From Promethearchaeota archaeon (lineage in GTDB: Archaea > Asgardarchaeota > Lokiarchaeia > Sigyniarchaeales > SOKP01): 64,000 nucleotides of DNA. The position numbers were made by a program, and so were the translations under genes. This document shows positions 1-64,000 of this stretch, in pieces (the first letter of the stretch is position 1; every line of letters starts with the position of its first letter). A model generated the notes under the pieces. It did no database searches. It had not been told where the DNA came from and saw only the letters and a program-made list of their open reading frames with translations. The DNA lies in the NCBI GenBank assembly GCA_048941285.1, contig JBHLNS010000013.1, positions 1 through 64,000 of the forward strand. Direction: 5' to 3'.

Positions 1-173
1 ACTACTTTGTTTCATAAAACAATATTAAATCGGAATATTTATAATTCTAGAAATTATTTGGAATTTATTAGGTTTCAAAATAAGATAAGAATATTAATAC
101 AGATCTGCTTAAAAAATTACTAAATTTGGATTTTTATGGTTAATCTTTAAACATTTTTAAAATAATGATATAA

Positions 174-1553
174 ATGACCCATTCACCCGAAAAAACTAAA
201 TTTTTGGAGAATTTCAATCGAGCAGTAGATGAGTTTATTGATCGTTCCTTTACACATGTTATTATCATTTCACATAACGATGCTGATGGAATAAGTTGCC
301 TTCATATTATCCAGAACTTATTATACAAAATCCACATAAATTCTGATTATTTTATATATAATAGGTCAATTTCTTGGGAAAATTATCTACAAGGAATTCT
401 CTCAAGTAGGCAAACCGAAAAAAATGCTTTCATTTTTACCGATGTAGGATCGAATTTAAAAGAATTAATACCAATAATAAAGAATAGAAAAGAATATTTT
501 TTTATTCTTGATCACCATGAGGTAGAAGATGATATACAATTTGATGAATTACCTGAAAACTTATTTTTCGTAAATCCAACCATTTATGGATATGACGGCC
601 TTGAACATATTGCAGGAGCAACCTTAACATACATGTTTGCAAAGCAAGTAAAATCATCAATCATAAAACAAGGATGGTTAACAGTAATTGGTATTGCAGG
701 AGATTCATTAAAACCTATGGATAAACTGCAATCATTTAATCGAGAGGTTTATGAGGAACTAATAGATGAAGAACTCATTCAAGATAAAGAAGGATTGATT
801 TTATTTGGGAGTATGCATGAATCTATAAAAAACGGTTTAAAGTACAGTATATTACCATTTATTAATCGCTTTGGAGCAGAGCCAGATCAGAAAATTCTTT
901 CGGTCTTAAACACACTGCAAATTGACCCAAGGACAAAAATAGTTGATTTAAGTGAATCTGAAATTGCTTTAATTCAAAATGAAACAAAAGTTACCAGTTT
1001 AGGACATTATGCATTATTGCCCCATAAATCAGGATTATTACAGTTTGCTTTCGAACACGCTCTTCTATTGAATATTTTATGTTTTAAGAATATTAGTGCG
1101 GCAATTTCTATAATTCAGTTAAAATCTATTACACGTTATGCTAAAAATATGTATTCTGAGTATATTGAGAATCTTTCTAGGAATTTAAGAACGCTTTCTA
1201 ATGAAATCCCTCATTTTGAGACAAAAAAGGCAATATTTATTGAAGTTAAGGGAAAAATACCCCCAAGTAACTGGTCAGATACAGCCAGTTTTAGTGCTGT
1301 AAATGAATTATTTGATCCAAATAAAGTCTTGTTTTTAGGCGGTCTTGAGAAAAAATCAGGCACAATTAAATTAAGTGTTCGATGCTCAAGAAAATACCTA
1401 GAAAAAAATAAGACAAAAGGGATTAATAAAATTATAACAAATATAAAAAAAGAACTTGGAGGTGTAGGTGGAGGCCATAAATTAGCTGGGGGTATTCGAT
1501 TGTCAAAACCTTCTTATAATCTTTTAAAGATCAAAATAGATGACTTAATTTAA
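174..1553 (+). CDS. DHH-family phosphoesterase, RecJ/Cdc45(GAN/HAN)-like, with C-terminal DHHA1 domain
   Basis: Motifs SHNDADG, FTDVG, LDHH, GIAGD and the DHHA1 GGGHKLAGG. Confidence 0.85.
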   Translation: MTHSPEKTKFLENFNRAVDEFIDRSFTHVIIISHNDADGISCLHIIQNLLYKIHINSDYFIYNRSISWENYLQGILSSRQTEKNAFIFTDVGSNLKELIPIIKNRKEYFFILDHHEVEDDIQFDELPENLFFVNPTIYGYDGLEHIAGATLTYMFAKQVKSSIIKQGWLTVIGIAGDSLKPMDKLQSFNREVYEELIDEELIQDKEGLILFGSMHESIKNGLKYSILPFINRFGAEPDQKILSVLNTLQIDPRTKIVDLSESEIALIQNETKVTSLGHYALLPHKSGLLQFAFEHALLLNILCFKNISAAISIIQLKSITRYAKNMYSEYIENLSRNLRTLSNEIPHFETKKAIFIEVKGKIPPSNWSDTASFSAVNELFDPNKVLFLGGLEKKSGTIKLSVRCSRKYLEKNKTKGINKIITNIKKELGGVGGGHKLAGGIRLSKPSYNLLKIKIDDLI

Positions 1554-1571
1554 TATCATATTTATCATATT

Positions 1572-1868
1572 ATGACCTTTATAGAAAAAAATTCTGAAAC
1601 TATTTATTTCATAAAACTGAATGTGAAAACAAATTCTAAGAACCAAAAAGTTGTTATTAATGGTGATTTCTTAACAGTTTTTCTAAGATCAAAACCAATA
1701 CAAAATAAAGCAAATAAAGAATTAATAAATTTAATAAAAAGGAAACTTACTATTCCATCCAATCAAATCCAAATCATTTCTGGGACAAAAGAGCATGATA
1801 AAGTAATAAAGCTTAACTTTTTAGAAAATACCAGCGAGAGGGAAATTATAAGGAAGCTAAGTGCTTGA
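1572..1868 (+). CDS. DUF167 / UPF0235 (YggU-like) protein
   Basis: 98 aa; pattern VKTNSK...PIQNKANKELI...IISG..EHDK typical of the family. Confidence 0.8.
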   Translation: MTFIEKNSETIYFIKLNVKTNSKNQKVVINGDFLTVFLRSKPIQNKANKELINLIKRKLTIPSNQIQIISGTKEHDKVIKLNFLENTSEREIIRKLSA

Positions 1869-1869
1869 T

Positions 1870-2220
1870 TTAGCTCCCAATTTTCTTCATCTTTCCACAT
1901 TTTAAGCATGTTATAAAATGAGTCATCCCTTCATCAGCTCTACGCGTCTGTCTTGTTTCTAAATGCGCTTTATTATATCCGCATCGAGAACATTTGAAAT
2001 TTTTTATTGTACTCCTCAAATTTTCTTCCTTCCATTCCATAACATCAGCTAAATTCGTGACTTCATCTCTTATGGAATGTTCTATTTTAGTGGTAAGTTT
2101 ATATGATTCAGATTTTTCTTCTATAAATGGTTTGACTGCTCCGCACTTGCATTTAAAAACTTTTTTTCCATCTAAATTTGAAGGTAACATCATTCCTCCA
2201 CATTCATCACAGAATTCCAT
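1870..2220 (-). CDS. tfs: Transcription factor S (TFS / RpoM-like)
   Basis: Two zinc ribbons (CDECG, CSRCG...CLKCG) and the QTRRADEG acidic hairpin. Confidence 0.92.
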   Translation of the reverse strand: MEFCDECGGMMLPSNLDGKKVFKCKCGAVKPFIEEKSESYKLTTKIEHSIRDEVTNLADVMEWKEENLRSTIKNFKCSRCGYNKAHLETRQTRRADEGMTHFITCLKCGKMKKIGS

Positions 2221-2303
2221 AAATTCTAAAACCCTGATTGTTGAAATAAAATTGACTTCCTTAAAAATAATAAATTAATTCTACCAAATATTTTTTTTCA
2301 AAT

Positions 2304-3296
2304 TCAAAATCTTAACCCAAATATTAAAGCACAGAAAATTACCCCAGAAATAAGATCGGCTGTGGTACCGGGATTTAATTTCCCTTTTTTTGCTTGTAGT
2401 TCATTATCTAATTCTATGGTTAATTCTAGACCTTTTTTAGTTGATATACCACCATAGTTTAAAATTTCAGATGCTTTTTTTTTGATATAAATTGCCAAAT
2501 CGAGCCCAGATTTTCTAATTACTAATGTGTCTGGATTTAAAGATAAAAGTTTAAGAAAAGTATTGACCGTTGCTATATTTATATCATTAAATTGATTAAA
2601 AATTTTAATGAAATATGGTAATCCATTATCCAAAATTATCTTAAATCCTGTAGAATATTCTAAACTTATCAGATCATATTCTTTTGAAAGTTCAAATATT
2701 TTTTTTAGATTTATTTTATCCCTTTTTAATTCTTTGAAAGAATTTTCATCTTTAATGTCATATTTTTTAATATGTCCTAAACCCCCTGGATTACATAATC
2801 TAATTGCTTGATATAGATTTATAGTATCATCAACAGTAGTGTTATCAATCACTTTGTTTAGGAACTTTTTTAAATTATCAAGATCAGTTTGTTGTTTTTT
2901 CATACAAATTATAGCTGCTATGGCGAGAGGTGCTAATATTAATATATGTCCTAATAAAACATTCCCTCCTTCTTGCCATCTTATCATTTGTTCAGCGGAA
3001 ACCTTAAAAAAATCTCCTAATTCAATTGTTTTGTAATCACCAAGATTTCCAAAAGATTTTAGGAAATTTTTTTCACAAAAAACTCTAAAATTTGGCTGAA
3101 TGGCAACAATTCCTGCCATGAAATGCTCAAATTTAGTTTTGTCATAATTCTGTGTTCTATGAATATTTCCTGGTTTTGGCCAACCTGCAACTTCTAAAAG
3201 ACTAGCTAAACTTACACATCTTAATAAATCATCTAAAGATTTAACAGAAATATTGAAATTAGTTTCTTCTAAAGGCACATCTAAATATATATTCAA
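2304..3296 (-). CDS. citG: CitG-family triphosphoribosyl-dephospho-CoA synthase-like protein (archaeal type)
   Basis: LLEV..PKPGNIH, GGN..LG, DTLVIRKSG, LNPGTTADL motifs. Confidence 0.85.
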   Translation of the reverse strand: MNIYLDVPLEETNFNISVKSLDDLLRCVSLASLLEVAGWPKPGNIHRTQNYDKTKFEHFMAGIVAIQPNFRVFCEKNFLKSFGNLGDYKTIELGDFFKVSAEQMIRWQEGGNVLLGHILILAPLAIAAIICMKKQQTDLDNLKKFLNKVIDNTTVDDTINLYQAIRLCNPGGLGHIKKYDIKDENSFKELKRDKINLKKIFELSKEYDLISLEYSTGFKIILDNGLPYFIKIFNQFNDINIATVNTFLKLLSLNPDTLVIRKSGLDLAIYIKKKASEILNYGGISTKKGLELTIELDNELQAKKGKLNPGTTADLISGVIFCALIFGLRF

Positions 3297-3328
3297 AATT
3301 ATATAATTATATTGTAAGAAGTAAAGAT

Positions 3329-3634
3329 TTAATAATAGCTTAATTCAACAATTTTCTTTTCTTTCACAATGTATCCTTCACTTTCAGGCGTTTTATATGA
3401 AATTGGCCTGAAATCATTATGTAATCCGTTTTTATAGAGAAATTTTTTAATCCTGAGTTTTAAGACTCTTTTAGATAATTTATTTGGCATTTCTACGTTA
3501 ATATCGTTGCCATTTCGATTAAGAGTTGTCTGGGGTAAAGCTTCGGATAAGAATCTAATCAAATCAAGAACATGTTGCTCACTTTTAAAGCTTAACTCTT
3601 TAATGTTGATCGTGAAAGATTTTATTTCACTCAT
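3329..3634 (-). CDS. rpl22e: Ribosomal protein eL22 (L22e), a eukaryotic signature protein of Asgard archaea
   Basis: LSKRVLKLRIKKFLYKNGLHNDFRPIS resembles the eL22 core [27 protein letters not shown]; N-terminal FTIN; 101 aa. Confidence 0.75.
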   Translation of the reverse strand: MSEIKSFTINIKELSFKSEQHVLDLIRFLSEALPQTTLNRNGNDINVEMPNKLSKRVLKLRIKKFLYKNGLHNDFRPISYKTPESEGYIVKEKKIVELSYY

Positions 3635-3737
3635 AGTTTTATCACTCTGTTATATAATTAAAAATATTATTAATTTTTTATGGAAATCTTCATCAATTAT
3701 AAAATTAAAAATAGAGAAATATAATTTTCTTATATGT

Positions 3738-5249
3738 CTAACCTACAGCATGATAATGGAGCATAGAATGGTGATAATAACGTGGCGCTATGATATACGC
3801 CAAGGGTCTTCTCCTTATATAGCTTTCTAAATCTTTTTCGAAAAACGAGTAGATGCTAAGATGTATAGTAGGAATTATTAAATATTTCCATTTATCTAAT
3901 TCCTCTTTAGAAATATTATTTTCTATCATTAATACATTGGGATTTGTACACATTAAAATAGCATATTCCATTAATTCGGGTATGAACTTTGCACTTTGGG
4001 CTTTCAATATGTTTGATTGCGCTCGCAACAACACTCTCCACGTTTCTTCAGGGTCCCAAGGGAATAATGAGGAAAGTGCTGAAAAGAACTTTGTACCCTC
4101 GGTTATATCTTCAACAATTTCATAAAAATAATTATAAGAATCTAAATTGGTAGAAAACGCTAGAATTAACAACACAAACATCATCTCTTCATCAATATCT
4201 TGCTTTAAGTGCTGATAAAGAATTGTATTTTTTCCAATCATTGGTAAATCTCTTTGAAAATCTATGAAAATCTGAAGATTATTATAATATTGCATTATTT
4301 CATCCTTACTTGCTTTATTTTTAGAGCCCCATACTGTAAATAATTTACCTAATAGCGATATACCTGTTCTGATCTTATAAGTCGAGATATTGGCGTTATT
4401 AAGGACTTCATGAAGAAATTTTTCATGTTCTTTTTCAGGATACTTATAACTGAGCTCATGCTCGGTATTCTTTGCATCATGATTATTCCTTGGAATAATG
4501 ATCTCTGGATGATTCATGAGATAAAACGATAATTTCATCATTCTCTTTTGTGCGTCATTATAATTAAATTCTTTTAGAGTGACAATATTCATAATCTTAA
4601 TCAGATTTAGCATATCTGTATTAAGTAGGTATAAAGCCCATACTGGAGAGAAATCACTGGTTTTCATAATAATTCCAATGTTGTTGATAAGCATAGTGAA
4701 TGTATCATCTAAATTATTTAATACATTTATCAACTCTTTTAATTCTCGATTATAGAATCTCCTCCTCGCTTTTATTTCATCAATTATTGTTTCACCTATA
4801 GGAGTAAGAAAAACTCTAACACCATTGACTTTTATCGCTCTTTCATAAGATTCGATTTCAGTATTAAGGTTTAATAAATCCCTTTTTAGTTTTTTTAGAT
4901 CAAATTCTTTATTTTCAATAAGTTGATGTATATCAGATATTTCCTTTTTTATTCTTGCACCTTTCCCAATTTTAAAATAGGCAAAAAATCGAAGTATTGT
5001 TGATACATGATTATAATCTCCCTCTAATGATACTAAATTTTGATATGCTTGCCTTATATCATTAGAGATCCTGACATATTTCCTTTTTAGACTTTTTAAG
5101 TCATTTTCTCTTAAATTACTGGGGATTTTGGATTTGAATTCTGAAATCAAATGATTTTCGTTTAGTTCAGATATTTCTTCATAGGATGTTAATATATCTT
5201 TTTTATCTTTTATAGAACTTAATATCTCTAAAGCTCTCTCGCATCTCAT
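3738..5249 (-). CDS. Hypothetical helical/coiled-coil protein, third gene of a coupled operon
   Basis: 503-aa ORF; 4-bp ATGA overlap with the upstream gene. Confidence 0.7.
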   Translation of the reverse strand: MRCERALEILSSIKDKKDILTSYEEISELNENHLISEFKSKIPSNLRENDLKSLKRKYVRISNDIRQAYQNLVSLEGDYNHVSTILRFFAYFKIGKGARIKKEISDIHQLIENKEFDLKKLKRDLLNLNTEIESYERAIKVNGVRVFLTPIGETIIDEIKARRRFYNRELKELINVLNNLDDTFTMLINNIGIIMKTSDFSPVWALYLLNTDMLNLIKIMNIVTLKEFNYNDAQKRMMKLSFYLMNHPEIIIPRNNHDAKNTEHELSYKYPEKEHEKFLHEVLNNANISTYKIRTGISLLGKLFTVWGSKNKASKDEIMQYYNNLQIFIDFQRDLPMIGKNTILYQHLKQDIDEEMMFVLLILAFSTNLDSYNYFYEIVEDITEGTKFFSALSSLFPWDPEETWRVLLRAQSNILKAQSAKFIPELMEYAILMCTNPNVLMIENNISKEELDKWKYLIIPTIHLSIYSFFEKDLESYIRRRPLAYIIAPRYYHHSMLHYHAVG

Positions 5250-6448
5250 AATTGATCAACCTTTTCTAATATTGGTATTTCAACCGAGGGTAAATCCTTA
5301 CCCTCTACTATAATTGTTAAATTTCCATTTTTATTTTCTAAAGATGTAAAAAAATCTTTACTTAAAGCTTCATACATAACTAGTGATAACTCCTCTCGTT
5401 GTTTTGGCCAAGAAACTTGACGTTCCTCTAATAAATGTCGATAAGAATCGATCTTAGTTAATGCATAGAGGAATTCATAGACTAATTTCTCCCATTCTTT
5501 TCTTTGTGTCTTCTCATATTCTTCCATAGACACTTTTTTCCATATAAATCCTTCAATATCTGCAAAATGAATTGTCCCATTCGGTGCTACTACACAATCT
5601 TTATCTAACCAAACATCTTGATAATAAATACCTTTAATTTCGTTTCCTTCAATTGAAGCTGATCGTGAATATAGTGTTAAAAGCGCAATTCCACTTCTTA
5701 TGAAATTCAATTCAAACTGTTCTGCTCTTTCTATTGTATCGATCTCAAATAACTGAAAAATTGAATCTGGATTAGCAATTACATTAGATGATTCAAAATA
5801 TAAACGTACATTTGATGGAAGTAGGCGTAAAACTTGATAGAAATGATCTTTATACGATCTAAACCAATAGAAATTTCTAGCTACCTTTTCAATTTCTTTT
5901 GGTAACTTAATCACTGCCACTGTGGGGCAGATATAAGCCCCGTTAATAAAATCTAATTTTGCGATTCTGGAAAATTTTAATTCATCGAAACCATTTATAT
6001 AGCCTTGAGCGCCGTAGGGACTTTCCCCCATCCAAGGTTCCCCCATTATGAACCCTAACCCAGTAGATATTGTTTTGATTTTATTTAAATACTTTGAGTC
6101 TCGACATGCATTTTTTAATTTATCGGGGGTCAATTTTCCTCCAAAATACATATCCTCATAAGCACCGCACCCTTTTACAGATAAGTAAAATACTTTGTCT
6201 CCGATTTCTATATAATTTTCTGGAATTATAGCGTTTCTATTTTCATCTCTAATCGCCGGTTGTGGTTTATGATTAAATCCATGAAACTCCGCAGTAGCTG
6301 AACCCAAATAGCTAGAATACCATTCTTCATGCAATTGAAATTGTTCGTTAAATTCAATAGCCTCAGGTTCAACTTTAAATAAATTAAAGTTAATAGAATT
6401 TATTAAATTTTGATGGTAAAATGTGTTTTTAAATAGATTTATATTCAA
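5246..6448 (-). CDS. Hypothetical protein with SelO/YdiU-like (kinase-fold, AMPylase-like) motifs
   Basis: YLSVKGCG resembles LQLKGxG, RLLPSNVRLYFE resembles RVAPSHIRFGxFE, and C-terminal DKDC...FADIEG resembles the NxDN...IDYG region. Confidence 0.5.
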   Translation of the reverse strand: MNINLFKNTFYHQNLINSINFNLFKVEPEAIEFNEQFQLHEEWYSSYLGSATAEFHGFNHKPQPAIRDENRNAIIPENYIEIGDKVFYLSVKGCGAYEDMYFGGKLTPDKLKNACRDSKYLNKIKTISTGLGFIMGEPWMGESPYGAQGYINGFDELKFSRIAKLDFINGAYICPTVAVIKLPKEIEKVARNFYWFRSYKDHFYQVLRLLPSNVRLYFESSNVIANPDSIFQLFEIDTIERAEQFELNFIRSGIALLTLYSRSASIEGNEIKGIYYQDVWLDKDCVVAPNGTIHFADIEGFIWKKVSMEEYEKTQRKEWEKLVYEFLYALTKIDSYRHLLEERQVSWPKQREELSLVMYEALSKDFFTSLENKNGNLTIIVEGKDLPSVEIPILEKVDQL

Positions 6449-8130
6449 TAGCGCCTCACCTTAACTTTAGGCATCTTTTTACCTAAGAGGTATATATTAC
6501 CTATTATTTGAGCATTATAATCATCATATATGTTTTTAGCAGGACTATTCCATTCAGCAATTTCTGTTATCACTCTTCTACAACCCATTTCCTTTAGAGC
6601 TGAAAGTCGAGCTAATACAAGCCCTCTCCCAATTCCATGATTTCTGAAAGCAGGATGGACATAAAGTCCATATAACCATCCAATTTCCTCTCCTGGAGTT
6701 GCAAAACCTACGCCTAATATTATTTCATTGGCTATAAATTCTGGTTTAGGATAATTACTTTGAATTAAATTTGACATTATAAATTTAAGCCAAGTTTCTG
6801 TTCTTAAAGCAATAGCACCAAACGCAATATCATCCTCGTGTGATTTAATTACCCATTTAGCATACTTTTTGCTTTTTTTACCGCTATCCTCATTAGCGAT
6901 CATTTTCATAATCGAATCTAAATGTTTTTCCTCAACGGGTTTTATATGAGCAGTATCAAAACTTAAATCTCTCTGCTGCAGATCTTTAATTTCAAAGATA
7001 TTATATTTCTCGATTGTACGAAAACCACTTAATCCTCTTCCAGTTTCAGTGAAGACATATTTAACTTTTGTGTATTTTATCATATCTCCTACATGATTTC
7101 CATAGAATGTCCCAGTTTTCCCGTTTGGTTCAATAAATCCTATACCTTCTACAATTCCATTTCTATGTGCACAAACAATTCTTTTTTTATGAGATCGCGC
7201 TCTAACTAAATAAGAAGATATCATTTCTGAATATGCAGATTGTATTTCAAATTTTTCAAATTGAGGAAGATTTCTTTCAATGATAATTTCCGTATATCCT
7301 TTTGGAATTATTCTCGATTTCCAACGGAGGTTTTCATATATAACATAAAATAAGATAATAAAAAACAGTATTGGAGACCAGTAGGATAAAAAGTAAATAC
7401 CAAAATTGAAGGGTCTTAGATAGCTAGAGGAAGTAATGAAAACATAGGAGTTTATTTTAAATTTCGACCAATACCCCGTGTCCCTATCATAACCATCATC
7501 TACTTCTGTATAAATTTCTCCGATTAGATAACCATCATTCGTAAAGAAATTATTCACCTTATATGTAGCATTAAATTCACCATAAACATCATCTCTAAAA
7601 TATATTCCCTCGCTATGGAGTTTTTTCCCACTAAAAGGCATCAAATGTCCAACCCAAATAAGATGTTCTCCATTTAAAACATTATATGTAGTATCAAGAA
7701 TGTCATATTGAAAAGCTTTAATTCCTCCTGGAATATGAAACCAAACATTCATATCAGTAGTATTAAGGACATCTTGGTCAGTTCTCCATATGTATGTTCC
7801 ATTATCTAGCGAATAGGAAAAAATATAGATATCTACATCACTTGTTGTAGTTCCATAGTAGTTTTCAGAAAAACTCCATGAAACGCGCCCTGTTACATTA
7901 GCAAAATTGACGTTAAAGTCAACAACATAATGACCTCGGGCTTCAAGAGTTTCCTTATATCCATCATACCATCCTCCTGTTCCTATTAATTCCCAATTGT
8001 AGATATATTCAAATTCTAAGTCATGATTTGTAAATTTAATTCCTAGATACGGAATCCCGAATAATTGAACAATGAAGGTTGTTATCACAAGAATGATTAT
8101 TAATATTGTTCTCTTTCTTATAATTTTAAT
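6445..8130 (-). CDS. Membrane-anchored protein: signal anchor, extracellular beta-rich domain, TM helix and C-terminal GNAT acetyltransferase domain
   Basis: GNAT motif A LYVHPAFRNHGIG and NSPAKNIY; TM segment FLSYWSPILFFIILFYVIY. The frame is open upstream of the called GTG (8088) to an ATT at 8130 preceded by AGGAG, which adds KIIRKRTILIIIL. Confidence 0.75.
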   Translation of the reverse strand: MKIIRKRTILIIILVITTFIVQLFGIPYLGIKFTNHDLEFEYIYNWELIGTGGWYDGYKETLEARGHYVVDFNVNFANVTGRVSWSFSENYYGTTTSDVDIYIFSYSLDNGTYIWRTDQDVLNTTDMNVWFHIPGGIKAFQYDILDTTYNVLNGEHLIWVGHLMPFSGKKLHSEGIYFRDDVYGEFNATYKVNNFFTNDGYLIGEIYTEVDDGYDRDTGYWSKFKINSYVFITSSSYLRPFNFGIYFLSYWSPILFFIILFYVIYENLRWKSRIIPKGYTEIIIERNLPQFEKFEIQSAYSEMISSYLVRARSHKKRIVCAHRNGIVEGIGFIEPNGKTGTFYGNHVGDMIKYTKVKYVFTETGRGLSGFRTIEKYNIFEIKDLQQRDLSFDTAHIKPVEEKHLDSIMKMIANEDSGKKSKKYAKWVIKSHEDDIAFGAIALRTETWLKFIMSNLIQSNYPKPEFIANEIILGVGFATPGEEIGWLYGLYVHPAFRNHGIGRGLVLARLSALKEMGCRRVITEIAEWNSPAKNIYDDYNAQIIGNIYLLGKKMPKVKVRRY

Positions 8131-8441
8131 ACAGCTCCTAATGAGATTAGATTACATTTTGTAATATAATTAATACATATCTTAATTTAAAGAGTATTAA
8201 TATTGAATCTCTTATAGACTTAATAGCAAATTTAACTCTTTAAATGTTTACATGGGACAAGGAGATTTTTATTTATACATTTAAGTAAACTAATATCCAA
8301 ATTAATGAATTTATCATAAAAAATAGAAGAAAACTGGTTAAAATTTTTGTCAAAATTATAAAAATTCATGTATTAAAAAGTATTAAATCGATTTAATGCT
8401 TAACAAATACAAGGTGGTATAAACTGGTAGATTATGTAAAT

Positions 8442-9704
8442 TTGGACTACAATCCAAGTGATAAAGATTTAATTGCAATGTATTATGTGGAGATTTCACC
8501 AGAATGTAGGAATTTACTTCATGCTTCTGAAGAAATCGCAAAAGAAAGTTCGATTGGCACATGGACTGAAATTTCAACATTGTCACCTGAAATAGCAAAA
8601 AGACTTAAACCCTCAGTATTTTATGCGGACCCTAAAAAAAATATAATTAAGATCGCCTATACGAAAGAACTCTTTGAAGCAAATAATTTATCTCAAATTT
8701 TAAGTGCTATTGCTGGTAATATCTATGGTATGAAAGTTTTAAAGAATTTAAGATTATTAGATATAACTTTTCCAAAAGATATTGTTAATGCATATAAAGG
8801 TCCTAAATTTGGAATTGAAGGTATTAGTAAATTAACAAATGTAACAGATAGACCTCTGCTTGGTACTATTGTAAAACCAAAAGTTGGCTTGACTGAAGTT
8901 GAGCATTCGAAGGTGTGCGGAAAAGCCTGGAGTGGAGGATTAGATATAGTTAAAGATGATGAAAATTTAACAAATATGACCTTTAATAAGTTTGAGAAAA
9001 GGATAATAGAAACTTTAAAGATTCGGGATAAAATTGAAAGGGAAACTGGAGAAAAAAAGATTTATATGCCGAACATAACAGCACCTCTCAGTATTATGAA
9101 AAAGAGAGCTGATTTTGTACTAAAAAATGGTGGAGAATATATTATGGTAGATATCGTGACAATTGGATTCTCTGCCTTACAGGAAATTAGAGATTATCTT
9201 GAAGATAAAGATATTGTAATTCACGCACACAGAGCAATGCATGCTGCTTTTACAAGAAATAAAAAACATGGTATGACAATGTTAGTATTAGCCAAATTAA
9301 TGAGACTTCTTGGTATGGATCAACTTCATACTGGGACTATTGTGGGTAAAATGGAGGGAGAAAAGGATGAAGTTTTAGAAATTAATAGAGTTATTACCCA
9401 AAAAGTAATTACTGGGAATAATAAAACTCTATTATATCAAGATTGGGGTAATATTAAACCAATTCTACCTGTTGCTTCAGGAGGTTTAAGTCCATTGCAT
9501 ATTCCTGAATTGTTTAAAATCTTAGGTAAAGATATGGTTTATCAATTTGGAGGAGGATGCCATGGACACCCTATGGGAACTGAAGCAGGAGCAAGAGCAA
9601 TAAGACAAGCTCTTGATGCTGCTATAGATAACTTTGAATTAAAAGATTATGCAAAGAATAACATGGAATTAGCAATAGCTATTGAAAAATGGGGAAAGGA
9701 ATAA
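8442..9704 (+). CDS. rbcL: RuBisCO large subunit, archaeal form III
   Basis: ESSIGTW, GTIVKPKVGL, DIVKDDE, HAHRAMH, HTGTIVGKMEG, PVASGG, FGGGCHGHP. Confidence 0.95.
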   Translation: MDYNPSDKDLIAMYYVEISPECRNLLHASEEIAKESSIGTWTEISTLSPEIAKRLKPSVFYADPKKNIIKIAYTKELFEANNLSQILSAIAGNIYGMKVLKNLRLLDITFPKDIVNAYKGPKFGIEGISKLTNVTDRPLLGTIVKPKVGLTEVEHSKVCGKAWSGGLDIVKDDENLTNMTFNKFEKRIIETLKIRDKIERETGEKKIYMPNITAPLSIMKKRADFVLKNGGEYIMVDIVTIGFSALQEIRDYLEDKDIVIHAHRAMHAAFTRNKKHGMTMLVLAKLMRLLGMDQLHTGTIVGKMEGEKDEVLEINRVITQKVITGNNKTLLYQDWGNIKPILPVASGGLSPLHIPELFKILGKDMVYQFGGGCHGHPMGTEAGARAIRQALDAAIDNFELKDYAKNNMELAIAIEKWGKE

Positions 9705-9714
9705 TTAAGAGTAG

Positions 9715-10647
9715 TCATACCATTTCTGGATAAAACTTCTCAAAGTAATTTGACACGTGGCTTGATGCAAAAATACCTGCTTCGGTAATTAAGCCATCTA
9801 TATACCTTCTACTTACGGTTTCGAATGCCGGATTTAAAATTTCAATTCCGTTAGGTGGATCTTTCCATATCTCTTGAGGATCTCTCATCTCAATAACTTC
9901 CAATATTCCAAGGTTAGTTTCTGGATTATACTTTAATAGAGGAGATGCAACATAGAAAGGAACATGTTCTTCATGAGCTACCAATGCTAGTAATCTTGAT
10001 CCAATCTTATTAATTATAGTGCCCTCAGATGTTATGCTATCCGCTCCAATTAATATTAAATCTACTTGATAATGCCTTACAGCCCACCTCATAGCACTAT
10101 CAATGACGTGAATAACCTCAATACCCGCTTTTAATAATTCATTTGCTGTCTTTCTACCTTGTAATCTAGGTTGTGTTTCTGTATTAATTACTTTGAAGAC
10201 TTTACCTTGTCTTTTAGCCTCTAAGAGAATACTTGTAACTAGACTCGAATGACAATGTGTCATCACCCGAAATTTTTGCCCCTTAGATGGAAAACGTCGC
10301 GCACCTATCTCCGCAATTCTTTGTTTCGATGTTTGAAGCATATCATGATATAAATTCTTGTATTTTTCAATAATATCAGAAATATATTCAGTTATTATTG
10401 TATCTTTTTCTTTTTCTAATTTATTCATAATAAATTTTAAACCATTTTTCATTGCAGGTTCAGTTGGTCTTGTATCTATTAAGATATCCATCGCTTCGTA
10501 AAGTTTCTCAAAACAAGTGTTAACATTTTCACATTTTAGTCTTTTGGCATAATTGCTTAAAAAACTGATAGCACTTATAGCTATATTACTTGCACCTTGT
10601 ATCTCTAATGATTTTATGCTTTGAGCATCTTTTAATAATTCTTTCAT
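9715..10647 (-). CDS. Ribose-1,5-bisphosphate isomerase (eIF2B-like family)
   Basis: EIQGA, TRPTEP, MTHCHSS, GADSI, NKIGS, NPAFE; adjacent to form III RuBisCO. Confidence 0.85.
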   Translation of the reverse strand: MKELLKDAQSIKSLEIQGASNIAISAISFLSNYAKRLKCENVNTCFEKLYEAMDILIDTRPTEPAMKNGLKFIMNKLEKEKDTIITEYISDIIEKYKNLYHDMLQTSKQRIAEIGARRFPSKGQKFRVMTHCHSSLVTSILLEAKRQGKVFKVINTETQPRLQGRKTANELLKAGIEVIHVIDSAMRWAVRHYQVDLILIGADSITSEGTIINKIGSRLLALVAHEEHVPFYVASPLLKYNPETNLGILEVIEMRDPQEIWKDPPNGIEILNPAFETVSRRYIDGLITEAGIFASSHVSNYFEKFYPEMV

Positions 10648-10722
10648 GTGAGATTACCTCAATTATATTTTTAGGCAAATTAATTATAGATTTGTAGAAT
10701 TTAATCTTATAGTAAAATTGTA

Positions 10723-10902
10723 TTATTCCTCCGAGAGATCTTCATTATCTAACTTATAATCCTCAGTGTCAATTTCAACAAAAAAACGACCTACATAACC
10801 ACAAGAACACTCATACATATCCGGAGCAAGCCAACCTGAAACATTAACAGCGTTTTTTAAGTTTGGTTCTTTACATTTTGGACAAATTCTTATTTTTACC
10901 AT
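10723..10902 (-). CDS. Small zinc-ribbon protein (59 aa), absent from the ORF track
   Basis: Hand translation: MVKIRICPKCKEPNLKNAVNVSGWLAPDMYECSCGYVGRFFVEIDTEDYKLDNEDLSEE*; CxxC...CxC with acidic tail. Confidence 0.8.
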   Translation of the reverse strand: MVKIRICPKCKEPNLKNAVNVSGWLAPDMYECSCGYVGRFFVEIDTEDYKLDNEDLSEE

Positions 10903-11028
10903 AAATAAAGTTCAACTTAACTTGTTCGATTTTTTTTAATTCTTTTTTAAAAAATTTACATTCTAAGTATAATTATAATTTATTACATTTTTAATTAGAG
11001 GATAATAAGTTATAAAAGTGGGGATATA

Positions 11029-11958
11029 ATGGTAAATGCAATAGTCACTAGAACTATTGGAATGGATTTTATTTATCTTGATTTAATATTCCTATCAATT
11101 TGGATCTTCTTTTTAATAAGAAAAAGGTATTGGCTTTCGATTATTTGGGGTGTGTGTGGGTGGTTAATTTACATTTTTACAGATTATATATTATGGTATT
11201 TAATTACTCAAACAAGAAGCTATACTGGGCCCTTAGATCCATTAATATTTTTCTTATGGTTCTGCTTTTCACCCGGCTTTGTTCAATTTAGTTATGTTTT
11301 TGTCATGTTTGAGAAGAGAAATGTTAACGATTTAATTATTTTTACATTGCTTTTCTATTTAGGATGGATTTTTGTGGGGTACGGTTCTGAATTAATACCT
11401 CTGGATGATAGACTTATTGAAGTCTCTAGAGATATGAATATAGCAAATCAACGTTTTAATGAAGTTATAATGGTCTTAATTAATATTGGAGTTGCACTAA
11501 TTTTATATTTCAAAAAAAAATTGAGATTAGAAGATATTTTATATATCTTTTTAATAGGAACTTTAGTTGAGTTTTCTTTAGAATTTAGCTTAGCAATATC
11601 AGGCATACGCCAGGCACAAGGGGTATGGACTTTAGAATTATTGATTATAAATACTCTTCTGGAATTCAATTTAGGTATTGTATTAATGTATTTATTATGG
11701 GCTTTCATTAAAATTAAAAAGTATGGTCATTATTATTTTCAAATGAGTTACAAAGACATAAAACACATTAAAACAAATTTCGATGCTGTAGCATATATTT
11801 GTAATAACCAAACACTTATTGAGAAGCATATGGAAGAATATTCTAAGCTATATAAACTTAAAAATTTCTTATCAGATATTAAATACTATTGTATGACATA
11901 CAGAACCGATTTTATCAAACAAGAATTAGAAAATGAAATAGTAATTTATTGGAATTAA
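11029..11958 (+). CDS. Hypothetical polytopic membrane protein
   Basis: About 7 hydrophobic segments and a soluble C-terminal tail. Confidence 0.75.
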   Translation: MVNAIVTRTIGMDFIYLDLIFLSIWIFFLIRKRYWLSIIWGVCGWLIYIFTDYILWYLITQTRSYTGPLDPLIFFLWFCFSPGFVQFSYVFVMFEKRNVNDLIIFTLLFYLGWIFVGYGSELIPLDDRLIEVSRDMNIANQRFNEVIMVLINIGVALILYFKKKLRLEDILYIFLIGTLVEFSLEFSLAISGIRQAQGVWTLELLIINTLLEFNLGIVLMYLLWAFIKIKKYGHYYFQMSYKDIKHIKTNFDAVAYICNNQTLIEKHMEEYSKLYKLKNFLSDIKYYCMTYRTDFIKQELENEIVIYWN

Positions 11959-12078
11959 TTCTGTTTTGCTTTTACTATGGGATTTTCTAGTATAATAATA
12001 AAGTATTAATCTCTATTAATATAAATGTATAATAGGCTTAATTTATCAATATTAAAGGTCCAAATAATCCCATAGAAG

Positions 12079-13902
12079 ATGTCTAACTTACAATTACAAA
12101 GAAAGAGTTTACCAAATGAACCTGGGGTTTACTTATTTCTTGACAGTAAAAATACAGTTATTTATATAGGAAAAGCTTTAAATCTCAGAAAGAGAGTTAA
12201 TCAATATTTTACAAAATCCCATTACAACGATCCTTATTATGAAGAAAAAATCAATGAACTGGTAAAGCACATCCATTCTATTGAATATATTGTAACCGAA
12301 AATGAGAAAGAAGCATTGCTCTTAGAAAATATCCAGATTAAGAAGCATCTTCCTCGTTATAATGTGATTATGAGGGACTCCAAGACTTATCCTTGGGTTG
12401 CCATTTTTTATTCTGAAGATTTTCCCAGAATTCGTGTCCTTAGAAACCCCGAAAAATATTCCCAAGATAATCTATTCCTAGGGCCATACACGGATAAAAA
12501 AGAAATCATAAGAATTTTAAGAGATTTAAGAAAAATTTTTCCCTATTGTTCATGTAAGAAACCAATTAGGAGAAGAAAGAGACCTTGCTTATATTATCAA
12601 TTAAAACTATGTCCAGGCCCATGTTTTGCTATGATAATAAAAAAGGAATATAGAGATAATGTCAAAAAGATTGAATTGTTTTTAAGAGGGGAAACGAGTG
12701 AGTTGAAAAAACAAATAAAGGAAAAAATGGCTTTAGCGGCAGATGAACAAGAATTTGAAATAGCTGCCTTTTGGAGAGATAAATTATTAGATATTGATCA
12801 TGCAACAGATCAACAACATGTGTTTTTAAATCATGATGCAAATAAGGACATCATTGGACATTATTCTGCGAACAATTATATGGCAATGGTTCTAATCCAT
12901 ATCAGAGAAGGTAGGATAACAAATAAAAATTCCTTTGATTTTGATTTAAGAGAAAAACTAATTCTCAAACAAGAGTTATTTTCTTCTATTTTAGAGCAAT
13001 ATTATCAAGAGTTTAAAACACAATTACCGAATGTAATTATTATTTCTGAATTAAATAAAAGATTTGAGATTCTTATCAAATATTTGAAGAGTTTAAAAGC
13101 AGAAATACTAATAAGGCCTCCAAACGATGATTTTGAAGAAAGTTTGATTCGCATTGCAAATAAAAATGCTAAAGTAATGGTTAATCAGCGCATTCAAATG
13201 GAAAAGATCAAAATGGATGAAGGAGACTTTAGAGAGGAAATTCTGAGAGAAGCTAAAAAAGTATTAGATTTACCAAAAGACCCTAGAATTATAGAAGGTT
13301 TTGATATTTCTAATATCGAAGGTACTGACGCAACAGGTTCTATGGTTTATTTTTTGGACGCAAAACCATACAATAAAAACTATAGACATTTTAAAATAAG
13401 GTCAAAATCTACTCCTGATGATGTCGCTATGATGAGAGAAGTCTTAAAAAGAAGATACAATTTTCTATTAAAGAGAAATCTAGAACTTCCTGATTTAATT
13501 CTAATTGATGGCGGAAAAGGACAATTGAATGCAGGAATTTCAGTTTTACAAGAGTTAGGTCTCAATATTCCTATCATCGGATTAGCAAAAAAAAATGAAG
13601 AAATTTACTTGCCAAATAAGAAAGAACCTATTATTCTAGCAAAAAATTCCCCATTGCTAAAATTATTTCAAAGAATAAGAGATGAAGCTCATCGTTTCGC
13701 AGTAAGACTTCATAAAAAACAAAGAAAAAGTCGAATATCGGGGTCAATTTTAGATGAAATTGAAGGAATTGGCCCAATCACTAGAAATAAATTACTTAAC
13801 CACTTTGGAAGTATAGATAATATCAAAAAAGCTACCTTAAAAGAATTATCAGAAATAGTGAGAAAGGATTTAGCCGAAAGAATTTTAAAAGAGTTGAATT
13901 AG
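12079..13902 (+). CDS. uvrC: Excinuclease ABC subunit C
   Basis: GIY-YIG (PGVY...YIGKA), UVR domain, RNase H-like IEGFDIS and LIDGGKGQ, RDEAHRFA, HhH GIGP. Confidence 0.97.
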   Translation: MSNLQLQRKSLPNEPGVYLFLDSKNTVIYIGKALNLRKRVNQYFTKSHYNDPYYEEKINELVKHIHSIEYIVTENEKEALLLENIQIKKHLPRYNVIMRDSKTYPWVAIFYSEDFPRIRVLRNPEKYSQDNLFLGPYTDKKEIIRILRDLRKIFPYCSCKKPIRRRKRPCLYYQLKLCPGPCFAMIIKKEYRDNVKKIELFLRGETSELKKQIKEKMALAADEQEFEIAAFWRDKLLDIDHATDQQHVFLNHDANKDIIGHYSANNYMAMVLIHIREGRITNKNSFDFDLREKLILKQELFSSILEQYYQEFKTQLPNVIIISELNKRFEILIKYLKSLKAEILIRPPNDDFEESLIRIANKNAKVMVNQRIQMEKIKMDEGDFREEILREAKKVLDLPKDPRIIEGFDISNIEGTDATGSMVYFLDAKPYNKNYRHFKIRSKSTPDDVAMMREVLKRRYNFLLKRNLELPDLILIDGGKGQLNAGISVLQELGLNIPIIGLAKKNEEIYLPNKKEPIILAKNSPLLKLFQRIRDEAHRFAVRLHKKQRKSRISGSILDEIEGIGPITRNKLLNHFGSIDNIKKATLKELSEIVRKDLAERILKELN

Positions 13903-14015
13903 AGGATATCATACACCTTAGAAATCCCAATATTGCTTTAATGCAAGATTAACCTTTGACATTTTTAACAATTTTAATTAATTTCAATTTAATAGTAAAA
14001 AAAAAAAATTATATA

Positions 14016-15272
14016 TTATAAATTATCACTCTTTATCCTCGATAATACTGCAAATATTATTATTAATACACCTAATAGTATAAACGTTATATTTAAATTC
14101 CACATCACCAGGTATCCAACGAAAGGGTAAAGAATTGCTCTTATAAGACTCGCTATCATGTTTATTGCACTTATAACTGTAGCTCTGTTTTCTGTTTCAA
14201 TTTGTTGATTTATGCCCTTAACAAATATCAAACTCCTTGAAAATCCAAAACCAATAACAATGAGAATTAAAGGAATGCTCACTGGAAGATATTGGATTAG
14301 TGCCATTAAAATAAAGGCCATACCTGGGATTATTGTATATATTCTAAGGAACCTTCTCTTGTTATAGATTTTGTTTTCTAAAGTTGGAAGGATATTGTTA
14401 AAGAGAATTTGCACCAGTGTCATTGACATACTTACAAATCCAAAGAATATTAATTGAAAATTTAATGCTTCAAGGTAGACTTGATAGGTCCATATTAAGA
14501 AAAACACTAAAGCCTCTGTTATCACCATTTCGATAGCTAGTAATCTTAATATCTTATTGGTTGTGAGCTCTTTAATCCCAGATTTTACAATTGTCAAATA
14601 CTTGTCATTTTTCTTTTTTATCAAGTCATGATTAGGCTCCTTTAAAGTTAATGATATTATCGTTGCTATTATAAATGGTACAAATATAAGACTCATTACA
14701 AGATTCAATGAAAAATATGCACCAATGATCGATCCAACTGGCGCTGAAATTGCTATACCAAGCAAGCTAAAACTACGATTTCTTGCCATAACTTTAGAAA
14801 TTTCGTTTTCTCTTCCAAGTTTTCTCAGTGTGTCGTAAATAAATGCCATATTGGTCCCTGATGTTAAAGCAGCTCCTAAAGCCCATAAAGTCTCACCAAT
14901 AGTAAAAATGATAATACTTGGATAACTTCCATAAATCAATCCAGCAAATGCAGTTGTCAAGGCTCCTAAAATTAGTGAAAATTTCCTACTTATGTAATCT
15001 GCTATCGCACCACAAGGAATCTCAAATACTAATATCATAATTGTAAAATAACTTTGTAAGAACATTACTTCTAGAAATGTTAATCTACCCCACGTCAAGA
15101 AAAATGGTAATAGAATTCCTGAGATCAGATGAAATCCCTCTATAAAACTAATCAAATATGATTTCCATATGTTCGCTCTCCACTTCTCTAAATTTTCATG
15201 AGAGACTTTACTTTCTAACTCTAAGGAAGATTCGAGTATTTCTTCTTGAGTTAATTCCTTTAATTCTGACAT
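14016..15272 (-). CDS. MFS transporter
   Basis: 12-TM pattern; FEIPCGAIADYISRK motif A; SGT...IYDTL. Confidence 0.9.
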   Translation of the reverse strand: MSELKELTQEEILESSLELESKVSHENLEKWRANIWKSYLISFIEGFHLISGILLPFFLTWGRLTFLEVMFLQSYFTIMILVFEIPCGAIADYISRKFSLILGALTTAFAGLIYGSYPSIIIFTIGETLWALGAALTSGTNMAFIYDTLRKLGRENEISKVMARNRSFSLLGIAISAPVGSIIGAYFSLNLVMSLIFVPFIIATIISLTLKEPNHDLIKKKNDKYLTIVKSGIKELTTNKILRLLAIEMVITEALVFFLIWTYQVYLEALNFQLIFFGFVSMSMTLVQILFNNILPTLENKIYNKRRFLRIYTIIPGMAFILMALIQYLPVSIPLILIVIGFGFSRSLIFVKGINQQIETENRATVISAINMIASLIRAILYPFVGYLVMWNLNITFILLGVLIIIFAVLSRIKSDNL

Positions 15273-15751
15273 TTTTTAACCTATTTTATTTATTTTTTTC
15301 TATTTTTTATTAAATTATCAAAAAAACACATTTAGAATCTCATTTAGAAAGATATTAGATTCTGGGTTTACTAAATTAACTCTAGAGTCCTGGAATTTTG
15401 TCAAAAATACGAAAGCGAATAAAGAGTAAAGATATTCAATGCTAAAAAGTATAAGATAAGGTTCGGCGTGTTGTTGATTTCTATGTTTTTATAAGGATAA
15501 TGTAGTAGGGAAATATGATACAAGCCCTAAAAACATCATTACCATGATAATTTTTTCACAATACGGATAGTGAACTAGCAAATCTCCTCTGTTAGTTCGA
15601 ATCCAATAGTTTTTTTTCATTATCATGATATAATCAACAAATATGTTTAATAAAACTATATTATTCTTAAACTTATAAATTTTATGGGGATTTTGCATTA
15701 TTTAATGAAGGTTAAAAAGAAAATGGGAAAATAATGGGAATAACTAAAAAC

Positions 15752-17179
15752 TTAATATGAAATAATTAACCTTATAAGCTCTGCTGTTGCTTCACAATAC
15801 ACTCTAGCTAGTGATTCTCTTTTTGCTTCGCTTATAACTCTGATTAATCGTTCTGTATTTGATGGATGAATAAGAACAAACCAATCCTTTCCATGACCAA
15901 ATTTAAGATCATTTTGAATTTGATCTACTTCTTCCCCTTCCTTCTGCAATTCAGATTTCAACTTTTTAATTAGTAATTCAATATCGATGTCTTTAATACT
16001 GATTCTTATTCGATGGGAATAGTATTTAGGAAGCTCTGAAACCAACTGAGAGATCCTTTTTCCAGTTTTCACCATTATTTCTATAATTTTTGTTGCAGCA
16101 AAAATCCCATCCCTAGTATTATTGAAATATGGAAACATAAAACCTCCACATGAACCTTCTCCTCCAAAAACTAAACGATTTTGTGATGAATCTGAAATTA
16201 ATTCATTCATTTTTTCAGTTAAAAAACGTTCACCAATGGGGGTTCTTAAAACTTTCGCATTGTATTTTTCTGCTATTGCATCAAATCTTAATGAAGATGC
16301 TAAATTAGTAACAAAAAAAACCTCCTTGTTTTTAATATCCTGATTTTTTAAATAATAATCTGTAATTATAGCTAAGCCTATATCTTCGGGATAGCATTCT
16401 CCATTTTCCCCAATAATTGCAAGTCTATCCGCATCTGAATCATGAGCAAATCCAATATCATATTTTCCTTGCCAAACTTCCATTATTAAATCTCTTAGAT
16501 TCTCTTTAATTGGTTCGATTTCTCTGGGAAAATCTTTATTCGCAAGCAACTTATTATTGATAAGTTTTACCTCGCATCCCAGTTCAGTTAAAACTTTAGG
16601 AGTTACATTTTTTCCAGCACCTGCCCCCGAATCAACAACTACTCTAAGCTTATTTTTTCCTTTAATCTCTAAAAGATCAATGTGTTTAAATAAATCTTGA
16701 ATATAGTCTATAATTGGGTTTAAATTTCTAACATTCTGTTCAGAACTTAATTGAATTGCTTCATAGGAATTCAAATCTATGTTCTCCAAATATATTGAAA
16801 TTATTTCTAAATCGTCAGTGCCTAGAAATGTTTCCTTGGATAATAATTTTAAGCCATTCCACTCTTGAGGGTTATGAGATCCTGTAATAATAATACCAGC
16901 AGGGATATTTAACTTGTTTTTTAAATGGATTATTACAGGTGTAGGGCAAACTCCAAGATTTATTATTTCAAAACCAGATATAATTAGCCCTTCAATTATT
17001 CCTTGTTCGATTAAGATACTACTTGGTCTAGTATCTCTACCTATAACTACTTTTTTATCTCCACCATCAATGAATAATCCAAATGCAATTGCAATTTTTT
17101 TAACAATATCAAATTTAAGATCCTTCTCAACATGACCTCTAATGCCGCTTAAAGTGAAGATTAAATTACGTTGTTCCAT
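15752..17179 (-). CDS. Phosphohexomutase (PGM/PMM/GlmM family)
   Basis: ITGSHNP phosphoserine loop, DSDADR metal loop, GGEGS. Confidence 0.92.
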   Translation of the reverse strand: MEQRNLIFTLSGIRGHVEKDLKFDIVKKIAIAFGLFIDGGDKKVVIGRDTRPSSILIEQGIIEGLIISGFEIINLGVCPTPVIIHLKNKLNIPAGIIITGSHNPQEWNGLKLLSKETFLGTDDLEIISIYLENIDLNSYEAIQLSSEQNVRNLNPIIDYIQDLFKHIDLLEIKGKNKLRVVVDSGAGAGKNVTPKVLTELGCEVKLINNKLLANKDFPREIEPIKENLRDLIMEVWQGKYDIGFAHDSDADRLAIIGENGECYPEDIGLAIITDYYLKNQDIKNKEVFFVTNLASSLRFDAIAEKYNAKVLRTPIGERFLTEKMNELISDSSQNRLVFGGEGSCGGFMFPYFNNTRDGIFAATKIIEIMVKTGKRISQLVSELPKYYSHRIRISIKDIDIELLIKKLKSELQKEGEEVDQIQNDLKFGHGKDWFVLIHPSNTERLIRVISEAKRESLARVYCEATAELIRLIISY

Positions 17180-17192
17180 TTTTTTGAATTTA

Positions 17193-18206
17193 TTATGAAA
17201 TTATTTTATTATTCTCCAATTTATATTTAACAAGAGCTAATGCTCCTCTTAATCCAATTTCATCTTTAAATTTTGTCAACTTTATTATTGGTGGATGATT
17301 GAGTGTAAAGCGAATAGGATCATTCTCAAACTGCTCTTTTAATGGAGGAATTATTTGATCTTTATCATTCATCATAGCTCCTCCAAAATAGATTGAAACA
17401 CAATCATAGTAATTATTAACTAATCCTACTCCTACTTTTGTATAAAATATACAATCTTGAACTATTTTATTAGATAATTCATCTCCTTTCTTAGCCGCCT
17501 GAAATATTTCTTTTGCAGTCATTTTAGACCTGTCATGATCAATAATTTGCATTAATATCTTCGCGTTTAACTCCCCCTCATCTAGAGCATCTAAGGTTCT
17601 ATTTCGAACCCCTGTTCCAGAACTATACGCTTCCCAACAACCAAATGCTCCACAATTACATCTAGCCTTACTTTTTGGCTCAACTAATGCATGACCAATT
17701 TCTGCTGCGTTACCCTCTTTTCCAAGCAGAAGATGTCCACTGCAAATCACACCACCACCTATTCCTGTTGACATTGTAATATACACTAAATTATCTCTTT
17801 CTTCCTCTTCTGCTTCAAAGAAGTGTATACCTAACACACTACCATTGCAATCGTTTATAAAATATATCGGAATTTTTGGGAATTTTTGTTTAATTGGATC
17901 TTTTAGAGGAATTTGTCTAAAACCTAGATTAGCATTATTGAATACCTCTCCTTTTTCCATATCTAAAGGACCTGCTGTAGCTATCCCCATCCCTAAAACT
18001 TGATCACTTTCAATATTATTTTCAGAAAGCAAATCCGTTAGCATGTGACATACAGAATTACTAATTGAATATTTATTTTCTTTTAATGTTCTTGTTGTTT
18101 TTTTTACTATATTTTTTTCATTTAGATCTGCTGTGCAGATAGCGACTCGTACCCACGTACCTCCGATATCAACCCCTGCTAAGAATTTTTTATCCACTCT
18201 TATCAT
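17193..18206 (-). CDS. ROK-family sugar kinase (glucokinase-like)
   Basis: GVDIGGT, STGIGGG, EIGH, CNCGAFGCWE. Confidence 0.92.
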   Translation of the reverse strand: MIRVDKKFLAGVDIGGTWVRVAICTADLNEKNIVKKTTRTLKENKYSISNSVCHMLTDLLSENNIESDQVLGMGIATAGPLDMEKGEVFNNANLGFRQIPLKDPIKQKFPKIPIYFINDCNGSVLGIHFFEAEEEERDNLVYITMSTGIGGGVICSGHLLLGKEGNAAEIGHALVEPKSKARCNCGAFGCWEAYSSGTGVRNRTLDALDEGELNAKILMQIIDHDRSKMTAKEIFQAAKKGDELSNKIVQDCIFYTKVGVGLVNNYYDCVSIYFGGAMMNDKDQIIPPLKEQFENDPIRFTLNHPPIIKLTKFKDEIGLRGALALVKYKLENNKIIS

Positions 18207-18302
18207 GCATTTACACTTTTTTTGCTTTCCTTAACCTCTTAATAATATAAATATTTCAAATACTTCAAATTATTATTATAGAAATAAAAGTCTTTCTGTA
18301 GT

Positions 18303-19100
18303 TCAGTATACATTTATTTCTATTTTATCATCATCGATTATCTCCTTAAAAATGGTGGCTATCTCCCTTTTCCTCCCATCATCAATTGAAAAAACAAAAT
18401 ACTCTGCTGGAATTCTAGCAGTCGAATAAATTTGAATTATATCTGGTTTTATGCTTTTTAATGCCTGAGCTAAATCAAAAATATTTGTAGAATTATTGTT
18501 AGGTATAAAATTTTCTTCGTAAGAATTAAAAATTAAACACTGAATAGCTAATTTATTTTTTTTAGGCATTTCTTGTTTTAGTTTAATTAATGATTCAATG
18601 ATAATTTCAATATTAGGAGTGTCACGATGAGGGCGGTTTGTTCTCTTAAAATCACCACTATTACCAGCATCTAATTTTGCGAGAACTAACTCGAATTGCT
18701 TGACACTTTCTCTTACTCTATCTATATATAAAGTACTAGAATTTGTAAATAACGTAAGGTTGGGTTTTTTGTTCGTCCAAATTAATTCATTCCTTACATC
18801 CAATGCGATTTTAAGGAAATCCAGTAAATTTTCATTCAAAGTCGGTTCACCATTATATCCGAACGTTATTGAGTCCAAATGCGGAACATATTTCAAAATC
18901 GAAAGCAGTTCTTTACGGAAATTAATAGATGGAGGCAAATTTATTTTGTAATTAGGAGATACCAAATTTTCTTTTTTAGTTAATCCAATTTCACAATATA
19001 CGCAATTATATGTACATAATTTATAATCAGCTAACACGTTTACCCCTAAAGACAGACCCAATCGCCTGGATTGAAAAGGACCATATGTATATTTGCGCAT
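18303..19100 (-). CDS. Radical SAM Fe-S oxidoreductase
   Basis: CTYNCVYC; YGPFQSRRLGLSLGVN N-terminus; GEPTL. Confidence 0.9.
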   Translation of the reverse strand: MRKYTYGPFQSRRLGLSLGVNVLADYKLCTYNCVYCEIGLTKKENLVSPNYKINLPPSINFRKELLSILKYVPHLDSITFGYNGEPTLNENLLDFLKIALDVRNELIWTNKKPNLTLFTNSSTLYIDRVRESVKQFELVLAKLDAGNSGDFKRTNRPHRDTPNIEIIIESLIKLKQEMPKKNKLAIQCLIFNSYEENFIPNNNSTNIFDLAQALKSIKPDIIQIYSTARIPAEYFVFSIDDGRKREIATIFKEIIDDDKIEINVY

Positions 19101-19109
19101 TTTATATAA

Positions 19110-19871
19110 TTACAAATAATTCTTAATAAATCTTTCTATAGCATTATTTACTTGCTTTGGTTTTTCTAACATAACCCCGTGACCCGCTTTATCTATTATA
19201 TGAAGTACTGAATTCTCAATTTTATCGTGAAAAAATTGTGAATATTTAACGGGAGTAAGTTGATCATACTTTCCACATATTATTACACATGGTATATCAA
19301 TTGAATTTGTCTTTTCTAATGTATCAAATGCATCACAAATTTTAAAATCACGATAAACTACTTCTGGATCTGCTTGAGATGCCTCCAAAACTGCATTTTC
19401 AATTATAGCTTTTGAAACTTTCTTATAAAATGTCCCTGTTGGAAAAGAATTTAAGTATTTCTGATAATCAGGTTTTATTGAATCAAAGATCACTTGACTT
19501 ACTCTCATCCTTCCACCTGTAGCACATAGAATAAGAGCAGAAACCTTTTCTGGATATCTAAAATAATACTCCTGTATCACTACTCCTCCCATAGAATGTC
19601 CTCCTAATACTAATGTATCGGGTTTTAGGGATTCTATAAGCGTTTTTAGTACATCAACGTATAGATCTAAAGATAATTCTTGATATATATTGGATTTATT
19701 ATGTGAAGGCAAATCAAGAGCAATAATATTATAATTAATATTTAAATAAAACTGATTCTCCCAGACATTTGAATTACCACCTGCTCCATGTATAAGAATA
19801 AGTATATTTTTCGAATTATTATCTTTAATCTGATAAAAAATTTGTTTTCCAGAATATTCGAAGTATGGAAT
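19110..19871 (-). CDS. Alpha/beta hydrolase, probable ATT start at 19871
   Basis: GHSMGG nucleophile elbow, DQLTP acid, GH catalytic His. The open frame upstream of the called TTG contains LIHGAGG, so the real start lies upstream. Confidence 0.85.
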   Translation of the reverse strand: MPYFEYSGKQIFYQIKDNNSKNILILIHGAGGNSNVWENQFYLNINYNIIALDLPSHNKSNIYQELSLDLYVDVLKTLIESLKPDTLVLGGHSMGGVVIQEYYFRYPEKVSALILCATGGRMRVSQVIFDSIKPDYQKYLNSFPTGTFYKKVSKAIIENAVLEASQADPEVVYRDFKICDAFDTLEKTNSIDIPCVIICGKYDQLTPVKYSQFFHDKIENSVLHIIDKAGHGVMLEKPKQVNNAIERFIKNYL

Positions 19872-19989
19872 AATTAAGCACCATGATAGATTATCTATTA
19901 TATGGATTTAAAAACATGATAATAATTTAGTTTTATTAAAAATTCATAGTTAGATCATTTTCACTGAAAAGAGAAGAAATGAAGAATAT

Positions 19990-22206
19990 TTAATTGTCAA
20001 TTTCAATATCGCGATTTTGCATTTCAAGAAGCCTTTTATATTTTCCATTTAAAGCGATTAAATTATTATGGTCACCTTGCTCTATTATTCCTTTTTTATC
20101 TGCGTTTAATACTATGATATGATCAGCATTTTTTATGGTTGAGAGGCGATGAGCTATTATAATAGTTGTCCTTCCTTTACGAGCTTTATTTAAAGCATCC
20201 TGAATTAACGTTTCTGTATAAGGATCCACAGAAGAAGTGGCTTCATCCAAAATCAGGATTTTTGGATCTGTTATTAGGGCACGAGCAAAAGCAATTAATT
20301 GACGTTGGCCTATTGAGATGTTACTACCATTTTCTTTTAATTTAGTATCATAATTTTTATGTAAGGCATTAATAAAATTATGAAGTCCTAAAAATTTTGA
20401 AACCTCTATCATCCTTTCTTCAAGTTCGGGTGTAATAGTATCATATCCATATAATATATTTTCTCGAATAGTCCCTGTAAATAAAAATGCTTCTTGTGGG
20501 ACAATGCCGATTAAATCTCTTAACTCTTTTTTCTTTATTTTTAATATATCAACACCGTCTATAACGATTTTTCCCTTATTTACGTCATAGAAACGAGCAA
20601 TCAATTTAATTAACGTTGTTTTACCTGCTCCAGTTTCCCCTACAATTGCTAGTGTGATTCCTTCTGGGATTTTTATGCTCAGGTTCTTTAAAACCAAACC
20701 TTTAGATTCTATATGTTGAAGTATTATTTTTTGCTCATTTATCAGATCTTTAACTATTTTTGGAATTCTTTCATTTACTTCGGGAGGTATAGATATTTTG
20801 GCAAGTATTTTCAAATTATTTTGAGGAGATTTTAAGCCCTTTTCATCACTAATTAATACGCTTCCATCTCCACTAAAATCCCCACCCTGTTGAAGATTTG
20901 ATTTAGTTATTAAAGTCTTTTCTAAAGACTTAACCATATTTAGAATGCTCTCAGATGTCAAAGTATTATCAAATTTATTATCATCCTCTAATCTTTGTTT
21001 CTTAGATTTAGTTTTAACTGTATCATTATTAAGAATATAACCAAAACTCACATTTTCAAACTCAATAGTACCTTTTATTTGATCAAGTAATATTGGATTC
21101 TCGATATCTGGGATCTCAGCTTGTTCTTCTAATAACGAATAAATTCGATCACTAGCTGCTAGAGCAGACTCGATTACGTTTTGAATTTGCATTAATGTCA
21201 TAAATGGTCTAAAAAATTGACCTAAAATTGTAATGAAAGCACTTAAAACCCCTACTGAAACAGTTATCCCGAAAAGTGAAATATTGCCAGATGTTACCAA
21301 TCCACCTACTAATAAAATGGTTGCTGTAATAATTGTTGTTATAAGACTGATTAAAGGAAAAATAGTTGCCATATATTTGCGAATTCTTAACATAATTTTG
21401 TAATTTGCTGTATTTGCTTGATCAAATTCAATAGCAGCTCTTTTTTCTTGACCATACGCTTTCACTACTTTTGCACCTTCAATATTTTCTTGTATTGAAG
21501 AAGTAACCCTCCCTATAGTTCTTCTTTCTTCCTTAAATAATAAAGTAGCTACTTTTTTGAAAAATCGAGTAATTATAAAAAATAAGGGAAAGATTATCAG
21601 GCTAATTAAAGCTAAAGCTATATTTAGGAAGAACATAAAAATTACAGTTAATCCAATCGAAACCATGCTTGTTATAATTTGAACGAATTGTCCTCCCACT
21701 AATTGATTAAGTATTGTAACATCATTTGTTAATATAGATATTATTTGTCCAGAAGACTTTTTATCAAAATAATTTAAAGACATTTCTTGAAGTTTAAAAA
21801 AAAGATCATTTCTAATTTGATAAGTCACTTTTTGAGATAACCGACCCATCCCATATAATGCAAAATAATTTGCAATTGCCATAATTAAGATTAATATCAA
21901 AAAAATTCCACTCATCATAACAATATATATAGCATTTTTCGTAACAATTCCTCTGTCAATTATATTTGCTGAAAAAATCGGACTTAAGGCTGATATTACT
22001 GTTGCTAACAAAAGAAAAATAAAGAAAAGGAAGAATTCCAATTTTTGCGGCTTTAAGTATGAAATTAGCCATCTCCATAATTCTCTTCGTGGATGGTCTA
22101 GCTTTCTTTTATCTCCCTCTAACATAAAACGTTGACGAGTACTAGCGCTTGGTTTTACAATTTCTTCTCTTTCCTCATCATCATTTTCATTTTTAGTATT
22201 GCTCAT
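19990..22206 (-). CDS. ABC exporter (fused TMD+NBD), heterodimer subunit B, with a ~110-aa insertion in the NBD
   Basis: GETGAGKT, ISIGQRQ, LDEATS, IAHRLST. Confidence 0.92.
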   Translation of the reverse strand: MSNTKNENDDEEREEIVKPSASTRQRFMLEGDKRKLDHPRRELWRWLISYLKPQKLEFFLFFIFLLLATVISALSPIFSANIIDRGIVTKNAIYIVMMSGIFLILILIMAIANYFALYGMGRLSQKVTYQIRNDLFFKLQEMSLNYFDKKSSGQIISILTNDVTILNQLVGGQFVQIITSMVSIGLTVIFMFFLNIALALISLIIFPLFFIITRFFKKVATLLFKEERRTIGRVTSSIQENIEGAKVVKAYGQEKRAAIEFDQANTANYKIMLRIRKYMATIFPLISLITTIITATILLVGGLVTSGNISLFGITVSVGVLSAFITILGQFFRPFMTLMQIQNVIESALAASDRIYSLLEEQAEIPDIENPILLDQIKGTIEFENVSFGYILNNDTVKTKSKKQRLEDDNKFDNTLTSESILNMVKSLEKTLITKSNLQQGGDFSGDGSVLISDEKGLKSPQNNLKILAKISIPPEVNERIPKIVKDLINEQKIILQHIESKGLVLKNLSIKIPEGITLAIVGETGAGKTTLIKLIARFYDVNKGKIVIDGVDILKIKKKELRDLIGIVPQEAFLFTGTIRENILYGYDTITPELEERMIEVSKFLGLHNFINALHKNYDTKLKENGSNISIGQRQLIAFARALITDPKILILDEATSSVDPYTETLIQDALNKARKGRTTIIIAHRLSTIKNADHIIVLNADKKGIIEQGDHNNLIALNGKYKRLLEMQNRDIEIDN

Positions 22207-22222
22207 TCTTACTATTCTTTAC

Positions 22223-23986
22223 TTATGTTTCTTGTATAATTCGATTTTTTGAATTTTGTTTTTGATATAAAGTTTCATAGATTTGCTTATATAAGACGTT
22301 TGACCTAATTAATTCATTATGAGTCCCATAACCTACAACTCGACCCCGGTCTAGAATTAAAATATAATCTACTCCTCTAATGGTTGATATTCTCTGCGTG
22401 ATAATAATAGATGTTATATCCTTCATTATTATCTTTAAAGCTTGTTGTATTTTATACTCAGTTTCTACATCAACAGAGCTTGTACTATCATCAAGAATTA
22501 AAATTCTAGGTTTTGTTATAAGAGCCCGAGCTATTGATAAACGTTGTTTTTGACCACCTGAAAGGCGTGTACCTCTCTCACCCACAATTGAATCATAAGA
22601 TTTTGGTAAATTAACAATAAATTCATGTAAATCCGCAATTTTAGCTGCTTCAATTATTTCTTCTATTGAAGCATCTTCTTTTCCATAGGCTATATTTTGT
22701 GCTATTGTTTTATTGAATAGAAAGGTTTCTTGGGAGACAATTGCAATATTTCTCCGTAAATCGTTTATTAAAAAGTCTTTTATATCAATTTGGTCAATCT
22801 TAATAGATCCGTCATGTAACTCATAGAAACGAGGGATTAAATTTATTATAGTAGATTTACCTGAACCTGTTGTTCCTAAAATAGCAAGTTTTCTTCCAGC
22901 AGGAATTTTAAATGTCACATTTTTTAAAATTCGATGATCAGATGTATATCCAAACGAAACATTATCAAATTCAATATCCCCTAGTAAATTAGAAATCTGT
23001 AATGCATTGGGGAAGTCTTTAATTTCCGGACTTGAATCCAAAATATCTCTTACTCTGGTAAGTGCGGCATCGGCTTGAATATATACTAACATAATTTGAC
23101 CTAACATCATTAAAGGAAATCCAAGTGACGCTATATAAGAGAGAAGGGTTACAACTACATCTAAATCCATTGTTCCATTAATAAACCTAATACCCCCTAT
23201 GAATAAGGAAAAAATTGTCATTACTCCAATTATAATATAAATAGTGGGCATATAAAGTGAGTTGTATTTTACAGAATCGACACTGGCTTTATAGAATCTA
23301 TTATTATTTTCTTTAAATTTGTTATATTCCTTATTTTGAGTACTAAATATCCGTATTACTTGAGCACCAACAATATTTTCCCTTATAGTAGTAGTCAGAT
23401 CACCAAAACTATCTCTTGTTTCCAAGAAGATTGGCTTAAGCTTCTTCGCAATATAATATGATAATATTAAGGAAATTAAAATTGCTGAAACTAAGATAAA
23501 TGATAAATCAAAACTGAAAGCAAAAAAGCCAAAAATAATTCCGCTAATCTGGAGAGTTGACTGAAAACCTAAAATTAAACCCATACCAAAAATTTGCCTG
23601 GTTTCTTCGATATCACTTGTAGCTCGAGAAATTAATTGACCCGTTTCTGCTTTATCGAAGTAAGAAAACGATTGACGATAAATTGCATTGCTAATATCGT
23701 CACGGAGATAATATAATGCTCTTGATGAAACTTCAGCTCCTTGCAGCCGAGCAGCTCTATTGAAAAAATAAGTTAATACTCCTAATACTAATATAATACA
23801 AAAATAAATTAGAAATACAATAATATTAAAACTGGGTAGATTCGGATCCAATAATCCAACCATTCTTCCAATAAAAATAGGAATAAGTGTGGAAAAAATT
23901 GTTGAAAGTGATAAACTAGTAATTTGTAAAATGAATGCTCTTTTCGATTTTAACCAATACTTAAATATCATTCTGGCAGAATTCAT
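22223..23986 (-). CDS. ABC exporter (fused TMD+NBD), heterodimer subunit A with degenerate site
   Basis: GTTGSGKS, LSGGQKQR, degenerate LDDSTS and ITQR switch. Confidence 0.92.
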   Translation of the reverse strand: MNSARMIFKYWLKSKRAFILQITSLSLSTIFSTLIPIFIGRMVGLLDPNLPSFNIIVFLIYFCIILVLGVLTYFFNRAARLQGAEVSSRALYYLRDDISNAIYRQSFSYFDKAETGQLISRATSDIEETRQIFGMGLILGFQSTLQISGIIFGFFAFSFDLSFILVSAILISLILSYYIAKKLKPIFLETRDSFGDLTTTIRENIVGAQVIRIFSTQNKEYNKFKENNNRFYKASVDSVKYNSLYMPTIYIIIGVMTIFSLFIGGIRFINGTMDLDVVVTLLSYIASLGFPLMMLGQIMLVYIQADAALTRVRDILDSSPEIKDFPNALQISNLLGDIEFDNVSFGYTSDHRILKNVTFKIPAGRKLAILGTTGSGKSTIINLIPRFYELHDGSIKIDQIDIKDFLINDLRRNIAIVSQETFLFNKTIAQNIAYGKEDASIEEIIEAAKIADLHEFIVNLPKSYDSIVGERGTRLSGGQKQRLSIARALITKPRILILDDSTSSVDVETEYKIQQALKIIMKDITSIIITQRISTIRGVDYILILDRGRVVGYGTHNELIRSNVLYKQIYETLYQKQNSKNRIIQET

Positions 23987-24080
23987 TTAAATTCTGGTTC
24001 TTATTAATTTTAAATCAAGTTTTAATATGATCTATTTAAAAAAAATTTTTATAAAAATAACTAAATAGAAAAAAAATATG

Positions 24081-24866
24081 TTATTGACTTATTTCCATCT
24101 TATTAAAAGACTGGGCTCCGATTAATATCAAGAGGGTTCCAAAACCAATTGTAATTAATATATCAACCCAAAATGGGAAATATGATACCCCTAATAATAC
24201 AAATCGGAATAAATCTGCACTATAAGAGAAAGGATTAAACATTGTGATCTGCGGAGGAAGTGGTATTAATGTTCCCGAAAGCCACATCATTGGCATTATA
24301 ATAAAGGTTTGTATTAACCCAAAAGATTGCATATCTCTTAAGCGAGTACTTATCGTTAAGCCTATCCCGACAATTCCTAAACTTGAAATAAAAGCAACAG
24401 GTAGAATAAGCATTGCACGCCATATTAAGCTAAACTCATATCCAAAAAAGCCAAAAGCAACACCTAAACCTATCATTATTACGACTTGTATCATAGTTTG
24501 CAAAGCAACACCTACGGTTCTTCCAAGCATTATGGTTCTTCGACTTATAGGAGCTACCATCAACTCCTTCATAAATCCAAACATTTTATCTCTAAATATA
24601 GACATCCCACCAAAAATCCCGGTGAAAAGTATAACCATTGCAGCAATACCCGATGCAGTAAAAGCCCTTGAATCTACAATCATTCCACCTATCTCGATAT
24701 CTACTCTCGAAAATCCCGCTCCAAAAACAAAGAGAAACAAAATTCCCTGGGCAAGTGAAGAAATAACTCTTGATTTATTCCTCCAGAACTCCATCAACTC
24801 TCTTTTTGCTAAAATCCATACTGCACTATAATTAAATTTCGACTTTACAAGATTTAAATCAGACAT
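24081..24866 (-). CDS. ABC-2 type permease (DrrB-like)
   Basis: REL..FWR, DKMFGFMKELMVAPISR, NPFSY. Confidence 0.9.
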   Translation of the reverse strand: MSDLNLVKSKFNYSAVWILAKRELMEFWRNKSRVISSLAQGILFLFVFGAGFSRVDIEIGGMIVDSRAFTASGIAAMVILFTGIFGGMSIFRDKMFGFMKELMVAPISRRTIMLGRTVGVALQTMIQVVIMIGLGVAFGFFGYEFSLIWRAMLILPVAFISSLGIVGIGLTISTRLRDMQSFGLIQTFIIMPMMWLSGTLIPLPPQITMFNPFSYSADLFRFVLLGVSYFPFWVDILITIGFGTLLILIGAQSFNKMEISQ

Positions 24867-24873
24867 TTTTTTA

Positions 24874-26199
24874 TCACTTCCTTAATTGTCTCATTTGAAT
24901 TCTTCTCTTCATATCTTTTAAATGATTTGAAGATTCTTCTCGAATTGCAGTACCTACATAGTGAAGAAACACATCTTCCAACGTAGGTTGATGCATATTT
25001 ATCGTTTTTATAGGCAAATTGTTTTCATTTATTTTTTGAATAATAAATGGCAATTGTTTTCCCCCATTTTCGCAAGAAATTGAGATTGAAGGGTCATTTT
25101 CTTCTTCCTCATCAATTTCTCCTTTCTTAATTTTGATTATCTCTTCCTTTATCGTATCTGGTATTTCATCTAAGGTTGATTCATCAAACATTTCAGCAAT
25201 TTTCTTTTTAATTGATAACGGTGCATTTAAAAACATTCCAGTAGCCATCGGCATTTTTTTCCAAGCCATAATTAGTTTCTTAGGATCCGATAAAATTTCT
25301 CGCATTCGTGCTTGAATCATTTCTGGATTAAAATTACTAGGCATTCCTTTTGGAAGTTGCATATTAGGCATTATCGGTTGTTCTCCTTCATTTGTGCCCA
25401 AGAAAACATTCTTCACCCCAGGAATTTCCTTTATCTGGCTGATTATCATAGGAATTTTATATCTTTCTTCTAAATTTTCAAATTTAATATCAACAACATC
25501 CCCAGCTAATTGTTTTTTTAGGTTCTCCGAAGTATCCATAGCGATTATTTTTCCATGATCCATAATACAGATTCTATTGGCAAGCTCATCAGCTTCGTCC
25601 ATATAATGAGTGGTGATTAAAATAGTCATTTTTGAATTTCCTTTATTTAATTCCTGAATTTTATCCCATATTTTTCTCCGTGTTTGAGGATCTAATCCTA
25701 ACGTAGGTTCATCTAAGAAAAGAACTTTTGGTTCATGGATCAGCCCACGAGCAATCTCTAAACGTCTTTTCATCCCTCCAGAATAATTTTTCACAAATGT
25801 ATCTGCTCTATCTTCGAGATCCACTAATTTAAGAACTTCTTGTATTTTTGCATGTCTCTCTTTTTTCGGCATTCCATAAAGAATTGCATGCAATTCTAGA
25901 TTTTCCCAAGCTTTCATCTCGCCATCTACTGAAGGTTCTTGAAAAACTATACCAATACTTTTTCTCACTTTATCAGGATCTTTTTCTACATTCCAACTAT
26001 TGACAAAAGCTTCTCCCTCTGTAGAGGATAATAAAGTTGCCAATATACTTATTGTAGTAGTTTTCCCAGCACCATTAGGTCCTAGTAAAGCAAAAATCTC
26101 GCCTTTCTTGATATTAAAGCTAATATCATCAACAGCTAATACTTCGCCTTCTTCATAGATCTTTGTTAGATTCTTTACTTCTATTATATTTTCAGTCAT
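24874..26199 (-). CDS. ABC-2 ATP-binding protein (DrrA-like) with a Met/Pro-rich insertion
   Basis: GPNGAGKT, YSGGMKRR, LDEPT, TTHYM, C-terminal PTLEDVF. Confidence 0.92.
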   Translation of the reverse strand: MTENIIEVKNLTKIYEEGEVLAVDDISFNIKKGEIFALLGPNGAGKTTTISILATLLSSTEGEAFVNSWNVEKDPDKVRKSIGIVFQEPSVDGEMKAWENLELHAILYGMPKKERHAKIQEVLKLVDLEDRADTFVKNYSGGMKRRLEIARGLIHEPKVLFLDEPTLGLDPQTRRKIWDKIQELNKGNSKMTILITTHYMDEADELANRICIMDHGKIIAMDTSENLKKQLAGDVVDIKFENLEERYKIPMIISQIKEIPGVKNVFLGTNEGEQPIMPNMQLPKGMPSNFNPEMIQARMREILSDPKKLIMAWKKMPMATGMFLNAPLSIKKKIAEMFDESTLDEIPDTIKEEIIKIKKGEIDEEEENDPSISISCENGGKQLPFIIQKINENNLPIKTINMHQPTLEDVFLHYVGTAIREESSNHLKDMKRRIQMRQLRK

Positions 26200-26405
26200 A
26201 TTCTCTCATAAGCTAATGTTTCATTACAATAATACTTTTCTAAAAATAGTTTTAACTTGATTTTAACATTAAAAAAAAATTTGGAATTCATTTTTTCTTC
26301 TCTTGTTTACCTTTCGCTTTCCGACTATTAAATAAGCACTTATCTAACCTTGATTTTTTATGAATAAATGTTTCTTCAATTTTTCCTGTTGATTTTTCAT
26401 CTATT

Positions 26406-27140
26406 TTATCTAGTGTATTCATATTTCTCACTCTTTTTAAGGGAATCTTTAACCATTTCCATTATTCTATCTTTATTTAGAGAATCCATTTTCTCAATTT
26501 CCTTAATAATTCTGTCTAAATCTGCTTTACTTTCTCTAAAATTTCCTATTTTATTTTCTATCTGTTGAAGCATACCTTTTATCCAAGATCTTAAACCTCT
26601 GAAAAAGTCAATGGCATCATCTATATCTTGAAATTCTTTTATTCTTTCTATTAAGACCAATCTTAATCCTTTTGAGGGAGAAATTTCTGACATCATATTG
26701 AAGACATTTGCCCATTTCAATTTCAGTTCTTCTAAAAATTTCCTTCCTAATTCCGATATTATAAAGAATTTATTTGCTCGTCCTTCTACAATTTCTTCTT
26801 TAGAATATAAATATTGTTTATCCCCTAATTCTTGTAGTGTTCTTATTAGAGTTCCTCTTGGAAAATTATATTTTTCTTGCAACTGATAACCAGTAATCCC
26901 ATTAGGATACTCAGAAATTATCAATAATACAATGAAATCTCTTATTTCTTGAAATGATTCTCTCCCTATAGGTAACGGAGGTTTGAAAGAACCTTTCAAA
27001 AATGGTGGAAATTTACTATGTGAAGGAAAGCCCTCAAAACCTGGATAACGTGGAGGGTTATGATGTTCAGGAGGGCCTTGTTCCATGAATTTAGGTGGGT
27101 TCTCCTCAAACCTAAATTGATCTATATTTCTTTTAAACAC
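26406..27140 (-). CDS. PadR-family winged-helix transcriptional regulator with Pro-rich N-terminus
   Basis: GITGYQL...GTLIRTLQEL...RANKFFIISELGR; first gene of the ABC exporter cluster. Confidence 0.8.
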   Translation of the reverse strand: MFKRNIDQFRFEENPPKFMEQGPPEHHNPPRYPGFEGFPSHSKFPPFLKGSFKPPLPIGRESFQEIRDFIVLLIISEYPNGITGYQLQEKYNFPRGTLIRTLQELGDKQYLYSKEEIVEGRANKFFIISELGRKFLEELKLKWANVFNMMSEISPSKGLRLVLIERIKEFQDIDDAIDFFRGLRSWIKGMLQQIENKIGNFRESKADLDRIIKEIEKMDSLNKDRIMEMVKDSLKKSEKYEYTR

Positions 27141-27333
27141 TATTTATATCACTTAAAAAGCAGTAAAACTGATGTAAATATGCTTAATGATTAAAAAAAG
27201 GGCATCATATTTAAATGTTGTCCAAATAGGACATATGTCAAATACTAATTTTTTAAATATTTTGTATAAGAATAATTCAAAAAATGATATAAGCAATCGA
27301 CTTAAAATATTATTATTAGAAGAAGTGATTAAA

Positions 27334-28671
27334 ATGGTAGAAGTTTATATAGAAGATACAAATCAAGGGATTAAATCCGCTGTAAACCGTATTTTTAATC
27401 AGATTAATCAGGCTGGAACAATCATTCTTAAAAAATCAAAAGAAGTTTATATTAAAGTGAATGGAATTAATTTTATGAAACATTCTTACACATCTCCAGA
27501 CGTTTTAGAGGCAGTAATAGAGTACTTTAAAGAGAGGGGAGCAAATGTATTTGTAATGGAAAATTCGACACAAGCCAATATCACAAGAGTAGTTTTTACC
27601 GTTACTGGTTATAAAGAAATTTGCGAAAAAGCTGGTGCAAAAATTATTTATTTAGATGAAGAAGATACAGATGCCTATGAATTTAAGTACAAACCCTCAA
27701 TAGAAGAGGCTCCTGGAGGATATATTCTAAAAAATTATAAATTACCCAAAATAATTACAAAAATTATTGAGAACAGAGATTCTATAACATACATAAATTT
27801 ACCTAAATTGAAAACTCATAGTATGGCTGTAGTCACTCTGGGAATTAAAAATCAATGGGGATTCCCTCAACATGCGGATCGTGGTAAGGACCACAATTAT
27901 AATTTACATTCGAAATTAGTAGAAGTATATGATATAATTAAACCGGATGTTACTATAATAGATGGTATTGAAGGAACTATTCATGGACATTATCCACCCA
28001 CAGCATGGGAAGATCAACATGTTATTCCTTTCAATATTCTTATTGGGGGGACAGACACATTGGCTGTAGACGTTATCGGAGCAAGAATATTCGGTTTAGA
28101 AATTGATGAGATTCCTCATTTAAAATTAGCTTATGAACGTGGTTTGGGTGAGGGAGATTTAAAAAAAATAAAAGTAATCGGAAAAAATTTAGAAAGTTAT
28201 AAAGAAAAATATGAATGGGATTTGTTTCAACAATTTCCAGAAAATGTTAAGATCATAAAAGGAAAAGAACTATTATGCCGAGAAGGTTGTCAGAATAATC
28301 CATTATCATTACTACAATGGTTAGCTTTTGATTTTCCAGATAAATTTAAAGGTGGTTGGTTTATTGTTATGGGTAAAGGGCATGATGAGAATCTTATAGA
28401 TCAGTTAAAGTCAGAGGGATATTCCAAAGGATTAGTGGCAGGATATTGTGCTATTGAAGAAGTTGGTCAAAAATTAAGGCAAGAATTTGGTAGAAGGAAA
28501 ATATTTTTTTCAGGAAATTGTAATAATCTAGCAGAGACTACAACTGCTGAATTAAAATTATCTGGCATGAGTGCTCTTGATTTAGTACCATTATCCTCTG
28601 AAGAAGTGATGCAACTCATTCAAGAAGCTCAACAAAATGGTACTACCGCATTAATAACTACGGCATTTTAA
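27334..28671 (+). CDS. DUF362-family protein (Fe-S associated)
   Basis: YIKVN, T.PDV, INLPKLKTH...TLGIKNQWG, IIDGI, D.LAVD. The ATG at 27334 follows GAAGTGA and is preferred over 27187. Confidence 0.8.
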   Translation: MVEVYIEDTNQGIKSAVNRIFNQINQAGTIILKKSKEVYIKVNGINFMKHSYTSPDVLEAVIEYFKERGANVFVMENSTQANITRVVFTVTGYKEICEKAGAKIIYLDEEDTDAYEFKYKPSIEEAPGGYILKNYKLPKIITKIIENRDSITYINLPKLKTHSMAVVTLGIKNQWGFPQHADRGKDHNYNLHSKLVEVYDIIKPDVTIIDGIEGTIHGHYPPTAWEDQHVIPFNILIGGTDTLAVDVIGARIFGLEIDEIPHLKLAYERGLGEGDLKKIKVIGKNLESYKEKYEWDLFQQFPENVKIIKGKELLCREGCQNNPLSLLQWLAFDFPDKFKGGWFIVMGKGHDENLIDQLKSEGYSKGLVAGYCAIEEVGQKLRQEFGRRKIFFSGNCNNLAETTTAELKLSGMSALDLVPLSSEEVMQLIQEAQQNGTTALITTAF

Positions 28672-28743
28672 CTTTTTTATGTCTATTCTGCTATTATAAT
28701 AAAAAAAAATTTTTATAAAGATTAAAAATGATATAAAATTATT

Positions 28744-29493
28744 GTGGATTTAAGTTCACTTTATTCTGAAGTAAAGCAACTCCTATTGATCTCTGATAAA
28801 GATTTCGATTTAGAACACAATCTAAATTATTATTATTCTATGGAACCGGATGAAAATAAACTCGAAATTCTAGGAGATATTTTAAGCTTTATCGATAAAT
28901 TTTCAATGTTTAGGGATATTAAACCTTTCATGAACTCATTATATACGTGTATTAATAATACTCTTGAAATAAAATCTGAATCAATCCTTGATTTTGAAGA
29001 ATTATTATTTAAAAATTCAATTATGCATTTTATTCAACAATATCTTAATTATTCAAAAATAACACAAAAAGATCAAGTCTTAGAATTTTTAACGGATTCC
29101 TTAGAAAAACTTCAAAAACAACCCTTAATCATGAATCTTGGACTATTACTTAAACCAATGTACCAAGATCAAAAATATATTGATGATCTGGGGAAACTCA
29201 AAGAACTTGAAGTGACATATAAGGATAATAATAATGAAGATATTCAAATTAAACAATATATAGATCAATGGTTAGAAACTCAAGTTATTAATCTAAACAA
29301 ACAAGATGAATTGAGAGAAAATTTAATCCAAGAATTCAAAAGTTTAATTTCCAAGTATAATTTAACATTAGACTCTGAGAAAGTAAAGAAATTAGAGTTA
29401 GAAGTTATAGAAATGCTCACAATGAAATTAACGATGCAGAGTCTTATGGAACATATGCAAGAAGATTCTTTTGAGCCAATCCCTATAAAATAA
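28744..29493 (+). CDS. Hypothetical helical protein
   Basis: 249-aa ORF, acidic and helical composition. Confidence 0.65.
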   Translation: MDLSSLYSEVKQLLLISDKDFDLEHNLNYYYSMEPDENKLEILGDILSFIDKFSMFRDIKPFMNSLYTCINNTLEIKSESILDFEELLFKNSIMHFIQQYLNYSKITQKDQVLEFLTDSLEKLQKQPLIMNLGLLLKPMYQDQKYIDDLGKLKELEVTYKDNNNEDIQIKQYIDQWLETQVINLNKQDELRENLIQEFKSLISKYNLTLDSEKVKKLELEVIEMLTMKLTMQSLMEHMQEDSFEPIPIK

Positions 29494-29626
29494 ATAAAGG
29501 GAACAATTAAATTTTTTGTTATATTATGCTTTTCCTTCTTTATTTTAAAACTAATTTCTAGTTCAAACATAAAAATTATTAAATACTAATTTTGATATTA
29601 TATTTAAAAAAAATTCCAAAAATTTT

Positions 29627-31009
29627 TTGAAAGTGAGAATTTTGGGTGAAAATGAAAAACGTTTATCTAAGGAAGAAATTGAACATCAAAAGAAACTTGT
29701 TGATGATCTTTTAAAGAAAGGAAAGAAAGAAAGAGAAGCTTATCTAAAAAAAACTGAAGAAGAGAGAAAAAAATCTTTCGAAAAAGGAAAAGAACAGATT
29801 TCGGGGTCTATTGATGAAAAAGCCTTTATGATTGAAAAACGAAGGGAAATCGATAAACAGCGTAAATCAATGCACGCAGATATCGATGGTACTGGAGAAA
29901 AAATTGAGAAATCTGTCAGTGAAAAAGCATTTCGAATAGAAAAAAGAAGGGAACTAGATGAGCAACGCATGGGAATTCATGCAGATATTGATGGAACTGG
30001 AGCAAAGATACAAAAAATTGTTAGTGAAAAAGCATTTCGTGTTGATAAGCAACGAGAATTAGACGATTACCGCAAATCTATACATGCAGATATCGATCAG
30101 ACTGGAGCAAAAATTGAGAAGTCAATAGGCGAGAAAGCTTTTATGATGGAAAAAAAGAAAGAGTTGGATGAAACTCGAAAAGAAATTCATGCTGATATAG
30201 GTGGAACAGGTGCAAAGATAGAAAAAGCTATTAGTGAAAAGGCATTTCGAATAGAAAAGCAACGGGAATTAGACGAACAACTTAAAGCAATTCATGCAGA
30301 TATTGATAGAACTGGAGAACAAATAGAAAAACTAATTGGCGAGAAAGCATTTTTAATAGAAAAAAGAAGGGAACTAGATGAGCAACGAAAAGAGATTCAT
30401 GCAGATATTGATGGAACTGGAGAACAAATAGAAAAACTAATTAGCGAGAAAGCTTTTATGATAGAAAAAAAAAGGGAACTAGATGAGCAACGAAAAGAGA
30501 TTCATGCAGATATTGAAGGAACTGGAGGACAAATAGAAAAATCAATTGGCGAGAAAGCCTTTATGATAGAAAAAAGAAGGGAACTAGATGAAAAACGAAA
30601 AGACATTCATGCTGATATTGATGGAACTGGAGAACAAATAGAAAAATCAATTGGCGAGAAAGCTTTTATGATAGAAAAAAGAAGGGAACTAGATGAAAAA
30701 CGAAAAGACATTCATCCAGATCTAGAAAGTGCTGCGGAACGAATTGAAAAATCGATAGGCGAGAAAGCTTTTAGGATTGAAAAACAACGAGAATTAGACG
30801 AACAACGAAAAGACATTCATCCAGATCTAGAAAGTGCTAGCAAACAAATCCTTACCACTATTGAAAGACATGCAGAAAAAATAGAAGAAAAAAAAGATAT
30901 TGACGATAAACGAATTGAAATAAAAACTGATGCAAATCACATTGTTAAAAAATTTGAAAATGAAGTTGATAAATTTAAAAAAGATAATAATAATGAAAAT
31001 TCTGCTTAA
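29627..31009 (+). CDS. Tandem-repeat protein (10 x 35 aa)
   Basis: Consensus EKAFMIEKRRELDEQRKEIHADIDGTGEQIEKSIG. Confidence 0.85.
   Translation: MKVRILGENEKRLSKEEIEHQKKLVDDLLKKGKKEREAYLKKTEEERKKSFEKGKEQISGSIDEKAFMIEKRREIDKQRKSMHADIDGTGEKIEKSVSEKAFRIEKRRELDEQRMGIHADIDGTGAKIQKIVSEKAFRVDKQRELDDYRKSIHADIDQTGAKIEKSIGEKAFMMEKKKELDETRKEIHADIGGTGAKIEKAISEKAFRIEKQRELDEQLKAIHADIDRTGEQIEKLIGEKAFLIEKRRELDEQRKEIHADIDGTGEQIEKLISEKAFMIEKKRELDEQRKEIHADIEGTGGQIEKSIGEKAFMIEKRRELDEKRKDIHADIDGTGEQIEKSIGEKAFMIEKRRELDEKRKDIHPDLESAAERIEKSIGEKAFRIEKQRELDEQRKDIHPDLESASKQILTTIERHAEKIEEKKDIDDKRIEIKTDANHIVKKFENEVDKFKKDNNNENSA
29816..30865 (+). repeat. Intragenic 105-bp tandem repeat, 10 copies
   Basis: Units start at 29816, 29921 and so on; copies 6-8 are highly similar at the DNA level. 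Confidence 0.9.
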
Positions 31010-31013
31010 AAAA

Positions 31014-31523
31014 TTAAATATGAATATTAAATTTGAATAATGAGTCCAAATTCATACTTTTTAACCTTTTTTTATAATCTAATATTGCGGGATATACTTC
31101 ACCATTAAAATTATTAATTTGATGCTTAAATCTGATATAAAAGTCTTCAACAATTTCTCTTAGAATTCCTCTTTCTACCTGTAAATTTGTTTTCTTAGTA
31201 ATTGCTATTGCTAAAAGTCTTCCTTCTCTCTCATACAGAATTCTTGTGCCTTTGAAGTTAATTTCTTGGAGCTCTTCATTGGCTCCTTCATTAACTTCGT
31301 TAATGAATAAATTTATAGCATTCAAAAAGCTACAAATTAAGTCATCCTTTAAAAAGTTCAAATTATCAGTATATCGGTTGCTTACAAGTAAAGCACCAGT
31401 CTCATAATCTATAAAATACAACGCATGGAACCTGCATTCTTGAGAAGTATACTTTTCAAGCTTAAATCCAAAGGAATTGTTATTTTTATCAAAATTATTT
31501 TGGAAATCCATTATTAAAGCCAC
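31014..31523 (-). CDS. Longin-like domain protein
   Basis: LYFID..TGALLVS...DLICSFLNAINLF..EV...LQEINF..TRILY pattern typical of Asgard longin-like proteins. Confidence 0.6.
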   Translation of the reverse strand: MALIMDFQNNFDKNNNSFGFKLEKYTSQECRFHALYFIDYETGALLVSNRYTDNLNFLKDDLICSFLNAINLFINEVNEGANEELQEINFKGTRILYEREGRLLAIAITKKTNLQVERGILREIVEDFYIRFKHQINNFNGEVYPAILDYKKRLKSMNLDSLFKFNIHI

Positions 31524-31748
31524 AATTAATTCTTATTTATTAAGGATAATAAATAATGAAAATAGCGTTTTGATATAAAATACAAATATTATCTTAGTAA
31601 TACCAGAATTCTTAGTAAAGAAGATTCATAAGCTTTTAATTAAAGAAAAACATAACAAAACCAACCTATATAAAACGTGTAAAAAAATAAATATAAAAAA
31701 ACTTTATATATGCTTACGCAAATATAAGTTTTAATTATCTTTCGGTTT

Positions 31749-32216
31749 TTGATTATAATGGAAACGGACAATAGCACTCAAAAAAATAGAATTTCCATAG
31801 GTCTTATTATAAACAATGAAGAACTTAGTAAAAATCCTATTTTTCCTTCTGAAATAAAAGAAGAAATATTAGAATCGCCCTATTATTTACTAATTTTCAT
31901 TTCTCGTGAAGATGTTGTTAAAATTAGCTGTTTTCCCACAAAAAATAAAAATATTAAAAAAATCCTTGTAAAACTTAAGGAATTTTCTCCAGACCTTGTC
32001 AAAGGCATTTCTAATGTATTGAATGAATTAAATTTAAGCAAAGAAATATTACATACAACGGGATTATGCTATGAAATGGAAAAATGTTTTTATGAAACGT
32101 ATCTAATTGGTGATATGATTGATGCAGGGAAATTAACAGTTGATACTATTCAGCAAAAATTTATGTCTGTTGCTAACGTTCTTAATGTAATGATTGAGAA
32201 TATTCCGGCACTTTAG
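31749..32216 (+). CDS. Hypothetical protein with ACT-like C-terminal domain
   Basis: beta-alpha-beta-beta-alpha-beta pattern (VKLKEFSPDLVKGISNVL...ILHTTGLC). Confidence 0.55.
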   Translation: MIIMETDNSTQKNRISIGLIINNEELSKNPIFPSEIKEEILESPYYLLIFISREDVVKISCFPTKNKNIKKILVKLKEFSPDLVKGISNVLNELNLSKEILHTTGLCYEMEKCFYETYLIGDMIDAGKLTVDTIQQKFMSVANVLNVMIENIPAL

Positions 32217-32314
32217 TAGAATAGCATAAATTCTATGGTAATTAATAATTTTTTTTAATATCTTAATAAGACTTAATTAATTCTGTTTAAGGGACAATTA
32301 TTAAATGAGATTTA

Positions 32315-32521
32315 ATGAGTGATAAAAAAACACCTCCTCCTCCGATATTGCCCCCTCCAGTTAGTTTAAGCGAGAAATTCTGTCTTTTTCATAAAGGGCA
32401 TATCAAGGGAGAAATTTACATATGTCCCTCCTGTAAAACAAAATATTGTCTAGAATGCGCTGAAAAAGCAAAAAAAGAAGGAACACTCTGTATAAAATGC
32501 AAGTATTTAGTATTGATGTAA
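32315..32521 (+). CDS. Small RING/PHD-like zinc-finger protein with polyproline N-terminus
   Basis: PPPPILPPP followed by CxxH...CxxC-x4-CxxC...CxxC (8 potential ligands). Confidence 0.7.
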   Translation: MSDKKTPPPPILPPPVSLSEKFCLFHKGHIKGEIYICPSCKTKYCLECAEKAKKEGTLCIKCKYLVLM

Positions 32522-32557
32522 TTAAATTCCTAAATTTTATTTTTCAATCTTATTTTT

Positions 32558-32944
32558 CTACTTTTTCAGTTGTTTAATTGAAGATAGAGATCTCCAAGCT
32601 TTCCAAAAAATTAACCACAATATAATAAAAATAAATAAGGATGTCGCAAATGTGTATCCCCCTATAAATATATCCCCTATAAACAAGAAGGGAATTCCAG
32701 CAATCGCAAACCCAAACAAATATCCATACCCCCAATATCGATTTTTTAAACCAATAATAACGGTAGGTAATATAGTTGTAAAAATGATTGTTAAATATGA
32801 CCAAATCTCCATAGACTCTAAAATTATCAACATATTTATCCAAGATACAATGAACCCAACAATTATCCACATTATTGTCACAACATCAATCTTAAATTCT
32901 GGTTCAGGCCTTCCTACAGATTGATCTCCACTTCTACTTGACAT
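32558..32944 (-). CDS. Small 4-TM membrane protein
   Basis: Four hydrophobic segments and a basic C-terminus. Confidence 0.7.
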   Translation of the reverse strand: MSSRSGDQSVGRPEPEFKIDVVTIMWIIVGFIVSWINMLIILESMEIWSYLTIIFTTILPTVIIGLKNRYWGYGYLFGFAIAGIPFLFIGDIFIGGYTFATSLFIFIILWLIFWKAWRSLSSIKQLKK

Positions 32945-33202
32945 AATTATGTAAAATTATTGTTTCCGCTACCAATATTAATTCTTTTTTTTAATTTTAA
33001 TTCAATTTTAACTTAAAATTAATCTACAAACTATAATGATTTAATTTATAAACTCTTAATGATATATTAAATTTAGGATAAAAATTTAAATTCAATCTAT
33101 CAATAAAAAAACACAATTTAATTGAATTCTAAAACAATTTTAAATTTAAACAAAACAGAATAGGAAAAAAAATAATATAAGATTAACAAAAATCAAAAAA
33201 AA

Positions 33203-33322
33203 TGACTCCTGCCTACACCCTGGATTTTTGTCTTTTGGTAGTGTAAATTCTTACACTCTGATTTCGCCCTCCTCCCCCTATTTTGTTTTGACGCGTACTT
33301 GCGTCTCGTAGGGCAGGAGTCA
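33203..33322. ncRNA. Candidate structured non-coding RNA or regulatory element
   Basis: GC-rich island in an AT-rich intergenic region; 14-bp terminal stem (one bulge), two internal hairpins, and an oligo-T run 3' of the stem on the minus strand. Confidence 0.55.
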
Positions 33323-33698
33323 CCCTTAATAGTTTCTAATCTCATATTTGACATCAAGCTACTAATCTTTTGAAAGTTATAAAATTTTAAATAATAATTA
33401 GCTGTGAGAAAAAACAGAATATTTAGAAATATTTCAAGGCTTTACAAAAAAAATGAAAGAAAACTTCCCAAATCTAGTTCAAATCTGAAATTTAAAGCTA
33501 TCGATTATAATTTCAATTTAAGAAGATTAAAATATAACACAAAATTTTCAATTTTATTAAGATTTTTAATCTTTTTTAATAATATCGTTAATACTATAGA
33601 TATTATTAAAAGATTTAAATGATTTAAATGTTTAATTAATAGAATAACTATTTATTAAAATACTATTTTAACCAAATTATAACAGAGTATAGATTCAT

Positions 33699-35432
33699 AT
33701 GACAGAGTTAGAAACTCAATCTGCTCAAAAAGGTAACATCGAAATTATTCGAACCACCACTAGCATATGCCCAGAATGTATGCACCATCTTCCTGCTGAA
33801 ATTTATGTAGATCCCGAAACAAATTGGGTGATGATGCGAAAAACCTGTAAAGATCATGGAGAATTCAAAGATAAATTGTCTATTAATCCAGAGGATTATA
33901 AATGGCAACAAACCTTTACCAATGAGATTGGATCTACCATAAATAACTCTACAAAACCTGAATACGTATCCTCAGGAATTAAAGAATGCAGCCCTAAGGG
34001 ATGCCCGTTTGATTGTGGTCTTTGTGAAAATCATCAAAGTGCTCCGAACATCTGCTTAATCGATATTACTAATAGGTGCAATTTAGCATGTCCAATATGC
34101 TTTGCGAATGCCAGTGCAGCAGGTTACGTTGTTGAGCCAACCTTTGAAGAACTCGTTAGAATTATGGAACATTTTAGATCGATGGAACCTATTCCGGCTG
34201 TTTTATTACAACTTTCTGGAGGAGAGCCTACTGTTAGAGATGATCTGCCTGAAATAATCCGAAAAGGTAAAGAATTAGGCTTCACTGAAGTGATGGTTAC
34301 TACTAATGGGGTAAGATTTGGTAAATCACCAGAATTTATGCAAAAATGCATGGATGCTGGGATGGACGCGATTTATCTGCAATTTGATGCTACTAATAAC
34401 CCCGAAATATGGAAGAAGATTAGAGGAGTAAATTTATGGCCTCTTAAACAGCGAGTTATTGAAAATGCCCGTAAAATTGGATTTTATGGTATTATGTTAG
34501 TCCCAGTTATAGCAAAGGGAGTAAATGATCATGAAATCGGGAAGATTCTGGATTATGCTCGAGATAATTGTGATGTGGTATCAGGTATAATCTTCCAACC
34601 AGTTTCTTTAACTGGACGTATCAGTTTTGAAGAATTAATGGATATTAGATACACTACTTCTGATTTAAAGGAAGCTATCAATGCTCATACAGGTGGGGCT
34701 GTGACTAAATTCTATCCGATAGCAACAACAGCAAAAATGACGAAATTACTGGCTTGGTTTGATGATATGCCTCCATTTAGCATGACAAGCCATCAAGACT
34801 GTGGTTTTTGTACTATTTGCGTTGTAAACGAGAAAGGAGGATGGGATCCTATTGAAAAATATTTTGATGCTGAAGGTTTAATTCGTTGGTCAAATAAAGT
34901 TTGGGATATGGTTGAAAAACAGGAGGTTCCAAAACCTACTGGGTTGTTAAAAGGGGTTGATTTAAATGATTTTGGTCAGATAATCTCCAAAATCGGAAAT
35001 TTCGTAGATGACATGACCAGCTTAGGATATCGCCAAGCTATAAAAGCTTACTATTTCGCAGGAGCAGCACGTTATATTAAACATCCAGAAAAAATCCTTA
35101 CAAATAAAACTTATCAAGCCTTTGCTCGCTTGGTAATGGCCCCAAACCTGAAATCGGCAGGGGACTTTCTCCATAATCGCAATCTTATGATCAGTAGCAT
35201 GCATTTCCAGGATAGTTATAACTTCGACCTTAACCGAGTATGTAACTGCCTTGTTCACTACGGAGTCATCGATCCAGAGGATTCTACAAAAGTCCGGGAG
35301 ATTCCTTTCTGTAGTATGAACACATATCATAGACCAATTATTGAGCGACAACTTGCGATTGCAGGAAAAACAGCAAAGAAACCAGAAGTTATCCAAGCAG
35401 AAATCGAAGAACTGTTAAAAACAGTTGAATAG
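33699..35432 (+). CDS. tes: Tetraether lipid synthase (Tes/GDGT-MAS, MJ0619-family radical SAM)
   Basis: N-terminal SICPEC...KTCKDHGEF, CPFDCGLC..H, ITNRCNLACPICFANA, GGEPT, C-terminal MHFQDSYNFDL.RV..CLVHY...IPFC. Confidence 0.88.
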   Translation: MTELETQSAQKGNIEIIRTTTSICPECMHHLPAEIYVDPETNWVMMRKTCKDHGEFKDKLSINPEDYKWQQTFTNEIGSTINNSTKPEYVSSGIKECSPKGCPFDCGLCENHQSAPNICLIDITNRCNLACPICFANASAAGYVVEPTFEELVRIMEHFRSMEPIPAVLLQLSGGEPTVRDDLPEIIRKGKELGFTEVMVTTNGVRFGKSPEFMQKCMDAGMDAIYLQFDATNNPEIWKKIRGVNLWPLKQRVIENARKIGFYGIMLVPVIAKGVNDHEIGKILDYARDNCDVVSGIIFQPVSLTGRISFEELMDIRYTTSDLKEAINAHTGGAVTKFYPIATTAKMTKLLAWFDDMPPFSMTSHQDCGFCTICVVNEKGGWDPIEKYFDAEGLIRWSNKVWDMVEKQEVPKPTGLLKGVDLNDFGQIISKIGNFVDDMTSLGYRQAIKAYYFAGAARYIKHPEKILTNKTYQAFARLVMAPNLKSAGDFLHNRNLMISSMHFQDSYNFDLNRVCNCLVHYGVIDPEDSTKVREIPFCSMNTYHRPIIERQLAIAGKTAKKPEVIQAEIEELLKTVE

Positions 35433-35689
35433 CTTTTTCAATTTATGTATTTTTTTTTATAATATTTCTATTTCTACTTTTTCAAGACACTTCTTTTTTA
35501 TTCAATTTCCAATTTAGAAGCCTTCCATTAATTGAATCTGATTTTTTAGTGGATGTGAATAGGTGAAAAATAATATCTAATTTTAATGTACTCTGAATAT
35601 TGAATTATAAGGGGATATTTAAAAATCCTACAAATTTATATAAGATCGCATATCATATACATTTGTAAAATTCAAACCAAGGTGATCAT

Positions 35690-36124
35690 TTGCCAAAGAT
35701 TGAAAGAAAGATAAATATAGAATCTACTCCAGATAAAATCTTTAAAATTATATCAGATGGTTTTAATACTCCAAAATGGAATCCTGCTGTAGAATCTGTT
35801 TTAGAGATTGAAGATAATAAAATCCAGTTAGATACTGATATTGGAGGTATTATCGTTATTAGGACTGAAAAAGAGGAGGATAAAAATATTACATGGTATA
35901 CAGAAAACAGCGAGATGAATTCAATTGGTTATAATATAATTCCTAAGAGTGAAAAAACATCAAAAGTAAATATTTGGACAGAATTTGATGATAAGAAACA
36001 ATCAAAATTATTCAAGGAGACTGCGGATAATATTTTATTAGGATTAAAGAATTATGTTGAATATATCGAAAATGGAGGAGACCCTGATATTTATAAAAAA
36101 TGGGAGGCTTTAATTTCTCCATAA
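35690..36124 (+). CDS. SRPBCC/START-superfamily protein
   Basis: IERKINIES.PDKIFKII.D...PKWNP N-terminus and C-terminal helix; GGTGA SD before the TTG. Confidence 0.8.
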   Translation: MPKIERKINIESTPDKIFKIISDGFNTPKWNPAVESVLEIEDNKIQLDTDIGGIIVIRTEKEEDKNITWYTENSEMNSIGYNIIPKSEKTSKVNIWTEFDDKKQSKLFKETADNILLGLKNYVEYIENGGDPDIYKKWEALISP

Positions 36125-36215
36125 AAATTTCTTTTTTTTTTGTGAACCTTGAGATTATCAATTTAAGTAAAAAACTCTAGGATTTGAAGGTAATTATTTT
36201 AAAATTCTTAAAAAT

Positions 36216-37640
36216 TTAAATTAATTTCCAATTAGGCCCATCCGGAGTGTCTTCAAGCTGAATTCCCGCTCTTCTCAATTTTTCTCTAATTTCATCACTT
36301 AGTTTATAATTTTTTGCTTTCCTGGCTTTATCACGGATATCTATTATAATAGCCATTAATTCACTTAATGTTACATCAGTAGCTGCTTCTCGTTTATTGA
36401 AATCAAGCCCAAAAACAGTTAAAAGCTCAAGCAGCGTTTTTTTTGCCGAATTAAGAATTTCGGATTTGTTGTCTAAAGAGCTATTAATTTTTTTTATAAA
36501 CTCGTAGATTGTAGCAAGAGCTTTAGGATTATTGAAATCATCATCCATTGCGGAGTTAAAGTCTTTTTTTACATTTTCTATTGCTTCTATAAGATTATCT
36601 TCAACTCCACCAGATGAATTAGCTATTGCATTTAAACAATTTTTTATTTTTTCAATATTATTTTTTGCATTCTCAATAACTTGGGGATTCCAATCCACTG
36701 CAGATCTATAATGTCCAGACACAAGCCCCATTCTTACAATAAGTCCTCCATATTCATCAATTAACTCGCGGGCAGTAACATAGTTTCCAAGGCTTTTACT
36801 CATTTTTTTGCCATTTAAAGTAATAAATTCCGCATGCATCCAATAATTTACAAATTTTTTTCCTGTAGCGGCTTCAGATTGGGCAATTTCATTAGGATGA
36901 TGAGTAGGAATATGATCAATACCGCCACCATGAATATCCAGTGTTTCTCCTAAATATTTCATACCCATGACGGAACATTCAAGATGCCATCCAGGATAAC
37001 CCTCCCCCCAAGGAGAATTCCATCGCATAATATGGATTTGATCTCCTTTTTGGGCATTTAACCATAATGCGAAATCAAAATAATTCTTTTTTAATGGATC
37101 TTGAGCCACACGGGCTTGTGCTTTTTCTTCATCAAGCTTTAATCTTGCGAGTTTCCCATAATCTTCGAATTTCGTAGTATCATAATATACATTACCTTCT
37201 ACTTCATAAGCATAACCTTTTTTTAGCAAAATTTTGATAATTTCAATCATATCGGGGATAACAGCCGTTGCTCTAGGAGATATATTAGGTCTTTGAATGT
37301 TTAAATCATCAATTACTTGCCAATATTCTTTAATTTGTTTATCGACTAGTTCCCAAGGATTTATTTTTTTTTCTCGTGCTCTTTTTTCAATTTTATCTTC
37401 TCCTTGATCTTCATCATCAGTTAAATGACCTACATCAGTGAAGTTTTGAACATGGAATACGTTATAACCTTTGTATCTTAAGTATCTAATAACCACATCC
37501 CATGAACTATATGTCCTGGCATTTCCGATATGCACATCATCATATACAGTTTGCCCACATGTATAGATTCGAACTCGACCTTCCTCTATTGGTTTAAAAA
37601 CCTCCTTTTGTCGAGTCATGGTGTTATAGATTTTAAGCAT
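36216..37640 (-). CDS. cysS: Cysteinyl-tRNA synthetase
   Basis: YTCG.TVY, HIGN, GYPGWHLECS, KMSKS. Confidence 0.97.
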   Translation of the reverse strand: MLKIYNTMTRQKEVFKPIEEGRVRIYTCGQTVYDDVHIGNARTYSSWDVVIRYLRYKGYNVFHVQNFTDVGHLTDDEDQGEDKIEKRAREKKINPWELVDKQIKEYWQVIDDLNIQRPNISPRATAVIPDMIEIIKILLKKGYAYEVEGNVYYDTTKFEDYGKLARLKLDEEKAQARVAQDPLKKNYFDFALWLNAQKGDQIHIMRWNSPWGEGYPGWHLECSVMGMKYLGETLDIHGGGIDHIPTHHPNEIAQSEAATGKKFVNYWMHAEFITLNGKKMSKSLGNYVTARELIDEYGGLIVRMGLVSGHYRSAVDWNPQVIENAKNNIEKIKNCLNAIANSSGGVEDNLIEAIENVKKDFNSAMDDDFNNPKALATIYEFIKKINSSLDNKSEILNSAKKTLLELLTVFGLDFNKREAATDVTLSELMAIIIDIRDKARKAKNYKLSDEIREKLRRAGIQLEDTPDGPNWKLI

Positions 37641-37717
37641 AAAATAATAAAGAATAGGGAAAAATAAGAATTTTACGGAAGATTTTAAGATCTATCTTCC
37701 TCGTTTTCAATTTTAGG

Positions 37718-40582
37718 CTAAATTTTTACTTCAATATATGCCTCAATGAGTTTATTATCGATTTTCAATATCTTCGGTTCTTTCTTACCTTCCATTTTTT
37801 GAATAATGCTATTAGCTTGAACCATCTTCTTGATATATTCTTCATGTTTCTCAACTGCTTCTGAAATAACTTTATCATTAATTTGTAAATATAAAGTGAT
37901 TCGATTTTTCGTTGAGAGATTGAGTTGTTTTCTGTAATTATTCAAATGTCTGATTAGATTTCTTACGATACCTTCCGATCTTAATGACGGTGTAATTTTG
38001 GTATTTAAATCTACAATAAGTTCTGCATCATCTCTTTTTTGAAGAGTTACCTTTTTAACATTTATAGCATCAGCTACAATTTTTAAATATTCATTTTCGA
38101 GGGTTACTCCTTGCAGTCTAACCTCACTTAAGACTTGTCTCACTGGAATTTTAGCGTTATCTCTTAATTCAAACGATCTTTTTACTATATCCCTTGTTAA
38201 TTCCATGTTTCTAATAGCTTCATTATCAATTAATTCTGTATCATATTCCGGCCAAAACTCTAAATGAACCGATTCTAAACTAACAATTCCTCTTTCGCTC
38301 AATTTCTGATATATCATCTCAGAAATAAATGGAGTTAAAGGAGCTAAAAGTTTTGCTAAATTTTTTAATACATACGACAACGTATTCACTGCTGCTGATT
38401 TTTCATTAATCTCTGCACTTTTAAATCGATTTCTGCTGTTTTTAATATACCATGTGGAGAGATCTTCAATAAAATTGAAAATTAATCTACTGAACTCTGC
38501 TGTGTCATAATCATCCATTAGTTGCGTACCTTCTTTTATTAGCCTATTTAATAAACTAACAATCCATCGATCTAAGATATTATCTGAATATATTTTATCT
38601 GCATTAAACTTATCAATATTAGCCATTGAGTAAAACTTTAGAACATTAATCATCAATAAATTGAATCTTCTGTAGATTTGTTTCACTAATTCCTCTTTAA
38701 AGCTTAAATCTTGTGCCCTCATTAGTTGAGATGACATAAGATAAATCCTTAAAGCGTCAGCTCCATATTTTTCTATGATTAGATTTGGATCTGGATAATT
38801 TTTTTTGGATTTTGACATTTTAGTTCCGTCTTCGCCAAGTAAATTACCATTTACGACAACATTTTTAAAAGGAATATTATCAAATAGCAGAATTGATATT
38901 ACATGCATATAGTAAAACCATGCTCTTACCTGACCAATATACTCTGACACAAAATCACTCGGAAAATTTTTTTCAAACCAGTCAATATTTTCAAAAGGGT
39001 AATGTTTTGCAGCATACGGCATTGAACCCGATTCCAACCAACAGTCAAATACCTCTGATATACGATTCATAATTTTACTGCAACTTGAACATCTAAGATG
39101 TATTTTATCAACTATGTGTCTGTGTAAATCCAGATCATCTTCAACTTCTTCTATTGCATTATCTTGTAATTCTTTCACTGATCCAATTACTTTTATTTCA
39201 TTACATTCCTCACATTCCCATACGGGCATTGCTGTCGCCCAAAACCGATTTCTTGAAATACACCAATCAGGAGCTGTTTCTATTATCTTTTGATATCTAT
39301 AAGAAATTTCTTTAGGATACCAGTTTATAATTTTATTGGTTTTTAGGAGTTTTGGTTTTATTTTTTGAATGTTTATAAACCAAGCATCAAGAGCATTATA
39401 AATTAAGGGTGTATTACATCTATAACAGAAAGGATATGAATGTGTGTAATCTTCTGATTCGTATATAAGATTCCGACGATGTAGATCAACCAAGACTTCT
39501 TCATCTAAATCTTTAAACCATAATCCAATCCATTCTTTAGGGCCATCAGTCAATTTGCCATGCTCATCAATATGTTGAATTACTGGAAGATCATACTTAT
39601 TTATCATATCATAATCATATTCACCATAAAGTGCAATATGTATTATTCCTGTTCCTTCATCAGATAAGACTTCATCACCACCATCTATAACAATATGGCC
39701 TTTTTTGTCGCTTTTAGTAGAAATATAGTATAAAGGTTTATACCTTTTATTTAATAACGCTTTTCCTTTAAATTCTTTAATTATTTCATATTCCTCATTG
39801 ATGATTTCTAATTTATTTTTTATTAAGATTAAATATTCACCATCAACTTCTATTTTAACATATGGTTGATTACTATTTACAGCTAGAGCTACATTTCCGA
39901 TTAAAGTCCAAGGAGTTGTAGTCCATGCTAAAAGAAATGTCTTTGGTTCTTCTTTTAATTCAAATTTTGCTGTAATAGATTGTTCAGTAACTTCCCTATA
40001 ACTATTATCCATAGAAATTTCAAAATTAGAAAGCGGGGTTTCACACCTTGGACAATAAAACAATACTTTTTTACCTTTATAGACAAAACCCTCCATATAA
40101 ATCTTCTTAAAAATATACCACACAGTTTCCATATACGTATTATCCATAGTTTTGTATGAATTATCAAATTCTATCCACTTACCCATTCGTTCAACAGTTT
40201 TTTTCCACTCATTAGCATACCAAAGTACTTTTGATCGACAAAATTCGTTAAATTCTTCTACACCCATCTGATAAATTTCATTCTTCTGCTTTATATTTAA
40301 AGCTTTTTCACAAACACTTTCTATAGGAAGCCCATGACAATCCCAACCCCATTTCCTCTCACAACGTTGCCCTTTCATTGTCCAATATCTTGGGAATACA
40401 TCCTTTGTTACAATACTTAATATATTACCATGTTGAGGTAATCCAGTGGCAAATGGAGGCCCGTCATAAAATATATAAGGAATACCTTTAGGTCTATGCT
40501 CCACACTTTTTTCAAATATTTTGCTATCCTTCCAAAATTTTATTAGTTCTATTTCCTTTTCAATATATGATATTTTAAACAC
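37718..40582 (-). CDS. ileS: Isoleucyl-tRNA synthetase (type 2) with non-canonical HIGH motif QHGN
   Basis: FYDGPPFATGLP, GWDCHGLP, WTTTPWTL, WCISRNRFW, KMSKS. Confidence 0.95.
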   Translation of the reverse strand: MFKISYIEKEIELIKFWKDSKIFEKSVEHRPKGIPYIFYDGPPFATGLPQHGNILSIVTKDVFPRYWTMKGQRCERKWGWDCHGLPIESVCEKALNIKQKNEIYQMGVEEFNEFCRSKVLWYANEWKKTVERMGKWIEFDNSYKTMDNTYMETVWYIFKKIYMEGFVYKGKKVLFYCPRCETPLSNFEISMDNSYREVTEQSITAKFELKEEPKTFLLAWTTTPWTLIGNVALAVNSNQPYVKIEVDGEYLILIKNKLEIINEEYEIIKEFKGKALLNKRYKPLYYISTKSDKKGHIVIDGGDEVLSDEGTGIIHIALYGEYDYDMINKYDLPVIQHIDEHGKLTDGPKEWIGLWFKDLDEEVLVDLHRRNLIYESEDYTHSYPFCYRCNTPLIYNALDAWFINIQKIKPKLLKTNKIINWYPKEISYRYQKIIETAPDWCISRNRFWATAMPVWECEECNEIKVIGSVKELQDNAIEEVEDDLDLHRHIVDKIHLRCSSCSKIMNRISEVFDCWLESGSMPYAAKHYPFENIDWFEKNFPSDFVSEYIGQVRAWFYYMHVISILLFDNIPFKNVVVNGNLLGEDGTKMSKSKKNYPDPNLIIEKYGADALRIYLMSSQLMRAQDLSFKEELVKQIYRRFNLLMINVLKFYSMANIDKFNADKIYSDNILDRWIVSLLNRLIKEGTQLMDDYDTAEFSRLIFNFIEDLSTWYIKNSRNRFKSAEINEKSAAVNTLSYVLKNLAKLLAPLTPFISEMIYQKLSERGIVSLESVHLEFWPEYDTELIDNEAIRNMELTRDIVKRSFELRDNAKIPVRQVLSEVRLQGVTLENEYLKIVADAINVKKVTLQKRDDAELIVDLNTKITPSLRSEGIVRNLIRHLNNYRKQLNLSTKNRITLYLQINDKVISEAVEKHEEYIKKMVQANSIIQKMEGKKEPKILKIDNKLIEAYIEVKI

Positions 40583-40833
40583 CTATCCTACTTATTTTCT
40601 CTAATCTCAATCTTTTTAACTTAAAAATATTAAAAAATAATTTAATTAACATAATTTAGTTTATATCATAAATGTCGAGAGCTTTATTCATGAAGCAGGA
40701 TGTGGAGGTAAAAGCTAAGAAAATTCACTTCACAAATAAATGAATTTAGATAATAATAATCGTGGATATGATCATAATCATATTTTTCACAAAACCTAAG
40801 AATTTACTAACAATATTCATAGCATCCACATCC
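40580..40833 (-). promoter_or_regulatory. Putative attenuator leader of ileS with anti-SD element
   Basis: AUCCUGCUU (40701-40693) can pair with the SD region AAGUAGGAU (40593-40585); the overlapping UCCACAUCC (40706-40698) can instead pair with upstream GGAUGUGGA (40833-40825). Confidence 0.55.
40746..40820 (-). CDS. Putative Ile-rich leader peptide of ileS (MNIVSKFLGFVKNMIMIISTIIII)
   Basis: ATG at 40820, TAA at 40746-40748; 7 of the last 10 sense codons are Ile; lies directly upstream of ileS. Alternative starts at 40790 (GTG) and 40781 (ATG). Confidence 0.65.
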   Translation of the reverse strand: MNIVSKFLGFVKNMIMIISTIIII

Positions 40834-40901
40834 ACTTTATATTTTAAATAAGGTAAAATACTCTAAAAAATATTACGGTATTTTATCATTTTTTTTAAAC
40901 T

Positions 40902-42890
40902 TTAATCCAAAAATATATAGTGATGAGCAATTTTTCTTTTGTCTCTTCCAGCAAGAATATGAATATGTTTAATAGCTTTAAGAGAGTCTTTGCTAAAATT
41001 GTCGATTGAAATATAAACAAGTTCTCGATTTTTGATTCCAGCAAGTGAATAAAAATATTTGCGAGGGGGTTCTTTTGCAATATAAGCTACATATCGTTCT
41101 TTGGAATAAATAATAGCAGCTTTAAGCAAGCGTTCTGCTTTATTCTTTGTATCTTTATACTCATAGTCCAAATATGGGTCAAAAAGGGATCTGAGAAAAA
41201 TCGCTGGAAAAATCGAAAGTAATCCTCCAACTTCTACATGGGTAATCCCTGGACCAATGATAAAATCTCCCGGATTTGTTGAATAGAATGCCATATCGCT
41301 CTCTCTATCATGTTCTGCCCACCAAGTTAATTTATATGGAAAATATTCTTTTTCTCCATCGTCTTTATCAAATATAACTACAATTGTGTCGATTTTACCT
41401 TGAACTTGTTGAATGTTTTGCACGTAAATCTTCTTTTTAAAAGCCCAATTTCTAATAGTTTCTTTAATTGCAATTCCGTCCATTAAGCTGGATTTGAATT
41501 CCTCTATTTTAATTCTCTGATTTTTCAAATTTTTAATTGTTTTTTTTCTTATAAAAGCAAAATAATCCTCTTCTAAAGCATCCTCAGGAGGCCACGAAAC
41601 AGTATATTCTTTACCTTCTTCCCATCTATCTCTCCATTCCCCGGGATATTTTTCTTCAGGTTTTTTCTTTAAAGGCAATTCTCTCTCTTTTCCATAGTTA
41701 TAAGGAAGATGTCTTCTTAATTTTATATATCGACCACTAGGATCATACCCACCTTCCAATGACATCTTCAGAGTTTCATAATTATCACTTTCATCATTAT
41801 ATGGATATTTTGTAGCTTTATCCAATACTTTCCACGCATAATCATCGTCAACTATATTTTTTGATGCGATTAATAATTGAAATAAATTTGGTAGTAATCT
41901 CTGTTCCGTTAATGAAAGATTCCTTGAATATTGAAATAATGTTTTTAATTTATGGAGATCCACAAATTCTTTAAATTCTTCCTCAAAATCATATTTAGCT
42001 TTGATCAAAATTTTTCTAATATGCTCAATTTTATCAAACCGGTTAAATATTTTATAAAGTTCTTCGAGAGAATCAACCCTTTCTAATCTTTCTTTAGAAA
42101 ATTCTTCTTTAAATTTCAACCACCTATAGGTATGATATGGTAATTCTCTCAAAAGATACCTAGCGTCACCACTTCTTATGTTATAAATCTTTACGTATTT
42201 ATGAGGAATTAAATCTAATTCTACTTCTTGAACCTGCTCTGGGTTTTCTAAGTAATATTTTACGTTTTCCCAATGAGCCATACCAATAATAAGTAAAATT
42301 CTATGGTATATAGGCATCATTTTTAATAGATGAGCTGCCATATATTTTTCTCTAAGAATATCTTTTTGAATATAATCATACTCTTTATCATCTTTTAACT
42401 GGTTTTTAAGAAAATCTTTTAAGATTACTTCTTTGTTGGGAATATCTTTTCTATTCTTAGATTTCTTTATAAAATAATCAGATATTTGATGATAAAACTC
42501 TTGAAGACCGATTTGATTAATAGCATAATCATCTGGAAGTTTGAAACTTGGAGGTAAATACTCTGAGATGGAAAGATCAATAAATTCGATCGGAATATTA
42601 TAATCAACACCAATCTTTATTGCTTCCATAACTGAATCACCCGGATCTATTGGAATAAAATTTAATTTTTCTGGATTTAAGCTATCAGCATATCCAATTA
42701 AAGATAGAAAAGGTAATCTCTGGACAGCTTCAATCACTTCTTCTTGTATATTATTAGGTAATTCAACAGCGATTACATCCGGAAATACTTTAAATAATGC
42801 TATACGGACTAATTTAGCAAACTCTATTCGCGAATGGAATGTGGGAATGACATAGATATTTCTAAATTTAATATAGGGATTCTCATCCAT
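40902..42890 (-). CDS. Conserved hypothetical protein with TraB/EreA-ChaN-like N-terminal domain, partner of the MoxR ATPase
   Basis: PTFH...PDVIAVELP, REKYMA, IIGMAHW; starts 1 bp after the ATPase gene stop. Confidence 0.55.
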   Translation of the reverse strand: MDENPYIKFRNIYVIPTFHSRIEFAKLVRIALFKVFPDVIAVELPNNIQEEVIEAVQRLPFLSLIGYADSLNPEKLNFIPIDPGDSVMEAIKIGVDYNIPIEFIDLSISEYLPPSFKLPDDYAINQIGLQEFYHQISDYFIKKSKNRKDIPNKEVILKDFLKNQLKDDKEYDYIQKDILREKYMAAHLLKMMPIYHRILLIIGMAHWENVKYYLENPEQVQEVELDLIPHKYVKIYNIRSGDARYLLRELPYHTYRWLKFKEEFSKERLERVDSLEELYKIFNRFDKIEHIRKILIKAKYDFEEEFKEFVDLHKLKTLFQYSRNLSLTEQRLLPNLFQLLIASKNIVDDDYAWKVLDKATKYPYNDESDNYETLKMSLEGGYDPSGRYIKLRRHLPYNYGKERELPLKKKPEEKYPGEWRDRWEEGKEYTVSWPPEDALEEDYFAFIRKKTIKNLKNQRIKIEEFKSSLMDGIAIKETIRNWAFKKKIYVQNIQQVQGKIDTIVVIFDKDDGEKEYFPYKLTWWAEHDRESDMAFYSTNPGDFIIGPGITHVEVGGLLSIFPAIFLRSLFDPYLDYEYKDTKNKAERLLKAAIIYSKERYVAYIAKEPPRKYFYSLAGIKNRELVYISIDNFSKDSLKAIKHIHILAGRDKRKIAHHYIFLD

Positions 42891-42891
42891 T

Positions 42892-43842
42892 TTAATCTTT
42901 ATCTGATTTATTTACATATTTATCATAATAATCATTTGCATCATCAATATCTCTAAATATTTTAAATGAAAGTGATTCACTTTGTTTTTTCATAAATTCT
43001 TCATAATTTCCAGGTAAATATTTTAAAGCAGCTTCTTCTAATACTTGAATCATTGCATTTTCAAACAAATTTTTCTCGATTATATCCTGGTTTTCTTTAC
43101 TCATCAATCTCGATTTAATATAATATCTTAAAATATTGATGCCATCTCTAACGGTATAAGGTTCATCATGTATATGAGCATTCTGAAGAAAATCTGCACA
43201 ATATTCTAATAATTCCTTTGAAGCAAAAGGTAAATTATATTTCAAAATTTTCAACTCATCAACTCGATTTGGAAAATCAATGTAAATTTTAGGTTGTAGA
43301 CGGGACTGAATATATTCGGGAATTTCATATGTTGAGGCATCGGCATTCATAGTAACACAGAGCCTAAATTCTGGATGAGCATAAATTCTAATACCAGCAA
43401 TGATACTCTCAACATAACGTCTTTTATCCATTAATGGAGCTAAGGATGCCCAACTCTTTTCACTCATCCGATTTCCCTCATCCAATAAACACACTCCTCC
43501 CTTTATCATAGCTGATACTAAAGAACTTGCTACATAAGCTATTTTATTATCCGATGCAATAACAGGGCTAATTAATAAGTCTTCTGGACGAGTATCCATA
43601 GTACATTGAAATATGTACACGTCTTTATCTAATCTTCTTCCAGTGGCGTAAGCTAGGGTTGTTTTACCAACTCCTGGTTTACCAAGAATACGAGGATTCA
43701 AAGGCACATCATCCTTATCAACAATCATCCATGCTGCTTTTAATTGATTAATTAAATCATCGTTTCCAACCCATTCCATATCAACTTGTGCTGGGTCGGA
43801 TAAGATTAATTCAACATCTGATATTATGATTTTCTCTGGCAT
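42892..43842 (-). CDS. MoxR-like AAA+ ATPase
   Basis: GKPGVGKT, LLDEGNR, VTMN, SRL arginine finger. Confidence 0.88.
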   Translation of the reverse strand: MPEKIIISDVELILSDPAQVDMEWVGNDDLINQLKAAWMIVDKDDVPLNPRILGKPGVGKTTLAYATGRRLDKDVYIFQCTMDTRPEDLLISPVIASDNKIAYVASSLVSAMIKGGVCLLDEGNRMSEKSWASLAPLMDKRRYVESIIAGIRIYAHPEFRLCVTMNADASTYEIPEYIQSRLQPKIYIDFPNRVDELKILKYNLPFASKELLEYCADFLQNAHIHDEPYTVRDGINILRYYIKSRLMSKENQDIIEKNLFENAMIQVLEEAALKYLPGNYEEFMKKQSESLSFKIFRDIDDANDYYDKYVNKSDKD

Positions 43843-44123
43843 AATAATTCTTACATTCTATTGTACTAATAATGGTTATAAAAGTAGAGTATAAATAATT
43901 TTTCAAATTCAAGTTGAAATTATAATTTGTAGCAAATATATGAAAATCTCTTATTTAGCTCAAGTATAAAAAATATGAAATTATCTGATCTATAAAAAAT
44001 GGATATAATTATCAAAAAGATCTTTGAATTACTATATCTAGTTACACCATTATTCTCAAAACTATTAGTGTCTACAGACTTGGTTTACTACTATTAAAAA
44101 ATGAAGCATAAAATGAATCAAAA

Positions 44124-44552
44124 ATGAGAAGTATCGAAACTAAAATTAAACGCATTATTGTTGCGAAAATTGAACCAAATGAAGATTTAATTGATTCAAT
44201 TGTTGATCTAGTCAAAATTTATAATGTTAAATCTGGATTAGTAAATTGTATTGGAGCATTAAAAAAATTCACAATTGGTTTTTATGAAATTAATTCCAAA
44301 AGTTACAAAATGGAAACTTTTGATGAAAATGTGGAACTCATTAGCTGTATGGGAAATATATCATATAAAAACAAAGAACCAATAATTCACCTGCATGTGT
44401 CTTTAGGAAGGAAAGATTATTCGGTAATAGGGGGTCATCTGAGTCAACCTAGTATAATTTCTGTGACAGGTGAAATTAAAATACTAGAAATTGATCAAGA
44501 ATTAAATCGTGCAGAAGATCGGCAATTTAAATTATCACTTCTAGATCTATAA
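44124..44552 (+). CDS. PPC-domain (DUF296) protein
   Basis: IGAL...ELIS..GNI...HLHVSLG....VIGGHL. Confidence 0.9.
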   Translation: MRSIETKIKRIIVAKIEPNEDLIDSIVDLVKIYNVKSGLVNCIGALKKFTIGFYEINSKSYKMETFDENVELISCMGNISYKNKEPIIHLHVSLGRKDYSVIGGHLSQPSIISVTGEIKILEIDQELNRAEDRQFKLSLLDL

Positions 44553-44569
44553 AAGATGGATGTGTATTA

Positions 44570-45130
44570 ATGCAAGATAATAAGAATAGAGAATGGGCAT
44601 TAAAGATAGCAATACTAGGAGATCCCGCAGTAGGGAAAACTTCCTTAATTGAAAAATATATCACTAATTCCTTTAGGGAAAATTACCAACCAACTTTAGG
44701 TGTTAACATTATATCAAAAGATATAAGAATTGAAGAATTTAATTCCAAAATCCGCTTACTTCTATGGGACATCGCTGGTCAAGAAAAATATGAATTAACA
44801 CGTCAAAGTTTTTTTCAAGGCTGTGTCGGAGCATTTTTAGTTTATGATATAACACGTTATTCAACATTTGAACAGATAAAGATAAAGTGGCTTGAAGATT
44901 TCAAGAAATTTAGCAAGCCTAATGGAATTTATATTTTAATAGGTAATAAATCAGATTTAAAAGATTCAATTAAAGTGTCTTATGATGAAGCAAAATCACT
45001 GTCAGAAGAAATTAATGCTGTAGAGTTTTTAGAAACAAGTGCAAAATATGGTGAAAATGTCGAGGAAGCATTTAAAAAATTAGTGATGTTTATCTTGAAT
45101 AAAAATAGCGTAAATTCTAAAATAAATTAA
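44570..45130 (+). CDS. Rab-like small GTPase
   Basis: GDPAVGKT, YQPTLG, WDIAGQE, NKSD, ETSAK. Confidence 0.95.
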   Translation: MQDNKNREWALKIAILGDPAVGKTSLIEKYITNSFRENYQPTLGVNIISKDIRIEEFNSKIRLLLWDIAGQEKYELTRQSFFQGCVGAFLVYDITRYSTFEQIKIKWLEDFKKFSKPNGIYILIGNKSDLKDSIKVSYDEAKSLSEEINAVEFLETSAKYGENVEEAFKKLVMFILNKNSVNSKIN

Positions 45131-45174
45131 AAGAATGATATTAAATTAGAAGTATTGAATGAAATTAAAGCAAA

Positions 45175-45741
45175 ATGATTGGAGATTATAAAGGATTTGT
45201 AAAAAATAAGGTTGTAATAGCACTGCTTCAAGCTTATCATGATATACTTGACTATGATGGGATGAGATCAATCCTAAAGGAAGCAGGAATGATGTACATA
45301 AAGGATATAAGAGATAAAAATCCTAACGATACATTAGACTTTTTTTCTTTTAAAAAAATCATATCTGCTCAAAATTGTTTATTATTTGAATCCTCTGATC
45401 TCCTTTTTGAAATTGGAAAGAAATTCTCTTTTTATCTTTTTCCTTTTGGAAAAAGTTTTGAAGAAATAATTAACGAAATAAATTCTTCAATTATTACTGA
45501 TTGGAAAGTTAGTATTATTCAAAATAACGAAGATGAAATATCTATAAGTGTTAAACGATGCATCTTTTGTTCTGAGATTGGGGTTCCCTGTGACTTATTT
45601 AAAGGATTTTTGTTCAATTCATTACAAAAATCATTACCATCAGAACATAAAGTTATTTATGAAAAAGATATTGATGACATAAATGATCCTCAACATAATA
45701 GCTTCACAGTTAAACTAAAAATAGTCAAAAATATTAAATAA
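45175..45741 (+). CDS. V4R-like domain protein
   Basis: DGMRSILKEAG N-terminus; CIFC...PCDLFKGFL. Confidence 0.55.
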   Translation: MIGDYKGFVKNKVVIALLQAYHDILDYDGMRSILKEAGMMYIKDIRDKNPNDTLDFFSFKKIISAQNCLLFESSDLLFEIGKKFSFYLFPFGKSFEEIINEINSSIITDWKVSIIQNNEDEISISVKRCIFCSEIGVPCDLFKGFLFNSLQKSLPSEHKVIYEKDIDDINDPQHNSFTVKLKIVKNIK

Positions 45742-45859
45742 GTTAAAAACGAAAATTAAGTTATATATTTGAGATAATCAAAGAAATCCGTTTATAGTGA
45801 TTTTATAAAAAAATGGAAAAAGTATTAAATAGACCTATAACAAAATATTAAATTGGATA

Positions 45860-46414
45860 ATGACATCCGAAGAAGCTAATCTCGATCGAGAGTTCGTATA
45901 TAAAGTAGTCATTTTAGGAGATGCCGCAGTAGGTAAGACATCCTTAATAAATCAATTTGTAGAAGGATCTTTTAATGAGGATTACAAACCAACACTAGGA
46001 GCAAACATTGTTCGTAAAGATGTTAGCTTAGATAACACAAAAGTTAGATTAATACTATGGGACCTTGCCGGGCAAGAAAAATATCAAGTTGTTCGTAGCT
46101 TGTATTTTCAGGGATGTCAAGGTGCCTTACTTGTTTATGATGTTACTCGCTATAGCACTTTTGATAGTATAAATTCCAAGTGGTTACGAGATTTTAAAAA
46201 ATATGTTAAGCAAGAAGGAGTATATATATTAATTGGAAACAAATCAGATTTAACAGACCAAAGAGCAGTAACAAAAGAAAGAGGTAAAGAAATAGCCGAA
46301 AAAATTAAGGCTAGCCACTTTATTGAAACAAGTGCAAAATTGGGAGAAAATATTGAAGAAGCATTCATACTTTTAGTAAATCAAATCTTGAACAACCATG
46401 GTGTTAAGATTTAA
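45860..46414 (+). CDS. Rab-like small GTPase
   Basis: GDAAVGKT, YKPTLG, WDLAGQE, NKSD, ETSAK. Confidence 0.95.
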   Translation: MTSEEANLDREFVYKVVILGDAAVGKTSLINQFVEGSFNEDYKPTLGANIVRKDVSLDNTKVRLILWDLAGQEKYQVVRSLYFQGCQGALLVYDVTRYSTFDSINSKWLRDFKKYVKQEGVYILIGNKSDLTDQRAVTKERGKEIAEKIKASHFIETSAKLGENIEEAFILLVNQILNNHGVKI

Positions 46415-46501
46415 AAAGTTTTAATAGTTTTGCACTACTTGTTTTTGTATTAATAAATTGACGACTAGTCTTTTTAAAATATCCATATTAAAAGTATAAT
46501 A

Positions 46502-47653
46502 ATGAAAGAAACATCTCAAAGATTAGTAAATGCTCCAAAATCTGCTATAAGAGAGTTATTTGATCTTGCCTCTGGTCGATCAGATATTATTAGTCTTGGA
46601 ATTGGGCAACCAGATTTCAGGACTCCCGAACCTATAATACAAGGAAATATAAAAGCATTAAAAAACAATATTACTATGTATGCACCCACTAAAGGTGTTC
46701 CTGAGTTATTAAAATTAATAGAGAGGAAAGTCCGTAGTGTTAACAAGATTGATATAAATTGGAGAGAAAATATAATTATTACTAATGGAGCAAGTCAAGC
46801 TGTTACGTTAGCATACGCCTCAATTTTTAATCCCGGAGATGAGTTGATTATTTCATCACCAAATTTTGTATCTTACTTTTACTGCGCTTCATTTTTTGGA
46901 GTTAAAGTAATAGAGGTGGAGCGAAATAAAGATTTCAGCCCAAATATTGAAAAAATCAGGAACTCGATTACAAATAAGACGAAAGCAATGTTGATAAATA
47001 CACCTAACAATCCGACTGGTTATTCATTAACTAAACGAGATTTGCAAGAAATTACTGAAATAATTATAGAAAACGACCTTTATTTAATTACTGATGAAGT
47101 TTATGAAAATTACATATATGATGGGCTAAAACATATAAGCCCAGCTTCTTTAGAAGGCATGTTTGAGAGAACTGTAACTGTTAATGCAATGTCAAAATTA
47201 TATTCTGCTACTGGCTTCAGATTAGGATATGCTATTGCTTCGAAAGAAATAATAAACTTAATGGAGAAATATCATCAATATACCATTGCTGGGACAAATC
47301 ATGCGGCTCAGTATGGTTTTATTGAAGCACTAAAAATGGATCCAAATTTTTTTAATGAAATTTGGAATAGTTTCAACAAAAGACGAAATTTAGTGTATGA
47401 TCGGTTAAATGAGATTGGTTTTGATGTATTAAAACCAAATGGAGCCTTTTATATAATGCCATCAACTGCAAAATTCAATTTGAGTGGTTCTCAATTTTCA
47501 CAGAGAATAATGAAAGAACAAGCGGTCGCCATCGTTCCCGGAAATATTTTTGGGTCCTATTCAGATAATATGATAAGAATCTCTTATGCTACTGAATTAG
47601 AGAAACTTGAAGAAGCTATGAATAGAATTGAGAAATTTGTTCATAATTTATAA
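46502..47653 (+). CDS. Class I/II PLP-dependent aminotransferase (AspAT-like)
   Basis: LGIGQPDF, NTPNNPTG, DEVY, SKLYSATGFRLG. Confidence 0.93.
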   Translation: MKETSQRLVNAPKSAIRELFDLASGRSDIISLGIGQPDFRTPEPIIQGNIKALKNNITMYAPTKGVPELLKLIERKVRSVNKIDINWRENIIITNGASQAVTLAYASIFNPGDELIISSPNFVSYFYCASFFGVKVIEVERNKDFSPNIEKIRNSITNKTKAMLINTPNNPTGYSLTKRDLQEITEIIIENDLYLITDEVYENYIYDGLKHISPASLEGMFERTVTVNAMSKLYSATGFRLGYAIASKEIINLMEKYHQYTIAGTNHAAQYGFIEALKMDPNFFNEIWNSFNKRRNLVYDRLNEIGFDVLKPNGAFYIMPSTAKFNLSGSQFSQRIMKEQAVAIVPGNIFGSYSDNMIRISYATELEKLEEAMNRIEKFVHNL

Positions 47654-47663
47654 TTATGTCTAT

Positions 47664-48806
47664 TCATTTTATATAAGTTTTTAAAAGAGAGCTAGTTAAT
47701 AATTCTGTTGCTCTAAATATATCTTCTAATAAAACCCATTCGTTTATTTTATGAATAACATTTGGATTCCCTGGACCAAATATTACAAAAGGAATTGGGT
47801 TGTTAGGATCAACATAATGAGTAGCATCCGTTGCATATGATAATCCAATATATTTAGAATTAGAAATTCTCTCTAGGTTCTTGATTAAGGGATTATTGAT
47901 ATCCGTTTGTAGAGCAGGATGATCTTTAATTATTTCTAATTTTATATTACAATGTTCTGATTTAATTTTAACTAATTTATTAATTAGAATTTCTTGTTTT
48001 TGTTCTGGAATTAATCTAAAATCAACTTCCAGTTCTGAATAATCCGGAACAATATTTATTTTTGTTCCGCCTTTAATTTTGCCAATATTCACTGTAGATC
48101 GTCCTAGAATTTTGTTTTCTTTATTATCTAAACAATCATAAAGTTGAGGTATAATCTTCATGGTAGCTTCTATAGCATTAACACCTTCTTCTGGCATAGA
48201 ACCATGAGCAGATTTTCCATATATGTTAAAAACAGCCCAAAGTAACCCTTTTTCTGCTACTCCGATATTTAAATCAGTTGGTTCGGCTATAATTAATAAT
48301 TCTCCATTATTTAAGATTCCCGTTTTTGCTAATCTAAGAGAACCTGACATACCTGTTTCTTCATCAGCTGTACCGAGAAAAACTAGCTCAAATTTATCCA
48401 ATAATTTTTTATTTTTCTTAAGTAATTTCATTAAACCTATCAATGAGGTTATTCCTCCTTTCATATCTGCAGAACCCCTACCATATACTTTTCCATCTAC
48501 TATTTTAGCTGAAAAAGGAGAATAACTCCATTTATTTTGTTCACCGACAGGGACCACATCAAAATGCCCAGATAGAAATATTTTTTTCTCTCCAAATCCT
48601 ATTTTGGATACCAAATTATGAAGTTCTATGTCATTTTCTCGATATGAAATTATTTCATTAATAAAACCTTCTTCTTCAAGGAAAACTTCACTAACTAAGA
48701 AATCAACTACTTCTTTAGTTTTCCCCGGAGGATTTTCAGTTGGGATTTGAATTAATCTTTTTAATATATAGATTAGTTTCTCTTTTAATGAATTAGATAT
48801 AATCAT
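47664..48806 (-). CDS. M20 family metallo-hydrolase (ArgE/DapE-like)
   Basis: GHFDVVP, GRGSADMKGG, DEE, AEPT, H..NE. Confidence 0.92.
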   Translation of the reverse strand: MIISNSLKEKLIYILKRLIQIPTENPPGKTKEVVDFLVSEVFLEEEGFINEIISYRENDIELHNLVSKIGFGEKKIFLSGHFDVVPVGEQNKWSYSPFSAKIVDGKVYGRGSADMKGGITSLIGLMKLLKKNKKLLDKFELVFLGTADEETGMSGSLRLAKTGILNNGELLIIAEPTDLNIGVAEKGLLWAVFNIYGKSAHGSMPEEGVNAIEATMKIIPQLYDCLDNKENKILGRSTVNIGKIKGGTKINIVPDYSELEVDFRLIPEQKQEILINKLVKIKSEHCNIKLEIIKDHPALQTDINNPLIKNLERISNSKYIGLSYATDATHYVDPNNPIPFVIFGPGNPNVIHKINEWVLLEDIFRATELLTSSLLKTYIK

Positions 48807-48871
48807 ATAAAAAAAATTATGTTGATTAAAATAAATAATCTATGGATAAAAAAATTAATAAATCTTCAAGG

Positions 48872-50071
48872 CTATACATAATCCACTTCAAATCGCGTTT
48901 TAGGAAGCACTTCAGCCCCATTGCCAGTAATCAGTGTAGGTGATTCAAGTCTAAGTCCTCCTAACCCCGGACGATTAAACACAATTGCTGCGATTTCAAC
49001 CATATTTTTTTCAAATGCCATTGAACCCCATCCTTTTTGAGGTATTACTACTGGCCAAGATTCATTCCCTATACAGCCAATCCCATGTCCGATACCAAAG
49101 AATAAATCATTTTCGTATCCCGCTTTTTCAGCAACTTTTCTAACTTCTTGATAACACTCTTCAAATGTGTTTCCGGGATACATATTATCAATAAGTGAAT
49201 AGCACAATTGCTCATAAACTTCATTGAAAGCCTTTAGTTTTGAAGGACAATCCCCTAGAATGTAATTGTGACTTAAATCTCCAAGATAACACCCATATTC
49301 ACTATGCAGATCCACTAATAGGGATTCACCTTCTTTCACCTTTTTATTTGTTGCCGGTGTACACCCATTAAATGTCCAAGCTGTTCGATATCCTGAACCA
49401 ATCTCCTGACTTCCCGTAAAGGTCCATTCATAACTACTTCCTTCTTTTCTCATAGCTAATGTACCAATACCAGCGATTTCATTTTCGGTAAAGATTTTTC
49501 CCTTAGGACGTTCCAGTAAAGTATCTTTCACCACCTTTTGCCCAACATCAGTAATTTCTGAAGCTTTACGGAGCATGGCAATCTCTTCTGGTTCTTTGAT
49601 GAATTGTATTAGTTCAGTTTTATCATTAAAGTCTACCAATTCACATCCTGGAAAAACAATTTTTAGCAATTCTCCTTCAGTATAATTGAGCATTTGGCCA
49701 GTTACACATATATCAACTCCTAATTCTACACCTATTCTTGGTGGAGATTCCTTTGGATTATATAACCCTACTTTTTTTGCTGCTTTTTGTATTTTCTTCT
49801 CCCAAAAAAATCCTTTGATAGGCCCCCAAGCTTCAGTTTTTAACTGACCTTCAGCCTTTACGCGTTCAACATCTAAAAGAACAGTATAAAGAATTGGATC
49901 TCCTGCTCCTTCTTTTGGTAAAAAAATATAGCTTTTCCAAGGTACAAAACAACCAGAAAGATAAGTTATAGACTTAACACGAGTGAGTATACAAAAATCC
50001 AGATTTAATTCTTCCATAGCTGCTTGATACTTTTGTATGTGACCTTTCCAATTTATTTTTATTTCACTCAT
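48872..50071 (-). CDS. M24 family Xaa-Pro peptidase/creatinase-like protein
   Basis: IKEPEEI, VDL...YLGDLS, GHGIG, GLRLE; some metal ligands look divergent. Confidence 0.8.
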   Translation of the reverse strand: MSEIKINWKGHIQKYQAAMEELNLDFCILTRVKSITYLSGCFVPWKSYIFLPKEGAGDPILYTVLLDVERVKAEGQLKTEAWGPIKGFFWEKKIQKAAKKVGLYNPKESPPRIGVELGVDICVTGQMLNYTEGELLKIVFPGCELVDFNDKTELIQFIKEPEEIAMLRKASEITDVGQKVVKDTLLERPKGKIFTENEIAGIGTLAMRKEGSSYEWTFTGSQEIGSGYRTAWTFNGCTPATNKKVKEGESLLVDLHSEYGCYLGDLSHNYILGDCPSKLKAFNEVYEQLCYSLIDNMYPGNTFEECYQEVRKVAEKAGYENDLFFGIGHGIGCIGNESWPVVIPQKGWGSMAFEKNMVEIAAIVFNRPGLGGLRLESPTLITGNGAEVLPKTRFEVDYV

Positions 50072-50195
50072 TTAAACCTCAAGATCAATATTTGAATAAA
50101 TATAATTAACTTTGTTTTTTAAAAATGTTCTAAAATCATTTTATAAAACGCTTAAAATATAGAAAAATAATAAAATTATAGTATTTAGATAGAAA

Positions 50196-52481
50196 TTATC
50201 TATATAAGTCGGCTTTACTTTCTTGAATATTCCTTGATTTTGTTATTTCTTTAGCCATATTTTCATATTTTTCAAGAATATCCTTAGGTAAAGTCGAATT
50301 AATTTTACCTAAAGCAAAATCAAAATCTTTTTGTTCTATTCTTTCCAAATTAGTCATTTTTTCTCGAATTGCCTGCATTCCTGCCTCACGACATACGTTT
50401 TCTAAGTCTGCTCCACTATATCCCTCTGTTGTTTGAGCAATATGTTTTAATGAAACATTTTCTGCTAAAGGCATATTTTTAGTATGAACTCTTAATATGG
50501 CTTCTCGTTCTTCAATGTTAGGGGCTGTAATGTATAAAAGGCGATCCAATCTTCCTGGTCTTAATAATGCTGAATCTACCATATCAGGTCGGTTTGTGCT
50601 AGCAATAACAACAATTCCTTTTCTATTTTCAATTCCATCCATTTCTACTAATATTTGATTTACAATTGAATCTCTCACGGCAGTACTCTCACTTATACCC
50701 CTAAAAGAAGAAATTGCATCTATTTCATCGAAATATATAATTGAAGGGGCTGCCTGTCTAGCTTTTCTAAAAATATTTCTTACTGATTTTTCACTTTCAC
50801 CAACCCATTTAGAGAATAATTCTGGCCCTTTTACTGTTATAAAATTAGTTTTTGTTTCTGTAGCAATAGCTTTAGCTAAAAGAGTTTTTCCACATCCAGG
50901 AGGTCCGAAAAGGAGTATTCCATTTAAGGGTCGAACTCCTGCTTTTTCAAATAATTTTGGATATTTTAATGGCCATTCTACTGCTTCTTTTAACTCACTT
51001 TTTATTTCTTCTAAACCGCCTACATCATCCCAGTATATATCAGGAATTTCAACCATGACTTCTCGCATTGCAGAAGGTTCAATCATATTTAGAGCTTGAA
51101 CAAAATCATTATTTTTTATCTTTATTTCTTGAATAATTTCGCTTGGGATTGGTTCATCTAAGTTAATCTTTGGTAATATTCTTCTAAGAGAATACATTGC
51201 AGCTTCACGACATACAGCCATAATATCTGCTCCAACGAATCCATGAGTTATATCCGCATAATCATCTAGATTGACATCTTCTTCTATTGGCATTCCTCTC
51301 GTATGAATTTGAAATATTTCTTTTCTACCCTTAGCATTTGGAACACCAAACTCAATCTCACGATCAAATCTGCCTGGTCTTCTAAGAGCTTCATCAATTG
51401 CATTAATTCTGTTAGTAGCGCCAACACAAATTATTTCTCCCCTACCACGTAGTCCATCCATTAATGACAATAATTGAGAAACAACACGTCTTTCTACTTC
51501 TCCCGAAGTATCTACTCGTTTTGGAGCAATTGAATCTATTTCATCTATAAAAATTATGGAAGGAGCACTTTCTTCAGCTTCTCTAAATATATCTCGAAGC
51601 CTTCCTTCACTTGCTCCATAAAATTTACTCATTATTTCAGGACCATTTATTGTAATAAAATTGGCATTTGATTCTTGTGAAACAGCCTTCGCCATAAGTG
51701 TTTTACCTGTTCCAGAAGGCCCATGAAATAAGACTCCCTTGGGGGGATCTATATTCAACCGATGAAATAATTCAGGGTGTTTTAAGGGCAATTCAACCAT
51801 CTCTCTAATTCTTTGAATTTCATCCGTTAAACCGCCAACATCATCGTAAGTAACAACTCCTCCAGAAATGTTAAGAACAGCTACTCTCTTATTAACTTTT
51901 ATGACAGTTTCACGAGTGATCTTTACCACTTTATCTGAAGGTTTTAAATTTTCGACGATCAATCTTAAAGTCCCTAAAGTCGGCCTCTTTTTAGCTCCAA
52001 AGGGAAGCATTTTCATAATCTCAGACATTGGATTATCATTATCATCTCTTTGAACAAAAGTTCCTAAAACATCAACAATATCACCTATTACTACTGGTTT
52101 ATCAATCAATTTTCCCTTTATTGCTTCCGCTTGTCTTTTTAAATCAATATTAGGACGAGTAGGAGTTAATTCAATCTCAACAGCAGGGTAGACGTCTGCA
52201 AGTTTTATTGTAACATATTCTCCTATTGTTGCCCCAGCATTTAATCTTTGAAGTCCATCAAGTCTAATAATCCCCTTTCCTCTGTCTGAACCCGATGAAA
52301 CTGCAATACCCGTAGTTTTTTTCTTCCCTCTAATCTCAATAATATCTCCTGTGTTTAATCCTAATGCTGACATTATATCTTGATCTATGTAGCAAAGAGA
52401 GCGCCCACTTCGACTTTTATCTAGCCTCTCAATTCTGAGCTTAGAGTTCTTATTCACATTCTTTGGTTGCGACATTTTCAC
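50196..52481 (-). CDS. cdc48: Cdc48/p97/VAT AAA+ ATPase
   Basis: N-domain plus two AAA modules (GPSGTGKT and [16 protein letters not shown]). Confidence 0.96.
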
Positions 52482-52589
52482 TATTCAAGAAATTTATCAA
52501 ATTTTTGAAAATATAATTATCATGTAAAAAAAGTAATAGTGTTTTATTTTCTTTTTCTTTAATTTTTATAAATATCAGCAAAACACTTT

Positions 52590-53396
52590 TCAAGAAATTT
52601 TAAATTTTAGAATTTTTTCTAAATAGCTCTTAAAACTTTTTAAGATTTCTGCTTCACTGAGTGCTTTATTTTTATTTTTTTTTATAAAATTTTTTCTTAA
52701 TTTAAAAATCTTCTTTTTAAGAGGAAATAAATCGGGATTAAGTACAAGCTTTCCAACATAAGTTCGAGTAATTTTGTCTAGATTTTCATTATATTTATTG
52801 TAACTAAAACTGTATTTCTCTATTATAGGGCTTTGTTTCATATTCATTATATTATTTTCTAATTTAGCTAGAAAATCCCTTACTACTATGTCTAGATCAA
52901 TTTGAGAGAGATCATAAGTAACAATAGGATTGTCCCAATTATACCTATTAAATTCATCAAATTTATCTTGAATTTTATTGATAACCTCTTTAGGGATAGG
53001 TTCACCTCTTTTTTCATTCCATTTCAGACAAATTTCAATTGGAGTTGCTATATGAATGATATAAAAATTGAGATCAAGAGCATCAGCAATTTCTTTTAAA
53101 TCATGCCTCATACTCGAATAATAATTTAAATCATCAGCAATTACAATTTTTCCTTGTTCCAACGCACTCCTAATAATTTCTAAATTCCTATTTCTCACAA
53201 TATGTTCTTTTTCGTATTCAAATTGATTTGAGGTTAAGTTTTTTCTTATTATGTCCGGATCAATAATCTCAACTTTTAAATCCTTAAATATTTTCTTGAG
53301 GGAGATTCTCAACTTATTAGCAAATACAGTTTTGCCGGAAGCGGGTAAACCTGCTAAACAGATTAAAAAATTTTTATTATTCAAAGACTTATTCAA
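52590..53396 (-). CDS. pstK: O-phosphoseryl-tRNA(Sec) kinase (PSTK/KTI12 family)
   Basis: GLPASGKT, DPDIIR, IADDLNYYSSMRHDL, helical C-terminal domain. Confidence 0.8.
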   Translation of the reverse strand: MNKSLNNKNFLICLAGLPASGKTVFANKLRISLKKIFKDLKVEIIDPDIIRKNLTSNQFEYEKEHIVRNRNLEIIRSALEQGKIVIADDLNYYSSMRHDLKEIADALDLNFYIIHIATPIEICLKWNEKRGEPIPKEVINKIQDKFDEFNRYNWDNPIVTYDLSQIDLDIVVRDFLAKLENNIMNMKQSPIIEKYSFSYNKYNENLDKITRTYVGKLVLNPDLFPLKKKIFKLRKNFIKKNKNKALSEAEILKSFKSYLEKILKFKIS

Positions 53397-53672
53397 CTAA
53401 TTTATATTAAAACTTATATTTTTTATTAGTTCTCGTTTTTCTTGTCTTGAAAAAGATTTGATTTGCAATTCTCGTCTCATAGCTTCCTTTCTAGTTTGAT
53501 AAGTTTCAAAGTATTTTAATTCAATGAGTTCTTTGCCACGACAAAATTTAGCACCAGTTCCACTCCGATGTTCTTTCCATCTCCTATAGAGATTGTTAGT
53601 GTAACCGGTATAATATCTTTTCTTTCCATTCTTAGCCATAACTTCTATAATATATACATAAAATACAGCCAT
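53397..53672 (-). CDS. GIY-YIG nuclease family protein (UPF0213)
   Basis: YVYI...YYTGYTNNL.RRW.EH..G.GAKF; A.RRE.QIK. Confidence 0.9.
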   Translation of the reverse strand: MAVFYVYIIEVMAKNGKKRYYTGYTNNLYRRWKEHRSGTGAKFCRGKELIELKYFETYQTRKEAMRRELQIKSFSRQEKRELIKNISFNIN

Positions 53673-53877
53673 TCCATATCCTCTAAGTGACTGATCAACG
53701 TTGTATTATTTAATTTTTTAGTTAATCCTTCTAAGTCCCATTTAATTTTACACTCATGCGGTCAAATATATATATTACGATATCATAATTGATTAATTAA
53801 GTAAATAAACATTATATTTTTAATAATAAACGATTATTAAATTATTAAGAAAATAATTAATCGCTGAAATAGATACA

Positions 53878-54513
53878 ATGCCAAATGGTATCTTTTTAAT
53901 TCGTTGGGATGAGGTTGAAGGAGGTATTATTTATTTAAAGTTCCCTGAAGACCTAGAGATTCCAAATCCTGTAGTACAACAAATAACAATATCTCATAAT
54001 TTTACAGAGTCTTATATAATTACAGAAGAAAAAAATTGGAATTCAGTTTCATATTATAATGAAAATAAAGAAATCATAATAGTTTTAGTGTTAAGCAAAT
54101 TTGATGATGGTAATGATTATTTAGAAATTCTCGAGAAGTTCAATAGAGAGATCGATAAACTAACAGAAGAAGAAAAGTTAAAAGAGAATTTAGAGGCGAT
54201 GTTTCATATCAGTTTAGATGCCTTCCGTACCACTGATGAAGTAATAACAAAATTAAGCAACGAGGTTGCCCTCCTAAAGACAAGAGAATATGATTATGCA
54301 ATAAAATTCGATTTCATTACAAAAACAAATCACTTGCCTGTAAAAAGTAAGATTTTATTTTTGTTAGCAATTAAAGATTTTGTAAAGTTTGAAGATTTTG
54401 ATAAGGTGATAAAGACAAAGAAGCAATGGTTATTAAGTGTTCTTGAAACACTTGTAAAAAATGATGTTATAGGATATAACCCTGAGAATCAATCTTATTA
54501 TTTGAGAGTATGA
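53878..54513 (+). CDS. Hypothetical protein: uDENN/longin-like N-terminus, coiled coil, C-terminal winged helix
   Basis: LIRWDEVEGG..YLKFP N-terminal pattern; LETLVKNDVIGY..ENQSYYL wing. Confidence 0.5.
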   Translation: MPNGIFLIRWDEVEGGIIYLKFPEDLEIPNPVVQQITISHNFTESYIITEEKNWNSVSYYNENKEIIIVLVLSKFDDGNDYLEILEKFNREIDKLTEEEKLKENLEAMFHISLDAFRTTDEVITKLSNEVALLKTREYDYAIKFDFITKTNHLPVKSKILFLLAIKDFVKFEDFDKVIKTKKQWLLSVLETLVKNDVIGYNPENQSYYLRV

Positions 54514-54788
54514 AGATATCTAGGATAAAAATTAAAGTATTTGGTAACGTTCAAGGCGTTTTTTTTCGCTATACTACTAGGAAAATTGCTCGAACATTAG
54601 GACTGAATGGATATGTTAAAAATATGTCTGATGGGACAGTCTATATTGAAGCTGAAGGGCCTCAAGACAAACTATTTGAACTATTAGAATTTTCTAAACA
54701 AGGCCCTAAACACGCTCAAGTTGAAAAAGTTGAACATGAATTATTGCCTCCTAACAATGAATTTAATGGGTTTGATTATCAACTTTAG
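54510..54788 (+). CDS. acyP: Acylphosphatase
   Basis: VFGNVQGVFFR, GYVKNMSDGTV, GP. Confidence 0.95.
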   Translation: MKISRIKIKVFGNVQGVFFRYTTRKIARTLGLNGYVKNMSDGTVYIEAEGPQDKLFELLEFSKQGPKHAQVEKVEHELLPPNNEFNGFDYQL

Positions 54789-54878
54789 CCTAACTTTTGA
54801 AAAAAAAATTAGGTTTTCATTTATGATATTACCCCCGTATTACTTCTTTTCAAAAACTTCCTTCATCTTTAATAATTT

Positions 54879-55217
54879 ATGTCGGTTCCTGTAAAAAAAT
54901 ATGAACATCTAAAATTATTTCGATCATTACAACATAACCAGATCAAATATCAAACACCTTTAATATTAAGGATGTTTGGGGTATTGAATAAAGTAAATAT
55001 GAGAAATGAAAATAGATATATTTTATGCAATTTCCTTGATCAATATAGCGATAGTATTGGATTAAAAGAAGATATTTATAAATTAAGCAATCAGGTTACC
55101 CTCAATCAGTTATTTCTTTTTGCTATTACTAAAGCTAAAGAAAAAAAGCTAATTAATATATTATATAATGAATATCTTAATTCTATTAATGCAATTAGCA
55201 AAAAGAAAGCAATTTAA
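54879..55217 (+). CDS. Hypothetical protein
   Basis: 112-aa ORF filling the gap between acyP and tbp. Confidence 0.55.
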   Translation: MSVPVKKYEHLKLFRSLQHNQIKYQTPLILRMFGVLNKVNMRNENRYILCNFLDQYSDSIGLKEDIYKLSNQVTLNQLFLFAITKAKEKKLINILYNEYLNSINAISKKKAI

Positions 55218-55272
55218 ATTGATATAATATTTAACATTTGGACATTTAAATATGAAAAAGATAAAAAATAGA

Positions 55273-55968
55273 TTAAATAAAAGTGATATCTTGATATTCT
55301 GAATCTCCAATATCTTTCTTTGCGACTCCTAATTCTCTAACTTGCTGATTTAACTTTAAGACGGCATCTCTAACAATTTCTTTTTGTTTTGCCCCTGTAC
55401 ACACAATTCTTCCAGTTGAGAAAATTAAGAACACAGTTTTAGGATCTTGCATCCTATAAATTAAACCAGGAAATACTTCTGGTTCATACATAGCATATTC
55501 CATAACAATTGCTGCCATATTTAGATCAATATTTGTATGGAGATCACCTGAAGCTACAATGTTTTGAATGGTAATTTCTGGATTAGCAAGCTTTATTCCT
55601 GCTTTCCTAATATTTTTAACAACCTTATCAACAACTCTTTCTGCTTCTGCTGCTTGTCTAAGACCAGTAACTACCATCTTTCCAGTAGAAAATATTAAAA
55701 TCGTAGCACGAGGTTTTTCAATTCGCATTACAAGGCCGGGAAAACGTTCTGGGTTATATTCTACTTCTGCATGACGCCGTGCAATTTGATTTAAATCTAT
55801 TTTTTCCGTTATTTCTACTGTGACTGTTGCGACGACATTTTCTATTTTATAATCTAAATCTGTCTCATAGTCGTATTCACCTTCCTCGCCTTCCTCTTCA
55901 AATTCTTCTTCTTCTTCCTCGTCTTCTTCAAATTCGTCAAAATCATCTTCAAAATCTTCGTCTGACAT
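55273..55968 (-). CDS. tbp: TATA-box binding protein with acidic N-terminal extension
   Basis: Two TBP repeats (ENVVA...YNPERFPGL and QNIVAS...YEPEVFPGL). Confidence 0.97.
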   Translation of the reverse strand: MSDEDFEDDFDEFEEDEEEEEEFEEEGEEGEYDYETDLDYKIENVVATVTVEITEKIDLNQIARRHAEVEYNPERFPGLVMRIEKPRATILIFSTGKMVVTGLRQAAEAERVVDKVVKNIRKAGIKLANPEITIQNIVASGDLHTNIDLNMAAIVMEYAMYEPEVFPGLIYRMQDPKTVFLIFSTGRIVCTGAKQKEIVRDAVLKLNQQVRELGVAKKDIGDSEYQDITFI

Positions 55969-56169
55969 AATAAATTTAAGTGATAATTGTGATTTTAATT
56001 TATTAAAACAATAAAATTCTATATTGCTAGGTTTTTTTGTTAATTTTATTTAAATATATCCTCCTTTATAAAGGTGGTAGATTTAAAAAAGATTAGTGCT
56101 AAAACCACTAAATTTTGATAGTCATTAAATATTTTTTACAAAAATTAATAAAGAAAAGAAATTTTCACC

Positions 56170-56691
56170 TTAAGAATATTCTGAGATCTTTTCTAAGATT
56201 TGTTTTGCTAATTTTATAAAAGCTTCTTCGACATTTTGACCAGTCTTAGCTGAAGTAATAATCAACCCCATATTATTCATATTCGCATATTCAGCTGATT
56301 TATTTTCATCTATTTTAATTTGATTTGTCAAATCAGATTTATTTCCAATTAATATTATTGGAGCATCATCCCTAGCTTCTCTAAAACTTTGTACCCAATC
56401 ATCAAGTTTTTCAAAACTTTTCTGGCTAGTCATATCATAAACTAGAAGTGCACCATTGGCGCCTTCCAAATAGAGTTTTCTGAGGGATTTAAACGATTCT
56501 TGCCCTCCTAAATCCCAAATCTGTGCAGAAACGAAGCCAAATGAATTTAATTCCATATCTTTTTTTAAAAGGTTAACTCCTAAGGTTGATTTGTAATTTT
56601 CCCTGAATTTATCCTCAATAAACCTATAAACAAGTGAAGTTTTCCCTACGTTTGCTTCTCCAAGCAAAACTATTTTTAAAATATATGACAT
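56170..56691 (-). CDS. Rab-like small GTPase
   Basis: GEANVGKT, YKSTLG, WDLGGQE, NKSD, TSAK. Confidence 0.95.
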   Translation of the reverse strand: MSYILKIVLLGEANVGKTSLVYRFIEDKFRENYKSTLGVNLLKKDMELNSFGFVSAQIWDLGGQESFKSLRKLYLEGANGALLVYDMTSQKSFEKLDDWVQSFREARDDAPIILIGNKSDLTNQIKIDENKSAEYANMNNMGLIITSAKTGQNVEEAFIKLAKQILEKISEYS

Positions 56692-56859
56692 TTACCATCA
56701 CAGAGTAATAGACTTAGTAATTTATATTATATTCAAAGTATAGTTTGCACTTATTAATAATTTTCTAATTACACTTTAAAATTGTTAATAGAACTTTACT
56801 AATCTTAAAATCATTTTCTTAAAAAAAGGAAATACAAAAAAAATTGAGTTGTACTTATT

Positions 56860-57339
56860 TTAATCTTTTTGAAATACTATCATAAACTCGCAAAAATTCT
56901 CACCTGTCTGTAAACTACATCCGAGTTCTTGAGCAAAGCAATGACGATCACTTAATTTCTCTACAATACCTGCTAACAAGCCAGCTTCAAATGAACAAAA
57001 ACTTCCTGTTGTTTTAATCCCTTTTTTGATTAAATCTTTTATAGATGAATGGTCCTTTAATTTTAATTGTACTATCTCTTCGGTACTTTCAGTAATTTCA
57101 ACGTTTCCAAGATTAAACTCATTTATAATTCGCTTTATTTCATCCGGAATTTGAGCTACATCCTTAACGGGTTTAATTTTCAATATTGTCCCTAATTCAT
57201 GACCTAGATAGTAAAATATTGCCTCTAGTTGATGTCCTAGAGCTAACAACGCACCAACTTTCATATCTCCGATATCTCTACCCTCTCTTAAATTTTTTTT
57301 CATTTGAGCGAGAATTTTGGAGAGTAATTGTCTATCCAT
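56860..57339 (-). CDS. V4R (4-vinyl reductase) domain protein
   Basis: YYLG.ELG, LG.VEI, CSFEAGLLAG...E.GC....ENFCEF. Confidence 0.85.
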   Translation of the reverse strand: MDRQLLSKILAQMKKNLREGRDIGDMKVGALLALGHQLEAIFYYLGHELGTILKIKPVKDVAQIPDEIKRIINEFNLGNVEITESTEEIVQLKLKDHSSIKDLIKKGIKTTGSFCSFEAGLLAGIVEKLSDRHCFAQELGCSLQTGENFCEFMIVFQKD

Positions 57340-57389
57340 TAAATTTCACTTCTTTTTTTATTTTTATTTTATACTTTTTTTATCTAGAT

Positions 57390-57689
57390 TTATATTTTAA
57401 CTGAAGATATAAACGCATAAAGAATCGCATCGATAATTTCTTCCTCCTGTATATTTACTGATAATCTCTTATCTGCTATAATTAACGTGGGAACTGATGT
57501 AATATGATACTCTTGTGTTAACCGACGATTTTCTTCCAAATCAATTGAAATTTTTTCAATTCTTAATTTTTTTCCAAATAGCGAAATATTTATTCTTTTT
57601 AGCTTTTCTTCCACTGGAAGGCAGGGTGCACAATGATTTGATGAGAAAAATAAAATCTTTGGATATCCTTGGTTGATATCTTCATACAT
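57390..57689 (-). CDS. Thioredoxin/glutaredoxin-like protein
   Basis: CAPC active site and cis-Pro SVPT. Confidence 0.85.
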   Translation of the reverse strand: MYEDINQGYPKILFFSSNHCAPCLPVEEKLKRINISLFGKKLRIEKISIDLEENRRLTQEYHITSVPTLIIADKRLSVNIQEEEIIDAILYAFISSVKI

Positions 57690-57692
57690 TTT

Positions 57693-58232
57693 CTAATCTT
57701 CTTTATATTTGTAATATAATTCTTTTATAATTGCTTGGAATGCTTGATAAACGCCACTTCCAGTTTTAGCAGATGTTTTGTAATAACCAAGAAAATTACG
57801 GTTTTCAACTATCTCATTTACAGCATCATTATCTAAATCCTTTTCAGCAATTAAGTCTGTTTTATTCCCAAACAATACAATTGGGAGATCTCCAGTATAC
57901 TTTTTAATATCTTCATGCCAATTAGCTATATTTTTAAAACTTTCTTCATCAGTATGGGAGAATACTATGATTGCAGCTTTGCTACCCTTATAAAAGGTGG
58001 GACGCATGAAATCAAATTCCCGTTGACCAGCAATATCCCAGAAGAATAATTTACAATTATCTCCCTCGATTTCTTCATCATATTTTGAAAATTGAGCTCC
58101 TAGGGTTTTAATATAATCTTTTTGGAAACTACCTTGAGTATATTTCTTAATTAGGGAGGTTTTCCCTACAGCACCATCTCCTATTACGGTAATTTTAAAA
58201 ACGAATCCTTTAGATACATCTTCTTTTCCCAT
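57693..58232 (-). CDS. Rab-like small GTPase
   Basis: GDGAVGKT, YIKTLG, WDIAGQR, NKTD, TSAK. Confidence 0.95.
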   Translation of the reverse strand: MGKEDVSKGFVFKITVIGDGAVGKTSLIKKYTQGSFQKDYIKTLGAQFSKYDEEIEGDNCKLFFWDIAGQREFDFMRPTFYKGSKAAIIVFSHTDEESFKNIANWHEDIKKYTGDLPIVLFGNKTDLIAEKDLDNDAVNEIVENRNFLGYYKTSAKTGSGVYQAFQAIIKELYYKYKED

Positions 58233-58370
58233 TTAAATCACTTCGTTGAATTATTTCCTTTAAATCTGTTATTATGTAATATAATTCAAAAGTATACGAT
58301 ATTATTTTTTAATTTATTTTTATTTGTTATTATTTTATATTAATAATAACTACTCGTAATAAATATTTAC

Positions 58371-58883
58371 ATGAGTAAAATTATGGATATTGTAGATAGA
58401 ATCTCAAAAATTTTAAGAGATTTTTCAGATAAGAACATTAAAATTGCAGTTGCTGAATCTTGTACAGGAGGATTTGTTTCGCACATGCTTACTAATGTCT
58501 CTGGAGCATCAAAAGTATTTGAAAGAGGAATTGTTTGTTATAGTAATCAAGCTAAAATAGATTTAATAAAAGTGGATCCACAAATTATTGAGAAATATGG
58601 GGCAGTATCAGAACGTGTTGTCAAACAATTAGCTTATAATGTAAGAATATTATCTAATGTTGAAATTGGAATTGGAATTAGTGGTATAGCTGGACCGACT
58701 GGAGGGAGTCTAGAAAAACCAGTTGGTTTGGTTTTTATTGGATTTTCAACAATAGAAGACACCACTGTTGAGAAGTATCAATTTACAGCAGATCGAGGAA
58801 CCTTTAAAAAACTTGTTTTTGAAAAGGTTCTACTTTTGCTTGAAAAATTCTTAGGTAGTAAGTATCAAGATAAAGCTGAATAA
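58371..58883 (+). CDS. pncC: CinA C-terminal domain protein / NMN amidohydrolase (PncC)
   Basis: VAESCTGG, YSNQAK, GAVS, SGIAGP.GG...KPVGLV. Confidence 0.88.
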   Translation: MSKIMDIVDRISKILRDFSDKNIKIAVAESCTGGFVSHMLTNVSGASKVFERGIVCYSNQAKIDLIKVDPQIIEKYGAVSERVVKQLAYNVRILSNVEIGIGISGIAGPTGGSLEKPVGLVFIGFSTIEDTTVEKYQFTADRGTFKKLVFEKVLLLLEKFLGSKYQDKAE

Positions 58884-58985
58884 AAATATAATGTATTTAT
58901 ATCATAGTTCAAACAAATTATTAACATAATTTATTTAGATTTTAAAAAAGACAAAAATGAAATCATAATAACTTCGGTGGATTAA

Positions 58986-59858
58986 ATGCCATTTTGCGAT
59001 TTATGTAATGAAGAAACTGGTATTTTACCATTTAAATGTAATTATTGTGGGGGAACATTCTGTAAAAAACATAGATTGCCTGAAAATCATGGGTGTAATT
59101 ATGATATCGAACACAAGATGAAAGCTATAGAAGAAAAACAACATAGGACTCTTTTTGAAAGAAGACAAAGGCAAAAAAGATTGATATATTCGGGAAAAAC
59201 TAAGGGATTATATTTTCTTTATTTGCTTATTTCAATATTCTCATTATTTGCTTTTTTCTTCCCACAATATTTATGTATTTCAAGTCTTACATTTAATTTT
59301 TATTCTAAACCATATATTTGGACGTTGTTTAGTTCCATATTTGTTCTTAATTTTTTCAATCCCATTGAATTCACATATTTCATTATTTTATTGTTTTTTT
59401 CCTATCACTTTATTAAGATGCTTGAATCTTCACACGGTTCACGATTTCTAATATCTTTATTCCTAATATTCTCTATTTTATCAGGATTATTTAATTTTAT
59501 TCTAAGCTTTGCTTCTAAATTACCTATTTCATATTACTATCATTATATTGGATTGGCTTCAGGAGGCATATTAGGATTAATAACTTTCACAATATCATCA
59601 AACCCTAAACAAGAATGGATTTTTTTGAAATATGGAATTAAATCAACTTATGTATTAGGAATCCTAGTGCTTGTCAGTATTATTACTAAAATTTTTTCAT
59701 CGATTATTGAAAATTTTTATTGGTTAAGTGGAGCGGATTTTTATACTATTTCATTTTTTGTTTTAAGTAACTTTGCATGGTATCTTCTAGACGTGTTTGG
59801 AATCCTAGTTTCTTTAATCTATTATTATGGCTATTATATTAGAAGAAAAGTGTATTAA
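58986..59858 (+). CDS. AN1 zinc finger fused to a rhomboid-like membrane domain (probably catalytically inactive)
   Basis: CDLC...PFKCNYCGGTFCKKHRLPENHGC; rhomboid-like IWTLFSS.F, LE...GS.FL, LASGG; no His in the last TM. Confidence 0.7.
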   Translation: MPFCDLCNEETGILPFKCNYCGGTFCKKHRLPENHGCNYDIEHKMKAIEEKQHRTLFERRQRQKRLIYSGKTKGLYFLYLLISIFSLFAFFFPQYLCISSLTFNFYSKPYIWTLFSSIFVLNFFNPIEFTYFIILLFFSYHFIKMLESSHGSRFLISLFLIFSILSGLFNFILSFASKLPISYYYHYIGLASGGILGLITFTISSNPKQEWIFLKYGIKSTYVLGILVLVSIITKIFSSIIENFYWLSGADFYTISFFVLSNFAWYLLDVFGILVSLIYYYGYYIRRKVY

Positions 59859-61045
59859 TAATTTTCAATTAATTTTCCATTTTCCATTATCTCTCTTTTA
59901 GTGCCATCCAAATATTCTACTGTTATATTAGCCTTTGGTTCAGTCACAAAATCCCAATGCATTTGAGATGCTGATGTTCCTCCAAAAGATTTGTTAAATC
60001 CAAAAGCAACGTGAACACTTCCATTAATTTTTTCATCTGTCAAGATGTATCCAATTGCTTTACTTATCACAGGGTTACAACCAATACCAAGTTCACCAAC
60101 ATTGTAAGTTCTCAGTTCTGGGACTTTATTTTTTTTATCTATTTCTTCACTTTGTTTAAATGCGTCTATTAATAGGTCTAAATCATTATCCGCTGACGCT
60201 TTTTCCATTAACAATTTGCCATCCTTAAAACTTAGTTTTACATTTCTCAAAATTTTATTAGAATATCTCTCAATCGTTAATGGACAAAAAATTGTACCTT
60301 CTCCTTGTTTTTCATTAGGAGGGAAAAAGACTTCTCCAGCTGGCAAATTACCCCCTAAATCACCTAACGCAATTTGTTCATCAGAAAGTAATCCATCATC
60401 AAGAATTTTAACACGATTTTCTATTGAAACCCAAAAATCGGTACCAAGGTCGTCAGTAATGTAAACTTTTTTTGCACTGTCAAAATATTTTCCTAAATTA
60501 CTTGTAATATTTGTTAACTCGTCAGATGGAATGCTCATACCATCAACTATAAATTTTTCAAATAAATCATAATCAATATTATAGAAATCAGCAGCTTTCT
60601 TTGATGGCCAAGCAGCATAACACCATTTCTTTCCAGGTGCATATTCTTCCTTGAAACCATATAATATTTCTCGTATTGGAGCGACTGATTTCTGATAAGC
60701 TTTAAGTTTTTCTTCTGGAGCATTATTACGAATTAAAGGATCTTCTGGATATTCAATTACAATATAAGCATCAATATTTTTAATCATTTCTATATAATGT
60801 TTTGGTGGTATTTCCAATGTTTTCACAGATATTTGATCATCTTGCCACATAGTTTCCTCAAAATAATTACTTGTTGAAGTAATATGTGGAACTCCTCCCT
60901 TCCTAAGAACACATAAGCCTATCTCCTCTAAGAGTTCTTGGCAATATATAGCTCCTTTTATTAAAATGAATTCACCTTCTTTTTTAATGTTAACACTTTT
61001 GGTAATATTCTCAGCACATAATCTGAATTTTTCTTTTGTAATCAT
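59855..61045 (-). CDS. M29 family aminopeptidase
   Basis: NLPAGEVF, GELGIG.N, DEK..GSVHVAFG, HWD. Confidence 0.9.
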   Translation of the reverse strand: MITKEKFRLCAENITKSVNIKKEGEFILIKGAIYCQELLEEIGLCVLRKGGVPHITSTSNYFEETMWQDDQISVKTLEIPPKHYIEMIKNIDAYIVIEYPEDPLIRNNAPEEKLKAYQKSVAPIREILYGFKEEYAPGKKWCYAAWPSKKAADFYNIDYDLFEKFIVDGMSIPSDELTNITSNLGKYFDSAKKVYITDDLGTDFWVSIENRVKILDDGLLSDEQIALGDLGGNLPAGEVFFPPNEKQGEGTIFCPLTIERYSNKILRNVKLSFKDGKLLMEKASADNDLDLLIDAFKQSEEIDKKNKVPELRTYNVGELGIGCNPVISKAIGYILTDEKINGSVHVAFGFNKSFGGTSASQMHWDFVTEPKANITVEYLDGTKREIMENGKLIENY

Positions 61046-61218
61046 AACTTCATGAAATGTTCGATAAATAATATTTCTTATTAATAAAAAATTTCAAATA
61101 TATAGTAAGGGAATCAAAGAATTTATTATTATAAGTTGGTATAATTAAATTATTAAACTGATTATTTAAAAGGAAGAAAATATTACAAAATTACATTAAT
61201 CATTACTAATTCTTTAAA

Positions 61219-61680
61219 ATGGTCGTAAGAGAAGCTGGTTTATTATTTAGAGGTTTTACATTAGTAAAAAAAAGTTATCATAAAACTTCACTGGGTAAAA
61301 TTGATACAGACTTAAGGAGTGGGCTGTTAACCGCAATCTTAAATTTTGCGCAATCTACTTTTTCAAAAGATATTGTAGAATATTTTGAAGGAAAAAAATT
61401 TCTTATAACATTCACCGAAGATCAAATATTAAGTGAAGATGGTTTTGAGCCCGAACTTCTAGTTTCTTATGCTATTTTAGATAAAGAAAAGAAAATTGAA
61501 AGATATATTCATAAAATTATTCAACCCCTACTACAACAAGTTGTAAAAGAGTTTAAAGCTAACAATATGGGTAAAAACTTATCTGAAGTATCGCAATTTA
61601 AAGAATTTAAAAAATCTATTGATAAAATATTTGGAACTGATACACAGACTATTGATCAAAAACTAAGAGGAATACTATAA
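61219..61680 (+). CDS. Longin-like domain protein
   Basis: LRSGLLTAILNFA helix and Asgard longin-like topology; C-terminal F..F...ID. Confidence 0.55.
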   Translation: MVVREAGLLFRGFTLVKKSYHKTSLGKIDTDLRSGLLTAILNFAQSTFSKDIVEYFEGKKFLITFTEDQILSEDGFEPELLVSYAILDKEKKIERYIHKIIQPLLQQVVKEFKANNMGKNLSEVSQFKEFKKSIDKIFGTDTQTIDQKLRGIL

Positions 61681-61689
61681 GGATTTATT

Positions 61690-62643
61690 CTATTTGTGTG
61701 TTTTTTTTAAAAACCATAATATTATGGGGAGTGCTATAGTTGCATCAGAAATAATGGTAGAATACTTTGCTTTCTCATTTATTTTTCCCCATGAGATTGC
61801 TTCTCTTAAAGAAGCACCACTTAATCCTCCAGGTTCAGGACGATCCATAGTAATCTGGATCGCGTAAGTTGCAGAATTAGGGCAAAATTGTAATGATTGC
61901 ATTATAAAATTTTTTGGAACACCTCCTCCAACAATACAAATCCCAGCTACTTTAGCATCCCAAGCAATATTAACCATTTCTAACATATCCTTGAAATGAT
62001 TTAAATTAAGTTTCTGGTTATGAAAACCTAATTGCATAGCTAAACCGGAATCGGTAAAAGCAGGACAAAAAATTGGAATTTCTTTATCATAGCAAGCTCT
62101 GAGGACAGAATAAGAATTTTTTGGGAGTTGTTTTCCAACAAAATTCAAAAACGAACTAACTGACATTTGAGTATCTGGAATTTCTAAATTTGATATGAAA
62201 TCTTCAATTCCTTCATAAACTTTATTAGGCATAAATACGTCATATATCCTGTTAATCTCTTCTTGATGCAAATATTCGTCATCAAAATCACCAGAGTGAA
62301 AATCTCCTTGTAAATGATGGTATCCTAACGCTTCTGCTAAATCATGAGTTAAATTCGCTCCTGTTGTTACTAAAACATCTAAATATCCTTCAATTATAAA
62401 ATCATGGATAACCTTCTGTAATCCTACAGGAATAATTGCACCTGCTAATCCAAAAAATTTAACACAATTAGGTGTATTGATCATTTCCTTATAAATTTCA
62501 CAGGCTAAGGCTAATCTTTTTGCATTAAATCCAGTATCTTTTAATGAATTTATCAGTTCTTCAATATCAGTATCCTTAGTTATTTCAAATTGATTTATTT
62601 TTTTTAAATTCTCTTTAAAATCTCTATTCGTCATCGAAATCAT
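61690..62643 (-). CDS. dys: Deoxyhypusine synthase
   Basis: TTGANL.HD, NRIYDV, PAFTDS, GGGVPKN, GGLSGA..REAISWGK with the catalytic Lys. Confidence 0.93.
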   Translation of the reverse strand: MISMTNRDFKENLKKINQFEITKDTDIEELINSLKDTGFNAKRLALACEIYKEMINTPNCVKFFGLAGAIIPVGLQKVIHDFIIEGYLDVLVTTGANLTHDLAEALGYHHLQGDFHSGDFDDEYLHQEEINRIYDVFMPNKVYEGIEDFISNLEIPDTQMSVSSFLNFVGKQLPKNSYSVLRACYDKEIPIFCPAFTDSGLAMQLGFHNQKLNLNHFKDMLEMVNIAWDAKVAGICIVGGGVPKNFIMQSLQFCPNSATYAIQITMDRPEPGGLSGASLREAISWGKINEKAKYSTIISDATIALPIILWFLKKTHK

Positions 62644-63545
62644 AAATTATTTTTATTAGCTATAAATGAAATAAATTCGACAATTAATTTAGCTGCCAGA
62701 TTACATGTCATTTTGTTATCTAAATCTAAATTAGGTGCTACTTCAACCAAATCAAATCCAATTATTTTAAAATGTTTAGATATCTCTTGTAAGACTTTCC
62801 ACAATTCTCTATAAGTAAATCCTCCCGGCATAGCAAAACCGGTACCAGGTGCGATAGAAGGGTCTAGTGTATCAATATCTATGGAGACATATAAGGATTT
62901 AATTCCTGCTTTTTTAAAAAAACTAATTATCTTTTCTATATAATTATCAAGACCATCTAATAAATGATAACCACTTAAATATTTGATGTTTTCCGATTCT
63001 GCGAGTTCTAACTCAGGGATGTCAATATCTCTAACTCCTACAATTAAAAGATTCTTATTATTCATATAATCTAAATCATAAACCCTATGTGATATAGTTG
63101 CATGCGAGTACACACCTTTATCCCATTCCTCGTAAAAATCCAAATGTGCATCAAATAAAAGCACTCCAAACTCATCTTTCTTATTAAATAAATCTCCAAC
63201 ACTCTTTATCACGGGGTAAGAACAGAAATGATCTCCACCAATCATTACGGGGATTATTTTTTCATTTTTTTTATATAAATCTTTTATGAATTTCATAATA
63301 GCGTTGAGGTTTTTTTCTATATTTAATTTTTCAATAGGAACATCCCCTGCATCTACAATATTAAATTTATTAATAGGCCATCCTAATTCAGATGTCCATC
63401 CAATATCATTTGTTACATCTCTAATTCTTTGAGGGGCAATAGAAGAGTTAGGTAAATCAATTGAAGTCAAATAATCCCAAGGTATCCCAAAAATTACAAA
63501 TTGAGTATCTTGATTAATAATTTCGCTGGAATCAAAAAAATTCAT
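62640..63545 (-). CDS. speB: Agmatinase (ureohydrolase family)
   Basis: GGDH, DAHLD, SH, SIDIDTLDP..APGTG, DLVEVAP. Confidence 0.88.
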   Translation of the reverse strand: MNFFDSSEIINQDTQFVIFGIPWDYLTSIDLPNSSIAPQRIRDVTNDIGWTSELGWPINKFNIVDAGDVPIEKLNIEKNLNAIMKFIKDLYKKNEKIIPVMIGGDHFCSYPVIKSVGDLFNKKDEFGVLLFDAHLDFYEEWDKGVYSHATISHRVYDLDYMNNKNLLIVGVRDIDIPELELAESENIKYLSGYHLLDGLDNYIEKIISFFKKAGIKSLYVSIDIDTLDPSIAPGTGFAMPGGFTYRELWKVLQEISKHFKIIGFDLVEVAPNLDLDNKMTCNLAAKLIVEFISFIANKNNL

Positions 63546-63575
63546 TTAAATTCATCTCTTTTCAAATTCTTTTTC

Positions 63576-64000
63576 TTACATTTTATCAAGGGTTTCAATT
63601 CCTAAAATATCTAATCCAATTTTAATAATAATTTGCACACATTTTATTAGTAATAATCTGGCTTTTTCTAATTCTTTTTCATCAGATATAACTTGACAAG
63701 AAGAATAAAAAGAATTAAAGCTCTGACATAAGTTTAATAAATATTGAGCAATTAAGTGAATATTATAAGTTTCCTCAGCTGAATCTAGGATTTCAGGGAA
63801 ATAGATCATTTGTTTGATTAAATCGGATTCGTTTTTATGAATCAATAAGTTCCAATTAATATTGGTACTCACTTTTAATTTAGATTTTGAAAGGATTGAT
63901 TCGATCCTGGCGTAGCAATATTGAATATAAGGACCAGTTTCTCCCTCAAATGAAATACTCTCATCTGGTCTAAAGATAAAGCCTTTAGTAGCGCTGTATT
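63576..64000 (-). CDS. argS: Arginyl-tRNA synthetase, C-terminal part (truncated by the window edge)
   Basis: Frame is open to the edge: ...SFEGETGPYIQYCYARIESI...FNSFY...RL.L...GL.ILGI...DKM. Confidence 0.93.
   Translation of the reverse strand, partial: YSATKGFIFRPDESISFEGETGPYIQYCYARIESILSKSKLKVSTNINWNLLIHKNESDLIKQMIYFPEILDSAEETYNIHLIAQYLLNLCQSFNSFYSSCQVISDEKELEKARLLLIKCVQIIIKIGLDILGIETLDKM

Follow-up and report, generated by a model that had tools for sequence, protein, structure and literature searches.

Does a short, isoleucine-rich open reading frame upstream of an isoleucyl-tRNA synthetase gene control that gene in an Asgard archaeon and, if so, by what route? The question was raised by a locus within a 64,000-nucleotide stretch of contig from a Promethearchaeota archaeon (the window). 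On comparative grounds, the upstream open reading frame (uORF) probably acts as a leader peptide through which an RNA switch senses how much charged tRNA-Ile is available and controls the synthetase gene, ileS-B, in cis.

The ileS-B locus

The genes and start signals of the locus were as follows:

36216-37640, minus strand: cysS (Pfam tRNA-synt_1e), 77 nt downstream of ileS-B on the same strand
37718-40582, minus strand: accessory isoleucyl-tRNA synthetase gene ileS-B, approximately 954 amino acids
40571-40584, minus strand: ileS ribosome-binding region, with Shine-Dalgarno (SD) sequence AGGTG at 40584-40580; G-G-T kept in nearly all leaders
40746-40820, minus strand: leader uORF MNIVSKFLGFVKNMIMIISTIIII, 24 codons plus stop (ATG at 40820, TAA at 40748-40746)
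40749-40760, minus strand: putative regulatory Ile codons ATT ATT ATT ATC, then the TAA stop

In a profile search, ileS-B scored 810 bits against TIGR00392 (cut-off 621). The class I motif KMSKS was present, and the HIGH position read QHGN in the window and six other orthologues, HYGH in 25 orthologues, and HYGN in four. The same genome contained another ileS of 1048 amino acids (G000:C10; TIGR00392, 816 bits), and ileS-B is a second, accessory copy beside this canonical gene. No Ile-run uORF was seen by eye in the 300-nt region upstream of the canonical copy. The second-copy status of ileS-B and its own TATA-like box had both been overlooked in the sequence-only reading.

The 319-bp gap before ileS reported earlier was present at 40583-40901. 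Two candidate starts were found for ileS: GTG (40582-40580) and ATA (40573-40571). The codon at the ATA position, parsed in 30 of 36 orthologues, was ATG in 12, ATT in 15, ATA in two, and TTA in one; in two genomes (L037, L044) TAA directly followed the GTG. The cysS gene is probably co-transcribed with ileS-B. It followed ileS-B in 26 of 26 genus g1 loci reaching far enough and in none of four g22 loci.

Conservation of the leader uORF

The uORF was found where it had first been read (40820-40746, minus strand), and its letters gave the same peptide. Seven of its last ten codons were Ile, as had been claimed; ATT, ATC, and ATA were all used, and the final four codons were ATT ATT ATT ATC. A uORF preceded ileS-B in all 39 leaders read, which came from two Asgard genera, and was 20-25 codons long in every leader. 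Among 400 genomes of the phylum, 38 carried ileS-B and every one of these had the uORF, which was retained even where the upstream neighbor gene differed. At least three consecutive AUU Ile codons lay within 0-1 codon of the stop in 39/39 leaders; ATTATTATT was without variation in the same 39, and orientation and distance to ileS-B were fixed throughout. The span from element A (described below) to the DGPPFATG codons was 328-372 nt in 36 leaders. Excluded from the alignments were L069 (G089), a spurious match, and L066 (G088), a partial remnant. A leader BLAST match at G000:C32:3715-3760 was rejected as chance similarity within other sequence.

The uORF looks translated, judging from its conserved frame, indels in threes, and variable N-terminal half. 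Its frame was open in 36 of 36 leaders and the two alternative frames in none, and the only indels were of 3, 6, and 12 nt. The N-terminal half of the peptide was variable among orthologues. In L056 and L060, replacement of the last Ile by Arg was accompanied by replacement of the preceding Thr by Ile. Leader-peptide attenuators require a short ORF with a cognate codon run in the 5' leader and a reading frame that is kept while most of the peptide varies; this leader had both. The last six codons of 36 uORFs contained 112 ATT, 20 ATC, and two ATA codons. Thus, ATA was avoided in the Ile run (2 of 134 Ile codons) as compared with Ile codon usage genome-wide (ATT/ATC/ATA, 53/13/34%).

Ile runs were frequent in this 30% G+C genome, as the sequence-only reading had allowed they might be. 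Among 4035 intergenic ATG-initiated small ORFs (sORFs) of 12-50 amino acids, three ended in IIII, and the ileS-B uORF alone had at least seven Ile in its last ten codons. Under a looser rule (a three-residue run close to the C-terminus and a downstream gene), 29 of 107 sORFs had Ile runs. Thirteen of the other 28 were annotated, and all 13 preceded genes unrelated to Ile. Taken on its own, therefore, the window genome leaves chance as a possible source of the run. Chance was excluded because all 39 orthologous leaders, in which conservation of an Ile-rich uORF had been proposed as a check, keep both uORF and run.

A parallel leader at leuS

A search for cognate leaders before other synthetase genes had also been suggested, and in this genome it found a Leu-rich uORF (...LLAVLLL) approximately 165 nt upstream of leuS. 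All 25 loci read had kept this uORF, with BLAST matches in 44 of 54 genus genomes. Twenty of the 107 run-bearing sORFs were annotated, and leuS was the only cognate match among them. The other 19 were rejected as cognate leaders; they preceded genes for MFS transporters, Ras-family GTPases, a PAS kinase, a P-type ATPase, and others. The cognate logic recurs at leuS with a different RNA.

Alternative pairing in the leader RNA

The elements around the uORF were as follows:

40836-40858, minus strand: Box 2, second conserved AT-rich block, TTTTACCTTATTTAAAATATAAA
40825-40835, minus strand: element A GTGGATGTGGA, putative switch arm and probable uORF SD region
40762-40771, minus strand: element B TCATATCCAC, uORF codons 17-20, proximal partner of A (RNAalifold helix)
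40726-40739, minus strand: helix E 5' arm TTATTTGTGAAGTG, beginning 7 nt past the stop codon (RNAalifold)
40707-40725, minus strand: helix E loop AATTTTCTTAGCTTTTACC, with two U4 tracts
40698-40706, minus strand: element C TCCACATCC, distal partner of A, abutting the 3' arm of E
40684-40697, minus strand: helix E 3' arm TGCTTCATGAATAA (RNAalifold)
40723-40745, minus strand: hairpin D (ATTCATTT/AAGTGAAT), straight after the uORF stop, weak and mutually exclusive with E

Directly 5' of the uORF start, GUGGAUGUGGA can pair with the codons immediately preceding the Ile run, giving A:B, or else with UCCACAUCC, which lies 120 nt downstream, giving A:C. An upstream element with one partner inside and one downstream of the uORF had been predicted from the window. 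In the window, GGATGTGGA at 40833-40825 was the exact complement of TCCACATCC at 40706-40698, and the inside partner ATATCCAC lay at 40769-40762; among the orthologues, compensatory changes were found in both pairings. Element A contained GGATGTGG without variation in 39/39 leaders. It lay at -13 from the uORF AUG, matching the SD peak of the genome, and, counted by eye, six of seven positions could pair with GGATCACCTCCA, the 16S 3' end in a genome of the same genus. Element B ended 1 nt short of the Ile run.

Across 36 leaders, 96.3% of A:B cells were paired, with three pairs changed on both sides; A:C was 99.1% paired with two covarying pairs, and helix E, which flanks element C, was 93.6% paired with five pairs changed on both sides, although in these related sequences the compensatory changes amount to approximately five events rather than dozens. 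Slid controls were 37-53% paired. G:U to G:C exchanges occurred within A:B in 11 of 36 leaders (pair 13:74 was G:U in 25 and G:C in 11). In L068, a single G to A change in A was accompanied by a C to U change in each of its partners, B and C, converting G:C to A:U in A:C, and in L062 an A:U pair of A:C became U:A. Other compensatory changes were specific to A:B (7:80, 8:79) or to A:C (17:141).

This covariation supports an RNA switch between A:B and A:C plus helix E. As leader-peptide attenuators require, the helices were mutually exclusive and one arm would lie under a stalled ribosome. When the ribosome footprint was masked, A:C pairs appeared in the minimum free energy (MFE) fold of 35 of 36 leaders. 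The unconstrained MFE already contained A:C in 24 of 36; the two states thus differ little in energy, and the model depends on kinetics.

The hairpin reported after the uORF stop was correct in letters and position (40745-40723) but proved the weakest element and was not well kept: it was 86.1% paired with one covarying pair, pair 106:120 was broken in 16 of 36 leaders, and its mean energy was -0.6 kcal/mol. Together with the broken pair and a lack of U4 in g22, this energy led us to reject D plus a U-run as a general intrinsic terminator. Pairing of the E 3' arm with downstream ATTTATGA, which would make a third helix, was seen by eye in some g1 leaders and was set aside, being absent from L004 and g22.

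Could A, B, and C instead be DNA operator sites for a transcription factor? The position of A between the TATA-like Box 2 and the uORF start would suit an operator, and the triple change in L068 could reflect altered factor specificity. Yet at some positions B and C carry different bases and, by virtue of G:U, can both still pair with A, which is a signature of RNA; the further compensatory changes (7:80, 8:79; 17:141) are confined to one site pair; and helix E covaries independently. These observations leave the operator reading barely credible.

Alternatively, the helices could form a binding site for protein or tRNA, as in thrS-like autoregulation by IleRS or a T-box-like sensor, with the frame incidental or secondary. 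Bacterial synthetase genes are regulated in these ways, and A, B, C, and E were better conserved than most of the peptide. However, no leader had lost the frame, start, stop, or Ile run, indels came in multiples of three, and leuS shows the same cognate logic with a different RNA. No Rfam family fitted the leader at E up to 10 (the best scores, 15-24 bits, were to unrelated families), and the T-box (RF00230) had no match in 40000-41500 at the same threshold. We regard a binding site of this kind as extremely unlikely.

Proposed pairing with the ileS ribosome-binding site

The sequence-only reading had placed an anti-SD segment, TACCTCCACATCCTGCTT, at 40710-40693, and had proposed that stalling frees the ileS ribosome-binding site (RBS). 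The segment lay at that position, and its pairing to the ileS SD and start was strong in the window genome: the duplex with AAGTAGGATAGGTG (40593-40580) had an energy of -15.4 kcal/mol (RNAduplex; z -2.4 against shuffles). The window C region also contains ACCUCCA, which equals seven bases of the 16S 3' end in a same-genus genome. Both features would suit translational attenuation, in which the C region blocks the ileS RBS until it is captured by A, an event that ribosome stalling permits. The duplex was not conserved, however, in the 13 other orthologues tested (z -1.64 to +0.76), and the SD-proximal partner AAGUAGGAU was not conserved either, being deleted in L003 and L047. In the 3' half of the leader RNAalifold found no helix that is conserved, and no conserved helix burying the ileS SD or start, as SD-sequestering attenuators require, was found. 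The modeled unpaired probability of the ileS RBS was 0.40 with the footprint masked and 0.40 without it over 39 leaders (0.41 and 0.41 in the window), rising in six and falling in six. The proposed release of the RBS was therefore not supported; the output step is not SD sequestration, and translational attenuation of this form is very unlikely.

Promoter-like boxes and candidate termination signals

Two further boxes flanked the leader; they had similar sequences and lay at similar distances from the start codon that follows:

40862-40880, minus strand: P1, TACCGTAATATTTTTTAGA, a BRE/TATA-like box lying 42-60 nt upstream of the uORF AUG and conserved at that distance in orthologous leaders
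40620-40641, minus strand: P2, T6/T5-rich box TTATTTTTTAATATTTTTAAG, 47-68 nt before the ileS start

The TATA-hexamer peak for leadered genes of this genome was at -61 to -52. P1 is a candidate promoter from which the transcript would carry element A at its 5' end. A search for sequencing runs listed no RNA run in which this stretch was represented. The TTTAAA of Box 2 starts at -28 from the uORF AUG and the leaderless peak of the genome is at -29/-30; Box 2 may be either promoter-proximal sequence or an alternative TATA box for a leaderless uORF transcript. The latter would count against the switch, as leaderless transcription, which a TATA-like hexamer at -28 would suit, would leave element A out of the RNA. 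P2, likewise, is either the own TATA box of ileS or an oligo-U site of termination or attenuation. With a TATA-like box before it, ileS may be transcribed alone, the leader being a separate unit.

No conserved terminator hairpin was found across the aligned leaders, nor was an intrinsic terminator of the kind leader-peptide attenuators have found immediately upstream of ileS. The spacer from helix E to ileS was otherwise poorly conserved but contained at least one run of T4 or longer in 36 of 39 leaders (at least two in 23, none in three). The E loop contained at least one T4 run in 29 of 39 leaders (at least two in 14, none in ten), and in the window U4 tracts and CA dinucleotides occurred within the E loop and element C. 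The protein aCPSF1/FttA is a general archaeal factor that binds U-tracts and cuts single-stranded CA (PMC7515710, PMC8716108, PMC3553952), and two U4 tracts form a minimal aCPSF1-bound terminator in M. maripaludis (PMC8716108). Support for aCPSF1/FttA acting on leaders was found neither in this analysis nor in the literature searched.

These boxes bear on a different explanation, that the upstream unit is an independent small gene (encoding a hydrophobic 24-amino acid peptide or a dual-function small RNA) with its own promoter and end, tied to ileS-B by function or history and exerting no cis control on it. P1 and P2 resemble two promoters, each 42-68 nt before a start codon; T-runs in the poorly conserved spacer could end an upstream transcript; and no conserved expression platform was found in the leaders. 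Against this, constraint falls on the Ile codons and the pairing bases while the N-terminal half is free to vary, the orientation and distance to ileS-B are fixed in 39/39 leaders, and the cognate match is repeated at leuS. Pairing of C with the ileS RBS, the candidate for action in trans, was not conserved. An independent gene is, on balance, distinctly unlikely.

A proposed mechanism for ileS-B control

Returning to the leader peptide and its cis-acting switch, conservation covers the uORF, its codon run, and the geometry of the leader, and covariation covers A:B, A:C, and E; from these comparative data we infer translation, stalling, and any effect on ileS. Transcription would begin a few bases 5' of element A, which would double as the uORF SD region, and the first ribosome would load ahead of the synthesis of B. 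With Ile-tRNA plentiful, the ribosome would pass the three or four AUU/AUC codons, terminate, and leave; A would then pair with nearby B, and C would be exposed in the loop of helix E. With Ile-tRNA scarce, the ribosome would stall on the Ile run with its footprint masking B, and A would pair with the emerging C, stacked on helix E. The two folds would lead to different transcript fates, and control by the leader is proposed to include cysS in genus g1.

Our best guess at the output, a tentative one, is that the transcript is prematurely terminated or cleaved in the stretch separating leader and ileS, because the U-tracts and CA dinucleotides sit in the E loop and C, whose pairing the switch would alter. 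A narrower version, in which the pioneer ribosome on the Ile run sets near or far pairing of the transcript 5' end and thereby whether aCPSF1/FttA cuts before ileS-B, is rather unlikely. If true, it would give Archaea their first attenuator of the factor-dependent, leader-peptide kind; ileS-B might be inhibitor-insensitive, and a wider set could include leuS with its Leu leader.

Comparison with known systems

Ribosome-mediated attenuation is a textbook bacterial mechanism that needs coupled transcription and translation, and Asgard archaea are the archaeal lineage closest to eukaryotes. Full-text literature searching found no report of ribosome-mediated leader-peptide attenuation in Archaea. 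If the switch at ileS-B is real, archaea would gauge tRNA charging by the ribosome itself. The leader would also offer a mutable system for the coupling of archaeal transcription, translation, and aCPSF1/FttA-type termination, and a route to explaining how accessory synthetase paralogues turn on.

Bacterial leader-peptide attenuators include E. coli pheM-pheST, with its Phe-rich leader, and thrL, ilvL, ivbL, leuL, hisL, and trpL. Like these, the ileS-B leader has a short ORF ending in a cognate run, conserved codons and RNA arms, and exclusive helices with one arm within the footprint of a stalled ribosome; like pheST, the target encodes a synthetase. The leader differs in its archaeal host and in having no G+C-rich terminator hairpin and U-run before the gene. 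Its switch, moreover, would rely on an arm at the 5' terminus that can take either a close or a distant partner, possibly as a pseudoknot with E, and is separated from the gene by a TATA-like box and approximately 110 nt of spacer that is not conserved.

In ermC/cat-type translational attenuation, a stalled leader ribosome exposes the otherwise sequestered SD of a following gene only a few bases distant. A stalled ribosome would remodel the leader RNA here too, but no SD-burying helix is conserved. Translation of the leader gates Rho-dependent attenuation at tnaC, mgtL/mgtA, and corL, where the leader ORF alters RNA folding or factor access without an intrinsic terminator; these are the nearest analogues of the suggested output. 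To our knowledge Archaea lack Rho, and the factor proposed here is instead aCPSF1/FttA.

Bacterial ileS T-box leaders, which include the translational T-boxes of Actinobacteria, bind uncharged tRNA directly and without a leader peptide (PMC1262725). They precede the same gene as the ileS-B leader, and would share with it the tRNA-Ile charging signal and a cis-acting RNA switch in the 5' leader.

A last parallel concerns the gene rather than its leader. Bacillaceae carry paired ileS1 and ileS2, one copy being stress-induced and mupirocin-resistant. The enzyme lineages and the regulatory device differ from those described here, but in both cases there are two ileS genes per genome, and the accessory copy, putatively so in the archaeon, is under separate control.

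The leader uORF and its locus

A conserved leader occupies the 319-bp gap between a 662-aa upstream ORF (stop at 40902) and the ORF of ileS-B (GTG at 40582), the accessory 954-aa ileS of the window (37718-40582, minus strand), which scored 810 bits against TIGR00392 (cut-off 621). The sequence-only reading had proposed an Ile-rich leader peptide and an anti-SD switch here, and its sequence statements were all correct when re-read on the window sequence. Ile accounted for seven of the last ten uORF codons, ATT, ATC and ATA were all present, and the 3' end read ATT ATT ATT ATC TAA. The features were:

40820 to 40746, minus strand: leader uORF, ATG at 40820, TAA at 40748-40746, product MNIVSKFLGFVKNMIMIISTIIII
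40833-40825: GGATGTGGA, exactly complementary to TCCACATCC and also able to pair with ATATCCAC
40769-40762: ATATCCAC
40706-40698: TCCACATCC
3' of the uORF stop: small hairpin ATTCATTT/AAGTGAAT

The window genome had a G+C content of 29.7%. The closest relatives of the ileS-B product were from public records named as Lokiarchaeota, Thorarchaeota, Hodarchaeota, Hermodarchaeota, and Promethearchaeota MAGs (all Asgard), followed by DPANN archaea at 56-57% identity. Beyond ileS-B, cysS followed after 77 nt (window 36216-37640). This spacing of about 77 nt recurred in 26/26 loci of genus g1 that reached far enough and in 0/4 loci of genus g22; in g1, therefore, cysS may be under the control of the leader as well. 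The 662-aa upstream ORF (40902-42890), a conserved neighbor in most g1 loci, matched no Pfam family and had a weak TraB-family NCBIfam match (24.6 bits, far under cut-off).

Conservation and reading frame of the uORF

A BLAST search of 135 family genomes with the leader core found matches in 33 of 53 g1 genomes and 8 of 42 g22 genomes. In total, 39 leaders were read (36 distinct leaders and three more from g22); ileS-B stood behind all 39, and all 38 genomes with ileS-B were represented among them. The Ile-rich uORF that the sequence-only reading proposed to look for before orthologous ileS genes was present in 39/39 leaders, each time 20-25 codons long and starting with ATG (GTG in one leader). 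Ten C-terminal ends were seen: IIII, IIIII, IIIR, IIIG, IIIS, IIIN, IIIE, IIIK, IIIQ, and III. The uORF was retained at loci with a different upstream neighbor gene.

Across the uORF span, its own frame was open in 36/36 leaders and the two others in 0/36; indels were of 3, 6, and 12 nt, and the N-terminal half of the peptide was freely variable. In two loci (L056 and L060) the last Ile was replaced by Arg and the preceding Thr by Ile, so that four consecutive Ile were preserved. The last six codons contained 112 ATT, 20 ATC, and 2 ATA, against genome usage of 53, 13, and 34%, respectively, which points to either a tRNA reading AUU/AUC or a nucleotide constraint.

A leader remnant was seen at one locus (L066, G088:C143:1-3100), where element B (described below), the beginning of helix E, and ATT ATT ATC TAA were present and elements A and C absent. 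Its genome had no ileS-B match, and the remnant may be a relic left after ileS-B loss. The word TTCTTAG occurred twice in the window leader (40797-40791, uORF codons 7-9; 40720-40714, E loop) and was largely conserved at both positions; no pairing partner or role was found for it.

Frequency of similar small ORFs

Among 4035 intergenic ATG small ORFs (sORFs) of 12-50 aa in the window genome, three ended in IIII and the leader uORF alone had at least seven Ile among its last ten codons. When the rule was relaxed to three identical residues among the last seven codons plus a gene of 150 aa or more within 450 nt, 107 sORFs qualified, 29 of them with Ile runs. The caution that such runs might be common in this genome was thus borne out. 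Twenty of the 107 were annotated; 13 of these had Ile runs and all 13 preceded genes unrelated to isoleucine. Composition alone therefore proves nothing, and the case for a candidate leader peptide rests on conservation.

Two ileS genes and the distribution of ileS-B

The window genome carried two ileS genes, 954 aa (window) and 1048 aa, that were 32% identical.

G000:C10:5996-9142 (L030 1456-4602): second ileS, 1048 aa, TIGR00392 816 bits

The 1048-aa type was the one present in relatives without the 954-aa type, and inspection by eye saw no Ile-run uORF upstream of it. In a set of 400 genomes from the phylum, genes of the 954-aa type (at least 66% identity) were confined to two genera of one family: 28 of 53 g1 genomes and 9 of 42 g22 genomes besides the window's own (38 genomes in total).

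The GTG at 40582 is probably not the ileS-B start, since the codon straight after it was TAA in L037 and L044, and about 10 nt past the conserved GGTG (window 40571-40584) there was ATG in 12 orthologues, ATT in 15, and ATA in the window. This suggests a near-cognate AUU/AUA start codon in most of g1, with GGUG as the SD.

At the class I HIGH motif of ileS-B (window 40400-40450, IleRS residues about 45-60; loci L032-L068), QHGN was found in the window and six other orthologues, HYGH in 25, and HYGN in four. KMSKS was intact, and the QHGN genes were otherwise well conserved and retained the leader. Their product may be an enzyme whose activation chemistry is altered or lost.

A sub-threshold match to the T-box model RF00230 (34 bits, E 1.2e-5, against a gathering score of 93), with a GGUGGUACCGCG box, lay at L100 612-833 (G048:C163) in a different genus of the family. 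An ileS of 1057 aa follows it on the contig, which is 6.8 kb long and belongs to a MAG of 74% completeness. Either the bin includes a contig of bacterial origin, or an ileS of bacterial type was transferred together with its leader.

Alternative RNA helices in the leader

RNAalifold on 14 full leaders predicted two helices. Helix A:B joined GUGGAUGUGG, immediately upstream of the uORF AUG, to UCAUAUCCAC, element B ending 1 nt before the Ile run. Helix E joined UUAUUUGUGAAGUG, from 7 nt past the stop, to UGCUUCAUGAAUAA. Within the E loop, adjoining the E 3' arm, lay element C (UCCACAUCC), which offered A a second partner.

Pairing and covariation of leader helices. Slid controls were 37-53% paired; the sequences being related, the compensatory changes count as some five events.
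Helix; cells paired; pairs changed on both sides; sequences
A:B; 96.3%; 3; 36
A:C; 99.1%; 2; 36
E; 93.6%; 5; 36
D (hairpin of the sequence-only reading); 86.1%; 1 (one pair broken in 16/36); 36

Both alternative partners proposed for the 40833-40825 element thus covaried with it (three and two double-changed pairs for A:B and A:C, 36 sequences). In L068, a G-to-A change in A was answered by C-to-U in both B and C, which is what one arm alternating between two partners predicts. B and C differed where both could still pair with A through G:U, which argues that the sites act as RNA rather than DNA.

Mean energies lay near one another, at -8.5 (A:B), -11.0 (A:C), and -9.7 kcal/mol (E). The unconstrained MFE contained all or most A:C pairs in 24/36 leaders and A:B plus E in 10/36; with a footprint mask on alignment columns 69-106, A:C pairs appeared in the MFE of 35/36. 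The 169-nt core of the window leader had an MFE of -32.2 kcal/mol (z -1.5).

Proposed switch

Comparative sequence evidence gives good support to the uORF as a putative Ile-sensing leader peptide with an RNA switch. Element A lies 13 nt 5' of the uORF AUG, the peak position of the genome's SD-like words, and can pair (read by eye) at 6/7 positions with the archaeal 16S 3' end of a same-genus genome (GGATCACCTCCA). Hence A probably serves as the ribosome-binding region of the uORF itself, available only as long as B has yet to be made. With a ribosome stalled on the Ile run, B would be covered and the E 5' arm left free; a ribosome reaching the stop and departing would free B. The result would be a one-shot latch, set to A:B when Ile-tRNA is sufficient and to A:C when it is insufficient. 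The crossing helices A:C and E could form a pseudoknot, an arrangement beyond RNAfold scoring: both helices could stack along the uninterrupted strand C-E3', and loop lengths of about 90 and 20 nt are sufficient.

A parallel leader before leuS

The window genome has a single leuS (TIGR00395, 940 bits), and about 165 nt upstream of it lies a 28-codon uORF ending ...LLAVLLLF.

G000:C90, L070 2877-3130, minus strand: Leu-rich uORF MISNKTALRMNIIEKTLLVNLLAVLLLF, before leuS

The Leu-rich end was retained in 25/25 loci read, and BLAST matches to the leuS leader occurred in 44/54 genus genomes. In the window genome, a candidate hairpin from the leuS uORF stop codon encloses U5/U4/U4 tracts with CCAC after them. 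Literature searches, supplements aside, found no report of leader-peptide attenuation in archaea, and the portions seen of PMC1262725, PMC6393860, PMC2965389, PMC3553952, and PMC8716108 held nothing bearing on it.

Possible routes from switch to ileS

The sequence-only reading had the switch exposing the ileS ribosome-binding site (RBS). The anti-SD duplex reached -15.4 kcal/mol (z -2.4) in the window, whereas 13 further orthologues had z between -1.64 and +0.76; its SD-proximal partner AAGUAGGAU was unconserved and deleted in one lineage. The ileS RBS had a predicted probability of 0.40 of being unpaired, with and without the footprint mask, rising in 6 and falling in 6 of 39 leaders, and RNAalifold on the 14 full leaders found no conserved helix in the 3' half. 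With a non-conserved duplex, unchanged RBS accessibility, and no 3'-half helix, the anti-SD mechanism was unsupported.

No classical terminator was found before ileS in the leaders. The T-rich box in the spacer was similar in sequence to the conserved TATA-like box 5' of the uORF and lay at a comparable distance from the start codon that follows; its position was the genome's TATA peak for leadered genes. The ileS gene may therefore be transcribed from a promoter of its own, to which the leader would add regulated read-through, or leader and gene may be separate units.

T-runs of at least 4 occurred in the E loop of 29/39 leaders (two such runs in 14/39) and in the spacer of 36/39; U-tracts were absent from part of g22. 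Element C contained two CA steps. M. maripaludis aCPSF1 binds U-tracts, with a minimum of two U4 tracts (PMC8716108), and Pyrococcus aCPSF1 prefers single-stranded CA (PMC3553952). From these preferences and the U-tracts and CA in the leader we infer, as a best guess, a factor-dependent attenuator with aCPSF1-type signals as the output. Such an output would be akin to the Rho-dependent leaders of bacteria.
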